Assembly (NCBI GenBank): GCA_043767805.1
Contig: JAYUGC010000089.1
Coordinates: 1 to 30,889, forward strand
Length of the DNA: 30,889 nucleotides
Direction: 5' to 3'
Origin: Pseudomonadota bacterium
GTDB taxonomy: Bacteria > Bdellovibrionota > FAC87 > UBA2466
Below the pieces are notes generated by a model. The model saw only the letters and a program-made list of their open reading frames with translations. It made no database searches and was not told the origin of the DNA. Positions 1 through 30,889 of the stretch are shown one piece after another. The number at the start of each line of letters is the position of its first letter. Positions within the stretch are counted from its first letter, which is position 1. Made by a program: the position numbers and the translations under genes.

Positions 1-387
1 TTCCGAGCGCGAGAGATCCAAGTCCCCGTTCGTCACTGCTCCGTCCAAAGCCAGTACCGTCGCTCTTTTTACGATGCCGGATTTCGATACCCATTCGGCG
101 ATGCGGGCGATGGAGAGGCCATCGCCTCCTTTGGCGAGCGCCTCTCGAGTCAAGCCGTAGGCTTTTAGGTAGGTCGTGATCTTGTAACTATCTCTGATCT
201 TCGGGGAGAGATAACAGCCGCTCTTTCCGCCGAGTCCCGCGGCATGGACGTGCATGTCCATGACCGATCCAGCCGGCAGCGGCTGGGGAGGGAGCGCCGG
301 TCCCCGAAAGGCCAAGGTGCGAAAAACTAGGAGCACCAGCGGAAGGCTCGCCACGATTAGTAACGCGCGGGCTCGTTTACTGCGCAC
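1..387 (-). CDS. Amidohydrolase-family metallohydrolase, N-terminal part (runs off the left edge)
   Basis: Hand-translated and absent from the ORF track. A GTG at 387 opens a frame to position 1: MRSKRARALLIVASLPLVLLVF (anchor/signal)...VMDMHVHAAGLGG (DxHxH metal motif)...TVLALDGAVTNGDLD. Overlaps the stop of the CPXCG gene. Confidence 0.75.
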   Translation of the reverse strand, partial: MRSKRARALLIVASLPLVLLVFRTLAFRGPALPPQPLPAGSVMDMHVHAAGLGGKSGCYLSPKIRDSYKITTYLKAYGLTREALAKGGDGLSIARIAEWVSKSGIVKRATVLALDGAVTNGDLDLSRSE

Positions 388-565
388 GATCCGCCGCGAA
401 GGAAACTATCTCCCCCGCCTCCGACGTGTAAGAGACCGAGATCGGATTGCAGCAGTTCTCGCAATCTTCCACGTAAGTTTGAGATCCATCCGACGACGGA
501 TCCAAGACCATGGAGATGGGTTCCCAGCAATAGGGACAGACGAATGTATGCTCGGTTTGCTCCAT
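377..565 (-). CDS. CPXCG-motif cysteine-rich small protein (zinc-ribbon-like)
   Basis: 62 aa with CPYCWE...YVEDCENCCNPI, the typical pattern of this family. Confidence 0.88.
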   Translation of the reverse strand: MEQTEHTFVCPYCWEPISMVLDPSSDGSQTYVEDCENCCNPISVSYTSEAGEIVSFAADRAQ

Positions 566-595
566 AAGGCGACCAAGAGTAGCCTAAGAGCATCC

Positions 596-1315
596 ATGTT
601 CTACATCAAGCTCGTCCTCATGTGCTTTTGGGCGGTTCTGGCCACTCTTTTGGTATTTCCACTCTTTTGGATGCCGAATGCCTTTCCAAGATGGGTCAGA
701 TTCGTGGCCCGGGGCGTCCTATTTATCGCCGGTATCCGCGTCGAGATCGAGGGTCAGCACCACATGGCCGAGCGACGACCGTGCGTCATCGTCGGCAATC
801 ACCAGAGCGCGTTCGACTTCGCGACTTTCGGCAGGTTCATTCCCAATCGGTGCACGGGCATCGCCAAACGTGAGCTCGCGTTCATGCCGCTCATAGGCTG
901 GTACTTCGCGCTCTCCGGCGGCTTTCTGATTCACAGAAAAAACCGGACTCGGGCGGTCGGGCTTTTGTCGGATGTGGCGGAGCACTTGAAGGAGCACCAG
1001 CTTGCCGTCGGCATCATGCCGGAAGGAACGCGCAACCGCGCCGGCAAGGGGCTTTTGCCTTTCAAGAAGGGTGCCTTTCATCTCGCCGTGGAAGCGGGAG
1101 CGGATATCGTCGTGGTCGTGAGCGAGCCGCTTGAACGGATCGCCAATTTCGATACGCGCACTCTGACCCCCGGCAAAGTGAAGCTCATCGCGTTTGCGCC
1201 CATCCCAGTGAAGGGAAAGACGGTCGACGAGCTTGCGGACCTAGTTCGAGAGCGCATGCTCACCCAGCTAGAGGTTTTTTCGCCTACACTAAGTTCTGCA
1301 GCGCCCGGCCGGTAA
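596..1315 (+). CDS. plsC: 1-acyl-sn-glycerol-3-phosphate acyltransferase
   Basis: NHQSAFD (HX4D) and MPEGTR motifs, FKKGAFHLA, N-terminal TM helix. Start placed at ATG 596 because the upstream extension overlaps two minus-strand genes. Confidence 0.9.
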   Translation: MFYIKLVLMCFWAVLATLLVFPLFWMPNAFPRWVRFVARGVLFIAGIRVEIEGQHHMAERRPCVIVGNHQSAFDFATFGRFIPNRCTGIAKRELAFMPLIGWYFALSGGFLIHRKNRTRAVGLLSDVAEHLKEHQLAVGIMPEGTRNRAGKGLLPFKKGAFHLAVEAGADIVVVVSEPLERIANFDTRTLTPGKVKLIAFAPIPVKGKTVDELADLVRERMLTQLEVFSPTLSSAAPGR

Positions 1316-2867
1316 GCCCGACCACCATGGAGCGCGGAATGGATTTCCCGCCGTCGGGCCAGCGGCTCGTCGGATTTTCCGCCGTAGTCGAGAGCTCTCC
1401 CGGGTGCTGAACCGAGAGAAAGAGCGTTTCACCGTCCGGCGTAAAGCAGGGCCCCGTGAACTCGGCGTCGTTTGGCGCGGTGGCGGCGCGGAAAGCTTTG
1501 CCCGCGTGCTTACCTTGCGTCGGAATGTAATAGAGGCCGTTATTGCCGAAGGATTTATACTCGCCCTTATTCATCGACTTTCCCGAAACGTCGCTCGTCA
1601 TCCACAGATTGCCCCGGCGATCGAACTCGAGGTTGTCGGGGGAAGCAAAGCCCGCTTCGATGCCCCCCGCCGCGAAAGTGGAGAACTCGAAATCTCTTCC
1701 TAAGACGTTGCCTCTTCGTTCGACGACTTTTGCGATCTGACCATACGGATCGTTTCGTTTCGCCGAGTTGGTCAGCGTCAGGAAAATCGCGCCGGTAAGG
1801 GGATCGACCGCCACGTCTTCCGGGCGGTGGAGCGGGGTGCCGCCCACGAGTTCCGCGGCCAGCCGCGTGTGGATCAAGAGCTCGGTCTGGGTTGCGAACT
1901 CCTGCTTGAGCTTCGGATCTATTTCCCGGTCGAGCGGGAGCCCGCGGCCGTTGATCATATCGGCGACAAAAAGAGTGCCGCGCTCCAAGGAGCCCGGATG
2001 ATCCGAAATGAACTTATAGAAGCAGCGGTCCTCGGCGTCGTCGCCCATGTAAACCGCAAGCCGTCCGTCGTTGCCTTTTACGACGGTCGCGCACTCGTGC
2101 GCGAACCGTCCAAGGGCGACGAGCTTCTTCGCCTGTCCCGTCTTGACGTCGACTTCGACGACCCAGCCATAGTGGCGGGGGTCGCGCTTTTGGAACTTCT
2201 CCCAGCCATAGAGCGAAGGTGCGGGGAGTCGTTCCCCGTTACGGCCGACTTCGCCGTAGAAGTCTTGATAGTTCTCTTCGCAAGTCAGGAGAGATCCCCA
2301 GGGCGTGGATCCTCCGGCGCAGTTGCCGAACGTGCCCACGCCCGTGCGGCTTCCCGCGATGGGCTCGGACCAGGCGAAAGGAATTTCGGTGAGGCCCGTG
2401 AGCCGGCGGTTCATGGTGTCGTTTGGCACCAGCGCCCACTTTCCTTGGGGATTGCGCCGAAGGCGGGCGATGGAACCGCCAACCGAAAGTTGCTCTACCG
2501 CGACTTGAGCTGCCGTTTTGTCTTTGCCCGCCTCAAAGCCAGGAGTGAAACAGAGGGGAGGAGGGGCTTCGTGGTTCGACCAAAGGAGCCCGTCGTTCTT
2601 GGAGAGAGGAAAGTAAGCCAGAAAATCGTTATTTGCGCCGAACAGGTCTCCCCTGGCATTGAGCGAGTCTCCCCACTTCAGAATGGAGTGAAACTCCAAG
2701 CCATCGGCCAGAATAAGGACATCTCGATCGGAGGGGCCGACGGGAGAGAAGGGAATCGCGGACCCAGCGAAGGCGCCGCCGGCTCCCGCGAGTAACATGG
2801 CCTCCACCCCTACGGCCGCTCGTCCCATGAAAGCCAGAAACTCTCGTCGAGAAAAGTTGTCCTGCAT
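1284..2867 (-). CDS. phoX: PhoX-family (DUF839) alkaline phosphatase, Tat-exported
   Basis: Tat motif SRREFL; NCAGGSTPWG, TCEEN, GRFAHE, RPED, SPDNL, EFTGP, SVQHPGE motifs. Confidence 0.92.
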   Translation of the reverse strand: MQDNFSRREFLAFMGRAAVGVEAMLLAGAGGAFAGSAIPFSPVGPSDRDVLILADGLEFHSILKWGDSLNARGDLFGANNDFLAYFPLSKNDGLLWSNHEAPPPLCFTPGFEAGKDKTAAQVAVEQLSVGGSIARLRRNPQGKWALVPNDTMNRRLTGLTEIPFAWSEPIAGSRTGVGTFGNCAGGSTPWGSLLTCEENYQDFYGEVGRNGERLPAPSLYGWEKFQKRDPRHYGWVVEVDVKTGQAKKLVALGRFAHECATVVKGNDGRLAVYMGDDAEDRCFYKFISDHPGSLERGTLFVADMINGRGLPLDREIDPKLKQEFATQTELLIHTRLAAELVGGTPLHRPEDVAVDPLTGAIFLTLTNSAKRNDPYGQIAKVVERRGNVLGRDFEFSTFAAGGIEAGFASPDNLEFDRRGNLWMTSDVSGKSMNKGEYKSFGNNGLYYIPTQGKHAGKAFRAATAPNDAEFTGPCFTPDGETLFLSVQHPGELSTTAENPTSRWPDGGKSIPRSMVVGLTGRALQNLV

Positions 2868-2984
2868 GGGGATCCAGATACCGGATCGGGAGGTCGTTCA
2901 AAAGTAAAGAATCGGATAAATTCTAACGCGAAGTGCCGTGACCGGAACTTGCCGAAAGGGGCAGCCCTCGGTACTTGAAAGGCC

Positions 2985-3953
2985 ATGAAAAACTTCGTCG
3001 CGGTCGCCGCTCTTTTCTCTTCTTTCGCCTTTGGCGCGGGTAAGCCCGTGGCACTTGCCGTCCACGGAGGCACGGGCATTCCGAAACGCGAGCTGGCCCC
3101 CGAAGCGGAGGCGCTCATTCGGCGAGATCTCACGGACGCGCTGAGAGCTGGGCTAGACAAACTCAAGGGAACGGGCGGCTTGGACGGCATCGAGGCGGCC
3201 ATTCGGGTGCTCGAGGACTCGCCGAGATTCAATGCGGGCAAGGGCTCGGTCTTTACGAAGGACGGGCGCAACGAAATGGACGCTTCCATCATGGAAGGGA
3301 AGACGAAACGAGCGGGCGCCGTCGCCGCCGTGACTGTCGTCAAAAATCCCATCCGCGCGGCTAGAGCGGTCATGGAAAAAACTCCGCACGTGATGGTGGT
3401 CGGCGTTGGTGCGGAGAAGGTGGCGAAAGAGGCCGGCCTCGAGATCGTCGACACCGGTTACTTCCGGACCGAGCAGCGATGGAAAGAGCTGCAAGATTAT
3501 TTAGCCAAGAAGAAAGCGGCTAATGATCCTCCTCCCCATCACCAATGGGGCACGGTGGGCGCGGTCGCGGTGGATAAAAACGGCTCACTCTTCGCGGGAA
3601 CCTCCACGGGCGGCATGACGGGAAAGATACCGGGCCGGCTGGGAGACTCTCCCATCATCGGGGCGGGGACGTACGCGGACAACGCGGGCTGCGCGGTCTC
3701 GGCCACGGGACACGGCGAGTACTTCATTCGCTTTCACGTCGCGTCCGATATCAACGCCCTCATGAAGTACAAAGGCATGACGGTGGAGGCTGCCGCGAAA
3801 GAAGTCATCGCGAAGAAAGTCGTTCCCGCGGGTGGCGAGGGCGGCGTCATCGCCCTCGATGCCAAAGGTAACTTCGCAGCGCCGTTTGTTTCGGACGGCC
3901 TATACCGCGGAACCATCGCGTGGGACGGAAGCGTGGATGTACAGCTTTACTAA
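2985..3953 (+). CDS. iaaA: Isoaspartyl peptidase / plant-type L-asparaginase (Ntn hydrolase) with signal peptide
   Basis: HGGxG, FNAGKG, EMDASIM, GTVGAVA (nucleophile Thr), TSTGG, GRLGDSP, SATGHGE. Confidence 0.92.
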   Translation: MKNFVAVAALFSSFAFGAGKPVALAVHGGTGIPKRELAPEAEALIRRDLTDALRAGLDKLKGTGGLDGIEAAIRVLEDSPRFNAGKGSVFTKDGRNEMDASIMEGKTKRAGAVAAVTVVKNPIRAARAVMEKTPHVMVVGVGAEKVAKEAGLEIVDTGYFRTEQRWKELQDYLAKKKAANDPPPHHQWGTVGAVAVDKNGSLFAGTSTGGMTGKIPGRLGDSPIIGAGTYADNAGCAVSATGHGEYFIRFHVASDINALMKYKGMTVEAAAKEVIAKKVVPAGGEGGVIALDAKGNFAAPFVSDGLYRGTIAWDGSVDVQLY

Positions 3954-4032
3954 GGCTCCGAAACGCGTTTGAGGTTTCTTTTACCTGCCGTATCCTCGCC
4001 GTATTCCCACCCACAGCTCGTCTTCACTCGGT

Positions 4033-4048
4033 TGGCATCTCACCTGCA
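4033..4048 (+). promoter_or_regulatory. Putative sigma-54 (-24/-12) promoter for the lipoprotein-OmpA pair
   Basis: TGGCAT-CTCAC-CTGCA, GG-N10-GC spacing exact, 40 nt upstream of ATG 4089. Confidence 0.55.
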
Positions 4049-4088
4049 CTACTCATTCGCGCAATCACAAAAGCGGAGTAGTAGCTGT

Positions 4089-4670
4089 ATGAAATTCACG
4101 TTGTTTGAAGTTGATAGCAAGCGTCCTCTTTGGGGTTCAGTCACTGTTGTCGGGTACTTGTCGTACTTTGTCCTGATTATTGGACTACTGTCTGGTTGTT
4201 CCACACGGGTGGATACCGAGAACGCGACCGGCACCTCTCCCCAGGTCTTACCCACGGGCACGAGTCAGGTTCCGTTGCCTCCTAATCTCTTTGGGGGGGA
4301 CTATTCGCCTCCGGTCACTCCGACCAATCAATATTACCCGCCGAGCAGCGGCCCCATTTACGTTCCGCCCACGGCGATGACTTGTTATCTGCAGCGCTCG
4401 GGTGGGTATTATTACGTCGGCTACGGCGTGCGTTGGGACTTCACCTCGGATACGGGCGAGCCTCTCGAAGTGACTCGCATCGATAGCGGAGAGTATTGGA
4501 GCTCGCCTCCGCAATATCCGTTGCCGGCTAGCTTCGCGATCACTTTCTACACGGCGGGAAATCGTCAGCTTTCCTTCACCGTGCGCTCGCGTAACAACCC
4601 GAGTAGTTATTGCAACGGCGGCCAGGCTATCTACGACTCGGTTTACGTGAATCAGCCTCAGTACTACTGA
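4089..4670 (+). CDS. Hypothetical lipoprotein, Pro/Tyr-rich linker plus a beta-rich C-terminal domain
   Basis: Hydrophobic stretch ending in lipobox LLSGC; low-complexity P/T/Y region; two Cys flank the C-terminal domain. Start uncertain. Confidence 0.65.
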   Translation: MKFTLFEVDSKRPLWGSVTVVGYLSYFVLIIGLLSGCSTRVDTENATGTSPQVLPTGTSQVPLPPNLFGGDYSPPVTPTNQYYPPSSGPIYVPPTAMTCYLQRSGGYYYVGYGVRWDFTSDTGEPLEVTRIDSGEYWSSPPQYPLPASFAITFYTAGNRQLSFTVRSRNNPSSYCNGGQAIYDSVYVNQPQYY

Positions 4671-4693
4671 GGCCCCGCAACAAGGAATTAGTG

Positions 4694-5848
4694 ATGCGAA
4701 AGCTCTTGGGTTTGGTCTTTGGATTGGGACTTTGCCTGGCCTTACCGGCCCGGGCCGAAGGCTATCTTTTCGGCGGTGTCGATCTCGGCTTCTCGGGTCT
4801 CACCAGCCAGATGCCGGGTGAAGTCGATAAGATGGGCGCGGACGTCGGTTTCAAGGGACTCGTTTCCATGGAAATGGAAAAGTTCGTGATCGACCTTGGT
4901 TTTGGCTGGCGCTTCAATCATGTCGTCGGTGGCCCGAACATCCGCCGGGTGACTATTTCGACCCGAAACGCGTTCTTCGAGTTTTCTCCCCGCATCCACT
5001 TGAACGAGAACTGGCAGCTCGGTCCCTGGGCGCAATTTCACTTCGGCTCCGAAGTGGGCCTATCCGAGCAGCTCTCGACCTCGCAGCTCAATTCTTTTTA
5101 CTTGGGCGGCCAGCTGGTGTCCGAGTGGGGCAACGAGAAGAATCGCTACCGTTTCGGCGTGCGAGGCGGCGTCGATATGAACGTGCCCTCGCGTATGCAC
5201 TGGTCGGCAGGCATTACCTTTCAGATCGGCACGCGCATTTTCGGGGGAGGCTCTTCCGAGCCGGCCCTCGAGCCGGCACCCGAGCCGCCATCGGAAGTCA
5301 GCCGGGTGGAAGAGATGCCCGACATCCCGGCCGAGCGTTCCACCGCGTGGGACGATCCGGAAGAGTTCGCGCCTCGTAAGAAAGAGTACGACAACGGCGC
5401 TTTCCGCGTCGAAAGCCGGGGCGAGTCGACCCTCATCATCACGACCTATTCGACCGCTTTGAACTTTCTAACTGGCCGCACGACCCTTTCAACCGGATCG
5501 GAAATGACCTTTCGCAAGCTGGGCGGGTACCTGTCGGAGCACTCCACTCAATGGGAGCGCGCCACCATCGACGGACACGCCGATGAAAGAGGCTCCGATC
5601 GTTACAATCGTAAGCTCTCGCAAAAGCGAGCGGCCTTTATTCGCGCCATGTTCGTTCGTCAGGGCGTGGTCCCGGGCCGTCTCTATTCGCGCGGCTTCGG
5701 GGAAGACCGCCCCCTCGACCGGCGCCATAATGCCGCCGCCTGGGAGCAGAACCGGCGCGTGGAAATCGTCGTGCACAACGTGCGCGATAAGCAGGCACTC
5801 ATCGATCTCGTGAAGTCCATTCCGCGCACGCTCGCGTTTCGCTACTGA
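4694..5848 (+). CDS. OmpA-family outer-membrane protein (beta-barrel, linker, OmpA_C peptidoglycan-binding domain)
   Basis: Signal peptide; alternating beta strands; IDGHADERGSDRYNRKLSQKRA, GFGEDRP, NRRVEI; SD AAGGA upstream. Confidence 0.88.
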   Translation: MRKLLGLVFGLGLCLALPARAEGYLFGGVDLGFSGLTSQMPGEVDKMGADVGFKGLVSMEMEKFVIDLGFGWRFNHVVGGPNIRRVTISTRNAFFEFSPRIHLNENWQLGPWAQFHFGSEVGLSEQLSTSQLNSFYLGGQLVSEWGNEKNRYRFGVRGGVDMNVPSRMHWSAGITFQIGTRIFGGGSSEPALEPAPEPPSEVSRVEEMPDIPAERSTAWDDPEEFAPRKKEYDNGAFRVESRGESTLIITTYSTALNFLTGRTTLSTGSEMTFRKLGGYLSEHSTQWERATIDGHADERGSDRYNRKLSQKRAAFIRAMFVRQGVVPGRLYSRGFGEDRPLDRRHNAAAWEQNRRVEIVVHNVRDKQALIDLVKSIPRTLAFRY

Positions 5849-7740
5849 GCAACGCGGGTCGGAGGCTGAGTATCCCAGCCGGGAACCAGGCGAGCTAGAC
5901 CTTCGCTCAACTCCGGCGAGAAGGGAAGTTGTGGCTCGGCTTTCTCGTAACGTCCGTTCAAGTGGTGAATGATAGCGGGCCGCTTGCCGATGATGCTCGT
6001 CTTCAGATTCGTAATCGATCTAAATTCGACGATCGCTTTGTGATCTCCCGCGTCCACCAGGTAAAGATAAGGCGTGTAGTTCGAGCATTGCGCCGAAATG
6101 GCGGCCCGGCCGGGCTTTGGGTCAAGAAGCGACTGGCCGTCCAAGACTCCTTTCAGCTCCGCATACACCCCAATGGCGTCGAGCAAAGTCGGAAAAATAT
6201 CCAGGTGACTCACGGGAGCGACCGGAGCTGTCGGAGTCTTGCCGGGGAGAGAGAGAAGCACGGGCACCCGGAGCTGATACTGATTGAGATCAGAAGCGTG
6301 AGTGACGTGGCCCTTTTCGAAATGTTCTTCGCCGTGATCTCCGGTGACGGCGATGATCGGCGATTTTCCGGACTTTTGGCTCTTGGCGAGGAACTCACCC
6401 ATGAGCGAGTCGACGTAGGCTAGCGCGTTCTTGTAGCGGTTTTTCATCAGGGGCACGGCATCGGCGGACAGCTCGACTTTCAAAAGAGAGGTCAGCGGCA
6501 GAAACGGTTTAAACGGAGGGTTAAAGGAGTCGCTCCATTCGTAGTCGTGATGGGTGGAGTCGAGGAAAACCAAATGAACCGTCGGTAACCCTTTCTTGTC
6601 GAGGCTCTCCAAGGCGAGATCCATCACCCGGCGATCGAGCTCGGAAATCCGAGTGAGCCCTCGGGAGAGGTGGACCCGCTGATCGGAAATTTCCGAGGCG
6701 AGCGATCGGTCGGGCCCGAACAATGTGTTTCCGATAGCGTAGTAGTCCATGTTTGGCGTCGCGAGGACGCGAATCTGGTACCCCACTTGGGAAAGAGCCG
6801 CGAGCGGTATGGATTGATAGGGGTGGTCGGGCTGATGGGAAATCAGGCTCCAGAACATGGGCGAGCGGGAGTGAAAGACGGAGTACCACGAAACGTGAGT
6901 GCAGTTGGAGGCCGCTATCCCCTGCGACGTCCCGAACGCCGTCGTGGCGAACTGACTCAGGTGAGGGGCTACCTCCGGGACGAGATGATCCGAGCGCAGG
7001 CTCTCGATGACGAAGAGATAAATGTCGGGAAGTTTCCTGCCTTTCACGGAGTGAATCCCGCGGACCGCTTGATCGGACTTATCCAAGGGAGTCATCTCTC
7101 TCACGAAAGTTCCCGGATAGGTCATGAGAGACGGGCGCTCGGCGACGTAGAGAGGCAGAAGCGGTAAAATGCGCCGTCTTCGCTCCCGGGTGCTCGCCGT
7201 CAAAATTTTCGGAATGCTGGCTTCGCACAGAGCTAAAGCCAAAAGCGAAAATCCCATCACCAAGACAAAGGGCCTCGTCGAAACTCGCCGGTAGAGGCGA
7301 GAGCCGTGGGTCATCGCCAAAAACATCAGAGTCCCGATGCTCAAGCCGGTAAGCAGAACGATGCCGGAGACCACCGCGAATTGTTTTCTCTGGACCGCGC
7401 GAAACGTGGTCATCATCGACCAGTAGAGCAGGGGGATGGTCTCTTCGATGTGTAGACCCAGCCATCTATAACTCAAGTTGTCCCAGAGAAATAAGCTCGC
7501 CAGCAAACCTGCCACGGTCCAAACGGACGCCGCTTGCCATCTTTGCGAGTAGGCGCCCGCCACCAAGAGAATGAGGCAAATCAAAGTCGTGGCTTGAGAA
7601 AGCGCGCAGAGATAAATGATCACGCCTTCCTTCCAAGACAGGGATCCGAACAGGGAGATCAGGCCTAGATGCCCGGCAAGGACGAAAAAGGAGACCAGAC
7701 CCGCCATGGGCAGGTTGATGAGAAAGTTCCAGTCTTTCAT
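5842..7740 (-). CDS. Membrane-anchored sulfatase-like hydrolase/transferase (LTA synthase / YejM-like)
   Basis: About 5 N-terminal TM helices; IESLRSD, NCTHVS (no CxPxR), THHDY, TGDHGEE, SHLDIFPTLL. Confidence 0.8.
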   Translation of the reverse strand: MKDWNFLINLPMAGLVSFFVLAGHLGLISLFGSLSWKEGVIIYLCALSQATTLICLILLVAGAYSQRWQAASVWTVAGLLASLFLWDNLSYRWLGLHIEETIPLLYWSMMTTFRAVQRKQFAVVSGIVLLTGLSIGTLMFLAMTHGSRLYRRVSTRPFVLVMGFSLLALALCEASIPKILTASTRERRRRILPLLPLYVAERPSLMTYPGTFVREMTPLDKSDQAVRGIHSVKGRKLPDIYLFVIESLRSDHLVPEVAPHLSQFATTAFGTSQGIAASNCTHVSWYSVFHSRSPMFWSLISHQPDHPYQSIPLAALSQVGYQIRVLATPNMDYYAIGNTLFGPDRSLASEISDQRVHLSRGLTRISELDRRVMDLALESLDKKGLPTVHLVFLDSTHHDYEWSDSFNPPFKPFLPLTSLLKVELSADAVPLMKNRYKNALAYVDSLMGEFLAKSQKSGKSPIIAVTGDHGEEHFEKGHVTHASDLNQYQLRVPVLLSLPGKTPTAPVAPVSHLDIFPTLLDAIGVYAELKGVLDGQSLLDPKPGRAAISAQCSNYTPYLYLVDAGDHKAIVEFRSITNLKTSIIGKRPAIIHHLNGRYEKAEPQLPFSPELSEGLARLVPGWDTQPPTRVAQ

Positions 7741-7769
7741 GAAGTGCTTAAGTCGAGACAAGCTCCCGA

Positions 7770-7778
7770 ATTCTAGCA
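7770..7778 (-). promoter_or_regulatory. Putative extended -10 promoter for the sulfatase-like gene
   Basis: TGCTAGAAT on the minus strand, about 30 nt upstream of ATG 7740. Confidence 0.4.
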
Positions 7779-7800
7779 CTTAAATAGGAATTCCCGGAAA

Positions 7801-8835
7801 TTAGAAAATGGTGAGCTGGGCTTCCCCGCCGCGGCTTGGCGGATTGATGCCGAGGTGTTGATAAGCCCGCTCGGTGGCCACTCGCCCGCGAGGGGTACGA
7901 TTTAGGTAGCCGCGCTGAATGAGATAAGGCTCGTACACGTCTTCGAGTGTCTCCCGTTCTTCGCTTAAGGCGGACGCGAGCGTTTCGATCCCGACCGGAC
8001 CGCCGCCGAACTTCTCGATGACGGTACGCAGAAAGAGCCGATCCATCTGATCGAGGCCCACGTGATCCACTTCGAGCATGGAGAGCGCTTCGGATGCGAC
8101 TTTACGCGTGATGACGCCATCCGCGCGCATCTCGGCGTAATCGCGGACACGGCGAAGGAGCCGGTTCGCGATGCGGGGCGTGCCGCGCGAGCGCCGGGCG
8201 ATTTCGAGGGCGCCTTCCATATCGAGTCGGCATTTCAAGATGCCGGCCGAACGGACGAGAATCATCTGAAGATCTTCCGGCTGATAATAATCGAGCCGCA
8301 AGATCATACCGAACCGGCCCATGAGCGGAGAGGTGAGCTGCCCCGCCCTCGTGGTCGCGCCGATGAGGGTAAACTTGGGAAGGTTCAGTTTCATCACGCG
8401 CGCGCTCGGGCCCTGGCCCAAAATGATGTCCAGATGAAAGTCTTCGAGCGCGGGGTAGAGCGACTCTTCCACCACGCGGTTCAAACGGTGGATCTCATCG
8501 ATAAAAAGGATATCGCGCGGGCTGAGCGAAGTCAGGATGGCCGCGAGGTCTCCGGACTTCTCCAGCGCCGGGCCGGAAGTTGAGACGACGTTGACGCCCA
8601 TCTCCTGCGCCATGACGTGGGCGAGCGAGGTTTTTCCGAGACCGGGAGGCCCACAGAACAAAGTGTGATCGATGGCCTCGCTGCGGTTTTTGGCGGCGCC
8701 TAGGAAAATAACGAGCTTTTCCTTCATTTCCTTCTGGCCGATGAAATCGGCGAGGCTCTTCGGGCGAAGGGAATAGTCTTCGCTCTTCTCGTTGTTGGTC
8801 TGGCGCAAATCCAAAACGCGATCGGGATCAAGCAT
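7801..8835 (-). CDS. ruvB: Holliday junction branch migration ATPase RuvB
   Basis: [59 protein letters not shown]. Confidence 0.98.
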
Positions 8836-9496
8836 GGCGAGGTGCCTCCGCGCTGGCCGTCGCCCGTCCCGAGAGCTCCGCCAGAGCGCGCTTCAGGGAA
8901 GCCTCGAAGCCCATGCTTTCCAGAGTCTCGTCGTCAAACAGCCGGTCGAGAATGATCTTGATGGGATTGGGCTGGTAACCCAAGTGACTGAGAGCGGAAA
9001 TCAAATCGCTGCGAAGCGAGGACTCGAGCGCTTCCGGGCTCGCCGCTTCGGAAGCGGGGAGCGTAACGGGGCGGTTCGCGAAAATGGCGAGCTTTTCGAT
9101 CTTGCCCGAGAGATCGAGGACTATCCGCTGCGCCAAAGTTTTGCCTACGCCGTGCGCTTCGCTGATGGCGCCCGTGTTCTTGGTCATGATGTAGTTGGCA
9201 AGCCGTTCCCAGCCGTGCTCAGAGAGGAGCGACAGCCCATGCTTCGGGCCGAGGCCGTTCACGCTGAGCAAAACCCGGAAAAACTGTTTTTCCTCGTCGG
9301 AGGGAAATCCATAAAGCGCGAGGATGTCTTCGCGGACATGGGTGTGGGTCCAGAGGGACACTTCCTGCTCGAGCCTAAGGGAGTCAAAGAGCCTGGCCGA
9401 GAGGATCATTTCATAGCCGATATGGCCGGTCAGGATCACGCAGGTGGTGTTGGTCAGCGACTTCGAAAGGACTTTTCCGTGGATGAAACCGATCAC
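8828..9496 (-). CDS. ruvA: Holliday junction DNA-binding protein RuvA
   Basis: MIGFIHGK start (GTG overlapping the ruvC TGA), [39 protein letters not shown]. Confidence 0.95.
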
Positions 9497-9990
9497 GACG
9501 TCAGGGCTCCCAAGTTGAATGAGTGGGCGTGACACAGGGCGACGGCTAAAGCGTCCGTCGCGTCGAAACCCAAGTCCAGCTTGGCTCCCAGGCTGAGACC
9601 CACCATTTTACGCACGTGCTCTTTGTCAGCCCGGCCGTATCCTGTCACAACGGATTTTACCTGGGTAGGGGCATATTCGTAGATCTGAAGCCCACGGCCG
9701 AGACAAGCGGCGACCGCGACTCCACGCGCCATTCCCAGCTTGAACGCGCTCTGCGGATTCTTGCCGAAGAAGGTATTCTCGACGGCAACCTCATCGGGGT
9801 TCAGCTCTTCAATCCGTTCCCGAAGGCGAACGTGGAGGAAATCGAGGCGCTCGAAAAACTCTTTTTTCGGGGCGTGGAGTGTCTCGGCGAAAAGCAGCCT
9901 CACCTTATTATCCCGTTTCTCGACGAGCCCCAGCCCCAAATGAAGCGAGCCAGGATCGATCCCCAAGATGCGCCGAGTTAACTGAGCCAC
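9493..9990 (-). CDS. ruvC: Crossover junction endodeoxyribonuclease RuvC
   Basis: ILGIDPGS, VAVE, KLGMARG, YAPTQVKSVVTGYGRADKEHV, DATDALAVALCH. Confidence 0.97.
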   Translation of the reverse strand: MAQLTRRILGIDPGSLHLGLGLVEKRDNKVRLLFAETLHAPKKEFFERLDFLHVRLRERIEELNPDEVAVENTFFGKNPQSAFKLGMARGVAVAACLGRGLQIYEYAPTQVKSVVTGYGRADKEHVRKMVGLSLGAKLDLGFDATDALAVALCHAHSFNLGALTS

Positions 9991-10007
9991 GAGCCCATTC
10001 TACCGTG

Positions 10008-10036
10008 TCTTAAAAGGTAGGCCCTACCTTTTAAGA
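10008..10036. repeat. Perfect 14-bp inverted repeat upstream of ruvC
   Basis: TCTTAAAAGGTAGG-C-CCTACCTTTTAAGA. Confidence 0.85.
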
Positions 10037-10204
10037 TTTGCCGGCTCCTTGTTCGGCGAGACGGCCGCAGAGAAAGAGGGCGACGCCGATGAGAAGCATG
10101 GTGAGCTCCTTGGTCATGGAGTCCTCTTTGAGCCCAATGTAGAGAGCGAGGGCGGTGACACCCATGGCGGCGGCCTGAAGACCTTTAGCGAAGTAAAACA
10201 GCAT
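10031..10204 (-). CDS. Small two-TM membrane protein (57 aa), below the ORF-track cutoff
   Basis: MLFYFAKGLQAAAMGVTALALYIGLKEDSMTKELTMLLIGVALFLCGRLAEQGAGKS; GC3-rich codons; fills the gap between ruvC and the SAM hydrolase gene. Confidence 0.7.
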   Translation of the reverse strand: MLFYFAKGLQAAAMGVTALALYIGLKEDSMTKELTMLLIGVALFLCGRLAEQGAGKS

Positions 10205-10264
10205 ACTTTGAATCCGCCGGAATTCTATTCACAGACCCCGATAAATCAATGAAAATGGCTCACC

Positions 10265-11029
10265 ATGGCAGGGATCGTCACTCTTCTAACCGACTTCGGC
10301 ACCAAGGATACCTATGTCGCCGAGGTTAAAGCAGTTTTACTAGCCGGAGAACCGAAGCTCACTTTGGTCGATCTGACCCATCAGATCACGCCCTACGACA
10401 TTTCACTGGGAGCGTTTCAGCTGCTCCGCGCTTACCACCATTTTTCGAAGGGGACCTACCACCTCGCCATCGTGGATCCCGGCGTGGGTACCCGTCGCAA
10501 ATGCCTCCTTATAGAGACCGCGCGCTACCGTTTCGTGGGACCCGACAACGGGCTACTCAAGTGGGCCGTACGCCACTGCGAACGGGAAGAAGGAAAGCCC
10601 GCGCGGATTTACGAGATTCCCGTTCCGGAAAAAGCGAGCGTCACCTTCCACGGCCGCGACGTGTTCGCGCCGGCGTTGGTTCGTCATCTAAAGGAAGCAA
10701 AGAAGGGCTTTAAAAAAATCTCCGAGATGGAGGGCCGCGAGTTCCCCGATCCTATTTTGCGAAACGGAAAACTCGTCGGCGAAGTTTTGGTCGTCGACCA
10801 TTTCGGAAACTTGGTGACCTCTCTGCCGCACGTTGCCGGAGAAATTCCCGAAGCTCACATCGGCGAGCGGACTGTGCTGAAAACCGTCAGTTGTTACGCG
10901 GACATTCCCGCGGCGGAAGCTTGTCTCGTCCCTGGTTCCCACGGCTTTTGGGAGATCTCTTGTCGCAGTGCTTCTGCTCACGAAAAGCTCGCGCTCGGTG
11001 TCGGACAGGAGATCACTTTTCTCCGTTAA
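10265..11029 (+). CDS. SAM hydroxide adenosyltransferase / SAM-dependent chlorinase-fluorinase family (DUF62)
   Basis: TLLTDFG, VDPGVGT, GPDNGLL, TFHGRDVFAP, VDHFGNLVT. Confidence 0.92.
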   Translation: MAGIVTLLTDFGTKDTYVAEVKAVLLAGEPKLTLVDLTHQITPYDISLGAFQLLRAYHHFSKGTYHLAIVDPGVGTRRKCLLIETARYRFVGPDNGLLKWAVRHCEREEGKPARIYEIPVPEKASVTFHGRDVFAPALVRHLKEAKKGFKKISEMEGREFPDPILRNGKLVGEVLVVDHFGNLVTSLPHVAGEIPEAHIGERTVLKTVSCYADIPAAEACLVPGSHGFWEISCRSASAHEKLALGVGQEITFLR

Positions 11030-11097
11030 GAAGTTGTCTGGTATAATTAATTCTGACTTACGGACCCGCTTTTCTTTATTCCCCGCAAAGGCAATTT

Positions 11098-11865
11098 ATG
11101 TCGATGAGCCGGCGCAACGGCGCCACCCTTTTGATCCTCGCCTTAAGTTTGGCTTTGATTGGCGGGGACGTGTGCGCGGCAAGCTCCAAAAAAGATTTTC
11201 GCGGCTTGTTCGGAAACTATCGCCGGGAACAATACGTCGAGAACGAAGGCCGCAGCTCGGACTTCGGCATGGACTTCAATCTGTCGACGCTACTTCCGAT
11301 CACGCCCATCGTTCAGAGCATCGAGACTCAAGGTGGCACCGCGGATAATTTGAAGTACGCCACGTTCTTCAATTTCGAGCTCGGGTTCTTTTTATCTTTG
11401 AGCTACCACTGGGAGCTCTACGGAAGCCTGGGTTACTACACATACGACACCCGCAAAGAGAACACCGTTTACACGGATCCGGCCCTGCCGCTTTTTCATC
11501 AGTTCGAGATGACGATGATTCCCGCGATGGCGGGAGTTCGGTACCGTTTGAGCACGGACGACATCGTTCCTTACGTGGGCGTCGGCATGGGCATGGCTTA
11601 TACCAAGCGCAAGGGCTCGTACGATTACAGCGATCCGACGACGGACACGCAATATTTGAACGCGATCATCGGACAGGCGCTCGCGGGCGTCGAGTTCTAT
11701 ATCGCGGCGCGGGCAGGAATCCGGCTGGAAGTGTCAGCCTATTTCATGAATCTGCCGGCTAGAGAGTTCCGACCCGGGGCGACCATCACGACGTTCCCAG
11801 CCTTGGAGTATAAGTCCAATCCCTGGTCGGTGCGGTATTCGAGCGGTCTTTTCGTATTGTTCTAA
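11098..11865 (+). CDS. Outer-membrane beta-barrel protein (8-stranded OmpW/OmpA-barrel-like)
   Basis: Signal peptide; IVPYVGVGMGMAY strand; C-terminal Phe. Alternative start at 11104. Confidence 0.75.
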   Translation: MSMSRRNGATLLILALSLALIGGDVCAASSKKDFRGLFGNYRREQYVENEGRSSDFGMDFNLSTLLPITPIVQSIETQGGTADNLKYATFFNFELGFFLSLSYHWELYGSLGYYTYDTRKENTVYTDPALPLFHQFEMTMIPAMAGVRYRLSTDDIVPYVGVGMGMAYTKRKGSYDYSDPTTDTQYLNAIIGQALAGVEFYIAARAGIRLEVSAYFMNLPAREFRPGATITTFPALEYKSNPWSVRYSSGLFVLF

Positions 11866-11925
11866 ACTTTTCCCGTTTAACTGCCGAAGCGTAAGGCGTC
11901 AGGCGGCTTTTTTTGGAGGAGAACC

Positions 11926-12621
11926 ATGGGTGAGCTTCTAGAACTCGCAAATTTCGTAAAAGAAGGCGGGTTCGCCAGTATGATGGTGGTGGTGGTGGCG
12001 GTGATGTGTACCGCGATTGCCATCGAACGTTGGGTACGGATTCAGTTCCAGTACTCGATCAACAGCCGGGCCTTCATGGCCAAGCTGAAGAAATACATCT
12101 TGAGCGATAACATCGATCGAGCAATCAGCCTCTGCAACAGCCGCCCTCAGGCGCTGCTGCCGCGGGTGCTGAAGGCTGGCCTTACGCGCGCTAAGGATAC
12201 CCCCGGGGAAATCCAGAACGCGATCGACGAGGCGACCTTGGAAGCGCTTCCGAAACTCGAGGCTAGAGCGCTGTATCTACCGACGCTAGCGAACCTTTCG
12301 ACCCTGATCGGGTTGTTCGGAACGATTGTCGGTCTGATCATGGCCTTCCGGGCCTCCGGTGACGCGGTAGACGCGGTCACTCGCCAGACCTTCTTACAGA
12401 AATCGATCGCAATCGCGATGCATACCACGGCGCTGGGAATCATGGTCGCTATCCCGACCTTGTTCGTCCACGCCGTGCTGCAATCGAAGATCAACGCGAT
12501 GATCTCCGACATCGACCAATACTCGGTGAAGCTGATCAACCTGCTCTCCGCCGCGCAAAAATCGGGCGGCCGGCCTCAGTCGGCGGGCATGGATGAGGCT
12601 TCCGCGGGTAACGACGACTAA
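11926..12621 (+). CDS. MotA/TolQ/ExbB proton-channel protein (AglR-like)
   Basis: IAIERW, TLIGLFGTIVGLIMAF, AMHTTALGIMVAIP; SD GGAGGAG. Confidence 0.92.
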   Translation: MGELLELANFVKEGGFASMMVVVVAVMCTAIAIERWVRIQFQYSINSRAFMAKLKKYILSDNIDRAISLCNSRPQALLPRVLKAGLTRAKDTPGEIQNAIDEATLEALPKLEARALYLPTLANLSTLIGLFGTIVGLIMAFRASGDAVDAVTRQTFLQKSIAIAMHTTALGIMVAIPTLFVHAVLQSKINAMISDIDQYSVKLINLLSAAQKSGGRPQSAGMDEASAGNDD

Positions 12622-12639
12622 CCCGAAAGGTTAATCGAG

Positions 12640-13185
12640 ATGGCCAATCTACCCAGCAAAAGAACGCACCGGATTAAGCCGTCTGAAGGGCTGAACCTCA
12701 CTCCCTTCATCGACATGATCACGTGCCTCATGTTCTTTTTGATGATGTTCGCCGGTATCATTCCGGTCGTGATCATCGATGCTCCGCTCCCGAAGGTGGC
12801 CTCCAGCGCTGCGGAAGTGAAGCAAGCAAAGGACAACGAGAACAAGTTCTCGCTCACCGTGTACATCACGGCGAACGGGTTCTCGGTGAAGGCCGACGTC
12901 GCGAAAGAACAGGCGATTCCGAAGACGCCCGAAGGCAAGTTCAACTACGGCGAGCTCCACAAGGCTCTCATCGCGCTGCACACCAAGAAGCCGGACTCGC
13001 ACGAGATCACCCTCATGCCGACCGACGACATCACCTACGACGTCATGATCGAAGTGATGGACGCCGCTCGCGAAATGGTCAAAGGGGACCCTGGGTACCA
13101 GGTCATCCCGCCGGAAATCGCGGTCAACCAAGAACGGGTCCAGTTCAATAAGATGTTCCCGGATGTAAGCATCGGAGGAGTCTAA
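12640..13185 (+). CDS. ExbD/TolR-family protein (AglQ-like)
   Basis: LNLTPFIDMITCLMFFL (conserved TM Asp), YDVMIEVMDAAR. Confidence 0.88.
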   Translation: MANLPSKRTHRIKPSEGLNLTPFIDMITCLMFFLMMFAGIIPVVIIDAPLPKVASSAAEVKQAKDNENKFSLTVYITANGFSVKADVAKEQAIPKTPEGKFNYGELHKALIALHTKKPDSHEITLMPTDDITYDVMIEVMDAAREMVKGDPGYQVIPPEIAVNQERVQFNKMFPDVSIGGV

Positions 13186-13772
13186 TGGCAGACGTTGGAG
13201 GCGGCGGAGGAGGCGGTAGAGGCAGTCGCGCAACCGCGGGCCGGGTTACGAGCCGTGCTCGCGCGGGAAATATCGGCGGCGGCAGCGGCCTGATGCTCGC
13301 GTCGATGCTAGACATCCTCATGGCCATTTTGTTCTTCTTGCTGAAGAACTATTCCACCGTCGTGTCTGACTTCTCAATGGGCAAGGATATCTCTCTGCCC
13401 TATTCGAGCGCCTTGGTGCCTCCGCAGCCCGCGCTGCAACTCGTGGTGACCAAGAGCGCCATCATGCTCGATGACAAGGAAATCGTTTCCATCGTCAACG
13501 GCGACGTCTCCAAAAAAGATCTCCATTCCGACGGCGTGACTATCCTCAAGCTCGCCTGGGCTTTGAAGGAACAAAAGCAGAAGTCGGAGTTCTTCAAGCG
13601 CGCCAATTCGGAAGATCCCACTAAGAAAGACGACAAGGCTTTCTCGGGCACCGTCGTGCTCCAGGCGGATCAGAGCTTGCGCTTCCAGCTTCTCAAGAAG
13701 GTCATCTACACGTCGGGCATCAGTGACTTCGTCAATCTGAAGCTCGCCGTGATTAAAAAAGAAGATAGTTAA
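13185..13772 (+). CDS. ExbD/TolR-family protein (AglS-like)
   Basis: SMLDILMAILFFLLKNY, VVLQADQSLRFQLLKKVIYT; translationally coupled (TAATG). Confidence 0.88.
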   Translation: MADVGGGGGGGRGSRATAGRVTSRARAGNIGGGSGLMLASMLDILMAILFFLLKNYSTVVSDFSMGKDISLPYSSALVPPQPALQLVVTKSAIMLDDKEIVSIVNGDVSKKDLHSDGVTILKLAWALKEQKQKSEFFKRANSEDPTKKDDKAFSGTVVLQADQSLRFQLLKKVIYTSGISDFVNLKLAVIKKEDS

Positions 13773-13933
13773 CGCTATTTCTTACAGGCTACTCAAAGCC
13801 TGGATCGCCTTCTCTAGCCCCGTAAAAATCAAGTGTAACGGCGCCGCATCGTACCTGTAGGCCGGTGAGCTAACGATCTTGTTAGCTCGATCGATATGGC
13901 AATCGTCCGCGGATAAAAGGACCGCTGCTTTTT

Positions 13934-16480
13934 TCATGTCGTCGCTCCCGTAAAGTTCTTATCGAGAATCTTTTTCGCCGCGTCTTTTAGGCGCGTCGAG
14001 TCCGACTTGGCGGCGATGGCTTCGAGCGCGCTTCGCACGTTCGAGCTTTTGACTTCCTCGACGGTGCCGAGAAGCCGCGACTTCACCGTCTCGCCGAACT
14101 GGGTATTGGTCAGGATGAACTCTTGGAGATAATTAGCCCACTCGGACGAGCTCTTCAGAGTTTGGTTGTACTCGACGGCCCAGCCAATGCGGCCCATGAA
14201 ATCGGTGCCCGCCGTTTTCGACAGCTCCCGGATTTCGTCCACGGCCTTCGCGTTCTCGAAGTAGCCGAACGCATACTGCACCCAGTAGCGGTAACGATAA
14301 CCGCGCCCCTGATGGAGTTGTAACGCGCTCTTTAATACGTCGCCGCTTTCGGTAGTTCCCACCATCGCCGTGCCGCGAGCGGCCGATTTCAGATCGTCTA
14401 AGGAGATATCGCGTTTGCCCATGGTGGAGGCGAGTAAGGGAAGGGCGCCCTCTAGCTTAACCTTGCCGAGCGCCGTATAGAGCTGGGAGCGCCACTGGCT
14501 CCAGCCGTGAGGATCCGACGCGTAAGCCGCGGCTTGTGAGTACCCGCGATCGGAAGCGGACTTCGCGAGATCAAAGACCGACTTCCCCAAAGTCTCGGGC
14601 AACCAGCGTGCTTTCGCCCGTAAGAAAGCTTCCAGCAGGGCGGTGCGCACGTACGGAGAAGGATCTTGCTCGAGGACCGAGACCAGAGTGCGCTCGGCGA
14701 GCGAGGAGATATCCTTACCGTCCAAGAGTCCGCCGGCCAGCTCGTAATTCGCCCACGTCCGCGCGAAAGGGTCCGGTTCGCGCAACGCCTGTACGGCAAG
14801 CATCGCTTCATCCCGAGTGGCTTGAGTGACGCGGCCAAGCACCACGGCACCCGGATTTACGGTGACCCATTCTGGTTCGGCCAAAAGCTTCACGGTCTCG
14901 ACGCTTTCGGACTCGCCCATTATGAGATCGACCGCTTTGTCGTAAGCGGGCGTCGCCTGACGATGAAAGACCACCGGAAGCTTGAATTGAAAATTGGTCT
15001 TATCGTCAGCGTGATTGGACTGCTGGCGGACCGTTAGCTGATAGGTACCGTCTTTCGCCTTCCAAACACCCGAGTAACTAATCACCGGATAGCCTCTCTG
15101 CAAAAGCCAGGTGTCTCGGAAAGCAGTGAGCGATTTTCCCGAGGCGGTTTCCATGCGCGCGAAGAAATCGAGATAGGTGGCGTTGGCGAGCGCGTGCTTT
15201 TTCAAGTACGCCGCGAGTCCTTTGCGAAAGGCCGCATCGCCAATGTAGTGGTGGAGCATGCGGAGCACGTTCTCGCCCTTCGTGTAGCTGATGGTATCAA
15301 AGGAGTCGTCGGGATCTCCCTGCTTTTTATCCACGATGGGATGGCTGCGCGGGCCGTCCTCTTCGCGGAAGTAGGAGTCCCATGTAGAAACGACGACGTT
15401 CAGCTCCGGCTCAATCGATTTGAAGAAGTCTTTTTCGCCCAAGGTTCCGAGGTAACTCGCGAACGATTCGTTCAGCCAGACATCATCCCACCACGCCATG
15501 GTGACGTAGTCGCCGAACCATTGGTGGGCGAGCTCGTGCGCCGCGAGTCCCACGACGCCGTTCTTTTCGAACTCGGAGTTGGGATCGTTCAAAAGAATGC
15601 GCTCCTGGTTCATGAAGGTCGCCGAAGTGTTCTCCATGCCACCCCAGAGAAAGGTGGGTACGCCGACGGAGTCGTACTTCGGCCACGGGTAAGCGACGCC
15701 GAGATACCCTTCGTAGAAATCAACGAGGCGCTTCGTCGCGGAAAGACCGAAACGAGCGGCTTGCTGCTTTTCCTTGGGAACCCAAAACGCGACTTCTTTC
15801 TTGCCGGCCTTTTCGAAAATCTTGGTGAGGGGAGCCACGGCCACCGCGACCAGATAGGTCGAGTGAGGCTGCGCCATGGAGTAACGCACTTCTCTCCACC
15901 GCTCGGCGCCTTTCTTGAAGAAACGATCTTTGGCGCGCGTGCCGTTCGAAACGACTTCGTACTTCTCCGGCACACGGGTCACGACTTCAGTAAGCGCTTT
16001 GTCCTGGGGCTCGTCATTGCATGGGAAAAAGGCGCGGGCGCTGTGCGATTCAAATTGCGTGAAAAGTAACGGGCCGCGAGAGGCGTCGTCGGGATCGGTG
16101 ACTTTGAAGAGTCCTTCGTGGCTCGAGCCGATCTTGCCCTCGTACTTGATCTTCACGGTGAACTTCGCGCCGGCTGTCACCTTCCGGGGCAGGCGAATCT
16201 CCAGCGCGCCTTCTTTCGCGGTGAAGGTGAGCGGCTTCCGGCGATTCCCGAAGGTCACCGTTTGAACGGTGAGGTTCTCCGTGTCGAGAGAGAAGCTTTC
16301 CAAGGCGTTTACCGCCCGGAAGGTGCCCGTCAGCTCGGCTCGGAAAACGGTTGGGTCGGCGGCCGGGTTTACTTCCCAGTCGATTTTGTACTTCTGAGCA
16401 TCAATGGGTCGATTGAGCGGTCCCGCCGCCGAAAGCGCTAACGAAAATAGGCTGAGCAAAGACAATAAAGTGAGCTTCAA
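13934..16480 (-). CDS. M1-family zinc aminopeptidase with signal peptide and helical C-terminal domain
   Basis: TQFE, GGMEN, HELAHQWFG-X-WLNESFA (HEXXH-X18-E), SYTKG; TTG start at 16480 after a G-rich SD. Confidence 0.92.
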   Translation of the reverse strand: MKLTLLSLLSLFSLALSAAGPLNRPIDAQKYKIDWEVNPAADPTVFRAELTGTFRAVNALESFSLDTENLTVQTVTFGNRRKPLTFTAKEGALEIRLPRKVTAGAKFTVKIKYEGKIGSSHEGLFKVTDPDDASRGPLLFTQFESHSARAFFPCNDEPQDKALTEVVTRVPEKYEVVSNGTRAKDRFFKKGAERWREVRYSMAQPHSTYLVAVAVAPLTKIFEKAGKKEVAFWVPKEKQQAARFGLSATKRLVDFYEGYLGVAYPWPKYDSVGVPTFLWGGMENTSATFMNQERILLNDPNSEFEKNGVVGLAAHELAHQWFGDYVTMAWWDDVWLNESFASYLGTLGEKDFFKSIEPELNVVVSTWDSYFREEDGPRSHPIVDKKQGDPDDSFDTISYTKGENVLRMLHHYIGDAAFRKGLAAYLKKHALANATYLDFFARMETASGKSLTAFRDTWLLQRGYPVISYSGVWKAKDGTYQLTVRQQSNHADDKTNFQFKLPVVFHRQATPAYDKAVDLIMGESESVETVKLLAEPEWVTVNPGAVVLGRVTQATRDEAMLAVQALREPDPFARTWANYELAGGLLDGKDISSLAERTLVSVLEQDPSPYVRTALLEAFLRAKARWLPETLGKSVFDLAKSASDRGYSQAAAYASDPHGWSQWRSQLYTALGKVKLEGALPLLASTMGKRDISLDDLKSAARGTAMVGTTESGDVLKSALQLHQGRGYRYRYWVQYAFGYFENAKAVDEIRELSKTAGTDFMGRIGWAVEYNQTLKSSSEWANYLQEFILTNTQFGETVKSRLLGTVEEVKSSNVRSALEAIAAKSDSTRLKDAAKKILDKNFTGATT

Positions 16481-16547
16481 AACGACCCCCTGAAGCAGTG
16501 TGCGAACATTGAATTTCACTAGGGGGTATGGGAATGTCAACGCCGCC

Positions 16548-17333
16548 ATGAAAACCACGGATCTCAAAGAAACTCAGCGTTTACTCAAAGTCGTCGGAGA
16601 GCTCAGGGAGAAGTGCCCCTGGGACAAGAAACAGACGCACCAAACTTTGTCTCGCTACATGCTCGAAGAGGCCTACGAAACGGTCGATGCCATCGAGACC
16701 GAGAAGCCCGAGCTACTGCGCGAGGAGCTGGGAGACGTGCTTTTGCAAATCGCCCTGCACGCCGAGATCGCCCAGGAAAAGGGCAAGTTTACTTTCGAAG
16801 ACGTGGCGAAGTCCATCACCGACAAGATGATCCACCGTCATCCCGACATTTACGAAAACGTTCAAGTCCGGGATATGAAAGATCACCTGCGGAACTGGAC
16901 CCGCCTGAAGAACAAGGAAAAGCCCAAGCGCGGTCTTTTGGACGGCATTCCGCGCGCGCTTCCGTCTCTGCAAAGAGCGCAGCGCTACGGGGAAATCGCG
17001 GGCAGCGTCGGCTTTGACTCGAAAGACGCGGGCGCGGGTTTAGCGAAAGCGCGGGAGAATCTCGCGGCTCTCGAAAAAGAGTCGAAGAAGAAAAAGCCCG
17101 ACCAGGCCAAGCTCAGCGAGGGTTTCGGCGAGTTGATGTTTGCTCTCGCCAACGTCGGCCGCCACCTCGGCGTCGACGCGGAAGCCTCTGCTCGCGCGGG
17201 AACCCAAGTTTTCGCCGACCGCTTTTCCGAAGCGGAAAAGACGCTCACTCGCTCGGGCAAAAAGCTACCCGAATGCACCGCCAAGGAATGGGAAGCCGCG
17301 TGGCGTAAAGTGAAGCCGAAAAAGAAGCGTTAA
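16548..17333 (+). CDS. mazG: Nucleoside triphosphate pyrophosphohydrolase MazG
   Basis: LREKCPWDKKQTH, EEAYE, EELGDVLLQ, KMIHRHP; second domain degenerate. Confidence 0.92.
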   Translation: MKTTDLKETQRLLKVVGELREKCPWDKKQTHQTLSRYMLEEAYETVDAIETEKPELLREELGDVLLQIALHAEIAQEKGKFTFEDVAKSITDKMIHRHPDIYENVQVRDMKDHLRNWTRLKNKEKPKRGLLDGIPRALPSLQRAQRYGEIAGSVGFDSKDAGAGLAKARENLAALEKESKKKKPDQAKLSEGFGELMFALANVGRHLGVDAEASARAGTQVFADRFSEAEKTLTRSGKKLPECTAKEWEAAWRKVKPKKKR

Positions 17334-17338
17334 AGCCG

Positions 17339-17378
17339 GGAGAATGCGTTCGCATACGCGAACTCATACGCATTCTCC
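17339..17378. repeat. Hexamer-phased inverted repeat (11-bp arms) directly after the mazG stop
   Basis: GGAGAATGCGT...ACGCATTCTCC; the minus strand reads GAGAAT GCGTAT GAGTTC GCGTAT GCGAAC. Confidence 0.6.
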
Positions 17379-17523
17379 TGCCCCTTTCCAGCCCGGTTTC
17401 GATACCGGGGCCAAAAGCGCCCCGGTGATTCGTGAAAATTTTCCGTAGCCGGAGGCGGGTGGTGCGCCGCACCTCGATTTGTTAACAGCCTCCAGAGGCC
17501 CAAAAAGCCGAATAACTCAACCG

Positions 17524-17539
17524 TGGCATGGGTTTCGCA
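17524..17539 (+). promoter_or_regulatory. Putative sigma-54 promoter for the ABC exporter-like gene
   Basis: TGGCAT-GGGTT-TCGCA, GG-N10-GC exact. Confidence 0.55.
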
Positions 17540-17587
17540 GTATGGGAGGAGGTGAACGACAAGAACGTAGTCGCTAACACCAAAATT

Positions 17588-19375
17588 ATGGGCGAATCAT
17601 CTCAGACAGCGAACGGAACGATGGCCATCCGCCTTTTCGGCGATCAGCTCCTTCGCCTGGGATGGACTTACTGGGCCTTCGCGCTCACCACCGTGGGCGT
17701 GGGTTTGGCGGCCCTTTTACCGGCCCGATTCCTTCAATTCTTCACCGAAAAAACCATCTGGGCTGGCCCTCAGGGACAAGTGGGAGCGCTCGCCGCTTTC
17801 GGCTTGGCCGCCGCCGGAGTCGTTTGGATCACGGGGACCTTCGGCCGGTACTTCGAGGACACCTTCCGCTTTCGCATCGAAGGTGACCTTCGCCGCATCA
17901 TCATTCGGCGCCTCCATCAGATTCCGCTAACCGCTTTGGACGGCTCGGCCCGGGGCGAATGGGTGGAGCGGGTCACGAAAGACCTCACCTCGGTGGAAAA
18001 GTTTTTGGCTGAGGCCTTCCCCCGCCAGATTCGCTACACGGCTTTGTTTCTGGGTGCGGCGGTGCTGCTCTCTCTCCGAGGCGGAGCCGCGGCCGTCGTC
18101 GCGCTAGTGGGCGCGGTGGTTCTCGCCCTCTTTCAAAATTATCTCGAACGAAAAGGCCAACCCCTCAGAGCCCGCGCGGAAGCCGCGCACATGGACTCCA
18201 TGGTGGTCTTGAAAGAAACCCTCGAAGGCCTGCGCACCATCCGATCGCATGCGGCCGAACCCTTTCTCGAACGGCGCTTCGACGCGAAACTTTCGACTCT
18301 CGGTTCGCCGAGCTCAGGGCGTGCTCTCCCTCACGGGTTCACGCTCCAGGTTTTATTCACCGTGGTGCTTGCGGCCGCCGGCTGGGCGGTCGAAGCTGGC
18401 CGCATTCCCGTCGCCGATGCGCTCGTGTTTCCGTTTTTCCTGGCGCTTCTCTACCAAGCGACTTTGGGACTCGTCGAAGCGGCGGCCGAGTGGCGCAAGT
18501 TTCTCGGCAAAGGCGCCCGGCTGGGCTCCGTCGTTTACGGTAAGCACGAGTACGCGCAATCTTGCGAGCCTCAAGGGGGAGTCACCGCGTTCAAGCACGC
18601 GGGCGGGCTTCAGGTGCGCGGGTTGACGCTCGCGGCGGCCGATGACGGCGTCGCGGGCCCGTTTGATTTCTCCATCCGCCGGGGGGAACTTTGGGCCATC
18701 GTCGGGCCGTCCGATTGCGGCAAATCGACGCTCCTCGAAGTCCTCGCGGGGCTCAGGCCCGCGCGGGAAGGGCACGCGCGTCTCCTTCACAAAGATGGGT
18801 CGATCCTTTGGGAATCGCCGGGTAAGGGTGAGCTCTGGCTCCCAGTCGGCGCTTGCGCGTACGTAGAGCCTCGTCCCTTTCTCTTCGAGGGAACTCTTCG
18901 AGAAAACCTCACCTTCGGCAATGCCGATCGGCAGAGCGACACCGTCCTCTGGGATTTTTTGGAGCGCACCGGTCTCTATGAGTTTGCTCGCAACCGGGGA
19001 GGGCTCGACGCGCGCCTCAAGGTGCCGGGGGATGAGCCTCAAAGCGCTGCGGATCAATTTCGGATCGCCCTGTGCCGGGGCCTTTTGACCAAGCGACCTT
19101 ATGTGCTTCTCGATGAGCCCTTCCGCGGGCTGGACGATCGCACCATCGGCTCACTTGCCGCGACTCTCGAGTTCCAAAAACGCTACTCAGGCCTGATTTT
19201 GATCGCGCAGAGCGTGCCTCTGGCGCTTTCCATAGACGGCTTGTTTAGTTTTGAGAAAGCCGAAGACGGCTGGCGAGGTCAGGCCGATGGGCCTGAGATC
19301 GCTGACGACACCGGCGATTTACCCCGGCTCCAGGCGAGCGCAATCAGCGCCCAGCCCGCGACCCCCAGCAGCTGA
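17588..19375 (+). CDS. ABC exporter-like TMD-NBD fusion with degenerate ATPase motifs
   Basis: N-terminal TM helices; Walker A GPSDCGKST, LFEGTLRENL, Walker B VLLDEP. Signature reads QSAADQ, Q-loop YVEP, H-loop LIAQ. Start is 17588 or 17621. Confidence 0.8.
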   Translation: MGESSQTANGTMAIRLFGDQLLRLGWTYWAFALTTVGVGLAALLPARFLQFFTEKTIWAGPQGQVGALAAFGLAAAGVVWITGTFGRYFEDTFRFRIEGDLRRIIIRRLHQIPLTALDGSARGEWVERVTKDLTSVEKFLAEAFPRQIRYTALFLGAAVLLSLRGGAAAVVALVGAVVLALFQNYLERKGQPLRARAEAAHMDSMVVLKETLEGLRTIRSHAAEPFLERRFDAKLSTLGSPSSGRALPHGFTLQVLFTVVLAAAGWAVEAGRIPVADALVFPFFLALLYQATLGLVEAAAEWRKFLGKGARLGSVVYGKHEYAQSCEPQGGVTAFKHAGGLQVRGLTLAAADDGVAGPFDFSIRRGELWAIVGPSDCGKSTLLEVLAGLRPAREGHARLLHKDGSILWESPGKGELWLPVGACAYVEPRPFLFEGTLRENLTFGNADRQSDTVLWDFLERTGLYEFARNRGGLDARLKVPGDEPQSAADQFRIALCRGLLTKRPYVLLDEPFRGLDDRTIGSLAATLEFQKRYSGLILIAQSVPLALSIDGLFSFEKAEDGWRGQADGPEIADDTGDLPRLQASAISAQPATPSS

Positions 19376-20259
19376 AGCAAGTGATGGATGCCGGCCACGG
19401 CGAGAGCCGTCGAAAGCGGCACTCCGAAAAATTTCAAAGCGAATACCATGGCTGCTTCGAACGTGCCCACGTTCGCCACCGATATCGGAATGGCGATGGC
19501 GAGATTCAAAATCACGATGACGAAGAAGATTTCCGAGACCGCCAAGGGATAGCCTTGGCTGGTGGTGAGGATTTCGAGCGCCGCGATTTCCACGATCCAG
19601 CAACCCGCTCCCGCGAGTAGCCCCAGCGCCACGCTCTTTGGCTTAAACACTCCCGCCAAGCCCTCGCGCAATTTGTCCGTCCAGGCTCTTACCTTCGAGT
19701 GCATTTTCGTGGACAAGTGGTTCGCGAGGTAGAGCACTCCTACAAGCCCCGCCGCTATGACCGGGAGCCACCAAAGGGAAAACGGGAGAACGCTTTGAAA
19801 CGCGGGCAGGGTAAGCACTCCGCTAAGCAGGACGACGATAAAGAACCCCGCGAGATCCACGATGCGATCGGCGATGACCCAGCCGGCCCCCCGGGCCACG
19901 AATCCGTGATCGTTGCCGACCGAGCGGCCGAGCCAGAGGATCTTCATGGCTTCGCCGGCTCTCGCCGGGAAAAACATATTGAGGCTATGGCCCACGGCGG
20001 TGGCGAAAGTGACGTCTCGAAAGGACGGCCGGGGACGCACGGGACATAACGCGTACATGCGGGCGATCATGAAAAAGATCTGCCCCATGCCGAGAAGCAC
20101 GACCCAGACGGCGTTCATGAAATGGACTTGGCGCACCGCGGAGAGAATCGCCTCTTTGGAGAGGTCGTGCCGGTTGCGGAGCATCAAATAGAGGGCGAGG
20201 AGCGTTAGTGCCGTAAAAGCGATCTTCAAGACATTGCTCTGACGGGCCGAAAGTCGCAT
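19279..20259 (-). CDS. Lysylphosphatidylglycerol synthase TM-region / flippase-like protein (UPF0104)
   Basis: LNMFFPARAGE, ADRIVD, PISVANVGTFE; about 8 TM helices. Confidence 0.88.
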   Translation of the reverse strand: MRLSARQSNVLKIAFTALTLLALYLMLRNRHDLSKEAILSAVRQVHFMNAVWVVLLGMGQIFFMIARMYALCPVRPRPSFRDVTFATAVGHSLNMFFPARAGEAMKILWLGRSVGNDHGFVARGAGWVIADRIVDLAGFFIVVLLSGVLTLPAFQSVLPFSLWWLPVIAAGLVGVLYLANHLSTKMHSKVRAWTDKLREGLAGVFKPKSVALGLLAGAGCWIVEIAALEILTTSQGYPLAVSEIFFVIVILNLAIAIPISVANVGTFEAAMVFALKFFGVPLSTALAVAGIHHLLQLLGVAGWALIALAWSRGKSPVSSAISGPSA

Positions 20260-20345
20260 TCCCTAAATCCTCGCTTCGCCTGGTACAATAGTGCATTGAC
20301 CCAGCGCGTGCCATCTAATTGGCACCGCCTTATCCCAACTTTTAT

Positions 20346-22292
20346 ATGTGCGGAATCGCCGGATTCGTCGGAAAGCAAGGAACCGTGAGCTCGGTCGAGC
20401 TCGAGGGAATGGCGCAAGCTATTTTGCATCGCGGGCCGAACGATAGCGGCTTTTGGGGACGCTTGAAGTCAGGCGGGCTCGAGCGCTGGCACAGGCCAGG
20501 TGAGAAGCGGGGCGAGTACTCAGTCGCTTTCGGCTTTCGCCGTCTGGCGATTCTCGATCTGTCTCCGAACGGCGCTCAGCCCATGGCGAGCCACGACGGC
20601 CGTTACGTGATGGTCTTTAACGGCCAGATCTATAACTACGTCGAGCTTCGTAAGGAAATGCCGGAAGTGCAGTTTCGTTCCACCGGCGATACGGAAGTGC
20701 TGGTGCACGCCTTGGCCAAATGGGGCATGGACGCGCTCAAACGCTTTCGCGGGATTTTCGCTTTCGCTCTCCATGACACGGTGACAGGAAAAACGTGGAT
20801 AGCGCGTGATCCGCTCGGCATCAAGCCGCTCTATTATTTCGAGGATGAGCGCGGCCTTTTCTTTGGTTCCGAGATCCGCGCGCTCTTGCCTCGTTTCGGA
20901 AAGCCTCAGCTCGCGCGGAAGCTTCTCAGCCGTTACTTGATGTGCAACTGGATTCCAGATCCGGAAACGATGTTCGAAGGGATCCGAAAGCTCGAGCCCG
21001 GCCATTTTTTGGAAATCGACAAGAACGGCCGGGTCGAGGACCGCCGCTACTGGGAATTTTCCTTCGACGTCCAGGATCAGCTTCCGCTCTCGGAGTGGAC
21101 CGACCAGCTCGAAGAGGTTCTGCACAGAGTGGTCGAACGGCAAATGCGAAGCGACGTGCCTCTTGGGTTTTTCCTGAGTGGCGGCGTCGATTCCTCGCTC
21201 CTCACGGCGGAGGCCGCGCGGCTCAAACAACATACGCCGGCCACTTTCACCACGGGCTTTAAATGGTCGAAGGGTGCCTCGGCTCACGACCAACTGGACG
21301 TCGAGAGCGCGCGTGCCATGCGCGAGCATTTCTCTCTCGATTACAACGAGCTCTTGCTCGAGCCGTCCATCGTTTCGATTTTGCCGAAAGTCGTCGCTTG
21401 TCTGGAAGAGCCCATCGCCGATCCCGCCGCCATTTGCAGTTATCTCATCTGTCAGGCGGCGAAGGAAAAATTCACGGTGATGATTAGCGGGCAGGGCGGA
21501 GACGAGCTTTTTGGCGGCTATCCCGTCTATCAAGCCGGCTGGGTGGGCTCGCTCGTGAACCATTTGCCGGGCGCGATGAGAAATTTCGCCGCCGCCGTCT
21601 CCGGCAAGATCCCTTACGCCGTCGGCGGCCGTGAGATTCAGTCCGTGCACCGGGCGCAAAAGATCCTGAGCGCGTCTCGAGAAGCCTGGCCGAATAGTTT
21701 CCTACTCCTTCGCAGTCCCATGCGGCTGGAGCAAATGAGCGCGCTTCTCTCTCCCGAGCTGCGCGGTCAGCAAGAGGCGCCGTTTGGAAGACATCTCGAG
21801 AAGTTCCAGACGGCGAAGGATTGGGATCGCATTCATCAGATGCTGTTCCTCGATTCGAAGACGTACCTACCGTCTCTCAATCTCACTTATAGCGACAAGA
21901 CGAGCATGGCTCACTCCGTGGAGCTTCGCGTGCCGTTACTCGATCAAGAGATCGTCTCGCTCATCGAGCGCGTGCCGAGTCGGTACAAGGCGACGCTCGA
22001 CGGATCTAAAATCCTCCTCAAGCGGTTGGCCGACAGGAAGTTGCCTCGCTCCATCGTGCACCGCCGGAAGATGGGCTTCGGCCTGCCGCTCCGGCAGTGG
22101 TTTCTCGAAGAACTTCAGCCCATGGCGCAGGAGCTGCTCGCGCCCGACCGATTGCGCCGCCAGGGCCTATTCGATCCCGACTTGCCCTCGCAGTGGCTGA
22201 AAGAGCACCGGGAAAAGCAGGCCGATCACTGTATGAAGCTCTACGCCCTGATGACCTTTCAGCTTTGGACGGAAGCTTTCGGCGTCGGTTGA
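20346..22292 (+). CDS. asnB: Asparagine synthase (glutamine-hydrolysing) family amidotransferase
   Basis: MCGIAG (Cys1), HRGP, RRLAILDLS, QPM, FLSGGVDSS, SGQGGDELFGGY, SVELRVPLLD, RRKMGF. Confidence 0.93.
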   Translation: MCGIAGFVGKQGTVSSVELEGMAQAILHRGPNDSGFWGRLKSGGLERWHRPGEKRGEYSVAFGFRRLAILDLSPNGAQPMASHDGRYVMVFNGQIYNYVELRKEMPEVQFRSTGDTEVLVHALAKWGMDALKRFRGIFAFALHDTVTGKTWIARDPLGIKPLYYFEDERGLFFGSEIRALLPRFGKPQLARKLLSRYLMCNWIPDPETMFEGIRKLEPGHFLEIDKNGRVEDRRYWEFSFDVQDQLPLSEWTDQLEEVLHRVVERQMRSDVPLGFFLSGGVDSSLLTAEAARLKQHTPATFTTGFKWSKGASAHDQLDVESARAMREHFSLDYNELLLEPSIVSILPKVVACLEEPIADPAAICSYLICQAAKEKFTVMISGQGGDELFGGYPVYQAGWVGSLVNHLPGAMRNFAAAVSGKIPYAVGGREIQSVHRAQKILSASREAWPNSFLLLRSPMRLEQMSALLSPELRGQQEAPFGRHLEKFQTAKDWDRIHQMLFLDSKTYLPSLNLTYSDKTSMAHSVELRVPLLDQEIVSLIERVPSRYKATLDGSKILLKRLADRKLPRSIVHRRKMGFGLPLRQWFLEELQPMAQELLAPDRLRRQGLFDPDLPSQWLKEHREKQADHCMKLYALMTFQLWTEAFGVG

Positions 22293-22326
22293 ACTGGGGC
22301 CGACGAGGGGGTAAGTTGCCCTCGAA

Positions 22327-23499
22327 GTGCCGCTCATCGTTCAAAAATACGGAGGCTCCTCTCTCAGGACGCCGAATCACATTCGGGCCGCCGCCGAGCG
22401 GATTCGCGCTCTCAAAAACGAGGGAAATGAAGTGGTTGCCGTCGTCTCCGCCATGGGCCGGATGACGGATTACCTCATTCGGCTCGCCGAGCGCACCGTG
22501 GCCCATCCCCCTCAGCGCGAGCTCGACATGCTGATGACCGCGGGCGAGCGGGTCTCCATGGCGTTACTCGCCATGTCTTTGGAGGAATTGGGCGTCCCCG
22601 CGATTTCGTTCACGGGCTCGCAAGTGGGTATTATCACCACGAGCGATCACAACGAAGCGCGCATCTTGGAAATTCGGGGAACGCGCACCCAAGACGAGCT
22701 CAAAAAAGGCCGCGTGGTCATCATTGCCGGTTTTCAAGGGGTGAGCCGCGACAAGGAAGTGACTACGCTCGGCCGTGGCGGCTCGGATACGACCGCGATT
22801 GCGCTTGCCGCCGCCTTGAAAGCGCACCGCTGCGACATCCTCACCGACGTCGATGGTTTGTTTAGCGCCGATCCGCGGATTGTCAAAAACGCGAAACTTT
22901 TGCCGCAGCTTTCTTATAACGAAGCTTTAGAGCTTGCGAGCCTCGGCGCGAAGATGCACCCGAGAAGTCTCGAGGTCGCTCGCCGCTACCAGGTTCCGGT
23001 TCGTATCGCCTCGAGCGCGAACGTTGCCGGCGAAGGCACTAATTTGGTCGATAAAGCACACGGAGAGAATATGGAAGAGACCATCGTTAAAGGCATCGCC
23101 ACGAAGGACGGTTTTACTTACGTCTGCGCGGCGGCGGGACTTGCCGCGCTTCTCCCGGCGATGCGAAAGGGTCGGCTCTCGGTGCGCTTTCTTTCGGCGT
23201 CCGACAACGAGACGCGTTTGGTGTGCGAGGCGGGCAAGGCCTCCACTTTGCGAAAAGAGCTCGCGAGTCTTTCGATTACGGAAACACACGTGCCGGACGT
23301 GGCGGTAATTTCGGCTGTGGGCGATGGCTTCACGGCGTCTTGCGAGCTGGTGCCGGATTTCGTGGACGCGCTGAAGAAGGCGGATATCGAGCCGTTGCTC
23401 ATTTCGATTAGCTCGGTCTCTATTTCGGCGGCGGTTCCCGCCGCGAAGAAGGCGGCGGCGACACAGGCGTTGCATGCGGCGCTAATCGAGCGCGTCTAA
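22327..23499 (+). CDS. lysC: Aspartate kinase
   Basis: VQKYGGSS, VVSAMG, GERVS, AGFQG, TTLGRGGSDTTA, TDVDG..SADPR; divergent ACT region. Confidence 0.93.
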   Translation: MPLIVQKYGGSSLRTPNHIRAAAERIRALKNEGNEVVAVVSAMGRMTDYLIRLAERTVAHPPQRELDMLMTAGERVSMALLAMSLEELGVPAISFTGSQVGIITTSDHNEARILEIRGTRTQDELKKGRVVIIAGFQGVSRDKEVTTLGRGGSDTTAIALAAALKAHRCDILTDVDGLFSADPRIVKNAKLLPQLSYNEALELASLGAKMHPRSLEVARRYQVPVRIASSANVAGEGTNLVDKAHGENMEETIVKGIATKDGFTYVCAAAGLAALLPAMRKGRLSVRFLSASDNETRLVCEAGKASTLRKELASLSITETHVPDVAVISAVGDGFTASCELVPDFVDALKKADIEPLLISISSVSISAAVPAAKKAAATQALHAALIERV

Positions 23500-23500
23500 G

Positions 23501-23592
23501 AAGAATGAGAATGAGAATGAGATCGAGAATGAGAATGAGTCAGGGAACGAGAGTCTTAAACTCATTCGCATTCTCGATCTCATTCTCATTCT
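23501..23592. repeat. (GAGAAT)n hexamer array and its inverted copy, forming a 33-bp stem with a 19-nt loop
   Basis: Arm 23508-23540 AGAAT GAGAAT GAGATC GAGAAT GAGAAT GAGT pairs with 23560-23592 at 32 of 33 positions. Confidence 0.9.
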
Positions 23593-23634
23593 AGTTTTCG
23601 GAAGGTTATTTCTGAGGCTGGTGCGGCGCGCAAT

Positions 23635-23668
23635 AAAAAAGGCGCCTCCCGGATTAAGGGGAGGCGCC
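23635..23668 (-). terminator. Intrinsic terminator (minus strand, possibly bidirectional)
   Basis: GGCGCCTCCC-N8-GGGAGGCGCC 10-bp stem followed by T6 on the minus strand. Confidence 0.85.
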
Positions 23669-23695
23669 CTTATTAATAGCGGGAGGTGAAACCGA

Positions 23696-23734
23696 CTAAG
23701 TCGGGGTCACCTCCGTACTAGGAAAACTCACCAT
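23696..23734 (-). CDS. Candidate 12-aa micropeptide MVSFPSTEVTPT
   Basis: SD AGGGGGTGA, 6 nt spacer, ATG...TAG, inside the candidate sRNA. Confidence 0.3.
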   Translation of the reverse strand: MVSFPSTEVTPT

Positions 23735-23910
23735 AGTACATCACCCCCTATCCTTGGGCCGCTGGCCCAATGGGAGGCCATCTGGCCTCTTACGTAAATC
23801 GTATCATCCGACCTATCCGGCACTAAGCCCATTTTTAAGCAAAATTATAAAGCTTTGAATAACAAGGGCTTTTCCCCCTAATTTCGGGTCCGGCCGGAAC
23901 TAATGCGCCG

Positions 23911-23919
23911 TGCTATAAT
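23911..23919 (+). promoter_or_regulatory. Extended -10 sigma70-type promoter of the tadC-FHA operon
   Basis: Perfect TGCTATAAT about 110 nt upstream of the tadC ATG. Confidence 0.6.
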
Positions 23920-24029
23920 TAAGAGGAAATCCAGTCTTCCCCCGGTTCGGTAAGTCATCAAGTTTGAAGGGCTTTCTTACCGATAAGTCATCTGAAGTCT
24001 CACTGCTAACAAGGCGGGAAGGAAATCGC

Positions 24030-24917
24030 ATGCTGCTCGGGTTTGCCGGCATTTTGATCATGGGAGGCGGCGCTTTTTATCTCGGCTGGAATCTTTTTTC
24101 CGGTCAGATGGAAGCGGCGGCCGCCGCGCGCCTACAAGCCGAGAGAAAACCTGCGAACAATAGCCTTCTCAGAATCAATCGCCCGATCTTCCGCGCGCTC
24201 GTCATGCCATACAGTATGCAGTGGAAGCGCTTTGATAGCTGGAAGAAGAAGCACAAGCGCTTGATCATTTCCGCGGGACTCGAGGACGAGCTCGATGCCG
24301 ACGAGCTTCTCGCTTTTAAGATTTCCATGGGCTTCGTCATTCCGATCGCGCTCGCGCTGTTTGCTTTGGTGAACGGCAGCTCCATCGCGCCGTGGCTCCT
24401 AGCCTCCATGTGCTTTGGCGGTTACATTTATCCGACCGCTTGGGTGAAAGGTTGCCGCAAAAACCGCCACGAAGAGATCGCGCTTCAACTTCCGTTCGTC
24501 ATCGATCTTTTGACCCTCGCCACCGAAGCCGGGCTCGATTTCATCGGCGCGATTCAAAAAGTGGTGGAGAAAACGCGCCCCGGTCCCTTGGTCAATGAGC
24601 TCGAGCGCATGCTCCAGCAGATTCAGTTGGGTACCACTCGAGGCGATTCGCTCAGAGACATGGGCTGGCGCATCGATCTCGGGGAAATTGCCTCGCTCGT
24701 CGCGGTGCTCGTGACGGCGGATCAGATGGGTAGCCCACTCGGCCCCGTGCTCCGCGTGCAATCGGATTTGATTCGGACGCAGCGGTTCACGAAAGCGGAG
24801 AAAAAGGGCGCGGCCGCTTCTCAGAAGCTTCTGTTCCCTTTGATTTTCTTCATCATGCCCGCGGTGTTCATCATGATTTTCGGACCCGTGATCCTGGGTT
24901 TCTTGGGAGTTAAGTAA
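24030..24917 (+). CDS. tadC: Tad/Flp pilus inner-membrane platform protein TadC (T2SS F family)
   Basis: LPFVIDLLTLATEAGLDF, ADQMGSPLGPVLRVQSD, AEKKG...KLLFPLIFFIMPAVF. Confidence 0.9.
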   Translation: MLLGFAGILIMGGGAFYLGWNLFSGQMEAAAAARLQAERKPANNSLLRINRPIFRALVMPYSMQWKRFDSWKKKHKRLIISAGLEDELDADELLAFKISMGFVIPIALALFALVNGSSIAPWLLASMCFGGYIYPTAWVKGCRKNRHEEIALQLPFVIDLLTLATEAGLDFIGAIQKVVEKTRPGPLVNELERMLQQIQLGTTRGDSLRDMGWRIDLGEIASLVAVLVTADQMGSPLGPVLRVQSDLIRTQRFTKAEKKGAAASQKLLFPLIFFIMPAVFIMIFGPVILGFLGVK

Positions 24918-25273
24918 TGCGAAGCGCTGAGCTCAAAATCGGAGAAAAGGTGATCGTGGCCAAGTGCTACGTCGCCGAGGATTTCTTCTCGCGCTTCAAA
25001 GGCTTGATGGGCCGGAAAGATCTCGCCCGGGGAGAAGCGGTCATGTTCCCCAAATGTAACTCCATTCATACGTTTTTCATGCGCATTCCCATCGATGTTC
25101 TCCTCGTTTCAGACAAGGGAGACGTCGTGGAAATTAGGGAAAGTCTGGCTCCCTGGCGGATGCTCATGCCTCGCCGAGGTGTGAAGCATGTCGTCGAGCT
25201 CAGAAGCGCGCTGTCTAAGGAGCTCGGCATCAAGGCGGGCTCGCGGCTGAAACTCTCGGGGGTATGGGATTGA
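24917..25273 (+). CDS. DUF192-family protein
   Basis: FFSRFKGLMGR, SIHTFFMRIPIDV, VVEL; coupled to tadC (TAATG). Confidence 0.9.
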   Translation: MRSAELKIGEKVIVAKCYVAEDFFSRFKGLMGRKDLARGEAVMFPKCNSIHTFFMRIPIDVLLVSDKGDVVEIRESLAPWRMLMPRRGVKHVVELRSALSKELGIKAGSRLKLSGVWD

Positions 25274-26913
25274 GAGTCGAGATTTCCCAAAACGGAACGA
25301 TCGTCGAGACCCGGGATCTCGCCGAGGGATCTTATAAGATCGGGCGTGCGCCGGAGTGTGAGTTGCGTCTCAAATCTCCGCAGATCTCCAAGCAGCACGC
25401 CCTTCTCGTCATCAAGGGCGATAAGGCGGCCATCGTCGATTTGGGATCTTCGAACGGCGTTTTCGTAAACGGCATTCTCGTTCGCAAACAAAGAGTCGAG
25501 CCTGGCGATGACATCACCATCGTCGATTTCAAGATCAAGATTTCGCCCCCCGGACGTCCCATGACGCAGCCACGCGGACCTGCGGACATTAACGCGGGTT
25601 TTGGCGGAGGCGAAGGCTTGAGCCTCGACTTCGGCGGCTCGGCCGCGCCCGATCTCAACGCCTTTCAGCAGCCCATGGGGGCGTTGCAGCCCGAAGAACA
25701 GGCCGCGCCCGAGAGAAGTGCCCAGGAAAAGCTTCTGGAAGTCATGGATCAGAAGATCCTCCTTCCTTACTACAGCGTCGTGCGGTCGATGGACTGGCGC
25801 TGGATCCTTTCCTCCATTTTGCTCATTTCGCTCGTGGCTTCCGTCATCTTGAGCGTCATTCCCATCGTACGCTGGGGAAAAAAGATTACTTCCAAAGAAG
25901 CTCTCGAACGAGCCCACGTGGTGCTCGCTCAAACGGTGCGCGAGAACTACCGCATTCTCGCCAAGACCGGCGATTTCTCGGGCCTTACGGTCGAAGCCGC
26001 GGACAACGAGCCCGGCATGCTCGGGGTTTACATCATCGATGCGAAAACCCGGCAGATTCTCTCGCCCGCCAAGTACTACAATAAGTCTTTGACCGACAGC
26101 TGGTCGCTTGCCGCCGTGGACAAGGTTCTCAAAGGCGGGGACAAGATCGATCGGGCGCAGATCGAGCGCGAGGACGGCATTTTCGTCCTGGCTCAGCCGA
26201 TTCGACTCGCTTCGCCCGATACCACCTCGTCCAACATCGCGGCCATCGTGCTCGGAAACTTCGAAGTCTCGAGCGAAATCACGACCACTTTCGAGCCTTT
26301 GGTGGAAGCTTCTCTCTTCGCGGTCCTGATGTCGCTTGGGGCGTTCTTCTTCATCTATAAGATGATTACCTATCCCATCGTGCAGATGAACGAGCAGCTG
26401 GACGCTGCGCTCAAAGGCGAAAACGTCCAGATCACCTGTGAGGCCCAGTTTCCGGAGCTCGAGTCGCTGGCGACTCAGATGAATTTCACCATCGGCAAAA
26501 TGAAGAAGGACGCCGGTGGGGGCAACCTCGCCAACTCGGACGCTGCCGCCGAGGAAGAGGAAGATTATATCCGCGCCATTCGAGAGATGGATGAGGGCAC
26601 GAGTGACGGCATCATCCTTTTGGATAGAGATAAGCGCATCAAGTTCGTCGGCAATATCCTGGGCGAGCTCGTGGGACTCCGCCAGCAATACGCCGAAGGC
26701 CAGAACATCGGCGACGCCTGTAAGGACGCCGGTCTCGCCGGAACTTGCATCGATTTGACCGAAAGCGTGCTCAGCTCTCTCGGCTCCACGCAGACCGCGA
26801 CTCTCGACGTCAACGGGGTGTCCCGCAACATGGTCGCGATAGCCAGAAAAACGAGAAACGGGGACATTCGCTTCATTCTAATTCTACTCAAAATGGGTGG
26901 AGGACAGGCTTAG
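25264..26913 (+). CDS. FHA - TM - periplasmic sensor-like - TM - HAMP-like - PAS-like membrane protein
   Basis: FHA motifs IGR...ISKQH...DLGSSNGVFVNG; two TM helices; YPIVQMNEQLD...PELESLATQMN (HAMP-like); DGIILLDRDKRIKFV (PAS-like). Confidence 0.8.
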   Translation: MGLRVEISQNGTIVETRDLAEGSYKIGRAPECELRLKSPQISKQHALLVIKGDKAAIVDLGSSNGVFVNGILVRKQRVEPGDDITIVDFKIKISPPGRPMTQPRGPADINAGFGGGEGLSLDFGGSAAPDLNAFQQPMGALQPEEQAAPERSAQEKLLEVMDQKILLPYYSVVRSMDWRWILSSILLISLVASVILSVIPIVRWGKKITSKEALERAHVVLAQTVRENYRILAKTGDFSGLTVEAADNEPGMLGVYIIDAKTRQILSPAKYYNKSLTDSWSLAAVDKVLKGGDKIDRAQIEREDGIFVLAQPIRLASPDTTSSNIAAIVLGNFEVSSEITTTFEPLVEASLFAVLMSLGAFFFIYKMITYPIVQMNEQLDAALKGENVQITCEAQFPELESLATQMNFTIGKMKKDAGGGNLANSDAAAEEEEDYIRAIREMDEGTSDGIILLDRDKRIKFVGNILGELVGLRQQYAEGQNIGDACKDAGLAGTCIDLTESVLSSLGSTQTATLDVNGVSRNMVAIARKTRNGDIRFILILLKMGGGQA

Positions 26914-26925
26914 GCCGAGAGTTTC

Positions 26926-28299
26926 ATGGATCGTACGCACACATTAACGCTGCTTGGTAATCGAAAAGGGGGATACCCCTATATCGAGTTGCTGGTCGGG
27001 AAAGAGAAGGGAAAGCTCTACGAGCTTTCCCGCGACCATATGAGCATCGGCCGCAGCGACGAGAGCGATATTCTCTTCGCGAGTGATGCCGTGTCGCGGA
27101 TACATGCCCTCATTTCCCGTGAGGAAGACGGCTGGCACATCCGCGACAATCAGTCGAAGAACGGCATTCAGGTCAACGGAACGAAGCACGACAATGTCTG
27201 CATGCAATCGGGCGATCTCGTGCAGGTAGGCGATTTCGTCTTCCGTTTCCTCGATCCTTCGAAGGCAAAGGCCAAAACGGTGCGCAAACCGAGAAACGTG
27301 AATCTCGCGCAAACTCCCGGGGCTCGTTTGATGCGGGGGGCGCCTAGCCCCGTTTGGTTCGTTGGCGCCTTGCTCGGAGGCCTGGTTTACTTACTTCTGT
27401 CTCCGGCGCTCTCGCGTCCCAAGGCAACGGCACAAAAGGAGCTCGTCATCTCCGCTCCTCCGGCGAAGTCCGAGGCCACCGAGACGGCTCAGACTCAGTC
27501 GGTAGCCGGGGGGCAGCTGGATAACGCGGCGAAAGCTTTGGCGGCCGCGCACGCGGAAGTGGCACATAAAGTGGCGGAGGCGCCCGTCAAGATGGTCGCC
27601 GATAGCTCCGCCGTTCGTCCCATCACCCGCGAAGACCTGACCATCAAGACCCGCAAGAATGGCAAGAAGGTCGAGTCCGGAAAGTCTTTGAAGATTTATC
27701 TCGAAGAAGGGCAGCACTATCTTTCTCAAGGGGATTTCGAGAGCGCGAGCATCGCTTACAACTTCGCCATCCTCATCGATCCTAGAAATCCGATGGCGAT
27801 TCAGGGGATGGAAGCCGCGCAAGCGGGCGTCCGCGACGTCTCGTCCGTTGCCCAGCCCGAGAGAGAGAGCCAGTCCGTGGCCCTTTCCGGGGGACTCGCC
27901 ACGAAGGCCGCGGCCGCGACTGCCGCCGCCAATCAGGAAACCAAGAAGAAGCAGGTTCAAAAGCTTTTTGAAGTGGCGACGGGCGCGCTCATCACTAAGA
28001 AATATCAAAAAGCCATCGATACGGCGGAAGAGATTCGGCGCATCGAGATCAAGGGCGAGACGACTTACCTGAACGAGGCGAAGCAAGTCATCGATCAGGC
28101 CAAGATCAAGCAAAAGGACGAGTTTGAGCCTTTCATCAAGCAAGCGAACTTCATGATTTCCGAAAAGGCGTTCGGCGCCGCGCGCGAGCTCTGCGATCAG
28201 ATGCTCAAGCGAGATGAAGCTTATACCCCCGCGAAAGATTGCCGCGACCGCGCGGAAGCGGGCTTGGGCCGTCAAGCTAGCTCGGGAGGTGCCAAATGA
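26926..28299 (+). CDS. FHA - TM - linker - TPR-like protein
   Basis: IGRS...VSRIH...SKNGIQVNG; one TM; TPR-like helices (EGQHYLSQGDFESA...IDPRN). Confidence 0.85.
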   Translation: MDRTHTLTLLGNRKGGYPYIELLVGKEKGKLYELSRDHMSIGRSDESDILFASDAVSRIHALISREEDGWHIRDNQSKNGIQVNGTKHDNVCMQSGDLVQVGDFVFRFLDPSKAKAKTVRKPRNVNLAQTPGARLMRGAPSPVWFVGALLGGLVYLLLSPALSRPKATAQKELVISAPPAKSEATETAQTQSVAGGQLDNAAKALAAAHAEVAHKVAEAPVKMVADSSAVRPITREDLTIKTRKNGKKVESGKSLKIYLEEGQHYLSQGDFESASIAYNFAILIDPRNPMAIQGMEAAQAGVRDVSSVAQPERESQSVALSGGLATKAAAATAAANQETKKKQVQKLFEVATGALITKKYQKAIDTAEEIRRIEIKGETTYLNEAKQVIDQAKIKQKDEFEPFIKQANFMISEKAFGAARELCDQMLKRDEAYTPAKDCRDRAEAGLGRQASSGGAK

Positions 28300-29576
28300 G
28301 CACGCGTCCCGGGACCTTACAGCCCATGCACATGTCGCCCTTCATCGAGCAGGTCACGGGCGATGATAAGGGGAAAATTTTCGAGCTGGGCTCGACTCAG
28401 CTGACTATTGGCCGCGCGCGCGAGAACGACATCGTCGTTCAGAGCGAAGCGGTGTCGCGTCTTCATGCCCGCCTCATCCAAAGCGATGGGGGTTGGTTCA
28501 TCCGGGACAACGGCAGCAAGAACGGCATCATGGTCAACGGCAAGAACTGCCGTGAGAGCTGGTTGCAGACCGGCGACATCGTCCAGGTGGGAGATTTTGT
28601 CTTCCGCTTCAACGATCCAGGGACATCGTCGGAAGCGGCGGCGGCTCCCGCGGCCTCGGCCGAGCCCGCGATGGAGTTTCAAGCGGCTCCTCAGACCGAG
28701 ATTCCGGTGGTCGCTACCACCGACTACGGCACGGCGCCGACTCAAGCCAAAAAGAAGAAGAACCGCCGCCCGATGATTTACGGTTTGGTGGTGCTTGCGG
28801 CGGCGGCTTACTACTTCACGAGTAGCGACGCGCCGGCTCCTGGAAAGACCGATGGCGAGACTCCGACGCTCGCGCGGCAGTTCAAAACGTCCGAGGAGCC
28901 GAATCTCGGCGCCGATGCGAAGCCGAAACGTCTCATCGGCCTCGAAGATCCCATTTTGAAAGAGGCCGAAGTCAAGATGAGCCGCCTCGACTGGACGAAC
29001 ATGAGCCTTCGTCAGTCGGAGCAGCTCTTCAAGAAGGGCCAGCGCGAATATCTGAGTCAGAATTACCACCGCGCCATCGATTTCTTCCAAAGCGCCATCC
29101 AACTCTACCGCGGGCATCTCGTGGCCGAGCGCTTCTTGAAGCGCGCCATTTACGAGGCTGAGTTAGAAGCGAAGAATAATATGGCGCTCGGGATTCAGTA
29201 CTACTCGTCGCTGCAGTACCAGCGAGCGATGTACCATTTTTCGGAAGTCGTGACGCTCATGTCCCACCGGCCGAAAGAGCCCGTGGTAGCGGAAGCGACG
29301 CGCTACATCGAGCAGTGCAAAAGGATGCTCGTGGCCGCGGAGCTTTATCCGGGAGAGATGAACAACGACAGCCTCCAGGCGCTCGTCGAGCAGCTGGGAG
29401 AGGCAGTAACGGATTTGGATAAGCAGGACCCAGCCGCGCGCGAGCCTTCGTACTTGAAGGTGAAAGAGCTCGCAAGCCGAATCCGGGCGTACCCTCGCAC
29501 GGACCCTGGAGCCTTGGAAAAAGCCAAAGAGGCCGAGGACAAGATCAAAGAGCTGACGGGTAAGAAAGACCAATGA
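28296..29576 (+). CDS. FHA - TM - linker - TPR-like protein
   Basis: IGRA...VSRLH...SKNGIMVNG; TM after a Lys/Arg cluster; KGQREYLSQNYHRAIDFF; ATGA overlap with the preceding gene. Confidence 0.85.
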   Translation: MSTRPGTLQPMHMSPFIEQVTGDDKGKIFELGSTQLTIGRARENDIVVQSEAVSRLHARLIQSDGGWFIRDNGSKNGIMVNGKNCRESWLQTGDIVQVGDFVFRFNDPGTSSEAAAAPAASAEPAMEFQAAPQTEIPVVATTDYGTAPTQAKKKKNRRPMIYGLVVLAAAAYYFTSSDAPAPGKTDGETPTLARQFKTSEEPNLGADAKPKRLIGLEDPILKEAEVKMSRLDWTNMSLRQSEQLFKKGQREYLSQNYHRAIDFFQSAIQLYRGHLVAERFLKRAIYEAELEAKNNMALGIQYYSSLQYQRAMYHFSEVVTLMSHRPKEPVVAEATRYIEQCKRMLVAAELYPGEMNNDSLQALVEQLGEAVTDLDKQDPAAREPSYLKVKELASRIRAYPRTDPGALEKAKEAEDKIKELTGKKDQ

Positions 29577-30889
29577 AGATAACGGTCAAAACTTATATCG
29601 ACGGACAGGAAGCCCTCTCGAAGGTTTTCCCCGAGGGCGTGTACCGTGTCGGCCGTTCCGAGTTCTCCGATATCGTTTTGAATCATTCGAGCATCAGCCG
29701 TAGTCATCTGGAGATTCGGGTGACCGAGTCCGCCGTCTACCTCACCAACATGGGTGCCGGCGGCAAGGTGAAGGTAAACGGCCAAGCCGTCGAGACCGCC
29801 GAGATGAACGACGGGGACGAAGTTCGGGTCGGACCGTTCCAAATCGTCGTATTTCACGGAGAGCGCGAAGGCGAAGCTCCGTCTCCGGCCGGCTTGCCGG
29901 GCGATAATCCTGCCGACGGTGGCGTGAACGTCGAAAATGCCTTTGGCGGCGGAGAGTTTCAGCCCAATGAAGGGGGCGAGGACTTGCCCGTGCCCGCGGA
30001 GCGCGGAGAGGGCAATGCTATCGAGCCCGTGGGAGACCGCAATGACGACTTCCAGCCGGGCGGCGGGGATGGCGCGGGGGGCGTGGCTTTAGCCGAGGCG
30101 GAAGCCGAGCTCGAGATCGAGCCCAATAACGAAGGCACCGCCATGGGGCGGGGCGAGACTCAGCTGGAAATCAAGCCCATCGTCGCGAAGCTCATCTTCG
30201 CCGAAGGCCCGAAGATGGGCGACGAGATGTTCATCGAGACCTTCGAGGTCACGCTCGGCCGCAGCAAGAAAGCGGACATTTTCTTAGACGACGAAAAGCT
30301 CTCCCGCATCCATTGCAAGGTGACTCGCGTGGGCATGGGCTATCGCTTGGTCGACATGAATAGCCGTAACGGCACGTTCGTAAACGGCATCCGGGTGCTA
30401 GAGCATCCCTTGAACAGCTTTGACGAGATCCAGATCGGTAACTCGAAGATCAAGTTCCTCATCCACGACGTGATGACGAACGAGATGCAGCGGGCAGCAG
30501 GCACGCTCGCGGTCATGGGCTCCGACTTCCCCGGAACGGGAAGTGCCGCGGTTGCTTTCGATCAAACGAAGTCTTTGGCCGTCGGCGCTCTGCCCCAGGA
30601 AGTGCTTCTCGAGCTCCAGAGACCCAAAGGTGTCCCGCAGCCCGAGTACTCCTCAGTCGGCGAAATGGTCGAAGGGGAGCCGGACATTTCGCTCCTCAGT
30701 ACGCCTCGCAATAAGCGAAACGCGGTGATGGGCGGACTGCTTCTCATGCTCGTCATAGGGTACTTCCTATTGCCGTCGGCACCGACCGCGACGCCGACGG
30801 ATACGAAGACGGCGGAGACCACGAAGGGTGAGACCAAAGATCCGCTCGCCAACGTGGTGATTCCGGCCAACATGCCGAAGGATTACGCC
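29573..30889 (+). CDS. Tandem FHA-FHA - TM protein, N-terminal part (runs off the right edge)
   Basis: Hand-translated and absent from the ORF track; ATGA overlap. FHA1 VGRSEFSD..SISRSH, acidic Gly/Pro linker, FHA2 LGRSKKAD..LSRIH..DMNSRNGTFVNG, TM AVMGGLLLMLVIGYFLL. Confidence 0.88.
   Translation, partial: MKITVKTYIDGQEALSKVFPEGVYRVGRSEFSDIVLNHSSISRSHLEIRVTESAVYLTNMGAGGKVKVNGQAVETAEMNDGDEVRVGPFQIVVFHGEREGEAPSPAGLPGDNPADGGVNVENAFGGGEFQPNEGGEDLPVPAERGEGNAIEPVGDRNDDFQPGGGDGAGGVALAEAEAELEIEPNNEGTAMGRGETQLEIKPIVAKLIFAEGPKMGDEMFIETFEVTLGRSKKADIFLDDEKLSRIHCKVTRVGMGYRLVDMNSRNGTFVNGIRVLEHPLNSFDEIQIGNSKIKFLIHDVMTNEMQRAAGTLAVMGSDFPGTGSAAVAFDQTKSLAVGALPQEVLLELQRPKGVPQPEYSSVGEMVEGEPDISLLSTPRNKRNAVMGGLLLMLVIGYFLLPSAPTATPTDTKTAETTKGETKDPLANVVIPANMPKDYA

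Follow-up and report, generated by a model that had tools for sequence, protein, structure and literature searches.

A predicted small RNA gene of Bdellovibrionota related to APsRNA2 and carrying a conserved miniature reading frame

Predatory bacteria have so far yielded very few known regulatory RNAs. Several RNAs described in other settings resemble, in part, the locus analysed here. Dual-function sRNAs (SgrS/SgrT, RNAIII/hld, SR1/SR1P, Spot 42/SpfP) combine a conserved active peptide with a separate mRNA-pairing seed. In the +1 frameshift site of prfB (RF2), an internal Shine-Dalgarno (SD) sequence lies 3 nt from the CUU-UGA slip site. In the translation-attenuation leaders of ermC and cat, as in leader-peptide attenuators, a short leader is translated and the ribosome remodels SD-containing helices.

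The closest described RNA is APsRNA2, an attack-phase sRNA of Bdellovibrio bacteriovorus HD100 (Karunker et al. 2013, PMC3627812), a culturable and genetically tractable species. Its transcription start site (TSS) was mapped at 535,188 and the published coordinates are 535,188-535,321 (134 nt). The RNA is abundantly transcribed, with an RPKM of 8,869 in attack phase vs 204 in growth phase, a 43-fold difference recorded in HD100 only (PMC3627812). APsRNA2 was reported as a non-coding sRNA; the available text of the paper gives no structure model, ORF or function and reports no homologues outside B. bacteriovorus, and in the same text eight attack-phase sRNAs of this species appear without homologues or functions (PMC3627812). 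A literature search on the name "APsRNA2" returned no other paper. New here is the family itself, together with its structure and reading frame, all previously undescribed.

The predicted RNA gene

The window is the whole 30,889-nt stretch of DNA analysed. The element lies on its minus strand at 23806-23633, where inspection of the sequence located every feature named in a preliminary description (a -10 box, hairpins 1 to 4, an SD, an AUG and a terminator). The features are listed below with the basis for each.

23806-23798, minus strand: extended -10 promoter TGATACGAT (sequence)
23803-23798, minus strand: -10 hexamer TACGAT (sequence)
23791/23790, minus strand: predicted transcription start, A
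23789-23774, minus strand: hairpin 1, GAGGCC-AGAU-GGCCUC (fold)
23770-23754, minus strand: hairpin 2, UUGGGCC-AGC-GGCCCAA (sequence and covariation)
23749-23741, minus strand: SD1, strong Shine-Dalgarno AGGGGGUGA (sequence and alignments)
23739-23715, minus strand: hairpin 3, GUACUA...UAGUAC, enclosing the start codon (fold and covariation)
23734-23732, minus strand: start codon AUG, inside hairpin 3
23734-23696, minus strand: mini-ORF, 12 codons and stop, peptide MVSFPSTEVTPT (frame conservation)
23714-23682, minus strand: hairpin 4, GGAGGUGA-CC-CCGAC-UUA-GUCGG-UU-UCACCUCC (fold and covariation)
23714-23707, minus strand: SD2, in-frame SD-like GGAGGUGA with codons GAG GUG, 5' arm of hairpin 4 (invariant in alignments)
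23698-23696, minus strand: stop codon UAG at the hairpin 4 loop (sequence)
23689-23682, minus strand: 3' arm of hairpin 4, UCACCUCC, complementary to both SD1 and SD2
23671-23633, minus strand: intrinsic terminator, a G+C-rich stem and then a run of U (terminator scan)

A 171-nt stretch folds at -84.9 kcal/mol, vs -56.3 +/- 4.3 for 200 dinucleotide shuffles (z -6.69), none of which was as stable. Hairpin 3 is weak, with 6 pairs followed by a mismatch. The mini-ORF reads AUG GUG AGU UUU CCU AGU ACG GAG GUG ACC CCG ACU UAG. The terminator scan placed a stem at 23671-23638 and a U run at 23640-23635; the G+C-rich stem and U run had been anticipated correctly, and the stem, described earlier as 10 bp, has 13 pairs, 9 of them G-C. 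From 23791/23790 to about 23634 the predicted RNA would measure about 158 nt, close to the earlier estimate of about 160 nt.

A scan for -35/-10 consensus sequences found no promoter at the element. The promoter was called because the extended -10 is conserved: the G, T, A and T of the TGnTAnnnT box are invariant in 18 aligned homologues. At the other end, the unit is followed in homologues by terminator hairpins whose sequences are unrelated. Comparison with relatives showed that conservation covers the unit alone and not its flanks. These data show a conserved and structured unit with a conserved promoter box and a terminator. The conservation limited to the unit, the near-invariant TGnTAnnnT box, the covariation of helices 2, 3 and 4 and the existence of a homologue with a mapped TSS (both below) support the prediction, already advanced in the preliminary description, of a stand-alone sRNA gene with its own promoter and terminator. 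The stretch is present in three sediment DNA sequencing runs. The one RNA run, a soil metatranscriptome, yielded only repeat pieces and a single contig of 198 nt, which spans 23666-23774 and comes from a relative; a transcript of this organism appears in no run.

Distribution, neighbourhood and relation to APsRNA2

In the sister species (G001) the element is 81% identical over 178 nt, and core matches were found in 16 further relatives, giving 17 loci altogether. Two successive covariance models, R1 and R2, matched 29 and 49, respectively, of the 151 genomes of the phylum. By family, the R2 matches include 17/20 genomes of f1, 3/3 of f2, 9/9 of f8, 9/20 of f4 and 6/11 of f13. In family f10 (39 genomes, laxer filters) nothing convincing was found, the best E being 0.068. 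Each matched genome has a single match; the exceptions are a duplicate at the ends of contigs and an echo on the reverse strand. The element is thus, on sequence evidence, a single-copy conserved family across several families of Bdellovibrionota, a description that now extends to APsRNA2. A repeat element (REP/MITE-like) was ruled out by the single copy in the element's own genome (G000). The multi-copy repeat of the region is the adjoining palindrome at 23508-23592, which also accounts for the miRNA-like Rfam matches.

A scan of the whole window against Rfam 15, which includes the myxobacterial Pxr family, gave 0 matches at the gathering threshold. The best scores inside the element were 19.4 bits for suhB/mmgR (gathering 41) and 17.5 bits for Ms_IGR-7 (gathering 45), and no family recurred in 16 homologue loci. 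As far as Rfam is concerned, the statement that the RNA belongs to no known family therefore holds. RF02471 (Ms_IGR-5) was discarded as a candidate: it had no match in a 751-nt scan (E up to 10) or in the 16 homologue loci, and its single genome-wide match, of 13.5 bits and E 1.9, lies elsewhere.

The element had also been called an orphan, which no longer applies: one family member, APsRNA2, has been in the literature as a transcript since 2013. The published APsRNA2 string matches G147:C1:535188-535321 exactly, and the R2 match at G147:C1:535163-535296 overlaps this stretch. A TATCAT box in this homologue lies 7-8 nt upstream of the published TSS. R2 scores 83.2 bits for the window and 20.7 bits for the APsRNA2 locus (E 0.008, weak when taken alone). 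Because the direct score is weak, homology is transitive, and its basis is a common architecture and intermediates such as G084 (E 3e-10); all 9 genomes in the family of G147 are matched by R2. Judged by comparison of sequence and structure, the element belongs to the APsRNA2 family.

Like the window element, APsRNA2 has hairpin 2, a strong SD with a start codon 6 nt on, a short frame, a GGAGGUG 9 nt ahead of a UAG located in the hairpin 4 loop, and a terminator. Its frame has 15 codons, MVKNVDITKAEVTSS followed by the stop and ending in ...AEVTSS, and it is an independent transcript with a mapped TSS. It differs in that sequence identity is found only in the loop and in the blocks of SD1 and SD2, in that hairpin 1 is missing, the RNA beginning at hairpin 2, and in its position between thiol oxidoreductase and histidine kinase genes rather than beside tadC. 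Two other candidates in B. bacteriovorus were rejected. APsRNA5, suspected by its size of 176 nt, does not fit in context (Bd0652/Bd0654) or in published sequence, and a copy preceding the TadC gene in G147/HD100 is excluded by a Bd0469-Bd0470 gap of only about 160 nt, the homologue lying elsewhere.

In the window the element is divergent from a T2SSF(TadC)-DUF192-FHA operon, the two -10 boxes being about 110 bp apart. The shared divergent region proposed in the preliminary description is real here; a functional tie to the pilus operon is unsupported, since the RNA sits elsewhere in more distant families. Divergent synteny with T2SSF/TadC was found at 22 of 25 loci, and at 31 of 37 close TadC loci; the arrangement holds in the element's own family and a sister family, and synteny stays within one order. 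Genes unrelated to Tad flank the RNA in distant families and at the APsRNA2 homologue.

This synteny, and the leader-like layout of SD, short ORF, hairpins and terminator, would be expected of a cis-acting element. Such an element could be a leader-peptide attenuator operating by read-through, or could exert divergent control of tadC-DUF192-FHA by promoter interference, local antisense or a decoy effect. A U run directly after hairpin 4 in some lineages also fits, as translation could affect termination there. However, the downstream gene, encoding aspartate kinase, is convergent here, and at other loci the downstream genes vary (serpin, SLT, SDR, methyltransferase). The non-Tad neighbours in distant families and beside the APsRNA2 homologue point the same way, and tadC has its own conserved promoters. 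Constrained folds were simulated for 38 sequences with a ribosome placed either on SD2 or at the stop codon; a terminator was recognised in 28 of them and persisted in every one, although this is a weak test based on MFE only. We consider a cis-acting role very improbable. A leader-peptide transcription attenuator does not fit the lack of a co-oriented downstream gene, and the persistence of the terminator in the constrained folds does not support an attenuator/antiterminator. With the ermC/cat and attenuator leaders the element shares a short frame and SD-containing helices that a ribosome would remodel; unlike them, it has no downstream regulated gene and its terminator is not predicted to be remodelled. 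In a further difference, its masked SD is placed within the frame itself and has no start codon after it.

Covarying helices and the mini-frame

Covariation among relatives, which had been put forward as a check, was found for three helices: 2, 3 and 4. The alignment used has 42 rows, including a spurious one from the reverse strand; in it 84.8% of cells are paired and double changes occur in 21 of 26 pairs. The covariation score is 0.351 vs at most 0.094 for slid partners, and none of 500 shuffles scored as high. Hairpin 2, which in most homologues reads GGGC-UAAAU-GCCC, has two-sided pair-keeping changes at all 6 modelled pairs. Hairpin 3 has compensatory changes at 4 of 8 modelled pairs when distant homologues are included (GUGAU/AUCAC and GCCGUG/CACGGC, for example), and hairpin 4 at 11 of 12. 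The pairing partners of SD2 show mostly one-sided changes of C to U on the 3' side, turning G-C into G-U in 2 to 12 of the 42 rows per pair. At the site of hairpin 1 most homologues have a hairpin of different sequence; some have none, including the APsRNA2 homologue.

SD1 measures 9-10 nt in homologues, and GG[AG]GGUG is invariant in alignments. It is the only conserved unpaired seed, although its predicted unpaired probability averages 0.29 and exceeds 0.5 in 3 of 38 homologues, values which do not support the idea that SD1 is always exposed. SD2 is predicted to be unpaired with a probability of 0.03 here and of 0.13 on average in the 38 homologues. Its in-frame GGAGGUG is invariant in alignments and masked by hairpin 4. 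The 3' arm of hairpin 4 presumably matches the 16S rRNA 3' tail; a pattern search of this assembly for the 16S rRNA 3' end found none, and the anti-SD of this organism is an assumed one.

In CsrA sponges, GGA motifs are numerous and lie in loops. The sole well-conserved GGA of this RNA is in a stem and is missing in one genus (CACGAGGUG), and SD1 is GGGGG, without GGA, in most members. These points, and the conserved frame, which would be left unexplained, make it highly improbable that the RNA is a protein-binding decoy, that is, a sponge of CsrA or another RNA-binding protein or a target for a binder of the SD/anti-SD-like helix. Arguments for a decoy can be found in the presence of CsrA in the genome, in the A(N)GGA-like site held by the conserved ACGGAGG, in the spacing of the two SD-like sites (about 33 nt) and in the abundance of the homologue in attack phase (PMC3627812). 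A CsrB/RsmZ-type CsrA sponge in particular does not fit the motif pattern, the single conserved GGA lying within the hairpin 4 stem and SD1 being mostly GGGGG.

In 43 of 44 distinct homologues SD1 is followed at 5-7 nt by an AUG or GUG start codon, and these homologues also keep the mini-frame, at 12-19 codons; a further 21 of 21 loci have the same plan. The homologues are related, so that these counts overstate independence. The start-to-GAGGUG distances (21, 24, 27, 30, 33, 36 and 42 nt) are all multiples of three; the independent length changes behind this argument number about 6 to 8. The stop codon follows GUG by 3 codons (4 in two cases), in or beside the hairpin 4 loop. The position of the start codon stays as the sequence of hairpin 3 changes. 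Together, these comparisons show, at the level of sequence, that selection acts on the reading frame and on the spacing from SD2 to the stop, and the mini-frame is probably translated.

These regularities would not be expected of a purely non-coding sRNA acting in trans by base-pairing, in which the SD/anti-SD-like stretches are structural or serve as seed and the frame is there by accident. The partners of such an RNA could be, for instance, ribosome-binding sites of mRNAs or the 16S tail, bound by the C-rich 3' arm or by the G-rich linker. C-rich seeds aimed at SD sequences are known in Gram-positive sRNAs and lend this idea some plausibility, as do the strongly covarying structure, the non-conserved peptide and the partial pairing of SD1 and the start codon in predictions. 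APsRNA2 itself was published as non-coding (PMC3627812). Against these stand the start codon after SD1, the seven distances divisible by three, the fixed distance from GAGGUG to the stop and the start position held through changes of hairpin 3; in addition, Hfq was not found in this genome (100% completeness). We therefore hold a purely non-coding RNA to be rather unlikely.

The conserved small ORF with a ribosome-binding site agrees with the earlier suggestion of a dual-function RNA or micropeptide gene as far as the frame is concerned; the peptide part of that suggestion did not stand, as the peptide sequence is not conserved. If the 12-residue MVSFPSTEVTPT were the effector, with the RNA structure merely tuning its expression, one could understand the maintenance of a strong-SD frame across the phylum and the likeness of the peptides within families (PSTEV in f1/f2, DITKAEV in f8). 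Across families, however, only Glu-Val is constant, which is the reading of the SD-like GGAGGUG, and the peptides range from 12 to 19 residues. No synonymous changes occur in the invariant codons, which indicates constraint at the RNA level. Two ORFs of the region, with 34 and 53 residues, had no Pfam match, and the 12-residue product is too short to scan. A micropeptide gene thus appears quite improbable. Because the frame is maintained and the peptide sequence is not, it looks, from these alignments, as if translation itself were the selected feature. The dual-function sRNAs named above are likewise short, independent, structured RNAs with a terminator, a ribosome-binding site and a small frame; they differ from the present RNA, whose peptide lacks conservation and whose coding part conserves an internal SD-like sequence instead.

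Possible action on ribosomes

With confidence evenly divided, we favour the reading that the element is the gene of a ribosome-engaging mini-mRNA/sRNA of about 158 nt, of the APsRNA2 family, whose output is on ribosomes or translation. The RNA would begin with one or two 5' hairpins, a very strong SD1 and a start codon in the weak hairpin 3, and continue with a freely varying frame of 12-19 codons, SD2 (Glu-Val), a stop about 9 nt on and the terminator. Only a translating ribosome would reach SD2, as hairpin 4 must first be unwound; on its arrival at the stop, the anti-SD of this ribosome would pair with SD2 and the ribosome would be held or paused there, setting free the 3' arm of hairpin 4 for as long as it sits at the stop. 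This sequence of access, hold and release is a tentative proposal, somewhat less likely than not. From it would follow an output acting on ribosomes or translation: either ribosomes would be titrated or parked, or an anti-SD-like arm would be unmasked only during translation. Neither the peptide nor a neighbouring gene would be the output. If an internal SD ahead of the stop does hold ribosomes, this would be an unusual mode of sRNA action, in a family that comes with covariation-supported structure and an unexpected conserved mini-frame.

UAG and UAA are the two stops read by RF1. The mini-ORF stops are TAG in 27 homologues, TAA in 15 and TGA in 1, and those of long genomic ORFs are TAA 964, TGA 938 and TAG 735. 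The stop-codon loop motif YUUAG could be kept for RNA reasons. A more specific version of the preferred reading, which we judge unlikely, is a "ribosome-parking" RNA whose mini-frame would exist only to tether a ribosome, through the masked SD2, at a UAG/UAA stop in hairpin 4, as an attack-phase store or gauge of translation or termination capacity. If true, such an RNA could gate passage between growth and the non-growing attack phase, by holding ribosomes or by an anti-SD arm released only during translation.

The layout recalls prfB in having an in-frame SD-like sequence near a stop, placed for anti-SD pairing as the ribosome reaches it. Unlike in prfB, about 9 nt separate it from the stop, there is no common slippery codon, the stop is UAG or UAA and not UGA, and no extended post-shift frame follows, the RNA ending at the terminator. 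A prfB-type frameshift cassette does not fit the 9-nt spacing, the variable last sense codons (16 different ones), the mainly TAG/TAA stops and the terminator end. Both SD-like heptamers are under-represented in this genome, GGAGGTG occurring 374 times vs about 818 expected and GGGGGTG 321 times vs about 1130.

A structured minus-strand unit and its relatives

The element under study (approximately 23806-23633) is a predicted minus-strand gene for an RNA of about 158 nt, with hairpins numbered from its 5′ end and a Shine-Dalgarno sequence, SD1, preceding a mini-frame. All of the minus-strand signals listed in the preliminary description (−10 box, hairpins, SD and terminator) were found in place. 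Because the neighboring genes lie on the plus strand in the order below, the element is convergent with the aspartate kinase gene and divergent from the Tad-like operon.

Features of the element and of its neighborhood
20319-22292, plus strand: asparagine synthase
22327-23499, plus strand: aspartate kinase
23806-23798, minus strand: extended −10 box TGATACGAT (sequence)
23789-23774, minus strand: hairpin 1 (sequence)
23770-23754, minus strand: hairpin 2 (sequence)
23749-23741, minus strand: SD1 AGGGGGUGA (sequence)
23739-23715, minus strand: hairpin 3, GUACUA...UAGUAC, enclosing the AUG at 23734-23732
23714-23682, minus strand: hairpin 4, GGAGGUGA-CC-CCGAC-UUA-GUCGG-UU-UCACCUCC (sequence)
23671-23638, minus strand: terminator stem (13 pairs, 9 of them G-C), with a U run at 23640-23635 (terminator scan)
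Past the gap containing the element, plus strand: T2SSF/TadC-like protein, then DUF192 protein, then four FHA-domain proteins

The folding energy of the 171-nt stretch, −84.9 kcal/mol, compares with −56.3 ± 4.3 in dinucleotide shuffles (z −6.69), none of 200 shuffles being as stable. A two-hexamer scan detected no promoter at the element; it is the conserved extended −10 box on which a promoter is called. The element is single-copy in its own genome (G000).

BLAST comparison with 40 relatives found the unit in the sister species G001 at 81% identity over 178 nt (window 23806-23629) and, in 16 more genomes from the same family and order, its core (23752-23707), with conservation confined to the unit. 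Invariant across 18 aligned homologues are the TGnTAnnnT box, SD1 and UAGUACGGAGGUG. Scanning about 185,000 species genomes for an exact pattern returned 25 loci, 16 with Bdellovibrio-type and nine with generic names; the window's organism is itself a member of the Bdellovibrionota. Two covariance models, R1 built from 24 close sequences and R2 from 40 sequences, distant ones included, matched 29 and 49 genomes, respectively, in a sample of 151 from the phylum. By family, R2 matched 17/20 genomes in f1, 3/3 in f2, 9/9 in f8, 9/20 in f4, 6/11 in f13, 1/9 in f14 and the single genomes of f19, f22 and f24. In the same sample R2 gave zero matches in f3, f6, f10, f11, f15 and others, and a laxer scan of 39 f10 genomes yielded nothing convincing (best E 0.068). 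Each genome gave a single match, except G096, where two contig ends carry a duplicate, and G017, where an echo appears on the reverse strand.

The preliminary description did not recognise the element as any known family. This holds for Rfam, where no family matches; the orphan status has to be given up, since the published APsRNA2 of B. bacteriovorus HD100 is homologous. In the genome carrying APsRNA2 (G147), the R2 match (C1:535163-535296, plus strand) overlaps a stretch letter-identical to the 134-nt APsRNA2 of Figure S1 in Karunker et al. 2013, and the coordinates of this stretch are those of their Table 2 (535,188-535,321). The direct score is weak (20.7 bits, E 0.008); homology was nonetheless accepted because R2 matches 9/9 genomes of the family to which G147 belongs, with intermediates down to E 3e-10. 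APsRNA2 shares with the element hairpin 2, AAGGAGGUG, an AUG 6 nt later, MVKNVDITKAEVTSS, a UAG at the hairpin 4 loop and the terminator. Ms_IGR-5, also considered as an identity, gave no match.

The element is a new member of an sRNA already observed but uncharacterised. For APsRNA2, Karunker et al. 2013 (PMC3627812) mapped a transcription start site, gave RPKM values of 8,869 in attack phase versus 204 in growth phase (43-fold), and reported neither a FliA promoter nor homologues outside B. bacteriovorus. A literature search on the name APsRNA2 returned no further paper, and searches on Bdellovibrio sRNAs and small ORFs turned up nothing about the family. New here are the recognition of a family and of how widely it occurs, its structure with support from covariation, a conserved mini-frame and a masked internal SD shortly before the stop. 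A soil metatranscriptome contig (198 nt, depth 6.7) aligns with 23666-23774, differing at 10 positions, before it diverges; it hints weakly at transcription of a relative's copy as a short RNA.

Covarying helices and a maintained mini-frame

Covariation across relatives supports helices 2, 3 and 4. In a 42-row alignment, which is model-fitted and so favors the structure, and of which one row is a spurious reverse-strand copy of the window, 84.8% of cells are paired, 21/26 pairs show double-sided changes, and the covariation score is 0.351 versus at most 0.094 with slid partners; none of 500 shuffles attained any of the measures. Compensatory changes occur in 6/6 pairs of hairpin 2, 11/12 of hairpin 4 and 4/8 of hairpin 3, the last with the variants GUACUA/UAGUAC, GUGAU/AUCAC, GCCAUGG/CCAUGGC and GCCGUG/CACGGC. 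For hairpins 2 and 4 the effect is already visible in a MAFFT-only alignment of close sequences. Hairpin 1 lies outside the covariance model; a hairpin of unrelated sequence is predicted at the same place in most homologues and is absent in some.

A full plan comprising start, open frame, in-frame GGAGGUG and stop is present in 43 of 44 distinct homologues, the sole exception (L079) being a weak match without GAGGUG. The frame starts with AUG (36 homologues) or GUG (7), 5 nt after SD1 (7 nt in two), and is 12-19 codons long. The GGAGGUG is invariant and reads Glu-Val; the stop follows three codons past the Val (four in two cases), in or beside the hairpin 4 loop. The distance from start to GAGGUG takes seven values (21, 24, 27, 30, 33, 36 and 42 nt), every one a multiple of 3. 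By our own arithmetic, six further lengths would all be in frame by chance with a probability of about (1/3)^6 if unconstrained, an estimate that involves few independent events; related sequences share history. The close relatives L096 and L097, one inserted codon apart, show in-frame change of length to be ongoing. The same plan recurs in 21/21 further R2 loci, with the f4 stop after 2 or 3 codons.

The peptide reads MVS[FL]PSTEVRxx in f1/f2, xxDITKAEVxxS in f8 and otherwise elsewhere; it is not kept across families, which makes a function of the micropeptide itself unlikely. Synonymous change is absent from the invariant codons. Since the peptide varies while these codons do not, what selection appears to favor is reading of the frame, together with the RNA sequence, rather than the product. 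The earlier proposal of a micropeptide or dual-function RNA holds in part: the frame is maintained, the peptide sequence is not.

Some loci depart from the common architecture. L033/L085 and L035/L089 carry an insertion of about 70-100 nt in hairpin 4, producing a long extended stem, and keep the same 12-codon frame and stop. In L069, L104, L105, L111 and L101, all of one genus, and in L113 and L115, the 3′ arm of hairpin 4 abuts a U run (...GACCUCGCCUUUUUUU) and a second terminator lies 3′ of it. Hairpin 4 may itself be a terminator in these seven loci, in which case translation of the mini-frame could decide whether the RNA made is short or long. At L071 (G006, same family as the window) the element lies away from tadC, lacks a clear U-run terminator and is followed, 4 nt past the model match on the same strand, by a 452-residue ORF without Pfam match; this unit may be a 5′ leader.

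The internal Shine-Dalgarno sequence and a possible mode of action

The in-frame GGAGGUG (SD2) forms part of the 5′ arm of hairpin 4. Its partners drift, chiefly through C-to-U changes confined to the 3′ side, so that G-C becomes G-U (2 to 12 rows per pair, of 42), and CAUCUUC or GUCAUC stands in place of CCUCC in the 3′ arm of some distant members. The SD2 sequence, kept while its partners drift, is important beyond pairing; elsewhere in the window's genome SD-like heptamers are depleted. In the predictions SD2 is masked, with a mean unpaired probability of 0.13 (0.03 in the window), and the stop codon is mostly exposed (0.72). SD2 lies about 6 nt ahead of the last sense codon, a placement that, judged by SD-start spacing, would allow it to pair with the anti-SD of a ribosome that has reached the stop. 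A pattern search of G000 did not find the 16S 3′ end. Stop codons in the homologues are TAG in 27, TAA in 15 and TGA in 1, versus TAA 964, TGA 938 and TAG 735 among 2,637 crudely collected genomic ORFs of at least 300 codons; this bias is only a hint, given the relatedness of the homologues and a possible RNA constraint on the loop motif YUUAG.

We commit to a model in which the element is a ribosome-engaging mini-mRNA. The mini-frame is probably translated, and the translating ribosome would open hairpins 3 and 4. More tentatively, and with the balance somewhat against it, SD2 might be reachable only by that ribosome and pair with its anti-SD on arrival at the stop. Either ribosomes would thereby be held or titrated, or the 3′ arm of hairpin 4, which is complementary to the SD, would be set free transiently; in constrained folds this arm also pairs with SD1 in roughly half of the sequences. 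SD1 itself is not predicted to be open (mean unpaired probability 0.29), which speaks against this mechanism.

A leader-peptide attenuator is unlikely, as a conserved downstream gene is absent and, in constrained folds, the terminator was unaffected in the 28 simulated sequences (of 38) that have a recognised one. CsrA is encoded once in G000 (contig C14), and the element could act as its sponge; the absence of the GGA-in-loops pattern makes this unlikely as well. Hfq was not detected in G000, which is 100% complete by marker genes. The design of the mini-mRNA resembles dual-function sRNAs, the internal SD of prfB and translation-attenuation leaders, but lacks defining features of each.

The Tad-like operon and the flanking repeat

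The arrangement divergent from a Tad-FHA operon, as first described, is real here and in the order: the nearest upstream divergent gene is T2SSF/TadC in 22/25 pattern loci, usually with DUF192 and FHA genes next. The downstream gene at these loci is mostly aspartate kinase, five having a serpin, an SLT transglycosylase (two loci), an SDR or an unknown protein instead. Where TadC is at least 63% identical, the element lies divergently upstream in 31/37 loci. Four of the other six have less than 300 nt of flank, one has the element 1.9 kb away, outside the locus, and L106 has no element match in 1.2 kb of flank beside TadC. In distant families the neighbors (PA14, SDR, M48/CinA, aldehyde dehydrogenase, PBP, RNase H/OsmC) are unrelated to Tad, as are the thiol oxidoreductase and histidine kinase genes flanking APsRNA2, so that the Tad link amounts to synteny at the level of the order.

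Immediately past the aspartate kinase stop, and before the element is reached, comes a palindrome rich in GAGAATG (about 85 nt, 23508-23592), copies of which (71-100% identity) occur on many G000 contigs and in G001, G003 and G006. It is separate from the element, looks like a REP/MITE-type repeat, is possibly a bidirectional terminator, and accounts for the miRNA-like Rfam noise. On the other side, tadC and the DUF192 gene precede four consecutive FHA-domain protein genes, two also with TPR (25264-30889); such a run joined to a lone Tad-type platform gene is unusual.

Two conserved plus-strand signals precede tadC in the window and in 27 related loci inspected: an extended −10 box, GTGCTATAAT (23910-23919), and a sigma-28/FliA-like signal, TCAAGTTT (23958-23965)-N14-CCGATAA (23980-23986). 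The T2SSF/TadC start in the ORF list, TTG 23964, falls within the sigma-28-like −35 box; relatives, when compared, favor as the start the ATG at 24030-24032, which has GGAAGGAAA ahead of it. In G147 the best match to TadC is Bd0470, which, together with Bd0471-0473, is attack-phase specific in Table S1 of Karunker et al. 2013 (PMC3627812). The two signals upstream of tadC fit with this expression.
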